A stretch of 64,000 nucleotides of DNA from NCBI RefSeq assembly GCF_002113885.1, contig NW_018408551.1, positions 1,017,206 to 1,081,205 on the forward strand. Reading direction: 5' to 3'. The notes below the pieces were generated by a model. It ran no database searches. It saw nothing but the letters and a program-made list of their open reading frames with translations, and was not told the DNA's origin. A program made the translations under genes and the position numbers. This DNA is from Mizuhopecten yessoensis. Its lineage: Eukaryota. Each line of letters begins with the position of its first letter. Position 1 is the first letter of the stretch. Shown here piece by piece: positions 1-64,000 of the stretch.

Positions 1-3000
1 ATCCCATTACCATGCTGGTGTTTATTTGTTAACCTTATTTATCCAGGACCAGAACTTCGTGCCCCGGATTTCCAGATCCTCGTGGTTAGGAATCAACCAA
101 TCCTGATTAAGGTTTAGTTTCTTTGAAAGGTGGGCGTGCCGGAGATAATTCTATCAAAACAGACATTGCAGCATCTGTAGGTAGGGTGTACGTGTTATCT
201 TAGCTGGAAACACGTGCTGCATCTTCCCTCGGGGCTTTACAGGTCTTATTTACTTCATCACTGAATCCCATCCTGAACAGTTTATCAGAAAGCAGGCTTT
301 AAAATCACCATATTTAATTATAAAGATTTGCAATATATCATTATCTTCTTGATATTTCTTTGGAAGAATTTCTATATTTGATGAACTTTTATAATTTTTG
401 TTACTTTATACATTATGAGTTTTTCCATCCTCATAATCGCATGTCAGAAACTAACCAAACTTTTGAACACGAAGATGCCCATCTCATTATAACTGCGGTA
501 ATACAGTACTAGTATTTGGCTTGAGAACATTGGAATGACCATAACAGGACAGTCGTGTGGTCAAGTTCTAATAGATCACAAACTGTCCCTGGTCAACTTG
601 ATTACTATTACCAGCTAAAATATGTGTTTAAAACTTTTAAAACCGAATTAAAAATGTATCATATAATTCAATTAAGATCTTCGTTTACAATTCTTATTTA
701 ATTGCTCTAAAGTGTATTTGTCTGATAAAGGGTAAACTATTTTAAAATTTATATATTTGAGATATCATCGTAAAGCTGCCCATGTTTTGATGGCTAGTAG
801 GGTGGATTGGTAAGGGAGGGTGGTATACACGATATTCGGGTGGTCTATTCATTGTTTCTTTTTTTCTTTGCAAATTAAAGTTGGCACTGGGAGAAGCGTG
901 TTTTGTCCAGAGAATCTGAACCAATTTAGTCTCGACACCTATCCAAACAATCCCATCACAAAAATCATTAACTTTTCAGAAGTCCGGTTCCTCAAATCAC
1001 GTGGATTCGGATGAGTTTGCGAAAAAGTGTTAACCGCAGTATCTGTTGATACGTTTAACAGGTGTTTGGTAATACAGGTGTGCAGAACGTCCCAGGGTGT
1101 TTGCATTGTTAATAGGTAGATCTTCCTATCATAGCAGAGTAAAAAGTCGCTAACAACAGACGTAAGCGTCCATCAGAGATGTATAATTGACTTGGAGTTT
1201 TCAATTATCTATGAAAGCTGTGGTCATCAACCACACACAACGTAATGATAAAACTACAACTGTCGTTAAGATAAGGCTTTCTATGAGAACACCCACCTAG
1301 GCACACTCGTCCTACAACAGAACGTTTGAATGGAGTGCCGCGAAACTCATTTAACAGTATATTCTACACCATTGTACACCATGTGTCGCCTAATACACCG
1401 CCTAAAACGGCCATCAAATGTAACATCTTGTATTATTGGACAATTATGAAAACATTAATTATTACCACAATATAAAGGGAATATTTGTTTAATCAAGTGA
1501 GATGAATTCATGTACTCCGAAAAATTTTAAAAGTGCTCTTCCGACGTGTTGAAATGTGCGATTTTTAGCCCTTGATTTATACTGTAATATATGAATCCCA
1601 CAAAGGGAAATTTCAAGTGACTTTACAGTGTCATCTCATCAGGTGATGACTGGAATCAGTAAACAAAAGGCAAAAAAACTTGCATTACAAAAGATTGCAT
1701 GCTGCAGATATTTTCGTGACGTATTTATACGTACAAATGACGTTATATTAAGTTAAAAAGACTAAACTTTCATTACTTACTTTACTTCCAATTTAAATAT
1801 CTGAAGGATTGCATACGTTATCTAATAAACTAAGAATGCTCTACTCTTCATTATAACTGTATGTAAACACTCCTTATTGGATCGACGTGTATTAACCATA
1901 CATCTACATTATCTCATCTATGTACATCGTGGTAGATCTCGCCAAACTATGGCAATTTGTTCAATTTTTAAAGGGGTGGGTCTGGCCGAAAGTCGATACA
2001 ATCATGAAATGTGTTTCTAATACACCTTATTAGCCCAGTAGGGACCCACAAGTACCCAAAGGGTCCACGTAACGCTAACAATAGTTGGCCTTTCCGGCTA
2101 CCTCGGCTCTCAAAGACCTCTCACAATAAGAGTCAAATATCGTCAGTGGAAGAGTCTCCTTGTCGATAACATGCTGTGCCGTAGGTCGACATCAAAATTT
2201 TGTTAAAAAAAATTACTTCAATTTAAAAAAAAAATGTTTTAAAAACCGAAGCGTAAGGCAAATGCTATATTTATTTCTTAAATCAGACAGTCTTTAAATG
2301 TATTTTTTTTATGAAACGAGTTACATTTTGTACATTATTTTCTGTTGGCGAATTAATAGTTCGTTAATAGAAAGAGATTAACACAGTATAACAATTTATT
2401 TGTCAATAAAATTCACAAAAAGTGATTCAATAAATCAATCTTAGTTTATGATTAAAACAAACCGTTAGCAAATTCACATATCGAGCGTTATTGCAAAACA
2501 AGATGTGACCTTAAAAATGGAATTTATGTGGCATAATAGGTACATAACAATACTATTAAGAACATTGATTCTTGTCAAATAAAATCAACAATAGCAAGGT
2601 GAATAAAGGCCATATCCGACACTGGTTTGACCCTTTAGTCTATCCATCAGCCTGGAACTGACATGGCTTCTACTAGTGATGAAATTACATAAGCCAAATC
2701 ACTAGTAAAGAAACAATTAATGATTGAAATCAGGATTTCCGCAAATAAAATTCCAGTCTTTTCTTTCCGACGCCGCTACACAAACGTTACTTATTTTACA
2801 CTGTGATTCGGAAATCGGATATTTAACAAACACTGAGAAATGTTGATGTCATTATTGATAAAGCAGGCCCGCACGGGTTAAAGTATGGATAGGAGTATGT
2901 TTCATAATAGGCAAATGCGATGCATGCGGTTTCAAATGTCAGTAAAGCTCTAATTGAATATGACAACAATGTTCCAAATCGTTCGACTTTTCATGCTCTA

Positions 3001-3752
3001 TCTATGGCATTCTCTCGAACGTTCAGTCTAATCAATCACTTAACTTTAACAGATAATAGGTTAATTAAAAACTTATTCATACAACCACAAATAAATATGA
3101 GACGTGAGATGTCCGATGGTTCAGTCGATTCGGCGGAATAGTTCTCCATTTCAATTTATTGAAAAAGAACCAACTCCCACAATACGTACCAGTTGACATT
3201 GAGGGACCGTATCTGTAGTATATGTTTAATTGTTAAGTAAAGCTAAGAAGTGTCATATTATTAGTGGCTCTACAAGAGACGTCATTATGGAAATGTATTG
3301 TCACCTATCCTAATGTAAAAAAAATCTCCAGAACAAAATACGTGAGCATACATCAGACCACATGGGATGGTATTGTGATAATCATTTATGCAACATAATG
3401 ACTTTTTTTTAAATTGCTTTAAAATTGATCCAGCTTGAATGGCATAGCTTGTATATAACAGACCACTGTGTCACGACTGCAGTAGTGAAATCACTTTTAT
3501 TTAAACGTAATCGTTTATTAGTAACGCTGGATCTCAAACTGAACAAGTCAACACCTAAGTTGTGACGACGTAAATATAGTTATTATGAATAACACATACG
3601 GAATCCTTTGATTTTATATAAAAAGGACCATACGGGACTATTATGTGCGCTATAGGATGTTAAAGAGATAATATGTTTTACTGAATACGAAGTATAAGTT
3701 ACTAAGAGAGAGCATTAAAACTATATCTAGTTTATTCTGGGTTTTCTGATGG

Positions 3753-4130
3753 ATAACAGTTATATTTTACGAGTGGGGTGAACACTTTTGATACTTTTTC
3801 GAGAGTGCATATCAAGAATAAAAACATGAGAATGTTCAACCCACGAGCAAAATAAAGCTGTATTTCAGCAAGAACAAATACCATTATGTTTATTTATCTT
3901 GTATTTATAAATACATGTATTTGCGCTTCCGTGAACATATGATCGTCTTCCGTCAAATAAAATTAGACAATGCGAAATCACAATCTGGAAGCGTCAGTGT
4001 TATCTTTAAACATATCAATTTAATCCGAATCCCTTATCTCTGATTGGTCGTCTAGTGTTAAAATGGCTAAAAGAGTTACTTTTAAAATGTGATAAAATAA
4101 CTATTTACATGTTGTTACGGTCAGTGAAAT
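3753..4130. mobile_element. Degenerate non-autonomous DNA-transposon-like repeat with internal inverted repeat
   Basis: Imperfect ~30-bp inverted repeat (tattttacgagtggggtgaaca 3763-3784 vs tgttcaacccacgagcaaaata 3833-3854), plus ctgattgg and cagtgaaat motifs downstream. The layout resembles common invertebrate interspersed repeats. Ends uncertain. Confidence 0.35.
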
Positions 4131-4175
4131 GTCTTCTGTTTAGTGCAGACTCTACTCAATTATTTCAAAGACTAT

Positions 4176-4322
4176 AAAATAAACTTTATTTATTTTACAA
4201 CAATTATAAAACAAGTGTTTACAACTTATATTAATCACTCTTGTTGGCCCAAATGTTAGCGCGCGGGGGTCTTTCTGGGGAGGAAACCGGAGTACCCGGA
4301 GAAAACCGACGTGTTCGGGCAG
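4176..4322 (-). mobile_element. V-domain SINE, 3' part (central V domain and A/T-rich tail)
   Basis: Minus strand reads ...gtcggttttctccgggtactccggtttcctcccc..., the conserved V-SINE core, followed by a tail ending in aaataaataaagtttatttt. Confidence 0.85.
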
Positions 4323-5696
4323 ATCTTACAAGGGGGGTCATTATCTGCAAAAATGTACCTGGTTTTTATTAACGATTTACTAAATGATGGCGAATCGTCA
4401 GGTAAAGGAGCTTTTGTTATTGATACCAGGGTTAATATCCCCACACAAGCAGATGACATATGTTTGATCAGTAACACAAGTATTGGTTTTCAAGATATGG
4501 TTACAATTTGCGAAAACTATAGTCGTAAATGGAGATTTTCATTCTCTGTTGATAAAAGTAAAATAGTTGTTTTTACAAAAGGCAGAGGACAAGTCTTGGT
4601 AAAAGATGTGCATTTATATGGTAAAGCATTACCAGTTGTTGAAAACATTACGCACGTCGGTGTTGTTTTGAATTTTAAATTATGTACATCGGGTAGAACT
4701 GAGTCTGCATGCAAGAAACTAAAAAGTGGAACCATGGCTCTTATTCGATCTGGTGCTCATCCTAGGACTCTTAATCCTTTAACAGTTGCAAAGCTGATTA
4801 AGGCTAAAGTTTTCCCGTCTGCCCTGTACGAGTGTGACCTATGGCAACTGTCTAGAACAGAACTAATCAAATTAGAGCGCGCTCAAAATTTTATCGTAAA
4901 ATCCATTCAAGGGTTAAACATTAGAACTAGAACTGATATGGCCAACTCCTTAATTGGATGGTTCTCCACAGAAGGTTACATTGATATAAGAAAACTTTTA
5001 TTTCTCGGTCGTCTTTGTAGACTTGACAGTAAATACTTAACTCATACTATATTTCTCAAACGCCTATTCATGCATATTTTGAAGGAGTCCTGTCAAACTG
5101 GTTTTATTCCTGATATTGTGAGAATACTTCGCAAGTATGATTTGTTTAATTATCTGTTGCAGTATATATCAGATACAGTTTTTCCAAGTAGTTCATCATG
5201 GAAGTCAATTTCCTATAAAGCAGTTTATAATTGGGAAGAATTAATGATGTACGATAGAATGAACAACGATTCAGATTTCACAAGATTTTTGCTCATTCAT
5301 GATGTAATTTCTCCACATATTTTATGGACAGTAGCATTAAAATTCCCTGAACATCTAAGCAAGATAAGCAATATAGTTCGATTATGTGCTAATTTAAGAT
5401 CAACAAATATTATTGAATTATGCCATTTTTGTGGTATTTTACATAATGACTGTATAACACATACAGTAATCCATTGTACAAAAACTGAAAGTCTTAGAGA
5501 CGATCTATGGTGTCTTATAAGTACGGCTTTTGATATAGAACTTGGCGTGTTCTTATCCTCTTTGTCTGATTATGATTTAATTCATGTATTACTAGGGGGT
5601 AGCCTTCCCCACATATTAAGCTCAACTGATTATGTAACCTTTGTACTGCATAATGCTATTTTTATTGACAAAATGTTGCTGTTGTATCAGCGTTAA
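4323..5696 (+). CDS. LINE ORF2 fragment: C-terminal half of reverse transcriptase plus C-terminal Cys/His motif (partial, no genuine start)
   Basis: RT motifs QGGSLS, PTQADD (YADD equivalent), KSKIVVF and THVGV; C-terminal C-x2-C-x9-H-x4-C (CHFCGILHNDCITHTVIHC). The GTG at 4311 used by the ORF track lies in the SINE. Confidence 0.9.
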   Translation: MLQGGSLSAKMYLVFINDLLNDGESSGKGAFVIDTRVNIPTQADDICLISNTSIGFQDMVTICENYSRKWRFSFSVDKSKIVVFTKGRGQVLVKDVHLYGKALPVVENITHVGVVLNFKLCTSGRTESACKKLKSGTMALIRSGAHPRTLNPLTVAKLIKAKVFPSALYECDLWQLSRTELIKLERAQNFIVKSIQGLNIRTRTDMANSLIGWFSTEGYIDIRKLLFLGRLCRLDSKYLTHTIFLKRLFMHILKESCQTGFIPDIVRILRKYDLFNYLLQYISDTVFPSSSSWKSISYKAVYNWEELMMYDRMNNDSDFTRFLLIHDVISPHILWTVALKFPEHLSKISNIVRLCANLRSTNIIELCHFCGILHNDCITHTVIHCTKTESLRDDLWCLISTAFDIELGVFLSSLSDYDLIHVLLGGSLPHILSSTDYVTFVLHNAIFIDKMLLLYQR

Positions 5697-6066
5697 TAAT
5701 GATATAACACGTACAAACGTACGTACAATAGCAATGTCTACCTAATTACTATTTTTTCTCTTATTTTGTGTGTGTTTATGTGTGGGTAAGCCTGAGAGGA
5801 CCTTGTTGGTAGGGCTTTCCCCAACCCATGGAAACCTCAGGATTCCCAGGATTCTAATTATTTTGAATAATTTGCTGTTAACGAGACCATTCTTTCTGCA
5901 TTTACGAAACTAATTCAAGGTTCATTAACTTCTCTCTTCATCTCTGTAGTTAACCGATGTATTTATGTGCATGTAAGTATCAATTAATAATATTTGATTT
6001 GTATTTTGACTACGCTGTATATTTTTTGTAACTCTTCAATTTGGAGGAAATAAAGTAATAATAATA
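4323..6066 (+). mobile_element. 5'-truncated non-LTR retrotransposon (LINE), clade not determined
   Basis: Starts abruptly inside the RT domain (ILQGGSLS), has an uninterrupted ORF2 C-terminus and a ~370-nt 3' UTR, and ends ggaggaaataaag(taa)n at 6043-6066. Confidence 0.93.
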
Positions 6067-6153
6067 CCTTTTCACGTCCGATCGGGGAATCAAACCCCAG
6101 CCGCCTTGGTGAAAGGCGAGTGCGCTATCCACTGAGCCACCCCGACCGCCCCC
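6064..6153 (-). mobile_element. V-domain SINE, 5' tRNA-derived head (other half of 4176-4322)
   Basis: Minus strand ggggcggtcggggTGGCTCAGTGGatagcgcactcgcctttcaccaaggcggctggGGTTTGATTCCccgatcgg: Pol III A box (6129-6139) and B box (6086-6096). Same orientation as the V-domain half. Confidence 0.88.
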
Positions 6154-6519
6154 TAGTTAGTTTCGAGATTTTAAAAAATCTCACTGTTTAAAACATGGAC
6201 ATTAAAATAACATTGATCTTTTCAAAAACTATAAAGACACATACCTTTTTAAATACATTGATCATAGGATTCCCCAAAGGTTATTCTATATTAGTTTTCC
6301 TTTCTTATATTATTGTATTAAAATATGACTACAATTGTAATTGTAAAAAGCCGGATGAAAGCATTTTGTGTCTTTGTTCGATTCAAAATACTGAAAATCT
6401 GGAAACTAATTGTTTCGGCGAAGACTGGAGGAGAAAATGATAACGACTTATAGCATATATTGACCTTCCCGAATCAGGCGTTTCAGGCCTTATTGTGAAA
6501 TAGGGATTCACTCAAATTA

Positions 6520-6970
6520 AAATATAGCATTTTAATATAGATGATATTGAGTCAAAATCAAAATGTCTATGATATGCAGTGTAACATCTAAAATGTCTGT
6601 TATAGAGTAAAACCTCACAATGAAGAGAGTAGCATTACAGTATCTTTGATATGCATTATGGCAGCTCACTGTCTATAATGAAGAGCATAGCATCACAATG
6701 TCTACAATATACAATAAAGTAGCTCATCTCATTGTTTTTGATATTTAGTATTGCTTTTCAATATCTATGTATACAATATAGCATTTCAAAGACTTCCATG
6801 AAGAGTACAGACGTACAGTGCCTTTTATTAAATAATAACTTTTCAATGGGTATATTTTACAACACAGTCGGTAAAGCCTCCCAATTTATAACCTCTTAAT
6901 TTCTTTAATTGTAAGCATAACCTTTCAATGTCTATATGTTATTCTAAAACCTCTATGTGTCTATAACCTA
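6520..6970. repeat. Highly decayed ~29-30-bp tandem repeat
   Basis: Recurring caatgtctat...atagcat-like segments at roughly 30-bp spacing. Confidence 0.5.
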
Positions 6971-7712
6971 CAATAAAAAAATAAAGTCCATATTCAAGGG
7001 AGAAGGGACACTTCGATTCTATCGTTACAGTAACGTGATACAAATATTTAGGACCTTATGACTAATACCATAAGAATCTCTGTAATAAAAACATAAAGCA
7101 TTACTGTTTTAGTAGAAATTGTCAGTTACTGTGAACTAGCAACAAACAAAATGTCTCGACATCAAAGTTATAACTCCACGGCTAAAGTTTACAAAAGGCC
7201 GCATGGAATTTTTAGCTTTTGAAAAACGAAAGAACAATCAATATATGATCTCCCATACAGATGATCAAAAACTGTGACACGATCTTTTATCTTTTCAACT
7301 TGAAAGAGCCTGACTCTGTGATATAACGGGCAGATTTCCCGGACTGTCAGTTCGACGTCACATTTAAGCTCCGTACGTTTTGTCAAACGTTTACACCTCC
7401 CCTTAAAAGGTCTTATCTAACATGACTATACATTTAAAATATCAGATATACCAGTATTACACAAAAATGTTGGTAGGTAATCAGATTTCATAAAATTCAT
7501 AAAATGCAAGATGTTACATCAATTTGAAATGAAAGAAGTGATATTTCAATGAAAAGCATATAGTATAGTTATAACCAGTGATCATTTAACATACTTGATG
7601 TGACATGCATATTCTGTATAGAATACATTAAAATTATTTCATGTTTAAATTTGAATTTATTTCCCCTGTATCTTTTTGAAGGGATGCCAAGTGTGAGTTG
7701 CACCGGGCTCAT

Positions 7713-8050
7713 CCCTCTAACAACATGTGACCTCCCGCAGGAGTGCAGATTGTACCCTCTAACAACATGTGACCTCCCACAGGAGTGCATATTGTATCCT
7801 CTAACAACATGTGACCTCCCACAGGAGTACAGATTGTACCCTCTAACAACATGTGACCTCCCACAGGAGTGCAAATTGTATCCTCTAACAACATGTGACC
7901 TCCCACAGGAGCGCAGATTGTACCCTCTAACAACATGTGCCCTCCCACAGGAGTGCATATTGTATCCTCTAACAACATGTGACCTCCCACAGGAGTACAG
8001 ATTGTACCCTCTAACAACATGTGACCTCCCACAGGAGTGCAGATTGTACC
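7713..8050. repeat. Minisatellite, 42-bp unit x8
   Basis: Unit ccctctaacaacatgtgacctcccacaggagtgcagattgta, near-identical copies. Confidence 0.98.
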
Positions 8051-9412
8051 TTATACGATGAGGCTGTGGTATTTTCAGTTTTACTTTGGTATTGTTTTAT
8101 TTATTTTTTCAAATGGGTTGATTTTTTTCTCCGATCTTGAAAATCACAATAAACACTAACTGTATCTGTGTATACAGTATGCCTGAATGGGACCGAAAAG
8201 TCTAGACGGAGAAAACGTCATTGTAATAATCCGTTTATTCCCGGATTGACCGTTCCGGATCCCCTATCTTGTACACAAATATTCTTTTTGTTATTACCTA
8301 CTTAACATGTAAAATATGCGGTTGAAAAATTCCTATTTGAACATACTTAAATCAAGATGATAGCTTGAAAATCATCAGCGACTTGCCGGCTTATCGTCTC
8401 CGGCGCATAGAGTACTGGTCAGTATAACAAGAGCGATCAAATTATGTTTTGTTTTTACTCTTAACAGCAAATAATATGTTTTGTTCATTAAGTGCATAAT
8501 GACCAACATACAATCTTGAAAATGAACAAAATCACGTGGTTGTTTCATTTCAAATAAAATGTAAAAACACAGCAGCAATAAATTTTAAATGAACACGTTT
8601 CGACTGACAATGCTTAAGATTGGAAGGGCCAGTTAAACTCTGATCGTATTGTGTATTTGTTTTTCAATGATCTATTTAGTCCATGTAGACCATCGGTGAT
8701 CCTCTTATTTCTGGGATGCCATCCGAGCACAGGTGTTCGAGTGGTTCCGGATGATGGTTTTTGAATATTGTCGCTTATGTCATTAATGGGATTGAATGTC
8801 CCTTATATCATGTCACTGTCAGTTTCGAATTTATTTCTATTGTTGAATATTATGTCAAAGTTCCTTTCGTTTTCTACGTTATATAAGCTGAAGTGGAAAT
8901 ATTTACACTAAGTCAGTATAGGTAGCTAATTAAAACAGTATTTACTCACCTCTCAACACTTAGATGTATCTTGAAATAAAATCTAGACAAAATACAGAAA
9001 CGGTCTTTCATATCAAATCACAAAGGGTCAAGAGGCATTACTAGGGTTTACATTGAAGATGTGGACACCAACAGAGCTTACCATGATGTCAAACCTTCAA
9101 GACGACTGCGATGTTTAATCGATGTGTATGTAAGACTGCGACTGTCGCTGTCATTCGTATGTATCGCACTATAACCGTCCTAGATAAATAGATGTGTCGA
9201 AAGATCAGGATAATAAAACAAACAAAGAACGACGTTTTTAATACATTAACTTAATAGACAGAATTCATGGAAACAGGCCACCATTCTCCGCCAAACAGCA
9301 TCATTACGGTGTATTTAACATTGAAATAATCTTTCATTTCATTGCTATGTTTGAATGAGTAATGATAAGTGAAGTACATTAGATTCAAATTATATCTTAA
9401 ACCGTTGCTAAT

Positions 9413-9843
9413 ACATTGATCATACGATATGTTTATTATAGTCCATCATGTGTAAAACAGACATTGATCATGCGATGTTTATTATAGTCCATCATGTGTA
9501 AAACAGACATTGATCATACGATATGTTTATTATAGTCCATCATGTGTAAAACAGACATTGATCATGCGATGTTTATTATAGTCCATCATGTGTAAAACAG
9601 ACATTGATCATGCGATATGTTTATTATAGTCCATCATGTGTAAAACAGACATTGATCATGCGATGTTTATTATAGTCCATCGTGTGTAAAACAGACATTG
9701 ATCATACGAAATGTTTATTATAGTCCATCATGTGTAAAACAGACATTGATCATGCGATATGTTTATTATAGTCCATCATGTGTAAAACAGACATTCATCA
9801 TACGATATGTTTATTATAGTCCATCATGTGTAAAACAGACATT
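9413..9843. repeat. Minisatellite, 48/46-bp unit x9
   Basis: Unit acattgatcat(a/g)cgat(at)gtttattatagtccatcatgtgtaaaacag; unit lengths 48,46,48,46,48,46,48,48,48. Confidence 0.98.
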
Positions 9844-10017
9844 AAATTTGCGCTGTAAGGGTTAAGGAAATGACCTTGAACTCGTGTCGCGTGGCACATA
9901 CAATGTCAAATTGTAAAACAAGGGAGGGGGTGGCGATGTAACGACACACAAACAAAACAATAAGGATGTTCAAAAAACCACTGATTCCAACTCATAGTCG
10001 ATAAAACTAGGCACAAT

Positions 10018-10520
10018 ATGAACAAAGCAAAGATCCCCAAGGAGCCCGACGAGAACACAAAGAAAAAGTACACTCCCTAATATGAACATGAAGGCGGCCG
10101 TTGTCGAGTATCAAGAGTTAGTATCAAGAAAGGGAAAGATCACGATCGGAAAGTCGTACCTGTTGATCATATGTTAGTAAAGATGTGTAAAGAGTTGTGT
10201 CCTTGGTTTTGAGCTCAGTTTCCGGATTGTAAAATTGGAGGACTTGGCTATGTTTTTGTTACCAGTCCTGATAAGTTCATCGATAAATTCAACTTCATAT
10301 GAAAACAAAAACCAACCAGCCAGAAAAGGGGCACATTTTGTTCACATGGAAATGTCTACAGTCCCCTGGAAAATCTTGCCACCGAACTCAAAAAAGATAT
10401 TGTAAACCATGGACAAAATCATCCCACAATGTCGTTATTGGTATACATCATGTTGGCCTTTGTTGGGATTTTTACAAAAAATTGCTCCAAAATAATTTAC
10501 AACCCTAGATCCATATCGCT
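10018..10520 (+). pseudogene. Possible very decayed N-terminal (HTH) part of a pogo-like transposase
   Basis: Fragments across frames occur in the expected order (KKKYTP, MKAAVVEY, LVKMCKEL/LGFELS, IGGLGYVF, ENLA, FYKKLLQNNLQP), with many stops and frameshifts. Pattern recognition only. Confidence 0.28.
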
Positions 10521-10770
10521 GTTCGCCTTTCGTGGAAAAGAAAACTCTCATAACAAGAGAACGAATGTGTTCCTTCACTTTAATATGCGGATGATGGTGT
10601 GAAGGGTCGAAAAGTCAGAAGCTTTGTAAAAAGGACACTTTTAGAAGATGATGTTTCAGATGAATCGGAATGAATTCTGTAAACCCAACATTCGATTCAT
10701 TCCAATTCTTGAGTATACAGAGTCACAACTGTTGATGTAATACTAACCGTAATGTAAATTAATTATAATG

Positions 10771-10962
10771 AGGGTGCGATGTGATAACCACTGACGTGGA
10801 AAACGTAACAGATAATAATAAAGCAATGTTTGTTACCTGAAGTTTTTGTTTTTTGTTTTAGATTAAAGGAGTTTTGCGTTAAAGGTTGTAACACAACACA
10901 TGTATTTATGCATTCCTTATAAGGAATCCTTTTTTTCATTAAGGGCTGCCACATCGCACCCC
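10771..10962. mobile_element. 192-bp MITE with 19-bp imperfect TIRs and 6-bp TSD
   Basis: Left end agggtgcgatgtgataacc; reverse complement of right end ggggtgcgatgtggcagcc (15/19, all mismatches transitions). ATAATG at 10765-10770 and 10963-10968. Confidence 0.8.
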
Positions 10963-12289
10963 ATAATGTATTTTCATGTTATTTATTTTTACATAATGAA
11001 TTTTCCCATTGAACCCCTTATTGTATTCTTATACATAATAATTAATAATATAACTTCTGACTACCATATTCCATTTTCTCTTGGAGATACATCAATAAAC
11101 TTTCTAATGACGTGTAATGAAAATTATGCCCTAGCATAAAACTACTAATACATTGTATAACGGCCTATACAAAATCAACAGCATGTTCAAATTGCATTTA
11201 TATTAACTTATTAAGCAGGTTCTTGTTATCAAGCAGGTTTTTGTTATATCTAAGAAAGTGTTTGTGGGAAAAAACCGATACAAAACAAAATAAAATCGAA
11301 AAAGGTAGGGCCAAATCATTGTCGGAACTACCCGTATTGACCTAAGGCCAGTCAGTAAAGAGTCTGTCTAAGGTGTCTATGATTCACGAGATTGCACTCA
11401 AGGTATGCTCTGTTTTTTGCCAATGATTTGTTTTGTTGCGTGATACGTCTGAAAGCACACGTAAGACATTAGACTTCTCAAAGTAACATCAGTATAGGCT
11501 AGGACGGAGGAAATCCCTCGACCAGATGTCCAGTTCGGTAGGATCGGCGAGCTTTCTATTATAGCAATGCGTCAGTGTTCACTGCTCGATCTTCGAGCTT
11601 GTCTGAAGAAAAAAGAAACCACGCTCATAGCCTTTTGAAACGTTCTATAATCAATAGGTTATGCTTTGCAACATATTTCTTTAGAAATTCTTAATCAATT
11701 TCCTATTTGTAACAGATGCCAATCAGTGCATTCTTAAGAAAATATGTTGAGCAATAAGACAAATGTAACATATATATGTATATATTTACATTTGCATGGC
11801 ATTGTCACCATATAGCCTCTTTGAAAGCTGTGTCGTTGATGGGACTTTAATTACCATGCAGCACGAGACACAATTCTTTGCGTTTTAATACAACACTGAC
11901 CGGACCTACAATATCCAATGTAAATAAACACGACGGCTGCTGAAATATAGACTTGACAATGTCATTGTAAATTTACGTTCAAAATAAAAAATAAGATAAA
12001 AAAACTTTTATTACAACTGAAACAAGACCAAGGTCTGCAATATCGTACAAAGTGCACATCGGTTGAAATCACCAATGGAAACAATGTTGCCGCTCATGTA
12101 ATTTATCAGAAATATCGTCTGTTACACTGCACTGATCAACAGGGATTCGTTAAAAATGTCTGAAATACACATATTCTATAGACCTACTGACACATATGAT
12201 ACAGAACTACTGATATGAGTCACAGCACACATAAACATTTCAGAAATGTGTAACGAACCCCTGTGCTCCGATCACTCACTTCAAACGCT

Positions 12290-12640
12290 ATCAGTTTCAC
12301 GCGTCTCGCAGCCACGGTTTCCACAGTTTCTGACGGCATGTCAAATAACGAGGCTGTTATAGAATCTACCGACTGTAGTCAGATTCAAATACAATCAACA
12401 AATAAATTCACGTCTGGATTCTTCACAAAATGAGCAAAGAGACAGTTCGAATTAACTTCCAAAAATAACTCTCTCGTGGAGAGCAGGGTCGGATTTACGG
12501 TGTTCACTGTATTTATCCATGCGCGAAATTTGTTCCGGGGAAAAATCGAAACAATTTCAAAACTAACTTTCAGCCCAGACATCTATTGATAAACTTAAAT
12601 CACCCTATAGACATAGCATACGCAATTGTATTGATACAGA
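12290..12640 (-). pseudogene. Decayed THAP-domain-like coding remnant, probably from a DNA transposon
   Basis: Translation shows FP..R.WI..V, a C..AHF-like segment and downstream DSITASLF (AVP.LF-like) in THAP order; stops and frameshifts present. Confidence 0.4.
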
Positions 12641-13049
12641 ATTGTGGAATAAAATTGAAGTTTTTGTTAAAATTTCAAAGTACTACTTTGTTTGCCAATC
12701 AGCACGCGACAAACCCCTGTTCCAACTATTGAACGAATGCGTGTGGACTGTCGATATGGCGGGAATTTTAAATTTTAAATAGAAATTGTAAGTTAAAAAA
12801 GAACATTAGAGGCAGAGAAAACGTAAATATAAGTATTGAACTGTTTTTGTATGGTATTTATGATCTAGCGCGCATTATTTTGTTTGCTTTGCAAAGCTGT
12901 TTCATTCAAATAGATCATAATTACCATACAAAAACAGTTCAATGCTTAAGTATAACAGGGTCTCAATACGTTGATACGTATCACATTGTATACTATTGTA
13001 TCGATATAGTTACACGTTTAATATCAATATCTTGACAGTTAATTTGTCA

Positions 13050-13528
13050 GATACGCATTATACCAATGTATCAATGTTAGATATGTATTATACCAATGTA
13101 TCAATGTTAGATACGTCTTATATCAATGTATCAATGTTAGATACGTGTTATACCAATGTATCTATGTTAAATATGTATTATACCAATGTATCATTGTTAG
13201 ATATGTATTATACCAATGAATCTATGTTATATATGTATTATACCAATGTATCAATGTTTTGATACGTGTTATACCAATGTATCAATGTTAGATATGTATT
13301 ATACCAATGTATCAATGTTAGATATGTATTACACCAATGTATCAATGTTAGATATGTATTATACTAATGTATCAATGTTAGAGACGTGTTATACCAATGT
13401 TTCTATGTTAGATATGTATTACACCAATGTATCTATGTTAGATATGTATTATACCAATGTATCAATGTTAGATACGTGTTATACCAATGTATCAATGTTA
13501 GATATGTATTCTACCAATGTATCAATAT
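13050..13528. repeat. Minisatellite, 30-bp unit x~16, with decayed copies extending to ~12960 and ~13690
   Basis: Unit gata(t/c)gt(a/g)ttataccaatgtatcaatgtta. Confidence 0.97.
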
Positions 13529-15883
13529 GAAAGAAACGTGTTACACTTATGTATCAGTAAGTCATATACGTATTATACTTGTAGGTATCAGTAAGTTAGA
13601 TACAAACTGTACCGATGTATCAATATGTCAGACACGTATTGTAGCAATGCATCAATAAGTTAAATGATACTCTACCAATGCATCGGTACCCTTTACACTG
13701 CGCCACCCGACCACCTCAATAATTCTGAAAACCGGTGAACATATAGGATAGAAAAGGTCAAATGATGCTATGCACACGACATAGCTAATTGTCAAAGCAT
13801 GTCAGAAAAAAATCTTTGTATCTATTAATCAAAAGATAAGATACTTATATCATGCTTTTTACGTGTATTTATGGGTCCATAAAGCAGCATGCACTTTTAT
13901 ATAAGCCTGTTTCTCGATTGTCAATGTTAATATTCTTCCATATGTCTGTCGTTAGGGTGAGCACCTATATACCATTATTTTATTTTAAACATTCTCATCA
14001 CTTCCAGCGGTGTATTTCCGGTTGTATCTAGCGATTCCCGGAGGTACATTTCCATTGATACCGAAGAAGCAGCATCTCGATCTTCAGATGTCAGAAACTA
14101 GGGTAAATGGAACCTTTCTTTGAAAAGGGTGTCATTATATTTTTTAGCCTTACCTGTGCATACATTTTGAAGCTACAGTTATTTTTTTTAAGTTTGGTAA
14201 TACGAGAGGGAAATCTCACAAGTGGTTTTCAGAAATTTCGATGGCCATTATGCATCAAATCCAGAATACATGTCATTACTTGAGATTTTGACAAAACTGT
14301 AGATTTTACAATTCGTAATACATTTGTTTAAACCTTATCATGGTGGTCTTGAAACAGCGAGGGAAGAGAAAACACAAATGCATTGATATAAGTAGTATGT
14401 AAATAGCCTCTGAAAAGATATACCTATTCACAATGTCACTGATTTATCCTTACGCAAACAGAAAGTAATCCGTGGAGTGTTTATTCTGTCGGTCACGTCC
14501 GAGGGACACCCGTCATTGAAATGCAACATATTCTGAAAATCAAGTAGTATCGAGGAGTGAGGACAAACACAGGAGCTGTGAAATCTCTACAATCGTATTG
14601 CCTTTTTAAGAGATTTCATCAAAAGCTAGCGACTAGCAAATATTTGGCACAGATTTTAAGTTAATATTTAACCTTTTTCAACAGACTAACGGCGATGTTT
14701 GCTTTTCATTACCCTTAAGACGCAAGTGAAAGTGCATGATATGAAGTGACACCGAGTCATAGATATTTTGTATTGTTAACTTAAAATTTACTGTCTGTTC
14801 TTTTTTCAAAATTTGACTGAAACCGGCATTTAATTATTACCATCTCAGCTGTAATTCTCTCGACTGAAGCGCGCCGGGTTTTGAAATGGAATCAAGAGGA
14901 AGGATGAAATGTATATGTCTGTAGACTTACGAAGGCGTTAAGATCACCAAGCTTACCCCGCGTGTTGTCGGGGTTAGTTTAGAATTTCTGTACCAATACC
15001 ACCACACGGTGGGAATTGAATAGCAATATACTCATACCCACACTAAATTAAACTGCTAATGATTCTAAAAGTGGAAATTACCCTGAATAGAGAAACCACT
15101 TCAACTTTTTAACGCAAGAAAAAGTCAAGAAATGAAAATATTTAATTTATTGACGTTTGACGAAATGTTTTGTTCGAAATAGTTTACATTTTAAAATAAG
15201 TCAACATTTCGTCTTCACAAAACTGGGGCTTCGTGTGAGATTGAATTGTTATGTCAATTAATGTATTCAAAAAAGTTTAAATTTCTTTATTGTAATCCAT
15301 CAGATCATCATGAACATGCGAAAATACGGCTACGGAAACGAGAACATCTGTACGACGTTACTGTCTGTGTGTGTCGCCATTCATGGCCCCGCGACTCTGT
15401 CAACAGTCATTATTCCCCCTTTCTGTGTTGAAGAGTTGTCCCCGCAGTGTGGTGTATTTATTCAGAGAAACTCTTCGGTGATATTCCATTTGCCAATATT
15501 TGTTTCTATATAAGATGTGAGGCCCCGTGATACTCTCACAGGTGTAGGGTCCCGATATCACCCCAACACAGCTGGTACGAGCTCCGGGCAGTGAGTTTGT
15601 ACTGAAAACCTGGGTCGGTAGACGAGGACAGCAATAGTTATTATAACCATTAGGAGTGTCTAAACAACATGATTTACTTGCCAAAAACATTATAAAAATG
15701 TCTTCATCATTCAGCTACGGACGTCCATGTGGTTCATCTTCATGAGCATTAGAAGATATACAGATTCAATCCCTACATCATGAACCACTTTCGGAAATGA
15801 TAAAAGTCCACTAGTGTTGGTCCAGACGAGTCGGCAGTTTAACTAAGATTAAGGATATGGTCAAAAGTGTAAAAGAAATAGAC

Positions 15884-16100
15884 TTGTCCCGGAAACAACA
15901 TGATACATTACTGTAGTTTGTTTCCGAGAACACCGTATATGATATACACTGAACATTCTAATTCTCGGGAACAACAAGATAATATTTAGTTTGTTTACCG
16001 AAAACAAGAGTTTATTATTTAAACTGGTTCCCGTGAACGAAAGTGTATGATCTAGATTTCTTCCCGTGAAAGATTCGTTTTTTGGCTCTTTCTCAGGAAT
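15884..16100. repeat. Array of 7 short palindromic cores (gTTCCCGNGAAc-like) at ~33-bp spacing with divergent spacers
   Basis: Cores at ~15886, 15920, 15961, 15994, 16027, 16060 and 16089. Confidence 0.6.
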
Positions 16101-19100
16101 CCATGGATACAAGTATATAATCTATAGTCTGCTTCCGGTCGGTTTAAGGCCTCCCACTCAATATTTTTTCACGAAAAAGTCATTGTTAAATGTATCCACA
16201 ATATTCACTTTGCAAAACAACCTGACGTTCCTATTTCACGGTATGAAGGCGATGGAATGTACCTTCCACGGAATAGTTGTTTGTGTTGGGATGTGAGGGA
16301 TGGTATGAAGCTGTCCTATGTCTAACTGTCAGTGTCATTGGCTACTTCGGAGGTCAATTGACCACGGCACTGACTGGACATCGCAAACGTGGTCAATTTG
16401 ACGCGCTAATGACCATGTAATTACCTTGTCACATCCTGCCAACACCTCGGACACACATCGCTTGACTACAACGAAATGGAATTTTTATCTAGCATTGTCA
16501 ACTTAACCATATATTTATTAAAGAATGTTTTACGTTCTTTTGTATAATGTTATTGTATTTTCATATTGATATACTCGGCAAATTAAGATTTTCTGATGCG
16601 TATATTTTTTTTTTTTAAATAATTTTGGAATAAAAATAATTCTTATTTCATATAAAAGTGTAGATTTAAGTACACGCGAATTGTTGTTAAGTTGTCCATC
16701 GCTTGTAAAGGGTACAGGAAGGTAGGACGGGAGAGAAATAGAAATTGGTTTAATATACAGGTACTCATTGACAGAGCTCAAATTTAACTTTAAAGAAATA
16801 ATATAAGTGTTAAAACGTCTAGCTTTATGGCATTTAATGTTACCATAATTGACATTTCCACCAGACCCGTTTAACAGTTGGCGTCTCAGATACGGTCAGC
16901 CAGTCGAGTGTGGAATCAGTGTGTTAGGGGACAGATTTGTATAAATTAACTCATTTAATAGCATGTTTCAAGGTCACTTTCTACATGAAGCTAAAGCAAT
17001 TCACACATTTTTTGTGACCTAGGGGGAAATCTAGTTTATTCAAAATCTACAACAGTTCAAATAGCATATTTTTTTTTGTACACTGTATAACACAGCAGAT
17101 ATGTATATGTCAATTAAATTTGACTGTTAAATGCATACTGCTGTACGTAAGCAGAATGTCTTAAACTTGCAGTATTAAACCAAGGAATTTGTACATTATG
17201 AACAAAAATGCGTGAAAACGTAAGTTTTGGTAAATAAATTAATACACGATGTTCGCAGACACAGAATTATACTCAACTACCAGAAAAACGAAGAAAGTAA
17301 AGCTAGAACTACAGTGGAAACTATCATTTTATCATCTCTTAATAAGGTCGAATGCTACTTAGCATGAGACTTTAAACTCTCCTCTTCCTTTCGTCTAAAC
17401 TCGTAGACTCCATCTTGAAATTAAACTGCTAGTAAAAATAAGATAGTTGAAAGAAAGAAAGGTTTAATTCCGTTGTTTTTGTTGTGTTTGGAAAAAGACC
17501 AAATTGAAATATCGTGAAGCAAAATTGTCACAATGTGAATTCTTTATAAAACCCTGCATGTTGTCAGATATTTTCTCCATCACCTATATGCACCACAGGT
17601 AGTAAAACCAGGTGCTTTCCAGTCCTACAGAACCCATCTCCATATCTCTATGTATTGATTTGATTCCCCGTGCTTTTTGAAAGCGTAACAGTGAGAAAAA
17701 ACAGTTTTCAAACAAACTCACATTTAGCATTTCCGGTTTTTATATTCATCAAAGTGGAGAATGGTTTCAAAAATAGGATTTTTGTAATTATAGATCCTTT
17801 GATAAGTTGTGAAGTGGTTAAACAGTCACGTTAAGTTGTACTAGACAACCCCTCTCAATATGTATACAGCGTTTAAAATTGACTCTTTTACACGGTTTCA
17901 TAATTCTATAGTAAATCGGGTTGATTTTTAAGGACTTTGTGTACATAAGACTTTTAAAATCTCGATACATTTGTTGTAATAAACTTTTAACATATTACAA
18001 AAGGCTTTTATCCACCGTGATGTATATTTGTTTAATTACATATTCAGAATTCATTGTTTACTTATCGTTATTCTATAAATGAACATTACATTTTTTTTAC
18101 CTTTTTCATTGTTGTATGACTTTGATTTTTTGCCATATGAAAGTTTGATTTAGATACCTCAATGTTTGTCGTGATTTTTGTAATAGAACTTTCAGTTTAA
18201 GTGAACCCCATTAAATTAGAGTTGGTGAGACTATGAACAAAGACAATTATAACAAATATAGGGCTTAACATTTAACTGGAAAGAAATCAATGAATACGTA
18301 TTTGGATATTAGCTTTTAATTTTCTACTTCAATTTTAAACTGTCAAAACTGTTCAGATTAAATCCAGTTTGATTTGTTCGGTAACTCAGCTTATCTAAGT
18401 TACTCCGAGTTCATGAGAACGAAAGCATTGGATCAAGGGACAGCAAATCCTCTCTCCATTCCTTTTATATGTTAACGTTTGAAACAGATATGCCGATATG
18501 CTGTCGTCACATTTCTGTGGTGGATGCTCGTCTTCAATTGACTCAACAAGAAGTATGAAGATAAAATGTCATCAGACAAGCTGTTCATTTAACAAGGTAT
18601 GTCCAGATTAAAATTCTGCGATACATATCAGAGATGTCACATGCAAAGAAGTTAATTGAGAAAGTATTGCTGTCGTTCAGAATAGTTAGCACTCTTTGTC
18701 CGCATGATCATATCTTCTGGCATGGGATACTGATAACGCCGTCAGCGAGATTTGATGAAGAAATTAGCCAATGAGATAACATCGTATACTCATCCGCGGG
18801 GTATTTGTACAAGTCTCGCGATAGTTTCGCGTGAATGTGATTTCTATTTCGACAGTTTGACTATCCATAGAATATGAGATATATATAAGTGACTTTGTTG
18901 ACAGATCAAGTTAAATAAACAGCCCTTCCTCTACTTGGAGGGTCCAAGGTTTGGCAGCCAGAAAGATGACATTTTGGACAATGGTTAACACAATAGGAGG
19001 CTCGGACATTTGACCTGTAATGACTTCTTCTACGGGCGTCAGATTTCTGGAGATACAACAAAAATGTACAGAGTCATGGTGTGGACAGACGGATGGAGTT

Positions 19101-19184
19101 CGACACTTACGGCAAATTTAGTCGGGTGAATTCAAAATATTACAGTTTTATCTTAAACTGAAATTCTTTACAGACTCATGATAC

Positions 19185-19216
19185 CAGAGACGTATATTGT
19201 AATGTATACGTCTCTG
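19185..19216. mobile_element. 32-bp palindromic micro-MITE with 7-bp TSD
   Basis: cagagacgtata-ttgtaatg-tatacgtctctg (perfect 12-bp arms), flanked by ATGATAC at 19178-19184 and 19217-19223. Confidence 0.8.
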
Positions 19217-19260
19217 ATGATACTCACTATATGATATAGCATACTTATACTCTTTATTTA

Positions 19261-20885
19261 ACCTGTACATCAGTTTGATACTATACGATAACACTAGACA
19301 TAAACTGTACATCAGTTAGGCACCGTACGATTACACTAGACATAAACTATACCTCATGTCGGTACTGTATGATTACACTAGACAAACTGCATGGCAGTAC
19401 GGTACTACATGATTACACTAGATATTAACTGTTCAACAGTTCGGTACTATACAATTACACCAGACATAAAATGTACACCAGTTCGATACTATACGATAAC
19501 ACTAGACATAAACTGTACATCAGTTAGGTACCGTTCGATTACACTAGACATAAACTGTACAACAACTCGATACTATACGCTAACACTAGACATAAACTGT
19601 ACAAAAACTCGATACTATACGATTACACTAGACGTAAACTGTACAACAGTTCGGTACTATACGATTACACTAGACGTAAACTGTACAACAGTTCGGTACT
19701 ATACGATTACACTAGACGTAAACTGTACAACAGTTCGGTACTATACGATTACACTAGACATAATTATTAGATAAAACACGATTTCAATAGACATAAAAAT
19801 AACCTGCACTTTACGATTACACTAGAAATAGCATGTACAACAGTTCGGCGTTATATGATTACACTAGACATACACTATACCTCAGGACGGTACTGTATGA
19901 CTATACTAGACAACCTACATACATGTAGCAGTACGGTACTACATGATGACACTAGACATAAACTGTACAACAGTTCGGTACTATACGATTACACTAGACA
20001 TGAACTGTACACCAGTTCGATACAATACGATTACACTAGACACAAACTGTACACCAGTTGGATACTATACGATTACACTAGACGTAAACTGTACAACAGT
20101 TCGGTACTATACAATTACACCAGACATAAAATGTACACCAGTTCGATACTATACGATTCCACTAGACATAAACTATACCTCATGTCGGTACTGTATGATT
20201 ACACTAGACAAACTGCATGGCAGTACGGTACTACATGATTACACTAGATATTAACTGTTCAACAGTTCGGTACTATACAATTACACCAGACATAAAATGT
20301 ACACCAGTTCGATACTATACGATAACACTAGACATAAACTCTACATCAGTTAGGTACCGTACGATTACCCTAGACATAAACTGTACAATAGTTCTATACT
20401 ATACGATTACACTAGACACAAACTGTACACCAGTTGGATACTATACGATTACACTAGACGTAAACTGTACAACAGTTCGGTACTATACGATTACACTAGA
20501 CGTAAACTGTACAACAGTTCGGTACTATACGATTACACTAGACATAAACTATACCTCAGGTCGGTACTGTATGACTATACTAGACAACCTACATACATGT
20601 AGCAGTACGGTACTACATGATGACACTAGATATAAACTGTTCAACAGCTCGGTACTATACAATTACACCAGACATAAACTGTACACCAGTTCGATACTAT
20701 ACGATTACACTAGACATAAACTATACCTCAGGTCGGTACTGTATGATTACACTAGACAACCTGCATGGCAGTACGGTACTACATGATTACACTAGATATT
20801 AACTGTTCAACAGTTCGGTACTATACAATTACACCAGACATAAACTGTACAACAGTTCGGTACTATACAATTACACCAGACATAA
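19261..20885. repeat. Minisatellite, 42-bp unit x~38, with higher-order variant blocks
   Basis: Unit aactgtacaacagttcggtactatacgattacactagacata; the ctatacctca variant unit recurs at 19347, 19875, 20173, 20549 and 20721. Confidence 0.98.
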
Positions 20886-22119
20886 CCGGTACGTGATCAG
20901 GATTATACATACATTGTATATGAATCATAGGACACCTGTCCAGAACGTCTCTGTTTCAGTGCTGTAATCATAAGTCGGCATTACCGAGATGTCCCGGACT
21001 GTCAATGGGGTGCCGTGGATATATCGTGCCATCTCTCTGTATTAAAGGAATGATCTGTTTCTGTAGGATATCAAGCATGGCTGAATGACCGTTGATAAAA
21101 GTCTGATTCCCCTCTTCAATGTATTTATGATAATATGATAGATGGTTGTATGTATAGCTTATCCCACACAACAATGGTTAACAAAAAACCCACGCATTTC
21201 TCAATAATTGTATTACTAAATACGAAAGTTTAGCTTTTTTACCGTTATATTGTACCAATCCTCGACCTGCAGGTAAGCACGAGCTTACAGTCAATTAATT
21301 AAGGTAGGTAGCTACCACCTGTACGGGACTATTGTGACCAGGTGACGTTTGTCTCCAAACATTGGTATGATAGTGATCAGGCCTAGGTTTATCTCCGTAT
21401 GGCCCCTCCCGTGGCCAGACAGATTAGGGCAAAGACAGAATCACCGTCTCCGGCCCGGGAAAGTAGAATAACAAATGTATATAATTAGGATAAAAACGAT
21501 TGGTATGCAAGTTAAGAATTTCGAAAATTTTAAATGCAGAAAAATGCGAATTATCAATTTAAAGTTTTAAGGAATAATAGGCTTTGGAAAGCACGTTGAT
21601 TAAACCATTTGTTGAAATTCCGGAGACTCCATAGATACAGAGTTATAGAGGAAATAATGCTATGTTTGTATACAAACCCGAGGCAACGAATTTTTGAATT
21701 TTTGAATGGATGATTTAAGGCTTTTCGATTTTAGTACTGCAGTATAATAACATTGATTTGTTCCGGCTGCATATCTAGTTTGACCTGATATTATCTCAAA
21801 AACAGGAAGAGAAAAAAAATCTTGCTACAGATTTTTCTTTGTGTACAGACATTCGGTATAAAAGTTGTGGGTATAATATTGAAAATAGTAGACATTTTCA
21901 ATGTTACCCGGCTCGTTTTAAGGATTGTACATGCAAGAGTCACATTCCAAGAAATGCGTGCACGGGTTCAACTCAGTGGTCCCTTCAGATCAACTATGCC
22001 AATGAAAATGTTGATTTCACCTAACGATGACATATTTAAGCAGGACGTGTGTTGCCCTTGAAAACATAATATAACACTGTTTATATTGGTGATAAAATAA
22101 ATATTTGTGTTCCGTCAGA

Positions 22120-22400
22120 TACTGTAGAGTTGCTAAGTTTCGAGATTTCTTTTATAATATCGCTGTATCCGCTGTCACCAAAGATAGCGCAAAATTAAAA
22201 ACCCAGCGGATATTAACTTTGTACCATTTTTACTGTTGAATAATGATGATAAAACACTAGTTTAGTATCGTATTTTATATTAATTTGATAATAAACTTCA
22301 AAATAAAAATAAATACCATTAACCAAATGTTGCGCGAAACGATTCTCCGCGAAGTAGTAGTTCTGATCGGGACGACTGTGAAGTGGTTTACACCCCCCCC
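22120..22400. mobile_element. Degenerate TA-CTGTA-ended MITE (Tc1/mariner-type non-autonomous), right end lost at the gap
   Basis: Begins tactgtaga...tttcg and contains repeated cgcgaa/gcgcaaaattaaaaaccc motifs typical of this MITE class. Confidence 0.45.
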
Positions 22401-22411
22401 NNNNNNNNNNN
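22401..22411. other. Assembly gap (11 N) inside a poly-C tract
   Basis: N run flanked by C runs. Confidence 0.99.
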
Positions 22412-24287
22412 CCCCCCCCATATTGAATTATTCTTCAGCACTGACCGGTAATAAGGAATAGGGATTGGACTTACACAATAGACATGGTGGAAATTGACCA
22501 CTGATGATTTGCAAACATGCAGGTGTCAGGAAAATGTTGCGGTTTTACTTAAGTTATTTACAGTGACACGTGGACCTTGTCATAATGTATGTCCAGAACA
22601 CCTGTGAGTCTGACTTTACTTGTTAATGCACATTCCAAGAAAACCACAACTATCTTTAATGGATTTGACCTTGAGATGTAAATAAATCCGCTGGTCAAAC
22701 TTACATAAATGGTGGTCGGACAATGCATCGCCCTATACCCGATTTACACCCATACATACACTGACCACTCGCCCCCCGACAAAGACAGGTCACAAATTAA
22801 AGCTTGTCAGCTTGACCAGATATTTTGTACTTACTACAGACAAAATCTTGCTGTTTTCTATTTTGTAATTATAATTCAGAGCAATGCCTCTAATAAGGCA
22901 TACATTGGTTTAATACATACATGTGATTGCTTGTTAATAGCATACAGAAAGAAAAACCAATTATGAAGAGCTGATGATTTATTTACATCATTACAGAACA
23001 ACCGCGAAAATAATGGCACTAAAAAAATAAATAAAATAACAAAGCAATAATTTGTTCTGACTCTTTGTCACTATTACAAAGAATTTGAACAACATTCTCA
23101 TACAAAACATCGCCATTCGTATTAACAGAATTACATTGTTAGAAACAATACATCAGAAGAAAAAGTAAAGAGCCTCTTTTCCAGAAACAACGTCTGAACC
23201 CTGGATTTAATATATGCGTACAATCCATCTCATAGGTAACCCACTTTGTACAGGTGTCCATATAGGATTGGCTAGCTACTGGACATACCTTTAATTCACC
23301 ACGAAATAAAAAAATCTGGAAATTTGAGCTCAAATATAATAGTAGGAGAAACTTGATCAAGGCACTTGAAACACAAGTAGGTATCTACAAGTAGAAGTCC
23401 TTGGTCAAGGGTGGAATCCGGACTTATCTGACCGAACCGGCTTTGCCAATTAGAACGTTATTTCTGTTTAGGTTGCTGATAGTATACAAAGAGACTGCTA
23501 CATTGACAAGACGCTCCAAAGAGGGTAGTTACATATTTGTATATGAGGGGATAGGACAGCTTAATGCTGGGGTGATGTTTATTCGCAAGTTAGGACTAAA
23601 GTTCGTCGCTTGACCAGGAGCATAAGCGAAATATATATATATAATACAAACTGAAACCGTCAAAGATTTGATATTTTATGTCAAATTAAAAAAATAACGT
23701 TTTATTTTCATTAATTTACTGTTGACATCAGTTACTATTGTATCAATATTGTGATAATATTTTTTTTAGTAGATAATACGTTTAGTAATGTAAATTATGA
23801 TTTTGTCTGAATAAATAAGGAATCATTATACAACGGTGATAATATACCCCATAAATCTGGGCATTGATAACTACTTATCAATAATAATATAATACGAAAT
23901 CTGAACATACAAATGTATGTGGAAATCAGCTTGTTAATCACATACAAACAAGTATGCTACAAACACGTATAAATCAGCATATGCTACTAACAAGGATGAA
24001 TCAGAACTAACACTTACGTCCCAGTTATCATTACAAAAAAAACCCAGATTTAATTCAACATTTTATATCGAAGCAAACCTTTTACATGAACTGGATTTAG
24101 CCTGAATTTCCCAAACAAAACAAGGCCGACTTGTGGTACTTTTGTTAATGATTGTATAACACTGTGTTCTCGGGTTTTCGACCAAGGATGTTGTACTTAC
24201 TGTGCTGGGGTGCTCGGCCTAGGATGTTGTACAGTACTGTGCTATGCCACAACGAGTGACTGTTGTTCATCACATTTATCTAACTAG

Positions 24288-24355
24288 AATAAATAAAAAA
24301 TAAAAAATAAAAAAAAATAAAAAATCTTTATTTTTTTTTTTTTTTTTTTATTTTT
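24288..24355. repeat. A-rich tract directly followed by T-rich tract (low-complexity inverted repeat)
   Basis: (taaaaaa)n-like run followed by poly-T. Confidence 0.9.
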
Positions 24356-25059
24356 CCTTTGGATTGGATTATGAACAGTTCTTTTTCACACTACCAATAA
24401 AAACGGGTTAAAAAAGAACTTTTCATAAAATTATCTAATGAAAGTTAGATTAACATGACTCACTATGGTCATAGACTGTGGAACTTCTTTATATATATTT
24501 TTCGGTTTACAAATAACGAGTTATGCCGTGTCATTTTATTTGGATGATTTAAACGCAAAATAGAATAAATAAATAAATAAAACAAAGCCATGTTTAACGG
24601 GTTATAACCAAATTTGTATTTCACTTCAAATATTTTTGTAATATTGTGTTTCAGTTGCTTAATTGGAAGAGTTAACCACTATAATGGTACATTAATGATT
24701 CGGTTTTTTTAACCAATCAGGGTGACAGAGAGTAATTTTAAACTAGCTGATAAACTCTTATGTTTTACGGATACCTCTAGATCTGACGTTTAATAGATGA
24801 TCATGAAATTGATAGAGAGGGGAAAGATGGGTAGAAATAACTTAATTTTTTTCTCGAATGATGTTAATAACTTTAGTTGTTAATCGCCTTTCAAGCTAAA
24901 ATTACTTATACATAACAACAGAATAAGATAAGATAGAACTCCATGATATCGCTATAAATTAAAGAAAAAAACAATAACTGCTTATATATCATGCAGTTAA
25001 AATTTACCACGTATTACAGCAACATTATTCTGAACAAAATCCTGCTTCAATCTTAAACG

Positions 25060-26057
25060 GTTTCAGTGATTAACTTTTACACGATAATTGATACGTTTTA
25101 CACTCTAGCCGTGTAACAGTTTCAGGGATTAACTTTTACACGATAATTGATACGTTTTACACTCTAGCCGTGAAACATTTCAGTGATTAACTTTTACACG
25201 ATAATTGATACGTTTTACACTCTAGCGGTGTAACAGTTTCAGGGATACACATTTCCTCTCTGTTCGTGATACAGTTTCAGTGGTAACTTTACACGTTGAC
25301 CGTGATACAGTTTCAGTGGTAACTTTTAAACGCTGGCTGTAATTGTGATAAAGTGTCACACGCTGACCAGGATACAGTTTCAGGGGTAACTTTACACGCT
25401 GGCCGTGATACAGTTTCAGTGGTAACTTTTAAACGCTGGCTGTAATTGTGATAAAGTGTCATACGCTGACAAGGATACAGTTTCAGTGGTAACTTTACAC
25501 GCTGGCCGTGATACGGTTTTAGTGATAACTTTACACGCTGGCCGTGATAGGTTTCAGTGATAACTTTTCACGCTGGCCGTGATAGGTTTCAGTGATAACT
25601 TTACACGCTGGCCGTGATACGGTTTCAGTGATAACTTTACAAGCTGGCCGTGATACGGTTTCAGTGATTACTTTACACGCTGGCCGTGATACGGTTTTAG
25701 TGATAACTTTACACGCTGGCCGTGATACGGTTTCAGTGATAACTTTACACGCTGGCCATGACAAGGTGTCAGTGATAACTCTACACGCTGGCCGTGATAC
25801 GGTTTTAGTGATTACTGTACACGCTGGCCGTGATACGATTTCAGTGATTACTTTACACGCTGGCCGTGATAGGTTTCAGTGATTACTTTACACGCTGGCC
25901 GTGATACGGTTTCAGTGATAACTTTATACGCTGGCCGTGACACGGTTTCAGTGATAACTTTACACGCTGGCAGTGACACGGTTTCAGTGATTACTTTTCA
26001 CGCTGGCCGTGATAGGTTTCAGTGATAACTTTACACGCTGGCCGTGACAAGGTTTCA
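25060..26057. repeat. Composite minisatellite: 36/35-bp unit with 58-60-bp and 67-bp derivative units at the left end
   Basis: Unit gtttcagtgataactttacacgctggccgtgatacg; left part is 3 x ~59 bp, one 38-bp unit, then (36+67) x2. Confidence 0.97.
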
Positions 26058-29000
26058 CTAAGAAGTGTTACATTTTGGCTGTTACAGTATACTATACCGA
26101 AGTACATATATACACGTACCTATAATAAACGGGCGTCTATATTAAAATTCGACTGAAAGGATAATTCAGCTTTGATGTAACAGATCAAAAATCAACAAGT
26201 GTCAAATATTTACTCCCAGACTGGGATGTAGAGAGTTATTGTACAAAACACCGTCTTAAGTACTTTTCGAACATTAACTTAAAATAAGGACTTGACTTTG
26301 CATGCTGACACTATAGAAAACATTCAAGTTAAGTAAAAGTAGTTTCATAAACATAAAAACATAATCGTTTCGACACCACCATATAACAATTCATATAAAA
26401 ACAGTTCATACCATGGCAGACGACTGTTTGGTCGACCTTTTAAGAAGATTTGGCCAAACGTTTTACCCCCAAACCAATTTGTCAACCGGACAATGAACAA
26501 GGCGGATTAATCTGCTTAGTGCCCGATCTTAGAAAATCCTGTAATGCCACTTCACCAGGTGTCTTCTCTTACGTTCGAGTTGACAGCCACAGGGAATGTT
26601 CCACCGTAAGTCATGAAAAGATTCTGAAGGTTTTTAAATCGTTTAAAATTTAAAGCTGTTATTTAAGTTCGAAAGATCAACTACTTTTTTAACCCAAGGG
26701 GAATATTTGAGGCTTTTCATTCCATTCATTTATTTCAATAAACTTGGGTTTAACAGACGAAACACCTGAACATAAATATGAAAAATCGTTCACCTTTTAA
26801 GATGATTAAATATTTAAATGTTTATAACAGCTATTAGAAGGACCGTGTCTCTACATTTCATAAAATTCTTCTTGCGCATAAGTCGAATTTTAAATCTTAA
26901 AGAAATCCTAATTAATGACATTTAACCTCTGTCTGAATATTGACTTCAACCTTTAAAATATAAATTGATAACGATTTTATATTATCTCTGTTTAAAACAA
27001 TTAAGTGGTAAAGAATACCGATATGATTTAGGTGAAGATTGATAGTATGAATGAAATCATCTAACAAAACAAACGAGTACAAAAGTATTTACGGTCGATT
27101 TAATTTATCTTCGCGTTTAAAAATATTGTGATTGACGATATTATGTATCTTACAACAAAGACTTGAAGAATATACCCTTTTGATAATTTTGATATCACCA
27201 ATCTACCAAGACGCTCTGCTCTTCTCTCTGTAAATTTTATTCAGCATATGTTGCATCCCATCTCCTGCCCTCCTCTTCTTCTCCTCCCCTCCTGTTTTCC
27301 ACACTTAAATGAATGGATTGTCAATCGTATCGTTTCCCCGTATAAACGGTGCTCGGCTATACCAGGTTGGATGGGCATCAGAGGGGAGGATCTGTCCCGG
27401 ATTAGATGTTGACTGACACACCCATGTCTCCGGCACCTTTCACCGGCTACCTGATACAACAATGCCTTAACTACCTTTTTCGCACCTGCCTAGGTAGCCA
27501 CATCGGATGTTTCCGGATAAATTACCTCTTAATATAATTGCAGTATCTAAGTTAGCGTCTCTACTACAAAGCCGTGAGGTCACCACTACCAATTGTAGTT
27601 GTGCTTTTACAAACATTTCCCCGTTATATTCGATTAATTGTTTAATTGGATATTACCCAATGTTGTGTGATGTTCCTTCAGAATGCTACCGATATTGACA
27701 GAACTGTAGCTGGCCTCTACAATCGAAGATGGCCGCATTGTACTCTCCTGTTTTTCTTTAAAAGCAGATGGTTGTCTTGTAATGACAGTTGAATTGTTTA
27801 ATTGATTTTGTGATGGATACAAGCGATAACCTTTGTTGAAGTGAAAACGAAGCAAATAGCATACGTAGAAACACTTCTCTGTTTCAAGTGGCTAAGTAGC
27901 AAGTGCGAAATACTTAAACCAGAAATTTGTTTAGATACCCTCTCTAGTGCTTGAGGGTCAGCGATTATTAAAAAAGTGTATCATAATATTTTTTGTCCGA
28001 GCTGTTGATATCAAGTGTTGAGGGTATATATGGTATTTACTCGAACTCGTACAGTGATAGGGTTGCGAAAAGGTGCAGATGGAGTATAGCAGCATTGTAA
28101 TCGATGACGCCATGAGACGAGAGTGGGAGAAGGGGTGCTAGGGGGAACAGTATGAGGGGGTTTGGTGAGGGGTCATATAACGTCAGCGAATGGTCATACG
28201 GCAAATGGTAAGGGATAGAAAGGTCAAGAGATAAATAAACAAGGGATATGAGAAAGTACCGGTGGTCATTCATATAGTTTTATCACAATATACGTCACAA
28301 TTACATGTTAGATTTACAAGCAGAGCTATTTAAAAAAAAAATAGCATAACAAGACCTGACATAATAATAGCAGGTCCATGTTTGTACTGCATGGTGCACA
28401 CACATGAACCGTCCATATGTATATAATACTTTCATGTCTTATTTCAATAGGTTGATACTGCAATGCTTTGTTCCATGATATATCTATATCAGCGTTTCCT
28501 GTAGATGTGGCAGCAATCATGTTGTCTACTGTGATGTCAATTAAAGGAAACCATTCGCTATCCGACTTCTGGATGACAAATATCTATTATAGTATCACAA
28601 CGATATTTAGTAATATTGTGTAATCAAAACTAATGGCGATTAATAAAAAGCATGCCGCCAGACCTATAGTCCCCTTATTACAATATCTTTAAGTTCGCAT
28701 GCAGTTGACTTTTAACGTATATGTCATGTGAATACAACACAATTACTACTACACTGGATTTATATACAGATGTTATAGGACTAACTGTTTGACCTGTTAC
28801 GTAATGGCTGGATACAACAGTCCTACAAAGACCATTCGTTCTCGAACACTTATTAGCTCCATTGGTGGTGGGATAAACAGGGTAATTTACCCATTTACGT
28901 GTCAAGACAACAGGTCAACAGTTGCCCTATGTAGCTAAGGATAAATCCAGGTCAGATAGATAAGGGATACGGTACACCGTGTATAATGATTGAAATATCA

Positions 29001-32000
29001 TATATTTTAGTCGTATATATTCATAAGAAGCATTCCTTGAACATTTTGTCCTTTGTTTTGTTAGCACTGTGACGGATCCAACATGTTGCGCATGACCATT
29101 GTCTCTTCTTGTCAAGTTCACTTTGCGTTTTGATCATATTCTTGTTCAGTGAGTGTATGTGTCATGCTTTGTTTAGTTCTACGATGCTCATTTTAATGTA
29201 TGCATGATTAAGAATAGATACACATGACTTGTTTGGCCCTGAAAGTAAATGTAAAAGGATAAAATAATTACTCGAATCGTAGATAATACATTTCCATTGA
29301 ATAACAACGAAATGCTACGAATACAGCAAATACGATAGTAAAACTAGTGTAACATGGTCAACAACAACAACAACAGCAAAAACCCCGTACGTCCTGTTGC
29401 CGAGGCCCTGACGTCTCAAGTCTAATCCAGTTAGCATTTATTCAGGTAAAAGAATTTATAGATGAATAAATGTTTACAAATTATATTTAATAACTTTACA
29501 ATCATTATTTAAATTTCCCCCTGTTGAAAATGTAATACATACGGCATATGGAAACAACGCACGCATATTGATGTATCGATTTAATTACTGTATATGTCTA
29601 CGCGCCTTTTTTCTACTAAATATATAATATGAAAGAAAAGGGAACGAATTTTATTTTTATATTTATTTATAGGCAATGGGAAATATTCTCCTATTGTGTG
29701 AAAAGATGAGTGTTTAAGGTGAGGCTATATTCATATAATGGCTGGAGGAATTTAAAATATTGGGAGGAAGCAAATGTCCAACCTACGCATTTGGGAATCC
29801 CGACCAGATGATACGCGTTGTTTTTGGTGTCCTTGGATTACCGTGCCTACTTGATCCCTTAATCAGCACTGTCCGCATACCTCACTACAGGTGCGAATGT
29901 TCATTACACTGTCGAGTCAACACCAATTTAGTATCGGTCATTTACTAATTCTATTTCTATCTGTTCCGCAGATTCCATCAAAGACTCCGTACCTAAGTCC
30001 TTTACCTCTGAGTGTTACCCTTACGTTTGTCATTATCTACCGTCACCTCGCTTTGTCGTGTATTACATCACTACGGGAGCCTTCTGACTTTTGAATTGCG
30101 ACCGCTAACTCGGTAACGGCTATTATTTCCTCGGACTGTAATTGTTAAATCGTCAGCAACCTCCCCCGAGATGACCGCTTACTAGGGTAACCGCTGGAGA
30201 TGAATACGGGGTAAACAGTGTTAATTGTTTGACTTTTAGGCACCGGTCAGTTTGACCTTCAAGCCTACACGACAGTACATAAGCTTCAACATCATTACGT
30301 AAGGCCACTACACGCCATCTCAGTAAAACTGTCGAAGAAAGACTCTCTGCCTGGAACGTTCGGGTGACTGACACTTACATCGTCAATAACTGGCGAACTA
30401 TCTTACAAAAATAACCTATATATGTTCAAACGGTACACCAATTAAAACGATGACTCGTCATCTGGAACACTTTTATTTGAAATGTACAAAATCTTATAAG
30501 TAACAATAAACTGGAATTTCATTTCAAATTCTGTATAAGCTGTCCATGCTTACGGCGGGCGAGTGTCCCTACCTTATGTAATGTAGGAGCTACAATACCC
30601 TAACGTCAGTTTGCCCACAGGTGCTGAGAGCTGACCTAGAAAGGGCCAGACCCTAATACCCACACAAAACAAACGAACCAGTCCTTTAAGAATTATATAT
30701 CAAAGGGATTTACATGAAAAGTAAATAATCAATAAAGTCGGATAAAATGCATAAAGGAAGTACACAATTGAAGTTTTCTTTGAGTCCAAAATCAGTGCCT
30801 CATATTAGATTTTGCTTGAAACTCACTTTGCTGCGAATTTAAAGATATTATTTATTTTCAATTAGTAAGAGAATTAAGCATTAGTAACTTAAGATGTCAC
30901 ATATCTCAATTCTCAAGTGGAAATGTCCATGTATGTAGAGGTATTCTGGATGGCCGATTCATTAAGGGATAGAAAGTTCAACAGGCATATTAAGACCTTT
31001 ATTTACATGATGAACTACAAAAGCTTTCTTTATTTCAATGAATGTAATTCTATGGAAACCTACTGACGATGTCGTTGTATTATGCTGATGTTTAATATAT
31101 CATTTTGGTTGGTTGCTCTATCTTCATACATTTTAATAATAAACATAAAATGCACAAACCAACAGAATTGATTAAAATAAACATTAAATAGCATGAACAA
31201 TCCCAAAAATAATGGGGAACTGTCTGGTATTTATAATGTCACCTATCTGATCAGAAATAGACTAGTTATTGTCAATTGCTATAAAGTCAACACTTCTTCG
31301 CTTATCCATCAATAGACTGAGTATTTGATATTCAAAAAGATTTGTAATTATCTTCACTTTTTTATTTTTGAGACAAATTGATTCATATAAGTATAAAACA
31401 TTTTCTTTTTGATTTAATAGATCTGGTAGCTGATACAGGAGCACACATTATTAAAAAAGATCAGCTTTAAAAAGAAATCAAAATAAACGATTCAAGTGTT
31501 AGGTTGATATAAGCAGTAAAGGGGTCGACCAACCTTTGACTCTTGCCAACTTTAAGATCCGTAATCCACACATTCTTTTTATGCAAACAATCAAGATTAA
31601 AGAATTAAACTTTAATTCTTTAAAATACATATATGCCATTCACAATTACTATACTTAATAGATTTAATTTACGTATAAGTTATTATGCCAGACTGTTTAT
31701 TAAAACGGAATTATGGAGTTTTGAAATATGTTTAAACTCCCTAGCCAATGCCTGATCCTGCCTTAACGCAAAGACTGGTTTCTGAAGCTACTTTAACAAC
31801 CTTTGGAATTTATCGCAAGGTGCAACTCTGCTCCAGGCACTGACCAGTGTATAATGTCCAGAAATACTGACCTCACAGGTGACCACAGGAGCTTAGTATG
31901 ATTTTGGCTGTCATAAAGTCGAACCTTGGTACACTTTAATAAGTGCAAGAGCTTGTTTAGGCTAGGTTCGTAAAAGATGTAGTACAATATCAAAATCGTT

Positions 32001-32425
32001 GACGGTAATACATTTTCTTACAGGTACATCAACATTTTTAGTTAAACAGGGATGCTTGTTACATTTGGATATTTTAATATCTAAATTTAATGAATTGACA
32101 TTTTGATGTTAAATGTTTATATATTTCTATTATTTCTATTTATGTTTATTCGGCATCTTTGTACATTTGTATGCATATATGTTAATTGTTATTTTTCATA
32201 TTAGGAGGAAAGAAATGAGAAAATGAAATGTAATTATTGTGTATTGTTGTGAAAAAAACCCAAAAAGTTCTTTAGCATTATTTCGACGACTTGGTAGTCT
32301 TATTAAAATAGTTAAGTTTATATCATCAATGCTATTAATAATGAAAATAGATTAGATAGCTTGTTCAGACTCTCAAAAACGATCATATTTATGTATTTCT
32401 GATCATGCAAGTACAGGCATTATTT

Positions 32426-32655
32426 GTGTCTAACTCCGAGATATCTCGAATTAAAATAAGTCCATCTGCACGCTCATAGGAACTAACAATGTAGGAGTAG
32501 TAACGCTATGTTTCTATATCGAGTGGCGAGATGAAACGTTGCCCACGTATATATTCACGAGATAAACGGCATTACTGTATCTAGTTAGGTTTCATAGGAT
32601 TCTTTCCTGTATTCAGTTTTGAGATAAAGCGATATTCCTAATCGAGTTGTATTGC
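32426..32655. mobile_element. Possible decayed Tc1/mariner-pogo-type MITE
   Basis: Left gtctaactccgagatatctcgaa and right ttgagataaa...atcgagttgtattg resemble CAGTC..CTCGATATCTCGAA-type termini; several internal cgagat motifs. Confidence 0.3.
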
Positions 32656-35600
32656 TTACAATATAAAACTATAACATTCTATATCAAGTTATAATATATA
32701 TTTCTATATATTTATTGATATATTTATTTTAAGATGACAAAATCCTAAATTTATTATGTCTTAGGCGTTTTTGTGTTATTTCTGATGTTTTAGTGATTAT
32801 TCTAGTCAAAAGATGGAAAACAATAAGTGCCCACAATTGGAAATCTGTTGATTCAGGCGATTGTAAGATTTTATCAGGATCAACACTGACGACAGAACGG
32901 AACTATCCAAAATGTCATTACGCTTATAAACTCTCAATATAGTTTTGATCGTTTATCGTTTTGTTGGTTTATTTATTTTTAATTTAGTTTTTCTTATTTG
33001 TATATTTTTGATTCTTGCGTCTTTTGTAATATTTGGAAATTATATCAATCACATAACTCAAGTATTATTTCTGAATTAAATGTAACTAGGAATGAAAATT
33101 GAAAAGTGATAATGGAACTTATTTTTACGAGTATTATATATCTGACTTAATTATCTAAATTTGAAAACCTTTTGCCTGGAATACTGTTATATAAAATTAT
33201 AATGAATTCACTGAGATCTATGAATCCTTTTCTTAATATATATTTTGATATTTTTATCCAACACATTTAACTAAATTACTCAATTTTTCTGATTAAAATT
33301 TCAAAACCATGGATATATTCACAATTTGAATTAGCATCATTTTTAAACACATTTAGAAACTGAACACATTTACACCGATTTAATATAACGAAGAATAATG
33401 GAAGGCAAGATTGCTTCGAAAAAAAATACTTTCGTTTATTCTCTGCATTATGGTGGCCCTTAGAGTGCGCTTGTATTCTCAAAGTCTCCAAAACATAAAC
33501 CTTAATTGTGATTTACTTCAGTGCACCAGAATGATAAAAAATAGACGTCTTCCGTCTAAAAAAAATAGCCGATATCAAACACAACTATTATGCAAGTGTT
33601 TATAAAAAGAAAATCTTTTGAAATTTAACACAGATGAGCAACCCCTTAAGATACGTGGTTTTAAACACCGACCTTGAAACAAACTCATTAACTCACATAA
33701 TCACGAATAACGCTATTCTTATATACTCAACAGAGGCTGCTGGGAGTTTTATATTTTCACTCAATTACAAAATGAGTATTTATCTCACACGTTTAGTGGC
33801 GGACTCTCTTTACAACCTGCACGGTAGCGCCCGAGTATCACCCAGTGCAGATCGCACACTACAATAGGTAAGATTCCTGCATATGTGACTTACATTTGTA
33901 TAAATGAAATTGAGCAGATAGGAAAATAAACATTTAAACCTATTAAACCTTTTGAGTAAAGCATGTAGTACAATGTATGAGATGAATTGACTTTTTGATC
34001 CTTTTTAGGAATAGGCAATAAGCCATTATGTGCAATACTAGGGCAATTTGAGGTGAGCAAGTCGACTGGGTTCGATTAAACACCCGAACCATTCACTTAT
34101 CAACTAAACGACAAAACTCGATTTAGTACACTGAATGTGTTAGATATTCCATTATGCTTCCGGAAGTTGGGCCATAAATGTTAAAACTTTGATCGCTTTC
34201 TGGTTGCCATTGTGATTTACGTGACGTAAAAGCGGATTTCATTTCCCGCGGATTTCCTTAACACTGCCTTTGAACACTTAGCAGCCACGGAGCTGATTGT
34301 TTCATAATGAAAAGCTCCACGTTTAATTTTTAAACACTTCTGAATTGGACATTTGGTATGTGTATTAGGTTTAAAATCACATCAAAGACTCGTATATATA
34401 TCAGCAGCAACACCTCATCTTTTCCATCAAAAAGCATGCTAAGTCGCTTATTTATTCTCTACTGGCTACGGCTAGAACAATTAAGACTGAAATGCTATTA
34501 ACAGCTAATCAATATTTATGGACTCAGTTTTTGCAACCTTGGGGCTATAGAGGAGTTCACCATCAATTGGATATATGAATTGCTTACGCTAAATGCACAA
34601 ACCTGATTTTTTGTGTGCTGTGTTTTAGGTGCTGGTATCAGTTCAGATGATAATATATATAAATATTTAGTAAGTTCGTGAATCCTGATTGGCCAATTCA
34701 AAATCTGCGAATTTTTATATGGACGAATAGATAAAGATATCTGGATACAAATACACAAGTGATGGTTAACTGCAGGTTCACGAGTTGGAAAAGAAAAGAT
34801 GTGATATTAACCTGAAATATCTACTTGCTGCATGAGTTATTGATACAGTTTGCATTATCTTTGTAAGGAAGTTGTAATAAGATAACACACTTCTGTTGTT
34901 AATAATGTTTATGATATATCGATCGACAAGGCATCTACTTTTTATTCCTATAGGAGTGGTTCTTACATATAATACTGTAGCTCATACTTTTGTCCTGTAA
35001 CTATCATATTATATTGTGTTTATACTATAGTCAATCTTACATCCACGAGTTTTCAGAAATATATCAGATTTAATGCTTCTCCTGAGCAGAGGACTATGTT
35101 ATCATCATACTCAGTTGTTTCCTCTTTATTCAATGCTATTGGGCTCATGTTATATCATATAGTGTATTAAAACGTCTTGTTCAATAGCTATGCATGGCTA
35201 TTTACATAATTTATTTATTTAATGGTTATCGTCCCTTAAACACATCACCAATAATAGATTCATACACAGGCTGCATATATCATTTAGAAATATAAACATA
35301 TACCCGTTCATGTAATTACCAAAAAACGCGCTCAGCTTTGAGATGCACGTGTCTCTTTGGTTCTGGGACGGGGACTGTGCATGCTTTCTACACGTGTAGT
35401 AAATAAACGATTAGCCTTTTCAACTATTGAGAAAGATTATGATTAATGGACAAACAGCACGCATATTCAGTGGTACTATCATCGAACACTAGACAGTATA
35501 CAATTATCCAATAATTAGCCAGCTACTTGCCTCTAATCATACCCAAAAACAAATGTCTGGAAGTTATAATTTCATATCATTGGAGAATGGAGAACACATC

Positions 35601-37008
35601 TTGTTCGCAAATTTTGTATTCTGTATTCACTTCGACCTGTATTCGCCGAACCAGGCACTGCCGCCAACTGTGGATTTATAAAAGCTGATTTATAAACGTC
35701 AGACACATTTTATGTGCTTTCAAGGTTATGTGCTTTCGATGACAACAAACGTTTGCAGGATATAAATAAATCTGAAAATGAAACAACATCTCTTTAGCAG
35801 AAAACGTAAGAATGAAAATATCATGAATAAAACAAAAGAAGGCACTTTTAGCCTGATACAAAGAATTGTGAACGTGTGGCCAAGGAATGGACTATTAACC
35901 TCACACCTGTCGAGGTGTTAAAACAAAAGATATTCTTGATCTGGAGTCGACAGGAAGTCTGGGACAATCCTATCTCCACTGTGGAGAGCTCTGTCACTTC
36001 CGTTGCTGTATTAACGTTCATATCCTTGGAGGAAATATCAATTGCAGCGATATCGGGCCCGATAAAGCCGTAAAAGGTGTTGCTGTTAATTAAAATATCT
36101 CATTAACATTACCGGCATCTGGTTAGATTTACAACGTGGTGGGTTATACTGCCCACGGATGATTTAACCTCAGCAAAGATTAATTGAATGATGCTTAGAT
36201 TTGTCTCTCTGTAATTTGAAAAATGCCACAGAATGCAATATACTATTAGGGAACGAAGATTTTACAAAAATGTTTGAAGACGGTATATTAATACATGCTA
36301 TTTGGTGATTTAATCAAAGCATTTTTTCGTCCATCATACTTTTCTCCCTGAATGTAACTTAGAAAGCAAATGAGTAGGCAGTAAGTATGTACACCACATG
36401 AAATAGAAAAAGCAGATACGTTTTGACAGATTTTGTATTCTTCCTTACTTCATCTCATGTACAAATCCCCCCCCCCCCCTTCTAAAAAAACAAAAAAACA
36501 AAAGTTTCGCCTTATCTGATTTTTCAATTGATATGAGTCATTTACAAAACCCCTAATAACCTTGCACTAGGTTAAAATTCAATGTTTTAAATCAATTTTG
36601 CATTTTGTCAAAGAAACCTTTTTCCGATAAAGTGAAATTGTTGATCTTCCAATAGCTAATACAAACACTAACGGATGATTGCATTATAATGATGTTTCTT
36701 CCATGAAAGAAGTTAACTTTTCGACAGAAAATCGATTAGTTTACTTTGAAATTTAAGTTGTGACAAAACTCGCCTTTATAACAATCTATAAAGTTATACA
36801 TTGTATATTTAGCTAATCCATTTCTGTTTGACATCGAAAGTTTACAAAATATCCCCAATAACCCTTGTATCCACTATAAAATGAAGTTTCCTTAGCGATA
36901 CTCACCCATCAACAGAATTCGTTTAATGTGATAAAACTCTTTTACTTTGATGTTTGTGTTTGCACTCAATGACACCTGCTACTTAAATGTTTTTTTGTGA
37001 TCGATGAA

Positions 37009-37022
37009 CCACCCCCTAGCGG
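37009..37022 (-). promoter_or_regulatory. CTCF-like motif
   Basis: Minus strand CCGCTAGGGGGTGG closely matches the CTCF core. Confidence 0.4.
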
Positions 37023-40000
37023 GGGAGCTGTGGCGTTTCGAACATGGGTAGATTGAAAAGACAAAGGAAGGGTCATTACATCAAAAAGAAAAGAAACGAA
37101 CCCGTTATATATCTTTACATGTTTTTCTATGAGTCAGATTTTGTTTAAATACCATGACTTCTAGTTATAGCTAAATGGAATTTAAAGGAAATTACATGTT
37201 AGAGTCCCGTATACACAATAGAAGGGCAAACAATCTCATTCTAATGAATGATGATCAATCTGTGATGGTAATAGAAATCCTGAAATGTCATACCCTTGTA
37301 CAAATATGTTTACTAGTGAGGATAATGATATGCCGCGCAGGGGACAACCCATAGTGTTATTGGCATATGTAATAAAACGAAATATGGATACAGACCCACC
37401 ACAAGAGTAGATTCTCACACAAACACAGTTTTCTCACTCTTATAGCATATATATGTAAGATTCATAGCTAGCTAGTAAGGGTGACAAGTTAGACAAGTCA
37501 ATCTTAAACAACTGCTTTAAATAAATAAATAAATAAATTGTCTATACCTCAATTAATTAAGAGTTATAGTTAATTTTGATAAACAATTGTTTAAATAATA
37601 AGCAATCTTTTGGTAGAATACATTTGCACGTATTCATAAAATCATAATTTAAAGAAAGTTACCGCAATGCTTATAATCATTTTTTTTTCATTTTTTAAGA
37701 AAACATTACTGTGCTTCAAAGACTTCTCAATAAATTCATTCTAATGTTCGTAATAATTTCTGAAAAGTAGATTTTCAATATCTTGGAGCATAGGGCTATA
37801 CATGCACTCCAGAAAGGTTTGTTTTGGGCAAAGACAGGATATATGAAGAAGATTACTACATTAGTATGAGCTGCTACTAAAATGCTACTGGCGTGGTGGG
37901 GGTCTGAAAAGTACATACGATTCTAAACGTCAGTTGCTGCGGTTTTATAATGTCTTACAAAAATGATACAAATGTTACAGATGATACCGAATTATAAATT
38001 ATAAATATCATTAAACAATGACTATACAATTTTGCAGAAGGAATAATAACATTTTAAAAGGTCGATACGAAAAGCCCTAGTTGGAACATTGTCTATGAAA
38101 TAAAAAGGAAATTGTTTTTTTTGTTCGTCTAGATGAAAACCAAATAAACGAAGGTGACATAAATATCCAAAAGGTAGAATAGATCGAGCTAATAAAGTGC
38201 CAGATTAGTACTTACTTATAATGATGATTTAACATGAATAGCAGCCGTAGCAAGTTTTTCACCGATGACCGATCTTACCTTACATCATGTTAGTATAAGC
38301 GTTGCCTTAGAGATAAAAGCAACAAGGAAATGTCAGCCAAAACATTGCGTTTCCAATGATAACAACATTTTTCTGGGGGCTATACACGTTATCTTACAGG
38401 TCTCATCAGTCGCGATAAATGGATTAAGTTTAAGAGATAACATGTATTATTTTGACTGTTATTTATAAAACCGTCCTAAACGTTAATTCAAATTGCAATT
38501 TCTGACAAGTACATTACATTAAATAGTATTGTTGAGAGAAACTGTCTTTTTAATTTGCCTTAAGGTACATAAGTACGCCTTATTTAAGATTTGTTATTTG
38601 TTATTTCAACTGACGCGTGGTCCTATTGAGATTTTCGCTTACTTTTTGTTTATTTTTAGATAGAATACAAATATTTCGAAATTTTCGAACACCTTCCCCA
38701 CACTCGCGGATTTAATGTAAGGATCTGTTTTTAATTCAAATGCGTAGTGTCTATATGCTTTATGCAACAAGTTTTGATAACAATGACAACGACAAATGTG
38801 AATGATTGTATCTTTAAAGGAATATGTAGTGTAAGAGATATAGTGATAACTATAAATGATGTTGTCGTACATTACATTTCAATATCCACTTGCTGTTGAT
38901 ACATCACTGACATCCTGTATAGGCAGACTTACTTTTGGACTTTTTAACTACTTCTCAATTGAAAACATTATGAGAAAATGCACATAGAAATCATTGCTGG
39001 AATGGACCGATGCTAAAGATAATATAAGCAGCTCGACCAATATAATAATGAAACCGTATTTGATCTGATCGCAGCCTAATGTAAGGAATGCAACGAATTT
39101 ATTCACCAAACATTCGGAATGCCTAAGTACTATTAGAAATTACACGGAGTTCCGAATGACGCCTACGTCATGCATTTCGGTCAACACTTTCGTTAAGTCG
39201 CAGACAACTGTACACCATGCAATGAACAGAATTTCTGAAGGAAGTGTCCGCACAGGAACACAAATTTGGACGTTTTATATGCAATGTTTTAATTATAATA
39301 ATAATTTCTATTCGAGGAATGACATTTTGTTAGTCTTTCAAAATTACAAAATGATTTTGCCCAAGGTTTGAAAAGCAACCAACCATGGAAACTGATACAA
39401 CATCCGAGACAAATCACGTTTTAAATGCGTTAAAACATCTAATTGAAAACAGCCTATATTTTGCACAACTTTCGTTTAATACTGAATACAAAACTTTTGA
39501 TCCCAGAAGTGCAATAAAACACCAGAGCAAGTTAAAATGGATAATCAATAAACGTTTCAAGAAACACAGTGAACGTTTTACCTCTTTTATTTTAAAACTT
39601 AATTAGGATATGTTAATTAGAAAATAGAAAGCAAATGGGAATATGATAATTACGGACAGGACTGGGCAGTATGCCACGAGTACAAAATCAACGATGACCC
39701 GATATCTAGCAGACGTAGAGTGCACGTGACACTGATGGAAATACATAAGGGACGAAATAGTTTTACAAACTTCCCGACTGACAGTAGTAAAGTTGGAAAG
39801 AATTATATTTCCATAACTACACCACTTTGATATTATGAAAATGAAAACTAGTTTACATTAGTATAACTTATTGTTAATGATAGAAAAATATTCATTTTTT
39901 GTTTGACGTTTTTTGTATATTTTGAAACAAGAATTTATTGGGGGGGGGGGGGCANGGAGGGTACCTCTGTTCCTGAACGGATGTTGATGTCCCTATCCTT

Positions 40001-42056
40001 GTTTTTTGTTAAACGTTTCGATTTTGATTTTCAATTTCGTAACTAAACACGTCATTTATCTATAGATGACATAATTGATTAAAATACAAACTGATCGAGT
40101 GTTTGCAGACAGTCCTGAAGGTGATACCGTGATATGTGATCCAGTGCTTGCAATAGTGCAGACGACATCACCGCACGAGCGCAGAATCACGTGAACGAAG
40201 ACGGTCATCAATCCGGGACATTTACAAGTGTCAAAAGCTCCCCATTATGTCGTGACCGCTTACATTAATAATCGCCGTAATCATGGCAGATGAACAATTT
40301 ATCCTATAAATCGCTGGAAAGTACAAGACCACCGTTTTTTTGTGGAACCCTTACTTTTATTGCTAATTAAATAATACATCCTAAATTGAGTTATCTGTTG
40401 TTATGCCTCCACATATCAATGCAGTTAGGTTTACTCCATTGTCAGTCAGTATTATAAACTGTGGAAATCTTTATTGACTGCAGTCTAAAACTGAAAGCAT
40501 AATCGATTGAAAATGTTTATAACTTCATGTCGGAAATTTCGATGAAATGATCGGAGAAAAGTAAGACACCTAAGTTTTTGATGGTAAATAAGCTTACCAA
40601 ACTCTATATAACCTTTCCTAATCGCTGTCATTTTTAGGATCCCCGACTTTCCACGTACATGTTTATGGCTGTGATGCTATCAACTATTAATTTACGAATT
40701 TGTAAGGAAAATCGCAACATAGTAATAAAGATTGAAAACACAATTCTTCGTGATAGCAAATACTTTAATTTGAGTTACGTCTATCTGTTTTTCTCACAGA
40801 ATATCTCATAATGCATCGATGGCAACTATAAAATTTGATTGCTTTTTACCTTATCCGTTTATTAGAAGAGATTCATTTTCCGAAAACAGATAATGATTGG
40901 GATTTCTAACCACTAATAGTTCGGGGTTTATTATATTGTTATGCTTGTAGCACGCGTAGCTGCATATTCCACTGTTTTTCTCTATTTGATATGATAAACA
41001 ATTAAATGTTTTTTACGGAGTTTTATGTTATACCTGTCAATTCATTTGATATTTAAGTGCTTAACGAAATCTCTCCAGCTGATTTGATATTACTTATAGC
41101 CTGAAATACACTTTTATTACATTTTTATTTGCTGCACTAAGCCAAAACTGCTCCATAATTTTCGAGGTATACAGTATTTTGAGGAATAATGAATTTAAAA
41201 AATATAGCTTTTTGTATTGGAATATAAAATGATCACCATAAGACTAGAAATATAAAAAATAGAAATTATATCAAAGTTTTGATTGTTTCACAATGTTGCA
41301 CCATTGTAAGTTCTTGTCCATCAGGTTAGATGCATTTGTGTGATAACTTACCAGAGACTTGCAGTATGGGCCTTGCTTAAGTTCTCTTCAAATATTTCTT
41401 CATTCTGGATACATGCAATGGTGTTAAAAACATTATTAAAGCAATAAGGACAGAATGACCTATGCTTACTTTACGAAAATGTTTCGATAACTTTTATGTT
41501 AAACAATTATATATCTTTAGTAAATGTTTGTAATGTTTCAAATAACAATGTAGTTAATGTTAGTTATGATTTTAGGGTTTTAAGCACATTCCTGTCTGTT
41601 TCAACAGTAGTTCAGAGCACTTTGGATTTCCACCTGTCTGCTACCAAACATAACCAATGATTCCTACAAGGATGAAACAGCTGTATGGCACAGTTAAATG
41701 AGTTTTGGCATGATGTCATTATTACCAAATATCTGTTAATAGATAATAAATATATATCCAATAAATTCAGTAACTAAAAGTTCAATAAGGTGTTTGCTAC
41801 CAACGAATATATTTTGTATCAAGTTTCCATAGCAAGCTACATAATCTGCAAACGCTTACCTTCAACCTATGCCAGGCCCGAGAGCCATCGGTTCCTATGT
41901 CTGATATTGGTTCTTCAGGCTGATCTTGTTCTGATAAGACAGTCACATATATCTAAATTACACCATTTGAATTGCATATATGTAAATTAATAGGACGTTG
42001 ACACCAGTAACCCCACTTTATTGGCAGTAATGGATTAAACCATCAAGGTATCCTGA

Positions 42057-42544
42057 TCCAAACCTGACCAATTCGCAACTTACCTTCCTTACATGTACTG
42101 GTATTTATTAAAGAAAGTATATTTTTTATTTAAAACACACATGCTATTATTAGGCAACTGTGAGTTTCAAATCCTACATATATTAATTAAATAAAACAGA
42201 GGACGATATTAGATATTCCAAACCTGACCAATTCGCAACCTACCTTCTGTATATGTACTGGTATTTATTAAAGAAAGTACTATTTTTTATTTTAAAAAAT
42301 CAACATGCTCTTATAAGGCAACTGTGAGTTTCAAATTTTACAAATATTTATTAAAAAAAACAGAGAACGATATTAGATATTCCAAACCTGACCAATTTGT
42401 AACTTTTTTATTGTACACGTACTAGTATTTCTTTAAGAAAGTATGATTATTTTATTTAAAAAAGCAAACAATTATTAGGCAAGTATGAGTTTCAAACCTG
42501 ACAAATAATAATTATATAAAACAGAGAACAATATTGGATAAGCC
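42057..42544. repeat. Tandem repeat, ~160-164-bp unit x3
   Basis: tccaaacctgaccaatt starts at 42057, 42217 and 42381; units are colinear and moderately diverged. Confidence 0.95.
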
Positions 42545-45500
42545 ATATTTCTTCTTTAAAATATCTCATGATAAGGGAAATTATAGAATTCATTATTCAT
42601 ACTTTTAATTTGTAACCTGCCAAAGAACCCGTTTCTTTAATCAAGTACATCTATTTTATTGAACTTCTCTGGATATCTTCGTTATATTACATTTCATCTA
42701 ACAAATGAATGGTTTTCTTGCTCTTAGTTAATATACTGTAAAACAAATTTAAACTTATATCTAAGCTATTCACAAACCCATGTTCTGAACTTCAGGAAGC
42801 GTACCATTGTCAATAGTAAAGTATAAATAGTAATGAATAAAATGAAAATAAATAAAACCGAAATTAATCTGAATATAATTTCTGAAAGTCTGTTTGATTG
42901 TTGAGAGATTTTGTTGAGAGATGTGCATGATTCCACCTCTCAACATATAACTTGTATTTAATCGTACTTAGGATATAGCCTGTCTGTAACCTTAAGGTTC
43001 TACCGATTTAACTGGTGATGACATTAATCATTGTACTCCTACCGATCGTCCAATCAAATCAGTCGTTATCGGTCAGAAGATTCCATCAATGAAATTAAAC
43101 GTCCAAGTATTTTATTGGCCTATCGACATTTAATGATCAGATTTCATGTTCGGTGACGCTGTCTCACATCATCACTTCTTAATTCCATTGCCATTTAAGG
43201 TATTGTCGATTCGATAAAGATGGAACTTCATGTATAATTTAAAGGGACAATAGTAACATTTATTTGAGAGCCGGTGATGTGCAGTTTAATACATGAAATA
43301 TCCCTATCTAGTAGTCATTATAAATTTAGCATTTAACATAAAGAATGTGTGAAGCATTACTAGTGTTATATAGGTGATTGTTTATATTGTAGGTTACTAA
43401 TGATTGTAATACATGTATCGCATATCCTTCACTTCAGGAAAAGAAATGAATTCAAATAAATGAAGTCTTGTACAAAAATATTTAAGAAACGAGAATCGGA
43501 GCAAAGTATAAAATACTAAAAATAACTTCTTATCAAATTAATTAAAACATAGTTTGTACACACAAGCGTTTTATTGTTTTATTGTTTTATTTTTATCAAC
43601 GTCACTGACAAATACGTGCCTACAGTGTTTGATTTCAAGTACTATTGTTGTTTTAAATAAACATACAAATGTTTTATAGTTTTAACAATGAATTACCATG
43701 TCCTAGCTAATTTGAATTACATTCATAACTCTCTAAAAATAAAATACATTCATTTGTCACAAGCTAAATAGTATAGTATTGTTAAATGCATATCATATCT
43801 TTCATCCAAATATTGTTTCAATAGTTGATATAATCAATAGACGTCTGATATATACATGTACCTAAACATGACACGAAATTATAAAAACAAGAAAATCACA
43901 TTGAACAACATTTGGTTGTGACATTTTATTGCAACGCCCTTGCTTTGAAAGAACTATCATTCATATAATCTTTGTATGTATGGACGTTTTTAGTTGTGAA
44001 ACCACAGATATTTTCTTATTTCATTATTCAAAAGTGTAACTGTTTTGATTTTCAACATGACGAGGTATTTTATCATGTTAGTATGATGATGACTCGGTCA
44101 GCCAGTCTGAGAATTTCCATAAAACAATTCGACAACCACTTGAAGTATGACTGGGCCAAGCCTTGAAGGAAATATGTGGTCTTCCTACACATTCAGAGTA
44201 ACTCTCGGACAAGATGTCACAACGAAGGGTGGAGAAAGTAATTTTCTAAAGTAAACATTATAATGGACGACACTTTTCTCTGTTATTATCTCGGAAAGTC
44301 CAAAATAATAGTCGGACAAAGCTAGTTGCCTAGAGGTTACACCTGGACGTCCGCTTCGTAGCTTTGTTTTACAAGGTTGTGAAATCACGTCCACGTTCTC
44401 CCGTTGAGAGGCTGAGCCAACACAGTTGTCAGCCTTTGTTAGTTTCGTATAATCATGACCCGAATCATCTAACATAGCGAACACCTCTGGCTTTAGGCGG
44501 TTTGTGCAATACGTCAACTTTATATGAGGTCATCCAACTGTTGTTGCTGGACCCCAAGGGACAGCGTCCACGTGTGCTAATTATTGACTACGTAAAGGGT
44601 CTTCTTGACCCTTTATGTAAACTGATAGCCTCAACTCCCTGACATGGACTGTACCCAGAATTTGTGAATATGTATGATCAATCATCTGTACGCGTCTTTA
44701 GGCTCCGCCATCCATCTCCTATTCCATACTCATCGTTATTCCCGTATCAATAGACCCTCTAGTGACACGATGGAACTGTAGCTGACCAAAACTTTTGTGA
44801 ATGTCATATCTCATGAACCAACACACTATTACACCGTCTGACTTATAACATCACCAAAAATTGTTAAAGGAACATGTTTTTCTGTTAAAGTAACTACAAA
44901 AATGGTATGGTGAATTATTTAAAATATTTGGAATCACACATAAACATGTATCTTTATACCTTTATAAGGCTTATTTCATCTAAAAATCCAAAAACCTTGA
45001 TAAGGTTTTGTTAATCTAAATATACAAATGTCGGCGCAAAGTTCACAATTTTGTTCTATCGAATGAATATTATCATCAAATTTTAAGACTGCGTAATGAT
45101 ATTTATGAAAGATTGGAATATATTGAAATATTTTATCTTTTTAGATCAAGAGTTTCATCATTCTCATTAAGAATTTGCTACACGTGAATTTCCTAGTACA
45201 TATCGACCTGAACAAGATATCACGTTAAATTACAAGGACGAGGTTGGAACTCAGGTCAGAGAGGCAATTGGACCCGCTACAAGTGATGGAGATCTGGGAT
45301 AGAACATCATCCGTCTATCTATATTTTTCTATATGCTATGTCCGCTTCCAAATCAGCAAATTTATGGCAGAAGATATTTTTATTTGAGAACTGAAAAAAG
45401 ATCAAACGGTAGATACGGTTGAATTTCCCATACATGTCAACGCCTTAATAATTCTAAAATGTGATTGGTATTGTCACATTAACATCCCCTGTGACGTCTA

Positions 45501-48189
45501 ATGACCTAAGGAAAGGACCAGGTCCTAAGGAAGGGCTCAATTTGTGTCCTCAATTTGTCTCGAGATGTCTCTTTAATATGTCGCTCTATGCTGGCACCCG
45601 TCGTCCAGGAGATACACCCATTCATTAGCACGCTTGAATATTCTAACTGTAAAAGATACACTAACAAATAAGTCTAGCTTTTCTGAATACCTATCAGAGC
45701 TGAAATGATAAGAACGTCGAATTTAGATTCAAATTCATCAAGTATTGTCAGCTTATTATACATATTGATAGAGATTATTAAACCAATTTTCTCTGTATTA
45801 TATGTTTATGTATTGATATGTACACATGTATTGCAATTTAGTATATTCCAATTCATACCAGACAGTGTAATACTCTTTTGTTTATACATTTATTTATCAA
45901 ATTCACAAAAATTATTTACTAAGAATTTTATGTAAAACTTACAGACATAAATTGCCTGTAATCCCTGCGACTACCCGAGTATGTATTATAACAAGGCATT
46001 GTTTGAGAAGAGTTTGGGCTAGTTACCAATAAAAAGATGGGCGATGTTGATGGCCGGAATCATCAGACCTCGATGGACAATCATGTCCACTTGTAATGTA
46101 TTATCGGGTGGGGATCTGGTCACAAGAGGGATTAGTGTCCAACTTCCTCCAATTAATAGCAGCAGTCTGTGTATAACTTTACCCAAAAATTCAAAGTTTA
46201 GTAGGTCAAAGCTGTTTATTTCATAAAAAAAAGTAGACATAGGGATTGCTTTATCTCGGTAGACAATCTCCTACACGCCTGATATCGTTAGGGGATGAAA
46301 ACGAATTTCTTAGTTCAATGGTTTTTTGACAGATCTGAAGACGATCCCAAACAGAAGTGAATCGAATATAAACGCTAAACGGCATGGATTCATTATCTTA
46401 TCTCTTCAAAATGATATCTACATGTATTGATTATGTTTCTCTTTTGGCATTTATCTTAGCAAATAATTAATTTGTGAACATGACAAAATTCGTGTATTAA
46501 TTCATATTCATTTGATTAATCCTCTAAGTGAATGAATATCAATAGGGACTATGTATTTAAACAGAACTGAATGTTTTTAAAATAAAAATTAACAAGGAAA
46601 CTGTAAAATGTACGTACACAAATTGAGGTATCCTGCCTCAGGGGTAAAATACATGCGGTTTTAAACAGTTTCTCAGTTTCACGTAAAGCGTATTTATTAT
46701 TCGTATTATTCAATAGTTTTATTTTAAAATATAAATATAAATGTTCAAAAAAAAATAATTAAAAGGTGTTTCGCCAAATGAAAAAAATGTACTTTAATGG
46801 TAAACAGCCATGCATCATTGTGATATGTAACTTATCAAATACCTGAATTTATTTCGTGTTTAGTTCAGGTACGCTTGTACAACCAAGAATTTTATCGCAG
46901 ACAAGCATGCTGTTTTTTCTGTTTTTCTTTATTTTTTCTTTTAATTTTGACATTTGGTGCTTAATCGTTTGATGTAAAATAGTAACAGAGTGTGCCTGAT
47001 TATAGTGCCTGATTGGTGTCATTTCCTTATTTTGCAAGAAAAAAACGAAACATGTCGGGCGCCTCAGCAGCGACTTACGATTGCTCTCAATTTCTCTTAT
47101 TGCGTCGTTATTGCTATGCAAAGTGTTGGTCTTAAATGAAACGCTGATGGTAATGATTGTTATGTCGCTGCGAAATAAAAAAAAATGACTAAATGACATA
47201 TATCTGCTTCCGTACCGAACAATTCCCTGCTAATATAATGATTAATAAGAAGGTTTTAGAAAATGTCTATTCAATTTTAGCCAGTATTGTTTTAATACTA
47301 AGAATGATAGGTCTAACCTAGTGTAGTTTATTACGCCTACCTATTCATTGAAATACAATATTTAATTGGTCGGGATCTACCCGTTGGATGGAACAGATAT
47401 GTGTCGCAGTAAATGTTTCTTTTGGCACGGACAAGTCATTTTATATGGCATGGATCCAGCGTTCTAATCAGTACTTCCGAAAAAAAGGTGACTGTTTCTC
47501 ACAAATACCTTTAGTAGCCTTTGATACACTGTTTTGTTATTCTTCGTGCTATTATCTCTACACACCCACATTAGGCATGACATATCATATGTGACATCAG
47601 CCTTTACTTCAGAGGTTGGTGATGGTTCTATATTGCAATAGTAACGTTGACCATGTCCTGTTTGTCCATCTTGCTGAGTGGATGACCAGGAGTGCCGGCT
47701 ATGGGATTATTAAATAATCCTCAGTCCACTGTCCAATATTCATTTCTAGAAGAACCAATTAAGCATAAAATAGAAAATAGATGACGAGTGGAGAGACAAC
47801 ACGCCGTGACTTTCATTTTGTTGATAATCCTGTATTCTATATATCTGTTAGCTTATTCGTATTTTGTTAACATCTTATTTTCTTGTTTTTCCTAATTAAC
47901 CAACAGTAAACTATTATATGTGAAATGAGAATGATATATATTTAAAACATCGTAAACATTTTCCGCAAGTGTTGTGAAATTTCAAATAAAAACTAAGACA
48001 TCAACTTGCTTGTATGCTAACAAAGCGTGAATGAGGATGACTACGGTAGTGAAAGGGGGTGGAGAGTTCTCCGTCCAGGCTACGTAGAATTATTGACCGT
48101 CCCGTTGATCGGCCAGTCCATCAAACGAATATTACCTGTATGACACCCGCTCAGGTGAAACCCCGTCCTTGGATCGACGTCGTAGCTTA

Positions 48190-48350
48190 ACTCATTGTTC
48201 CATATTAGCCAATCGGGTGGTTCCCTGGCTGTTCCATTAGGTTGTATAACAGGCGGAGTCGTATACGAGTACCCAGTGTGAAAAGTGTAAACACTGGGAA
48301 CGTCACATACACAAATCTAGTTCACTTGACAGTTCGCCATCGCTATAAAG
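48190..48350 (+). promoter_or_regulatory. Candidate core promoter of tailless/NR2E1
   Basis: CCAAT box 48209-48213, TATA-like gtataac 48244-48250 and Inr-like ccAgtg at ~48275 (CCAAT about -66, TATA about -30); alternative TATAAA at 48344-48349. Lies in a CpG-richer island upstream of the ATG. Confidence 0.45.
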
Positions 48351-48580
48351 GACACTTACCATTCTGTTATTTATAAGTAATAATTGTCAAAAGGCCATTT
48401 CCCCGGGGTTTTGAAGAAATATCGAAAACTGTGATGATTTTTTAAAAATGTCGTCATAGAACTATTGAGGAAATGGACTTCAATATATGATACAATTTGT
48501 GTCATCAACGTTGTGACATTAACGACATTAGGTTCTGTATTCGTAAAGTATCAAGAAGATCACATATCAGCTGATTCAAG

Positions 48581-48608
48581 ATGAGCGGCAAAGTATCTGG
48601 AATATCAA
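48581..48608 (+). CDS. NR2E1: tailless/Tlx coding exon 1 (MSGKVSGIS, phase 1)
   Basis: ATG followed by a strong gtaagt donor; phase matches exon 2 to give S-RIL, like the short Tlx N-terminus. Confidence 0.8.
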
Positions 48609-49489
48609 GTAAGTACACACATATTATATAAGGTTATTTTACCACTGAATTAAGCTATTTCACCTCATCATGAAAGTGCTTAAACGTTATTTTGTTTTTT
48701 AATTAATCTTTTATTTTATTTTCAATACCTGGAATCGTATGTTCCTTCTGTTGTATTTATACAAAAATAAATATTTAAGTTACTGTCACTGTTCTAAGTT
48801 GAAACCCTGAATATGTTATAATAGAAATAGAAATAAAATAAAACAATTCTCTATTTTACACATTTCTATAACAATTTCTGGTTAATCCCTAATAATATAA
48901 AATCCGTATGTTATTTTATAACACAGTAAAAGAATTAGAATTTTCAAAGTTGAATATAAAATCCGTAAAGTGATAATAGGCTTATTGACTTCAGGGGATA
49001 TATTTTCTAATATATTTAAAAGTTTCCTGTTCTTGTGCCTTCAGTTTTTAAAATATTTCATTCATAATTACATTTGAGTGTATCGAATTTTGCACTTCGT
49101 TCTGTAATGAAATATATTATATTAATACAATAAAGTCATTTGATTTTAGTCATTATGTGTGTGGTTTTGGAGCACATTTTGATTAACCATTAGTGTAAGT
49201 AACTGTATTACGTGTACTTGCAGTGACATTAAAACTATTACGTACATAACGACTGATTTTGTTTATAACATACAAATCACGTTTATTCTCCTGGCTTCCC
49301 CAACAGTTTTACTGTAGGTAGACATACTATCTAACAATTTTGTTTGGTATATTATCACCTATTTCTATTGATGTACATTTATTTGTGTATTTGTGTGATT
49401 TTATTCTGGTTTGTTTATGTCTATTAACTTAAATGGTGGGATAGTTATAAATTCATATTGCAACTGCAGGTGTTCTTGAAATGCGACGG

Positions 49490-49890
49490 TGTTAGTATAT
49501 GTGACAAATTAATGCCAGGCGTTTGTTTATGATACCAATTTTTTTTACATATGTCTTATTAAAGCTAGTTGTTTGTATATAAAACCAAGTTTATACATAT
49601 GACCAATAAAAACTAGGTGTTTGTTGTAAATAAAACTAATGTTATACATGTGACCAATTAAGCTAGGTATTTGTATATGATACCAATGTTATACATGCGA
49701 CTAGCTAACGTTATACATGTGACCAATTAAAGCTAAGTATTTGTATATGATACCAATGTTATACATATGGCTTATTAAAGCTAGGTATTTGTATATGATA
49801 CCAATGTTATACATGTGACCAATAAAAGCTTGTATCAATGTTATATATGTGACTAATTAAGGCGTTTGTATTTAAAACCAAATATAGACA
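49490..49890. repeat. Intronic minisatellite, ~47-48-bp unit x~9 including truncated units
   Basis: Unit gaccaattaaagctaggtatttgtatatgataccaatgttatacatgt. Confidence 0.9.
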
Positions 49891-51077
49891 AAATTCCTAA
49901 TTAGATGAGGAAATCTATTGATTATAGATGACATTACTGTTACTTGAGACACCTAATATTTTTAATTTAGTTTTGCCTCCCTTTGTATAAATGTTAATAA
50001 CATCATGGACTGACTTAATGTAGATATTAAACCTGATCCACTCCTCACAGCGATGACACATCCATGAAGCTATATTTTATAACGAAAGGTTAAGAATCTG
50101 AAACTTTTAAAATGCCATGAAGAGCTTACCAATGCCTAAGGGACAGTGTGTTTCCCAACTGTCTTCCTGTTGTTGTGGTGATTTATTTGCGTAGGTTTCG
50201 TGTAACTTTTGTCATGATAGGCAAATGCACGATTTGCATGCAAACAGGATCGGACACTACAAAGCCGTAGCTTACCTTAATTAGGTCTGGGGGACATTTA
50301 ACCGGCGATACTTCTTAGGCGGTCGCCTCATTCCGGTAAGTCAGGTCTGCTATAAAGAACCTAGCCGGAAAGGGGAGGAAATAAGACTGTTAATTGTGAA
50401 AACAAGTGATCCTTAATTACATAGGAACAGGTAGATGACAGGTATGTCAAAGGTATGAGGAGGAACAGGCGAGAAAATAGAAAGATAAAAGAAATTCTGA
50501 AAAAACGTTCTTATTTGTATATTTTCTGTGGCAGCCTTTTTATGAGTCATAACAGTGTTGTTCGTTAAATTATGTTACAAATTGTTAAACGATTTGTACA
50601 TATGAAATGTCCTAACCAATAAATACATTTGTTAAATATCATAAGAGCATGAATTTACATTGCATATGAATATTTCGAAAAACAAAAGAATACACATATA
50701 ATGTCGCCATAATGCAATAAAAAGGTGACGGAGTTAATCTGGTGTTATTGATTGGGTAGGAGGTGGATTAACGAGCCACAGAAGCCAGGATACCTGTCGT
50801 ACAGGTACTTACCCTGGTGTCTGTGTATCACTAGGGGAGTTAGATCAAAGGCTCCTAGCAAGCAAACACAGTAAACCAGATGGGCTAGAGAGTCTGCAAA
50901 AATACCAATCACGTGTTATATAACTTATTTGTTTTGCAATGAATACAATGTTTAAACTATTCCAATGCTCAAATTGAATCATTTGGTTGCATAATATATT
51001 TCTTGCTTTTATAATTTTATTATGTAATATGTTGTTAGTATTTTAATTTACATGGTCATTTTTTTATGTAATTCCAG

Positions 51078-51159
51078 GTAGGATTCTGACTGATATCCCA
51101 TGTGTCGTTTGTCAGGACCACTCCTCGGGAAAGCACTACGGAATCTACGCATGTGATGG
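51078..51159 (+). CDS. NR2E1: tailless/Tlx exon 2, zinc finger 1 ([27 protein letters not shown])
   Basis: ttccag acceptor, gtaggt donor, C4 zinc-finger sequence. Not in the ORF track. Confidence 0.96.
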
Positions 51160-51396
51160 GTAGGTACTGCACTCAACATCTACTTGGTTCTAGAGAAATG
51201 AAATCTTTTTTTAACTAAAACTGTTCACATTAAGATTCATTTGGAAAGATGCTTTTGTTTTACTGTTTTCGTACTTGCACATCATTCTGAAACATGCATT
51301 ATTTTCTGCCATAACACTTTTTGTAATGGCTTAACGTCTAATTATGTATTTTTATTTACTGTATTTATAATTGTGTCTACACGTTTATAATTTCAG

Positions 51397-51415
51397 ATGT
51401 GCTGGTTTCTTTAAG
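51397..51415 (+). CDS. NR2E1: tailless/Tlx exon 3, 19-nt micro-exon (G-CAGFFK)
   Basis: tttcag|atgtgctggtttctttaag|gtaatt supplies exactly the residues missing between exons 2 and 4, with correct phases (2 in, 0 out). Confidence 0.95.
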
Positions 51416-53834
51416 GTAATTATTTTTTAATTTTTCTTTAGGATATTAAGACACAAACTTGCTATATCGTTGTCTCTTAACGCTCATGAAGTTTCTTCAT
51501 TCTGTCATTGCCAATATAAAAACAAAAACAAAATATCAAATTAACTTAGTAACACCTCAAGGTGTAACAGATTCCAATCTAACACGTTCGCGTGTGTATT
51601 GTATCGATAACTAACAGTCAATTATCGGAGAAACAATACTTCAATTGAACGTGTGCTCTGTTCCAATTAACGCGGATTTTACTCATTGGCACTGGTTTTA
51701 TTTCTTCCGTCCAGAGACTTTATTGAGGTCGAAAAGTCTAAAATATTTATATGTGATAATTGACTTTGTAATATTATACGACTCTGTGGACAGGCAATCC
51801 AATTTCATTTTCCGTTCCCCTTTACGTGCTGCACTCTTTCCATGAATGTTAAATCGGATTGAGGTAAGCGTATGCATGCAATGTCCAAACGGTATTGTCA
51901 CGACATTTCCCCGTAATATCCTAGTTAGACCGGAAGTGGCCACCTGGTGAGTCCCGCAGGCATTGCAGGAGGCGATGACGCCATTTCAGTTTATGTATTT
52001 TTCTCGCAAAATACGCGTGCAAAACACACCTCACTCTCATTAAAGTGACAATAACTTAGAATACTTGCAGTAGTCATTTTGGTTTAATGCAAACATTCTA
52101 TATCCCGTAATCATGATTTAAGATAAATAGCTCCGTTTAAAGCAAAGCTACTGAAATTAGAAAATAAAAATAGCATTGCATATAAATTATCAATGATAAG
52201 GAACGAACTGAAGGTGCAATCATAATTTCACTTTACATAAGCAATGGAATGTAGGTGCAATTAAAACATCATTTTACGTAAAATATATGATATAAAGTAT
52301 CATGTTACAAATTAAGTAATTTACATTTTATTATTTTTTCAAAAGATTTAAACCTATAACTTTATTTGATAGGACTGCAGTATTTCATTTATATATTTAA
52401 ACGATGTACTGAATATAATATAAAAAGAAAACAGAATGCCAGTATCCGTATTAGTAAAAGATATCACTGTTTTGGTATAGTATTCAATAGTTGTATATCT
52501 AGACATCATGGAATGGCGATTAACTTTACACTATAACGATGAGACAAGAGTTTTAACATAGGGGTAACATCCGCGGTGCCTAATCCCTGTTAATGCCAAT
52601 GGCAGATCATACACGTCCTTCTAAATGTTACATACCCACTCGACTACCTGGATAGGAATCAAACATAGGGGGTAGGTATCATGGTACACTCATATATTTC
52701 TGTTTTTTGTCAACTTAATGCGGTATCAAGCATTTTGAATAAGATACTATCTAAATCACAGGAATGTGTATTATTTATTCTAAAGTCGACTTTACCTTAA
52801 GCGTAAGACAAACAAAACTAAATATAATGACGATGTATTGTTATTATAAAAGGTTAAGAAATATTACAATGATTATTAAGTATTAAGCTATCAACGCTCG
52901 ACCAATTGAGATACCAACATTTTGAGAGTGTCGTCACTCATATACTGATCTCATTTAATCACCGACTTACGACATACTGACTACAAAGACTCGCTAACCA
53001 CATATTTCTAAGGTCGCTTAACACATCTAAAAATTATCCGATCGATTCCGACGACTCGTGGCAGAGACTAAGCCGCGTGTTTGGAACATAAAGCCGCATA
53101 TCTCCGTTAAGTTTACCACACGATTTTCTTTTCCCTCTAATACAGTTTGAACTAGTCACATCAAAAAAGACCTGCACTTGACTGGGGGAAAAGACCACAC
53201 AAATATTCATTTTTGACCGGTGTAATGGATAAAAATATTCTTACACAAAGTGTCTACTGTTTGTACAATTAGATGTTCTTTTCAAACAAGTTTGGCACTT
53301 TTTGACAATATATTTCAAACGTTCTTGTGATTCACGGTAAACACAGGTCACTCCCCTAGATCAACATTATTTCTTTTGTTCCCTTTTATGAGGGAGGTCT
53401 GGTTTAAAAACTTTATAGTCGTGTTTGATAACGAACATTTATGATAATCCTCATCTCTGTTTGACACTATTCATGTGCACCTTCGCAAATATCAATAACG
53501 TTATTGATATCGTTGACCCTTGAATATGGCCATCGGTTGTGGAACGTTAGTACAGGGCACCAACATGACAAGCATGCTTTTACCGAGATTAAAGTGACCG
53601 CTAAAGTCATCTTAGTAGTATTTTACCAGTTGACATGAACGATTGAAATCTTCGTGTTTGATCAGTCAACTTAAATACTTAAGACGTGTTTCATGGGATT
53701 ATTTACTCGTCCCGTGTTTTACTGGTAACTTGTTTTCACTTAAAGTTAATTCCATATATAATATAGTAGTCATTGATAACATAATTTCGGGAATGTTATT
53801 TGTTTTGTCATTAGTTAAGTATTGCATGTTACAG

Positions 53835-53970
53835 AGGTCAATCAGACGCAACAGACAGTACGTATGCAAATCGAGAGGTCAGGGTCGCTGCCCCGTGGAC
53901 AAGACTCACAGAAATCAGTGCCGCGCGTGCAGGCTTGGGAAATGTGTGGACGCTGGAATGAATAAAGATG
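53835..53970 (+). CDS. NR2E1: tailless/Tlx exon 4, zinc finger 2 ([13 protein letters not shown]...[17 protein letters not shown])
   Basis: ttacag acceptor, gtgagt donor. Confidence 0.97.
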
Positions 53971-54125
53971 GTGAGTGTCTTTTAACTTTTTGTATTTTTT
54001 AAAAACGTGATTAGCATTGTTTGCATAATTATCCAATTGCATTATAACTTGCAAATCATAAACAAAAGTAAGAGGAATACTTGTTTCTATATTCCAAGGG
54101 TAAAATACATATTTGTATCTTACAG

Positions 54126-54364
54126 CTGTACAGCATGAGAGAGGGCCACGCAACTCCACAATTCGCCGACAGGTTGCTATGTATCTGAAAGAGACGAGCG
54201 AGTACGGGGGTTATCTCCCCCATTCTCCCTTCCGGCCCTCCTATCTAACGGGTTGTCTGAATGTAGAGCCAGTGGCGGACGGTATCACCACAATCAGTGC
54301 CACAGGACCACCCTCCCCCGTGTCTCCAACTTCATCCGGTCTTTTATGTCATCCTACAGCTAAG
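54126..54364 (+). CDS. NR2E1: tailless/Tlx exon 5, T/A box and hinge (AVQHERGPRNST...HPTAK)
   Basis: ttacag acceptor, gtatgt donor, phase consistent. Confidence 0.95.
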
Positions 54365-54737
54365 GTATGTATATACTACAGAGGCGCAGCTTAGAATGAC
54401 ATACAAAGTACAAATCATTCCTTTTCTTCTTTTCAAAAGCATTGCTTGACACATGTAGTAGTTTAAAATCATCCACTGTAGATAGTTGATGTTTCGAAGA
54501 TGCTAGAAAAAATCGAGATAATGAGGGTCATCGAAATATCGTTTTTAACTGTAATAATAGATTGCAACCAGAAATCCAACTTCACATTTTTCGGATGTAA
54601 AGACGATACGCGATTGTAAAACACAGCATATTATGTACTGGAAGAATTTTCTTGGAAAAATGCAAAAAACGAAGTGAATAACTCTTTTGTTTTTTCTCTC
54701 TCTAAAATTACTGATGTGTACTTCGGTTTTATTTCAG

Positions 54738-54969
54738 TACCCACATGAAGTTATGCAGGCATATTCAAGTAATCCAGAGGCAGTGTGTGAGGTCGCTGCA
54801 AGACTTTTATTTATGAGTGTAAAATGGACAAAGAATGTCCCCGCATTTTTGGGTCTGCCCTTTAGGGATCAGCTACTATTGCTAGAGGAGGGCTGGCGGG
54901 AGCTTTTTGTCCTTGGGGCTGCACAGTTCCAGATGCCATTTGAAGCTGGTCCGCTATTAAGTGCTGCAG
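54738..54969 (+). CDS. NR2E1: tailless/Tlx exon 6, LBD helices 3-5 (YPHE...[14 protein letters not shown]...[10 protein letters not shown])
   Basis: tttcag acceptor, gtaggg donor, nuclear receptor LBD signature. Confidence 0.96.
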
Positions 54970-55218
54970 GTAGGGTATTTTACGTGTTACTATTACAAAT
55001 TGGGAAAATAGTTCATATTACTGTATGTTACATAAGTACACTTTCAAATATATGTGAATTAAACTCATATCCATAACATATAATGAAAATCAAACTATAT
55101 TAAAATGATTTGAAAAATTATATAATCTGACAAAACTTTAGCTGTGTTGTTTGCTTTGTCAGAGGGTATGTATCTCGCCAATACAAGGTTGTAAAACCAT
55201 GTTGATATTTTCTTTTAG

Positions 55219-55368
55219 GTATTAACACAGACGAATCTCCTGCCGAGCAAGTTGTCAACATAATGACAGAGTTAAGAGCATTTCAGGAAATCCTTTCAAA
55301 ATTCAAATCATTGCAAGTCGATCCTACGGAGTTTGCCTGCCTGAAGGGAATAGTTCTGTTCAAAACAG
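55219..55368 (+). CDS. NR2E1: tailless/Tlx exon 7, LBD (GINTDES...[17 protein letters not shown])
   Basis: ttttag acceptor, gtaacc donor, EFACLK motif. Not in the ORF track. Confidence 0.96.
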
Positions 55369-55729
55369 GTAACCATTTTATACGAACGTAGAGAAACAAT
55401 CATTACTAGATACAGAAGAACATGGGATGTAAAACAGTCATCAATGTAAGAGACAGGGGCGAGTTCCCAAAGGACGTCAACTTTCATAGCGTAAATACAG
55501 TGTTCCTGATATGTCGACATTGTGTAGGGAAATTCACGTGTTGTAAGCGTTTAGTCGCATGTTGTTTTAGTATATTATTATACGGGTTATCAATCAAAAC
55601 ATGTTCGCTCATTTTGTAACTAGCAGTACGTTCTGCTACACTAGCCGTTTAATATTCTATTATTCTATTTTATAATGGGTTATGGTAAATGAAATACATC
55701 AACTAAATGGTCGTGATAATTTCTTGCAG

Positions 55730-56001
55730 CGTTTCCATCGACATCATCATCGGACGTAAAAACACTGAGAGACTTTCATACCGTTGCCGCTCTTCAGGAT
55801 CAAGCACAATTGACTCTGAGCAAATATATACAAGTCACCTACCCAACGCAACCATTCCGATTCGGCAAGCTGTTGCTTCTCCTCCCCACCTTAAAATCCA
55901 TATCCGGGAGCACCATTGCCGATCTCTTCTTCAGAAAGACAATTGGGTCTATCCCTATCGAACGGCTCCTTATAGACATGTTCAAATCTTCGGACTTTTG
56001 A
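55730..56001 (+). CDS. NR2E1: tailless/Tlx exon 8, LBD end and AF-2 (ALQDQAQ...RFGKLLLLLP...LFFRKTIG..PIERLLIDMFKSSDF*)
   Basis: ttgcag acceptor, TGA at 55999-56001. Confidence 0.96.
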
Positions 56002-57420
56002 AGACAAAATACCATTATCATTGTTCATATTTCTCATTAGTGCTCATTGTTCATTTCGGGTAAATTGTTATGTATTGCACATACTATATACATAATCAAA
56101 TGTGCATGTATTTTTTAAAAATAATAATGATTTATAAAAGCAAATTGTTCATACAATCCCTAGTCAAATACTACATGATTCAATTGAAATCAAAGCATGT
56201 ATCCATGTTACTTCTGGTCATTGAAAGTTAGGTGTCCTTTATGTCAAAAGCCCTAAAGAGGGAAAACAAATCCTAGTATATCTCGTGCTTTTTATAATAA
56301 ATATGAAGGCTAATGCAGAAACGCATCACCTTATCAATATAGGAAGATATATATGCAATATCCAAATAAGATCATTAATCTTCAACAGTGTTTCTCATAG
56401 ACAGTATATTCGATATTGAAAAGTAATTTATAACGTATTTTTAAATCATAAATATTGCAACTTCGTATTTAGAACAACAGATTACATTTCGAATAAAAGA
56501 AAATATTGTTTAGGAAAGTAACACCATTATATAAATAAATAAACTTAATGATGTAGTGTGATAATGTTGTCCTTGACTGACTTTTATATCCGCGTGCTAG
56601 GATTTCTTCTCGGTTGCAGGGGTATTTAACACCTGGCTACTATTACAACTTGTTAGTTGACTCGCTTCACAAACATTTCTGAGCACGATCCGTCTTTGTC
56701 ATGTTCGACTTCACCTTCTGTGAAGAAGAGTCTGTATTGAATTAAATCTTCTGACTTTAGCCCCGAGCTTCTCTCCTGATCAAATGACAAATTAAAATTC
56801 GGTGTTAACAAGTCAAAACACTATCACATATCACATACCAAGGTACTTCAAAATCAAAGTTAACGTTTATCTGACTCAGTCTACAGGCAATGCGGCAAGG
56901 GGGACACAATACGTGTGAAATCCAACTCATTCATCAAACTTACTGGCATTATGGTATATACAAATATAATACCAGCTCATATCGAAAACCAGTCCAATAG
57001 TCGGACAAAAAATTATGTTCAAATATACACCATACAATCATCTGTTGATTGACTACACTAATGTTGAAAGTATACAATTAATACGAGAACTCTGTTGAAT
57101 ATGTTTATTATATTTCACGATGTAACTTCGCACTTCTATATACCACTTGGTCGTTCTTATTTTAACTTTCAAAGATCTTTAATATATATTGAACATGCGC
57201 GGTCACCTTAATTTTGTGCTTGTGCTGCGGTGTACATACCAGATATATATAGACATATATGTGTTGCTTTTACGGTAATTAGTTCGCAAATATATTATGT
57301 GCAATAAAATATATGTTATGTAAATTTCATCACAGTTACCATGCTCAAACTGTTAATGGATGTAAAATGTTTATGAAATAATAAAATGATAATACGATAT
57401 AATGGTGTATTGTGTTTAAT
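56002..57420 (+). promoter_or_regulatory. Probable 3' UTR with several candidate poly(A) signals
   Basis: AATAAA at ~56296, 56492, 56533, 57303 and 57380; the last is followed by a GT-rich tract at 57403-57417. Confidence 0.4.
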
Positions 57421-59732
57421 TTAACATGACGTTTTGCATGTACGCCTCTTTATTCTTATACTGGTAAGAAAAACTATTTGTTATAAAACATTCGGCCGAG
57501 GAAGGACAGGTGATGGGATTTCATTGGTGAAAATGATGTTTTAAAAGAGATATTTTAGATATTTATCTATCAATTGTTTAACCATCAGACCACTGAGTTT
57601 GTAAAAGATGTTCTTTAACATACATAAACTAAAACAGTGTACAGTAGTGTCTGACTTAATGTAAACACACAAAGGGGATTTCGGGATTCCATGTCGGTTC
57701 AAACAAAATGAAAGTCACCATTGACCTCCACATACATCGAAAGAACAGGTCAAACATGTTCTTCCCCAAATATGGCACAAGTGACAATGTCCCTCCAAAT
57801 CCGGGAAAATCGTCAGTCTATATCAATCGAAAACTAATATTTATTATTTCTTTTTACTAAAATATTTTAAAACAGAGTTCAAATAAAACAGACCTAATAC
57901 ATGTAAATGAAAAAAGTATCAACATACACAGATTAGACTATTACTGTAATTACACATTCTATGGAATAAAGTAATAGACAAACAGAAGACATTCAAAAGC
58001 CACTAATATAATCGGTTCTGTTTCCGTTTCGCCTTATACGGCATGCTGGAAGAGCAATATCACCAATGCTGACGACTTGGTGAAAAATAAAATACAAAAG
58101 GCTTTGGGGATAAAATGAATACAATAAAAGCAATAATGTCTCTTTTGTCAAAAAAACATTAACTTGTGAACAATGTTATAGATCAGAATACAATATCAAT
58201 ATCAAAGTTATAGATATATAACGTCAACATTACAAAGCTAATCTATCAATGTCGGGTCAACAAGTAATATTGTATTATTTTCATAAAGGAAGTTGGTTAA
58301 TTATAGTATAATGACTTAAACCGATCACTCACTAAATGTCCGCCATCAATAATAGGGGCCCGACATAAGAATGCCAGAAATGTATTAACTTTGAGGTAAC
58401 AGTGCCTCTAATAAACAAAACGTCTTGGGCCACACAGGAGGTTATCGGACACCTCATGGGAACGAAATGGTATAACAAAAAAAGATTCTTCAAAACGGAC
58501 TTTCCAAAGCTATATTTGCTCCGCCATTTTATTCAGTACATATACCCTGTAGGCTTTTTGACATCAATTAAAAGGGTCATATCACAAAGTCGGTAGTGAA
58601 AAGTATTGGCAGCTTTTTTAAAACCAAATTTTCGATATTTGTATGAAAATCTTATTTACACCATTTTTTGGCAATAATAATAAATGTATCAATATAAACA
58701 GAGTCAGGTATCTATATCATCCTTAAAGCAGTCAAGTTCTGTCACGCAATTAAAAAGAACAGATGTCGTTTTTATATTAATTACGAATTTCTGACGGAAA
58801 GATAACCATGCTTTTTCTGAGGCAGTAACAAAAAAATGTAAAGGAAATGAAGTGCCCGTATATTAAAAGGAGTGTAGCGCTCTTGAAAAACAGCAATATC
58901 CCTGACACCAACGCCTTTGGAATTGAAGGTAAAGGGGTACCGGGGAGTCACCAGTAAGTGGAGTCGATGGTTAATCAAGTTCTAATTAAATTAAAAACAG
59001 TAACCTAAGTGTTATACTTTCTGGAGCCAGTTCCCTTTTGACTCATGACAGATAGAAATTTTAAGGATGTGAAAATGTTTCAATTTCTTTCAAGTTTGTG
59101 AAAAGTTCCGAGTAGAGTAAATAATTATCGACGTGTGAAATTGAACTTCTTTTTAAGATGTAAGGAAAACTCACACGGAGTCAACAATTTTGTGTAAACG
59201 TCCTGCTGGTTTTGATATTAAGTATAGAATATTCATAAGTCTAGCCGAAAGGGGGCGTTTTTATTTAGATTGTTAATTGCCTTTTTGTAGGAGCAAGTGT
59301 AAAATTAATTTAATTCAGTTCACTCTCAAAATATTATTAGAATGATTCAAACAAAACCGAAGAGGTAAAATACAAAGATATGAAAAAGTGAAAAAAAATA
59401 AAAGATATGATTATTTCAAACAGCCATGCAGATCCTAATAAAATGATAAAATACACACACATTATTTGGACACTTTTTCACTTTATACAAGCAGCGCATA
59501 TATGTTTTAGTAAATTATCATAAAGAAGCGTTTAAAAGTTTAAATCAGACGTATTGATGTTTTCTCCGTTTTAATACCTACTGACTGATACTTTACTTTT
59601 ACTTTAAACATATGTATTGCCAATAAAATTGAACAAGGGATTAGGCACAAGTTATTACAACTTATGACAGCCTTCTCCCGTCATACATTTACAATTACAT
59701 GTCAACAATGATTATAGGCATAAACATGAAGT

Positions 59733-59734
<2 letters not shown>

Positions 59735-59767
<33 letters not shown>
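59735..59767. repeat. (AT)n microsatellite
   Basis: About 16 AT dinucleotides. Confidence 0.98.
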
Positions 59768-59772
<5 letters not shown>

Positions 59773-61040
59773 CACACAGGTACAAATACACAACTTTAAA
59801 AAAGCACCGTTCCAAATCTTACTGACTGATCTTTAACCTTCGTTTATTCCTTCTATTTACTTTACAAGGATTGTGAAGCGCGTAATTTTGCCAATGCGTA
59901 TTTTTGAGAAATAACTAATAACTCACTGACAAAGGCAGACCTGTTTATACGAACAATATAAACGAAGTTAAAGTTGGGTAGAAAAACGTCCAATGACCTT
60001 AACTCTGCCGTTTTTTTTAATCATTTTTCATTTTTTCATTTTTTTTTTGTGAGGGTGTAATCAGTTTCACGATATTCCTTTACTTAGAGAAAAATCATTA
60101 ACCCAGACAGATTTTTCCACTAGAGAGCAGTCAGGGAAATTAAAAAAATGAAGAGACATTTATTTTACCTTCATTAATGCATTCGTGAAGCCATGTCGGC
60201 TTACAAAAATCTATACCGCTCTGAACATACCCTACTGCCTTTAAAGCGAGATAACTCTTACCATCTACAAACATAAAAGGTCGATTTCACTCGAATTTCA
60301 TTTTGCCTTTGAAAGCTAAGCATCAACCTAGTATTCTTCAGTACAGGTGCACTAAGGAAATATCAGTCTGGAAGGCATCCTATCATTGATCAAACCTAGC
60401 CCCGGTATATGGGTAAACAAGTGACGTTTTTTTAAACAGTGAGTGAACAATTATTATCAGTCATTTTAACAATCATAGAAAACGGCAGACAAAAAACACA
60501 GAGAAATCTAGCATAGCCTAAAACAGCATGATGGGCCCCCAGGAAAATTAGGATAATGCAGACTCAGAAAATTCTGAGTGTGGACAGGTATCCCCTACTA
60601 CAAATTGCATTTCCTCCAATCAGATAATACTCTATGTACTCTTGGTACCTTTGGATGTATTTTTGGTCCCTTTGATCTGGATTTAGGACTGATACGTACT
60701 ACATTTGTGTATATCAGGCGTGGATAGAAACCTCGTATCCATACTGTTGTAGTAAAACTACCTAGGACACGAAGGGGAATACACCTGTAATTAAGTATGC
60801 ATGTGATAACAGCTGACGGACAGGGAGACATTTGATTGGTCCGTGACGGGTCACTCAAATAGGACACATGGTGAGATCAGGATTGGCACGAGATTACCCG
60901 AGAATAGGCAGTCATGTACACGTGCGCTGGTAGCACAAGCATTAGAGGTAAGTCATTCTAAAGTTTCAGGATTTTATAAGTATTTGTAAAAGTTATATAA
61001 AAGTACCTAGTGTCTTTTATACAGTAAATGTAATGTATAG

Positions 61041-61242
61041 GAATTATTATTATTATTTAGATTAAGGGTAATTACTGTATTTTTGGTTATGTAATAGCCA
61101 TGTGAATTAATAATTGAATAATTAAATTTGAACAATAAATTGAATTTGAACAATAATTGAATTTGAACAATAATTGAATTATTATTATTATATGAATTGA
61201 AGGTAATTACTGTATTTTTGGTTATGTAAAAGCCATGTGAAT
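61041..61242. repeat. 67-bp direct repeat (period 135) enclosing three 17-18-bp repeats
   Basis: gaattattattatta...ggtaattactgtatttttggttatgtaa.agccatgtgaat at 61041 and 61176; aatttgaacaat x3 in between. Confidence 0.9.
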
Positions 61243-61510
61243 ACTTTAAGGACATTGAAGGTCATTAGTCAATAATGTTAGTAAAATATGATTGAGATTA
61301 AAAAAATATTATTTAGGTTATTGATTAATGTCATTGTACCAGGGTTTTAATACTATATTATTTTCATTTATAGAATATGATACAAATCATCCTTTCATCA
61401 TGAGGATGAAAATGAAAGAGTCGGTAGACAAGCCCTTGTCCATTTGTAGGGGTATATGTTGATAGGTTTTACTTTTCTTATCTATTGGAATGTACATATA
61501 TATTTAAATG

Positions 61511-61900
61511 CAACTAATGAGACATTCCGTAGCAGATTGGAGATTTTTCACATTTACCGTGCCTGATTTCCAAATGCAGATGTTCCACGTTTTTGATATC
61601 TCTCGTTGACTCACTTTATATGATAGTGCATCTTGCGCAAGAATAGGTCCTCTACATCAGCGTTCCTTGTCCGCGATTCTCTCAGCTCAATTGCTGCCTT
61701 CGGCTGTCTTTAGCCGAGGGGACTATTGGTTTTATATAATAGCTATATTTTCTCTATAGTATATCAATTCTATCTTCTTGTAATATGATGTATATGTACA
61801 TGTAACTGTTCTGTTTCACTGTGTCTTGAAAAAGGAGCGGGTCGCTCCGAAAATTTGACAACCTAAACTTGTCCACACTGTTAGAATTACTTCTTTGCCC
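61511..61900 (+). mobile_element. 390-bp non-coding Penelope-like (pseudo-LTR) insertion with 16-bp TSD
   Basis: catatatatttaaatg is duplicated exactly at 61495-61510 and 61901-61916; the insert has a hammerhead fold near its 3' end. Confidence 0.8.
61822..61860 (+). ncRNA. Minimal type I hammerhead ribozyme motif, U3-A8 core variant
   Basis: Stem I TGTC/GACA, core TTGAAAA plus an extra A, stem II GGAGCG-ggt-CGCTCC, GAA, palindromic stem III AATT, cleavage nucleotide T61856. Confidence 0.7.
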
Positions 61901-62599
61901 CATATATATTTAAATGAGTATATCTCCGGGGAGCTAAACTGTATGTGTAAATTACCATATGGTATATCTTCAATAATTAATCATATTCAATAATGAAAGA
62001 TAGCTGTATTCTTTCGAAAAGTATTTCAGAATATACATAAGGAATGGAATAACATTGATAAAATATATGTTATGTGAAACAAGTATATTTTAAGAATAGG
62101 GTATAATTGTATAATAGTTTGAGTAAGAGTAATTTCCCTTGGTATGTACGAGAGTGGCATGTGTGTACACACCTGTTTGGAACTATGTTTACTCGGTTAC
62201 AAAAAAACAGGGACATGAGAATCAACCACATGAATCTGACATTTAAACTGTAAGTCAATTGACAACATGCGTCTACAAAGTACATCTGTAGCTTATGAAG
62301 ATGTTTATACTAAAGTACCTCGCAAATGCTTGTTTACACTTAATTATCAGATTACTGTGTATCAATGCTGTCTAGGACGTATATAACTGTACATATGTTT
62401 GGCATAGTCCCGATGTATGGAGTAATCCTATCAGTTACCAAAATCTACATCCAGTAACAATCAACAAGTACAGCGTAATTCATAGATATTACAAAAGCGT
62501 GAGACCGGCCTGATTGTAACTCTGTTTTTTACACCAAAATTAGAAGGTACTAAAACATATTAAGTATGCATGCATATTATTTGATCATAATCGAATCAA

Positions 62600-64000
62600 A
62601 CCGTTAGTTTTTTCGTTTTTAGTTGGATTATAAATTGTCTCTTCTTTCTGTCCCTTTTTAACTTGTATTTCTCTTTTCTCCTCGATTACGTCATCACTTG
62701 TCAGCAGTCTATGTGAAGTGTTTCTTTTCCTCTGGGTGACTTTCCACTTGCTTTTGGGGGCAAAAACAAATTTTCAATGTCATTGTTCCAAACGCTGTGC
62801 TCAATCATGTCCGAGTCCATACCAAGTTCCAATCGATCGCGGCTTATTAAGCTGATCAACAGTTCTGGGTTATGTATATCTGGCAAAGACTCAAATGGAA
62901 GTTGAACTTGTTCATTAACTTATGGTATCGTCGGTTAGGCAGTGTCTACAGTAAACGCAGCAACCGATTCTTCGTGAGCAAGGAAGAGGGGGATACTGGG
63001 TTTGAGGCCAACTGCTATCTGAGATGTTATGGTCGTAGGTACAGCAGCAACAGTAGACGCTTCAGGAGAGATGGAGAGAGGGACGCTCTGCTGTTGTGGT
63101 TGCTAAAGGTACAGCAGCAACAGTAGACGCTTAAAGAGAGATGGAGAGAGGGACGCTCTGCTGTTGTGGTTGCTTAAGGCACAGCAGAAACAGTAGACGC
63201 TTAAAGAGAGATGGAGAGAGGGACGCTTTGCTGTTGTGGTTGCTAAAGGTACAGCAGCAACAGTAGACGCTTCAGGAGAGATGGAGAGAGGGACGCTCTG
63301 CTGTTGTGGTTGCTAAAGGTACAGCACCATCCGTAGACGTTTCCGGAGAGGTTGAGACGGGAATACGGGGAGACAATAAACTTTGCTCGGATGTTGCCGT
63401 AGATGTCGGACGATCTGTTGGCTGTGATGGGGCGAAGGACTCCTGTGAGATAGCTGTGGGGTTGAATGGGAATACTCCACACGCCTTAAACCCGCTCACA
63501 ATGTTCTTGTGTGTGAACGAAGTATCCCATGCTGTCTTAACTAACCCAGGAAAACTCCAATTTGTTACTATGTTGAGCGGATTTTGACCAAGATAGTCAG
63601 AACACGCAGTGTTGTAGGCTGTACTAAACGGTCCCAAGACGGACCTATCAAGGGGAGGGAGGCATAATATGGATACGTAATTTTCTTCAGCTGTTCGAGG
63701 ATAGCTAATGACTCGTGAGATGAATGCCCATCTAAAAGCAATAATTGAGGCCTTTCATCTCCACATTCTTTTAAAAAAAACATCCCGAAACCACTCCTGT
63801 CGGCCATCCAACCGTTATCTTGATTGGTCCATTTTGTCCCGGATGGAGCGGCCGCCGTGTTAAAACCATGTATGGACATGTTTGTCTTGCCCTTCACTAC
63901 GAACATAGGGGACATTCACGCACGCCATTATGGAGACATTTGTCCTTTTATTCCCAGTAGGACTGACAACATTTTTAGAAGAACTGGCGAATGCTCAAAA
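62600..64000 (-). pseudogene. Decayed pogo/Fot1-type DDE_1 transposase (runs off the window end)
   Basis: Motifs NVSIMACVN, PMFVVKGK, NGWM, RPQLLLLDGHSSH, CLPP..LDRSVLGPF, NIVSGFKACGVFPFNP and RLLTSDDVI across frames; frameshifts and deletions. Confidence 0.92.
63038..63330. repeat. 70-bp tandem repeat x4 plus a partial copy inside the transposase remnant
   Basis: ggtacagcagcaacagtagacgc...gttgctaaa starting at 63038, 63108, 63178 and 63248; partial copy at 63318. Confidence 0.97.

What the first reader, a model, noticed from the sequence alone, without database searches (positions are those of the whole stretch)
61495..61916. TSD-flanked 390-bp non-coding element carrying a variant minimal hammerhead ribozyme
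An exact 16-bp duplication delimits the insert. Near its 3' end, TGTC-TTGAAAA-A-GGAGCG-ggt-CGCTCC-GAA-AATT-T-GACA has the topology of Penelope-associated minimal type I hammerheads. The C3-G8 tertiary pair is swapped to U3-A8, an extra A precedes stem II, and stem III is reduced to the palindrome AATT (usually ACGT-like), which implies cleavage only as a dimer, after a UUU triplet (61856). CUGANGA-based searches would miss it. A second 9-bp hairpin lies at 61697-61720. It may be a solo pseudo-LTR/truncated PLE or a retrozyme-like non-autonomous family targeting TA-rich sites.
Basis: partly seen in the sequence, partly recalled or inferred. Interest (0 to 1): 0.8.

Follow-up and report, generated by a model that had tools for sequence, protein, structure and literature searches.

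The report
Truncated Penelope retrotransposon with variant hammerhead
This is a dead, 5'-truncated copy of a scallop Penelope-like retrotransposon whose tail carries the "minimal" hammerhead ribozyme motif typical of such elements, in a U3-A8 core variant already described in 2014, so it is real but ordinary.

Summary
That covers the exact 16-bp duplication (61495-61510 and 61901-61916), the hammerhead-like motif (61822-61860) and a second hairpin (61697-61720).

[quoted passage not shown] The family has hundreds of copies in this scallop genome. The copies are 5'-truncated at different points and all end in ...GCCCCATATA(TA)n. Their target-site duplications are 9-20 bp at TA-rich sites. Paralogous empty sites confirm that the window copy is an insertion.

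The same motif sits about 40-60 nt before the (TA)n tail in related PLEs of Pecten, Pinctada, Ostrea and a metagenome contig. Stems I and II covary. The core varies only at N7, H17 and the 3/8 pair, which reads U-A, C-G or U·G.

Cervera & de la Peña (2014, PMC4209133) already described PLE "min-HHRs". Their description includes the bulged nucleotide before helix II, the palindromic helix III, action as dimers and the U3-A8 covariant. This is therefore a new member of a known kind. Cleavage is untested, and this solo truncated copy is probably inert.

The parts
61495..61510 (.). Left copy of the target-site duplication (CATATATATTTAAATG)
   Evidence: Exact repeat of 61901-61916. Paralogous empty sites on contigs C3067 and C1809 carry a single TATATATTTAAATG followed by AGTATATCT.
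61511..61900 (+). 5'-truncated copy of a Penelope-like element. It holds only the last ~390 bp of the ~720-bp 3'UTR, with no ORF and no promoter region.
   Evidence: It is 93-96% identical to at least 42 scored copies out of 1470 first-look candidates. Other copies extend upstream by variable lengths into an RT + GIY-YIG ORF. It differs from the family majority at 11 of 388 positions, or 2.7%.
61697..61720 (+). Conserved 3'UTR hairpin (CCTTCGGCT / AGCCGAGGG core), function unknown
   Evidence: MFE -17.6 kcal/mol, z -3.9. The same hairpin lies about 130 nt upstream of the HHR in the P. maximus element L072, where the U·G pair has become U-A.
61822..61860 (+). Minimal type I hammerhead motif (PLE min-HHR), U3-A8 variant. 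Helix I is 61822-25/61857-60. Core U3U4G5A6A7A8A9 is 61826-32 and the bulged A is 61833. Helix II is 61834-39/61843-48 with loop 61840-42. G12A13A14 is 61849-51, palindrome A15.1A15.2U16.2U16.1 is 61852-55 and H17 is U61856.
   Evidence: Homologous motifs sit at the same place in related PLEs. Covariation is strong. The genome holds 683 exact pattern matches against 15 in the control.
61856..61857 (+). Predicted (untested) self-cleavage site, 3' of U17
   Evidence: Inferred from hammerhead numbering applied to the motif. There is no experimental evidence.
61861..61900 (+). 3'-terminal spacer of the element (ACCTAAACTTGTCCACACTGTTAGAATTACTTCTTTGCCC), leading into the CATATA(TA)n terminus
   Evidence: Conserved in all copies, and across species as ...ACACTGTTTGAATTACTTCTTTGCCCCATATA in P. 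maximus L072.
61901..61916 (.). Right copy of the target-site duplication. Its first eight bases (CATATATA) coincide with the element's own terminal CATATA(TA)n.

Best explanation
Window 61511-61900 is a dead-on-arrival, 5'-truncated insertion of a canonical Penelope-like retrotransposon. The parent element is about 3.5 kb, with a single RT + C-terminal GIY-YIG ORF that carries the CX4CxxC linker and the CCHH motif, making it Neptune/Nematis-type.

The inferred insertion mechanism has four steps:
- The element's GIY-YIG nuclease nicked a TA-rich target.
- The (UA)n-like 3' end of the element RNA paired with the target.
- Target-primed reverse transcription stopped about 390 nt in.
- Staggered second-strand cleavage produced the roughly 8-16-bp duplication.

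The fragment carries the element's conserved 3'-terminal module, which is a hairpin, then a minimal type I hammerhead, then a ~40-45-nt spacer, then the TA tail. The hammerhead is the PLE 'min-HHR' in its U3-A8 form, in which the C3-G8 tertiary Watson-Crick pair is replaced by U-A. It has the usual bulged A between A9 and G10.1, a 6-bp helix II and a 4-bp helix I. Helix III is present only as the palindrome AAUU, so an active fold needs two copies to pair, for example the two pLTR copies of a tandem PLE transcript.

In the parent element the motif most likely processes multimeric PLE transcripts at low efficiency. At this locus it has no partner copy and no promoter, so it is most likely inert.

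Shown here: the insertion, the element's identity, the homology of the motif and the selection on its helices and on the 3-8 pair. Inferred only: catalysis and its role in the element's life cycle.
For: Element identity:
- L031:807-2261:- translates to RVT_1 (PF00078) plus GIY-YIG (PF01541) and ends ~720 bp before the common 3' end.
- The 760-aa ORF in L049 gives the same domains.
- The nearest proteins are Pecten maximus PLE-like ORFs at 70-76% identity.
- Copies share the 3' end ...GCCCCATATA(TA)n, while their 5' ends are scattered over the element.
- Other copies have TSDs of 9-20 bp that start in TA-rich sequence.
- Paralogous empty sites exist for the window copy.
- Relatives show pLTR, tandem or inverted arrangements: L072 has an 805-bp pLTR, L073 a 984-bp pLTR, L075 tandem units and L077 inverted copies.

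Hammerhead homology:
- Between scallop genera only the last ~88 bp of the 3'UTR aligns, and it contains the motif.
- A descriptor left open at positions 3 and 8 finds one motif about 40-60 nt before the TA tail in most of the related PLE loci scanned.
- Pinctada has CUGAAGA-A-GGAGC...GCUCU-GAA-AAUU-U, which is C3-G8 on otherwise the same architecture.
- Ostrea has U3-A8 and U3·G8 copies. Metagenome contig L080 has U3-A8 with an ACGU palindrome and C17.
- Clade L073/L075/L076 has CUGAUGA-A...GAA-AGCGCU-U.
- In all of these, U4 G5 A6 A9, the bulged A, G10.1, G12 A13 A14, A15.1 and U16.1 are invariant. N7, H17, loop 2 and the stems vary.
- 97% of cells are paired and 9 of 13 pairs show double changes. 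0 of 500 shuffles reach the observed values, and slid controls pair only 33-47%.
- On the RT tree the Pinctada C-G element is nested among U-A lineages, which requires at least two coordinated switches.
- In this genome U3/A8 is the family state with 683 matches. The mixed states C3/A8 (23) and U3/G8 (11) are near control level.

Literature: PMC4209133 describes the same architecture and the U3-A8 covariant in PLE pLTRs. PMC8557442 places HHRs near PLE 3' ends and describes (TA)n targeting.
Against: - No cleavage data exist for this motif.
- Published min-HHRs cleave only weakly in vitro, and only as dimers or with an extended helix III (PMC4209133).
- The AAUU intermolecular helix is predicted to be unstable, at +2.2 kcal/mol alone against -8.3 for the AGCGCU of relatives. 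Forming it does not lower the energy of the dimer (-18.4 vs -19.2).
- All genomic copies end ~45-50 nt downstream of the predicted cleavage site, so the 3' HHR did not define the 3' end of the reverse-transcribed RNA.
- No Rfam hammerhead model matches at E<=10. This carries little weight, because the same models also miss the canonical-core relatives.
- The sequences used for the covariation count were partly picked by a descriptor that demands stems, so the pairing percentage is inflated by ascertainment. The double changes and the unconstrained 3/8 positions are not affected.
- Each foreign lineage is represented by one to three copies only.
- Clade assignment rests on linker motifs, not on a phylogeny with reference PLEs.
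Confidence: 0.88

Rival explanations
1. The hammerhead fold, or just its helix II hairpin and flanks, is kept in these PLEs for a job other than self-cleavage. One candidate is a recognition or positioning signal for the element's own RT/EN on the 3' end of the RNA during target-primed reverse transcription. On this reading the U3-A8/AAUU form is catalytically dead or nearly so.
For: The motif sits a fixed ~40-60 nt before the TA tail where priming starts, in every lineage examined. Copies end downstream of the cleavage site, so cleavage at the 3' copy is not used to make the template's end. The AAUU helix III is predicted to be unstable. Published min-HHRs have very low activity, and their authors do not exclude other functions (PMC4209133). 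N-terminal-EN PLEs proliferate without canonical HHRs (PMC8557442).
Against: The pattern of constraint is the one expected of a hammerhead catalytic core. Seven single-stranded core bases are invariant, N7 and H17 vary, the 3-8 pair is kept by double change, and 15.x/16.x stay palindromic. A protein-binding hairpin would not obviously need all of these.
Confidence: 0.25
2. The insert belongs to a non-autonomous, retrozyme-like family of ~390-bp units with one hammerhead each, which spread through circular RNA and borrow PLE proteins.
For: The size of ~390 bp is close to mussel retrozyme repeats of 350-390 bp (PMC7229834). This genome also holds many canonical type I HHRs in short repeats. One locus (L012) has a second truncated copy directly behind the first.
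Against: The family's copies have a common 3' end and scattered 5' ends that run continuously into the RT/GIY-YIG ORF. There is no preferred 390-bp unit and no tandem array at this locus. The longest copies are ~3.5 kb and coding.
Confidence: 0.03
3. The hammerhead likeness is a chance resemblance around an ordinary GC-rich hairpin in a repeat.
For: Rfam finds no hammerhead. The core departs from CUGANGA at two positions and has an inserted base. Helix I is only 4 bp.
Against: Chance expectation is 0.01 per 64 kb for a hit of this quality. The motif recurs at the homologous position in PLEs whose proteins are only 45-57% identical, with compensatory changes in both stems and at 3/8, and canonical CUGAUGA/CUGAAGA versions share the same bulged A. 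Rfam also misses those canonical-core versions.
Confidence: 0.02

Closest known systems
min-HHR of metazoan Penelope-like elements, including the U3-A8 covariant of Schistosoma mansoni Cercyon PLEs (Cervera & de la Peña 2014, Mol Biol Evol 31:2941, PMC4209133)
   Same: It lies in the PLE 3' end/pLTR. Helix I is short (4 bp) and helix II long (6 bp). There is an unpaired nucleotide between A9 and G10.1, a G10.1-C11.1 pair, a palindromic 15.2-16.2 with no helix III loop so that a dimer is required, and U3-A8 in place of C3-G8. Most copies occur singly in truncated elements.
   Different: The host is a pectinid scallop, and bivalve relatives share the motif. The main text of that paper does not mention molluscs, and its supplement is not held. 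Helix III here is the all-A/U palindrome AAUU, the weakest possible version. U3-A8 is the fixed state of the whole high-copy family, and of its relatives in Pecten, Ostrea and a metagenome contig. It is not a minority variant as in Schistosoma.
Canonical C-terminal-EN Penelope-like elements with the CX2-5CxxC linker (Neptune/Nematis type; Arkhipova 2006 as summarised in Craig et al. 2021, PMC8557442)
   Same: It has a single ORF with RT then GIY-YIG, two Cys between GIY and YIG (CCHH), and a CNKKVCKLC linker. Relatives form pLTRs, partial tandems and inverted copies. Copies show frequent 5' truncation, TSDs of variable length, insertion at (TA)n-like sites and an HHR near the 3' end.
   Different: The clade was not placed on a reference phylogeny here. 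The HHR core would not match the 'cuganga' descriptor used in that paper.
Metazoan non-LTR retrozymes (Cervera & de la Peña 2020, NAR 48:5054, PMC7229834)
   Same: Both involve a type I hammerhead with a palindromic or weak helix III, repeats a few hundred bp long, and a link to PLEs.
   Different: Retrozymes are non-coding tandem units with canonical cores that are expressed as circular RNAs. This is a solo truncated piece of an autonomous element with a variant core.

Membership tests
Penelope-like element (C-terminal EN+) | Single ORF with reverse transcriptase followed by a GIY-YIG endonuclease | tested here: met
   Longer copies of the family give PF00078 and PF01541 (L031 fragment; L049 760-aa ORF, where GIY-YIG scores 22.1 bits, just under the 22.6 cut-off). 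The window copy itself holds none of the ORF.
Penelope-like element (C-terminal EN+) | CCHH motif with two Cys between GIY and YIG. A CX2-5CxxC linker marks the Neptune/Nematis type. | tested here: met
   Read directly in the translation...CNKKVCKLC...VVYLITCNKCKLQYVGET...NNHRC...ARHF. The criteria come from PMC8557442. Clade phylogeny was not run.
Penelope-like element (C-terminal EN+) | Pseudo-LTRs from partial tandem or inverted copies | tested here: met
   L072 has an 805-bp pLTR at 98.6% identity. L073 has a 984-bp pLTR plus an inverted copy, L075 full tandem units and L077 inverted copies. In the window's own genome, L050 has a 3'-end fragment upstream of the element and L012 has head-to-tail copies. 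There is none at the window locus.
Penelope-like element (C-terminal EN+) | 5' truncation, variable TSD, moderate target preference | tested here: met
   The 5' ends are scattered and TSDs are 9-20 bp at TA-rich sites. The window TSD is 16 bp, and paralogous empty sites exist.
Hammerhead ribozyme, type I, PLE min-HHR | Three-helix junction: helices I and II in cis, helix III as a palindrome formed between two copies | tested here: met
   Helices I (4 bp) and II (6 bp) are the MFE fold. Both helices and the palindrome covary among relatives.
Hammerhead ribozyme, type I, PLE min-HHR | Invariant core U4 G5 A6 A9 / G12 A13 A14 / A15.1-U16.1, with H17 not G | tested here: met
   All are present in the window motif and invariant in 11 related sequences. 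H17 is U, C or A.
Hammerhead ribozyme, type I, PLE min-HHR | C3 and G8 of the CUGANGA box | tested here: not met
   The window has U3 and A8. This is the Watson-Crick covariant of the C3-G8 pair. It is seen as U-A, C-G or U·G in relatives and is reported as a natural PLE variant in PMC4209133. It therefore fails the classical consensus but fits the published min-HHR variant.
Hammerhead ribozyme, type I, PLE min-HHR | Unpaired nucleotide between 9 and 10.1, a G10.1-C11.1 pair, and palindromic 15.2-16.2 (features listed in PMC4209133) | tested here: met
   A61833 is the unpaired base, G61834-C61848 is the pair and AAUU is 61852-55. The bulged A is present in all relatives, including those with a canonical core.
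Hammerhead ribozyme, type I, PLE min-HHR | Site-specific self-cleavage | not testable with these tools
   This needs transcription and cleavage assays or RNA end mapping.
Hammerhead ribozyme (Rfam RF00163 and other HHR models) | Match to a curated covariance model | tested here: not met
   There is no HHR hit at E<=10 in 61000-62400. As a control, the same scan also misses the CUGAUGA/CUGAAGA min-HHRs of L073, L075 and L077, so the models do not cover this subclass.
Metazoan non-LTR retrozyme | Tandem non-coding units of ~150-400 bp, each with an HHR | tested here: not met
   The locus holds a single copy with no tandem array. The family members are truncations of a coding 3.5-kb element.

The most novel reading that the evidence does not exclude
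In a sub-clade of bivalve (possibly also amphioxus) Penelope-like elements, the hammerhead core has repeatedly switched between C3-G8 and U3-A8. It has kept every other core base while helix III shrank to AAUU. The U3-A8/AAUU form is either a working ribozyme with unusual properties, such as slow, partner-dependent or factor-dependent cleavage, or a hammerhead fold re-used for a non-cleaving role at the priming end of the element RNA.
Probability: 0.3. Interest if true: 0.5.

Novelty: new member of a known kind. Interest (0 to 1): 0.3.

Why it matters
The finding shows that consensus-based and Rfam-based annotation overlooks the hammerheads of a high-copy bivalve PLE family. The genome has at least 683 motif copies. 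The family also offers a clean natural series for the hammerhead's 3-8 tertiary pair. Related elements carry C-G, U·G or U-A on otherwise the same scaffold, and these could be compared directly at the bench. For the window itself it only explains a 390-bp insertion as ordinary transposon debris.

Tried and rejected
- Rfam scan of the region at E<=10 gave no hammerhead. This proved uninformative, because Rfam also misses canonical-core min-HHRs in relatives.
- RF00163 over the whole genome found canonical type I HHRs (GCAUCA-CUGAUGA-GUCC...GGAC-GAAAC-AGCU-GUA-UGAUGC). They lie in short ~150-bp repeats with no PLE ORF nearby and are unrelated to this family.
- The retrozyme/non-autonomous and SINE-like readings were rejected on the copy structure.
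- I looked for a second or canonical hammerhead elsewhere in the ~3.5-kb element and found none in L049.
- I looked for a canonical C3-G8 version of the same architecture in this genome. The 7 hits against 1 control hit have no convincing helix II.
- The Ostrea U3·G8 copy as an 'evolutionary intermediate' is weak. It is one of two 97%-identical copies and may be simple decay.
- Mytilus (L079, L091) gave no motif and coral (L092) gave no convincing one, perhaps because those copies are truncated. The amphioxus hit (L093) has only a 3-bp helix II, so it is kept as a lead only.
- The PMC4209133 supplement is not held, so I could not check whether mollusc examples were already listed there.
- The exhaustive protein search, structure prediction and complex prediction were not needed and not used.
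- The species of the genome was not determined. The nearest proteins are from Pecten maximus. From memory, the assembly size and contig number match the published Yesso scallop assembly, but this is unverified.

Full report
**Observation.**
- CATATATATTTAAATG occurs exactly at 61495-61510 and 61901-61916.
- Between the two copies lies TGTC-TTGAAAA-A-GGAGCG-GGT-CGCTCC-GAA-AATT-T-GACA at 61822-61860.
- A strong hairpin lies at 61697-61720 (-17.6 kcal/mol, z -3.9).
- The 47-nt stretch around the motif has helix I plus helix II as its minimum-free-energy structure (-13.8 kcal/mol).
- A descriptor written for this architecture finds only this one hit in the 64-kb window on either strand. Markov-1 random sequence gives 0.17 loose hits and 0.01 hits of this quality per window.

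**What the insert is.**
- The 422-bp stretch has at least 42 scored matches at 93-96% identity among 1470 first-look candidates. The genome is 988 Mb in 82,659 contigs.
- Thirty copies aligned with their flanks all share the 3' end ...CTTCTTTGCCCCATATA(TA)n. Most continue upstream of the window copy's start by different lengths.
- The longer copies run into an open frame that ends ~720 bp before the 3' end. It translates to reverse transcriptase (PF00078) followed by a GIY-YIG endonuclease (PF01541).
- The translation shows the two cysteines between GIY and YIG (VVYLITCNKCKLQYVGET) and a CNKKVCKLC linker. Craig et al. 2021 (PMC8557442) give these as marks of canonical PLE endonucleases and of the Neptune/Nematis type. 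I did not run a clade phylogeny.
- The longest copy I reached (L049, about 6110-9654) is ~3.5 kb.
- The nearest proteins in public data are two Pecten maximus ORFs at 70-76% identity, followed by many bivalve and other invertebrate PLE ORFs at 40-57%. The genome is therefore a pectinid scallop's, but the species was not established.
- Relatives show the classical PLE arrangements. L072 has an 805-bp pseudo-LTR, L073 a 984-bp pLTR plus an inverted copy, L075 full tandem units and L077 inverted copies.

The window insert (61511-61900) is therefore a 5'-truncated copy that holds only the distal 3'UTR. It is not a non-autonomous 390-bp family and not a recombinational solo pLTR.

**Insertion and TSD.**
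- Other truncated copies have direct repeats of 9-20 bp. These begin in TA-rich sequence and merge with the element's own terminal CATATA.
- Of the window's 16 bp, the first eight (CATATATA) are therefore ambiguous between element and target, and TTTAAATG is unambiguously target.
- The two flanks of the insert belong to an older dispersed repeat.
- In paralogous copies on contigs C3067 and C1809 the flanks are contiguous, with a single TATATATTTAAATG followed by AGTATATCT. This is a paralogous empty site.
- The window copy differs from the family majority at 11 of 388 positions. One of these (61841, A>G) lies in loop 2 of the hammerhead motif and touches neither the core nor the stems.

**The hammerhead motif.**
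- Between the window family and its two Pecten maximus relatives, only the last ~88 bp of the 3'UTR can be aligned, and it contains the motif.
- The three versions differ by compensated changes in helix II (A-U to G-C; G-C to G·U to A-U) and in the closing pair of helix I (C-G to U-A). In the single-stranded core they differ only at N7 and H17.
- Scanning more distant relatives, with positions 3 and 8 left free, gave one motif about 40-60 nt before the TA tail in each of four lineages:
  - Pinctada: CUGAAGA-A-GGAGC...GCUCU-GAA-AAUU-U.
  - Ostrea: UUGAUAA and UUGAUGA copies.
  - Metagenome contig L080: UUGAUAA with an ACGU palindrome and C17, in three copies.
  - Sister clade L073/L075/L076: CUGAUGA-A-...GAA-AGCGCU-U.
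- The bulged A is present in every lineage, including the canonical-core ones.
- On an 8-sequence alignment, 97% of cells pair and 9 of 13 pairs show changes on both sides. None of 500 shuffles reaches the observed values, and slid controls pair 33-47%.
- Part of the pairing percentage comes from how the sequences were found. The double changes and the 3/8 result do not.
- On an RT tree the Pinctada C-G element is nested among U-A lineages. The 3-8 pair has therefore switched at least twice by coordinated change.
- In the scallop genome the U3/A8 pattern occurs 683 times against 15 in the control. C3/G8 of the same architecture is absent, and the mixed states are near background, as expected from the decay of dead copies.

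**Known or new.** Cervera & de la Peña 2014 (PMC4209133) defined 'min-HHRs' in the pseudo-LTRs of metazoan PLEs.
- The expected mode of action is as dimers, and activity in vitro is low.
- They explicitly report a U3-A8 covariant in Schistosoma mansoni Cercyon elements, with about 1,300 hits.
- Craig et al. 2021 place HHRs near PLE 3' ends and describe (TA)n targeting.

What is new is modest. The host group is bivalves, which the main text of the 2014 paper does not mention. U3-A8 is the fixed state of a whole high-copy family and its relatives. Helix III is the weakest possible, AAUU. Two first-reader notes from this scan (s1-509075, s1-508049) report other hammerheads in this genome. I saw canonical type I HHRs in short repeats myself, but I did not check those two loci.

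**How it probably works.**
- Shown: the insertion, the element class, the homology of the motif to hammerheads and purifying selection on its helices and on the 3-8 pair.
- Inferred: in tandem or pLTR-bearing transcripts two copies pair through the palindrome to form active hammerheads that process the RNA. This is the model of PMC4209133.
- Against robust catalysis:
  - AAUU alone is predicted at +2.2 kcal/mol, against -8.3 for the AGCGCU of relatives.
  - Forming the AAUU helix does not lower the dimer's energy.
  - Genomic copies end ~45-50 nt downstream of the predicted cleavage site, so the 3' copy does not define the template's end.
- A non-cleaving role for the fold at the priming end of the RNA therefore remains a live rival.
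- The window copy has one motif, no partner and no promoter region, so it is most likely inert.

**Verdict.** The retrozyme-like alternative is rejected. This is a new member of a known kind, of modest interest.

Noticed in passing
window 61200-61494 and 61917-62250: The DNA on both sides of the PLE fragment belongs to an older dispersed repeat family. It has 14-19 matches elsewhere in the genome at 71-88% identity, and several have the two flanks contiguous. I used these as paralogous empty sites.
   Followed up: partly
window 63272-63915 (- strand): Broken ORFs of a DDE_1 (pogo/Tigger-like) transposase. ORF 63568-63915 hits PF03184 at E 2.7e-5, and the adjacent ORF 63272-63637 reads ...KNIVSGFKACGVFPFNP... 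This probably explains the rise in GC at the end of the window.
   Followed up: partly
window 63037-63357: A tandem array of a 70-bp unit, 4.6 copies at 92% match. It overlaps the 3' part of the transposase-like region.
   Followed up: no
window 61117-61180 and 59735-59771: A 17-bp tandem repeat (3.7 copies) and an (AT)19 microsatellite lie just upstream of the insertion. This matches the TA-rich neighbourhoods these PLEs prefer.
   Followed up: no
G000 loci L051-L070 (e.g. L053:1501-1545): Canonical type I hammerheads (GCATCA-CTGATGA-GTCC..GGAC-GAAAC-AGCT-GTA-TGATGC, with ACAGCTGT palindromic helix III) sit in short ~150-bp repeats with no PLE ORF within 1.5 kb. The RF00163 search gave 101,077 rough first-look candidates, and one hit was above the gathering score.
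   Followed up: partly
L004, L010, L013 (after ...CCCCATATA); L050:5928-5990; L072:2155-2215; L071 (reverse strand) ~1330-1400: A shared ~45-nt 'tail' (..ATTTTAAGTAATTCGTATCCTACGGACATACCTCCATTAGGATCCAGTG..) follows the element's 3' end in several copies. It links an upstream 3'-end fragment to the body of the next element. It is recognisably conserved between the window genome and Pecten maximus, and it resembles the 30-40-bp PLE 'tail' described in PMC8557442.
   Followed up: partly
L093:8005-8048 (amphioxus hybrid assembly): A possible U3-A8 min-HHR (ATTC-TTGAAAA-A-GAC..GTC-GAA-ACCGGT-A-GAAT) lies ~600 nt downstream of a PLE ORF. Helix II is only 3 bp, so this is a lead rather than a finding.
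   Followed up: no
L078:7678-8549 (Ostrea edulis): The 3'UTR of the oyster relative holds a ~125-bp tandem array between the ORF and the hammerhead module, which makes its 3'UTR about 3 kb long.
   Followed up: no
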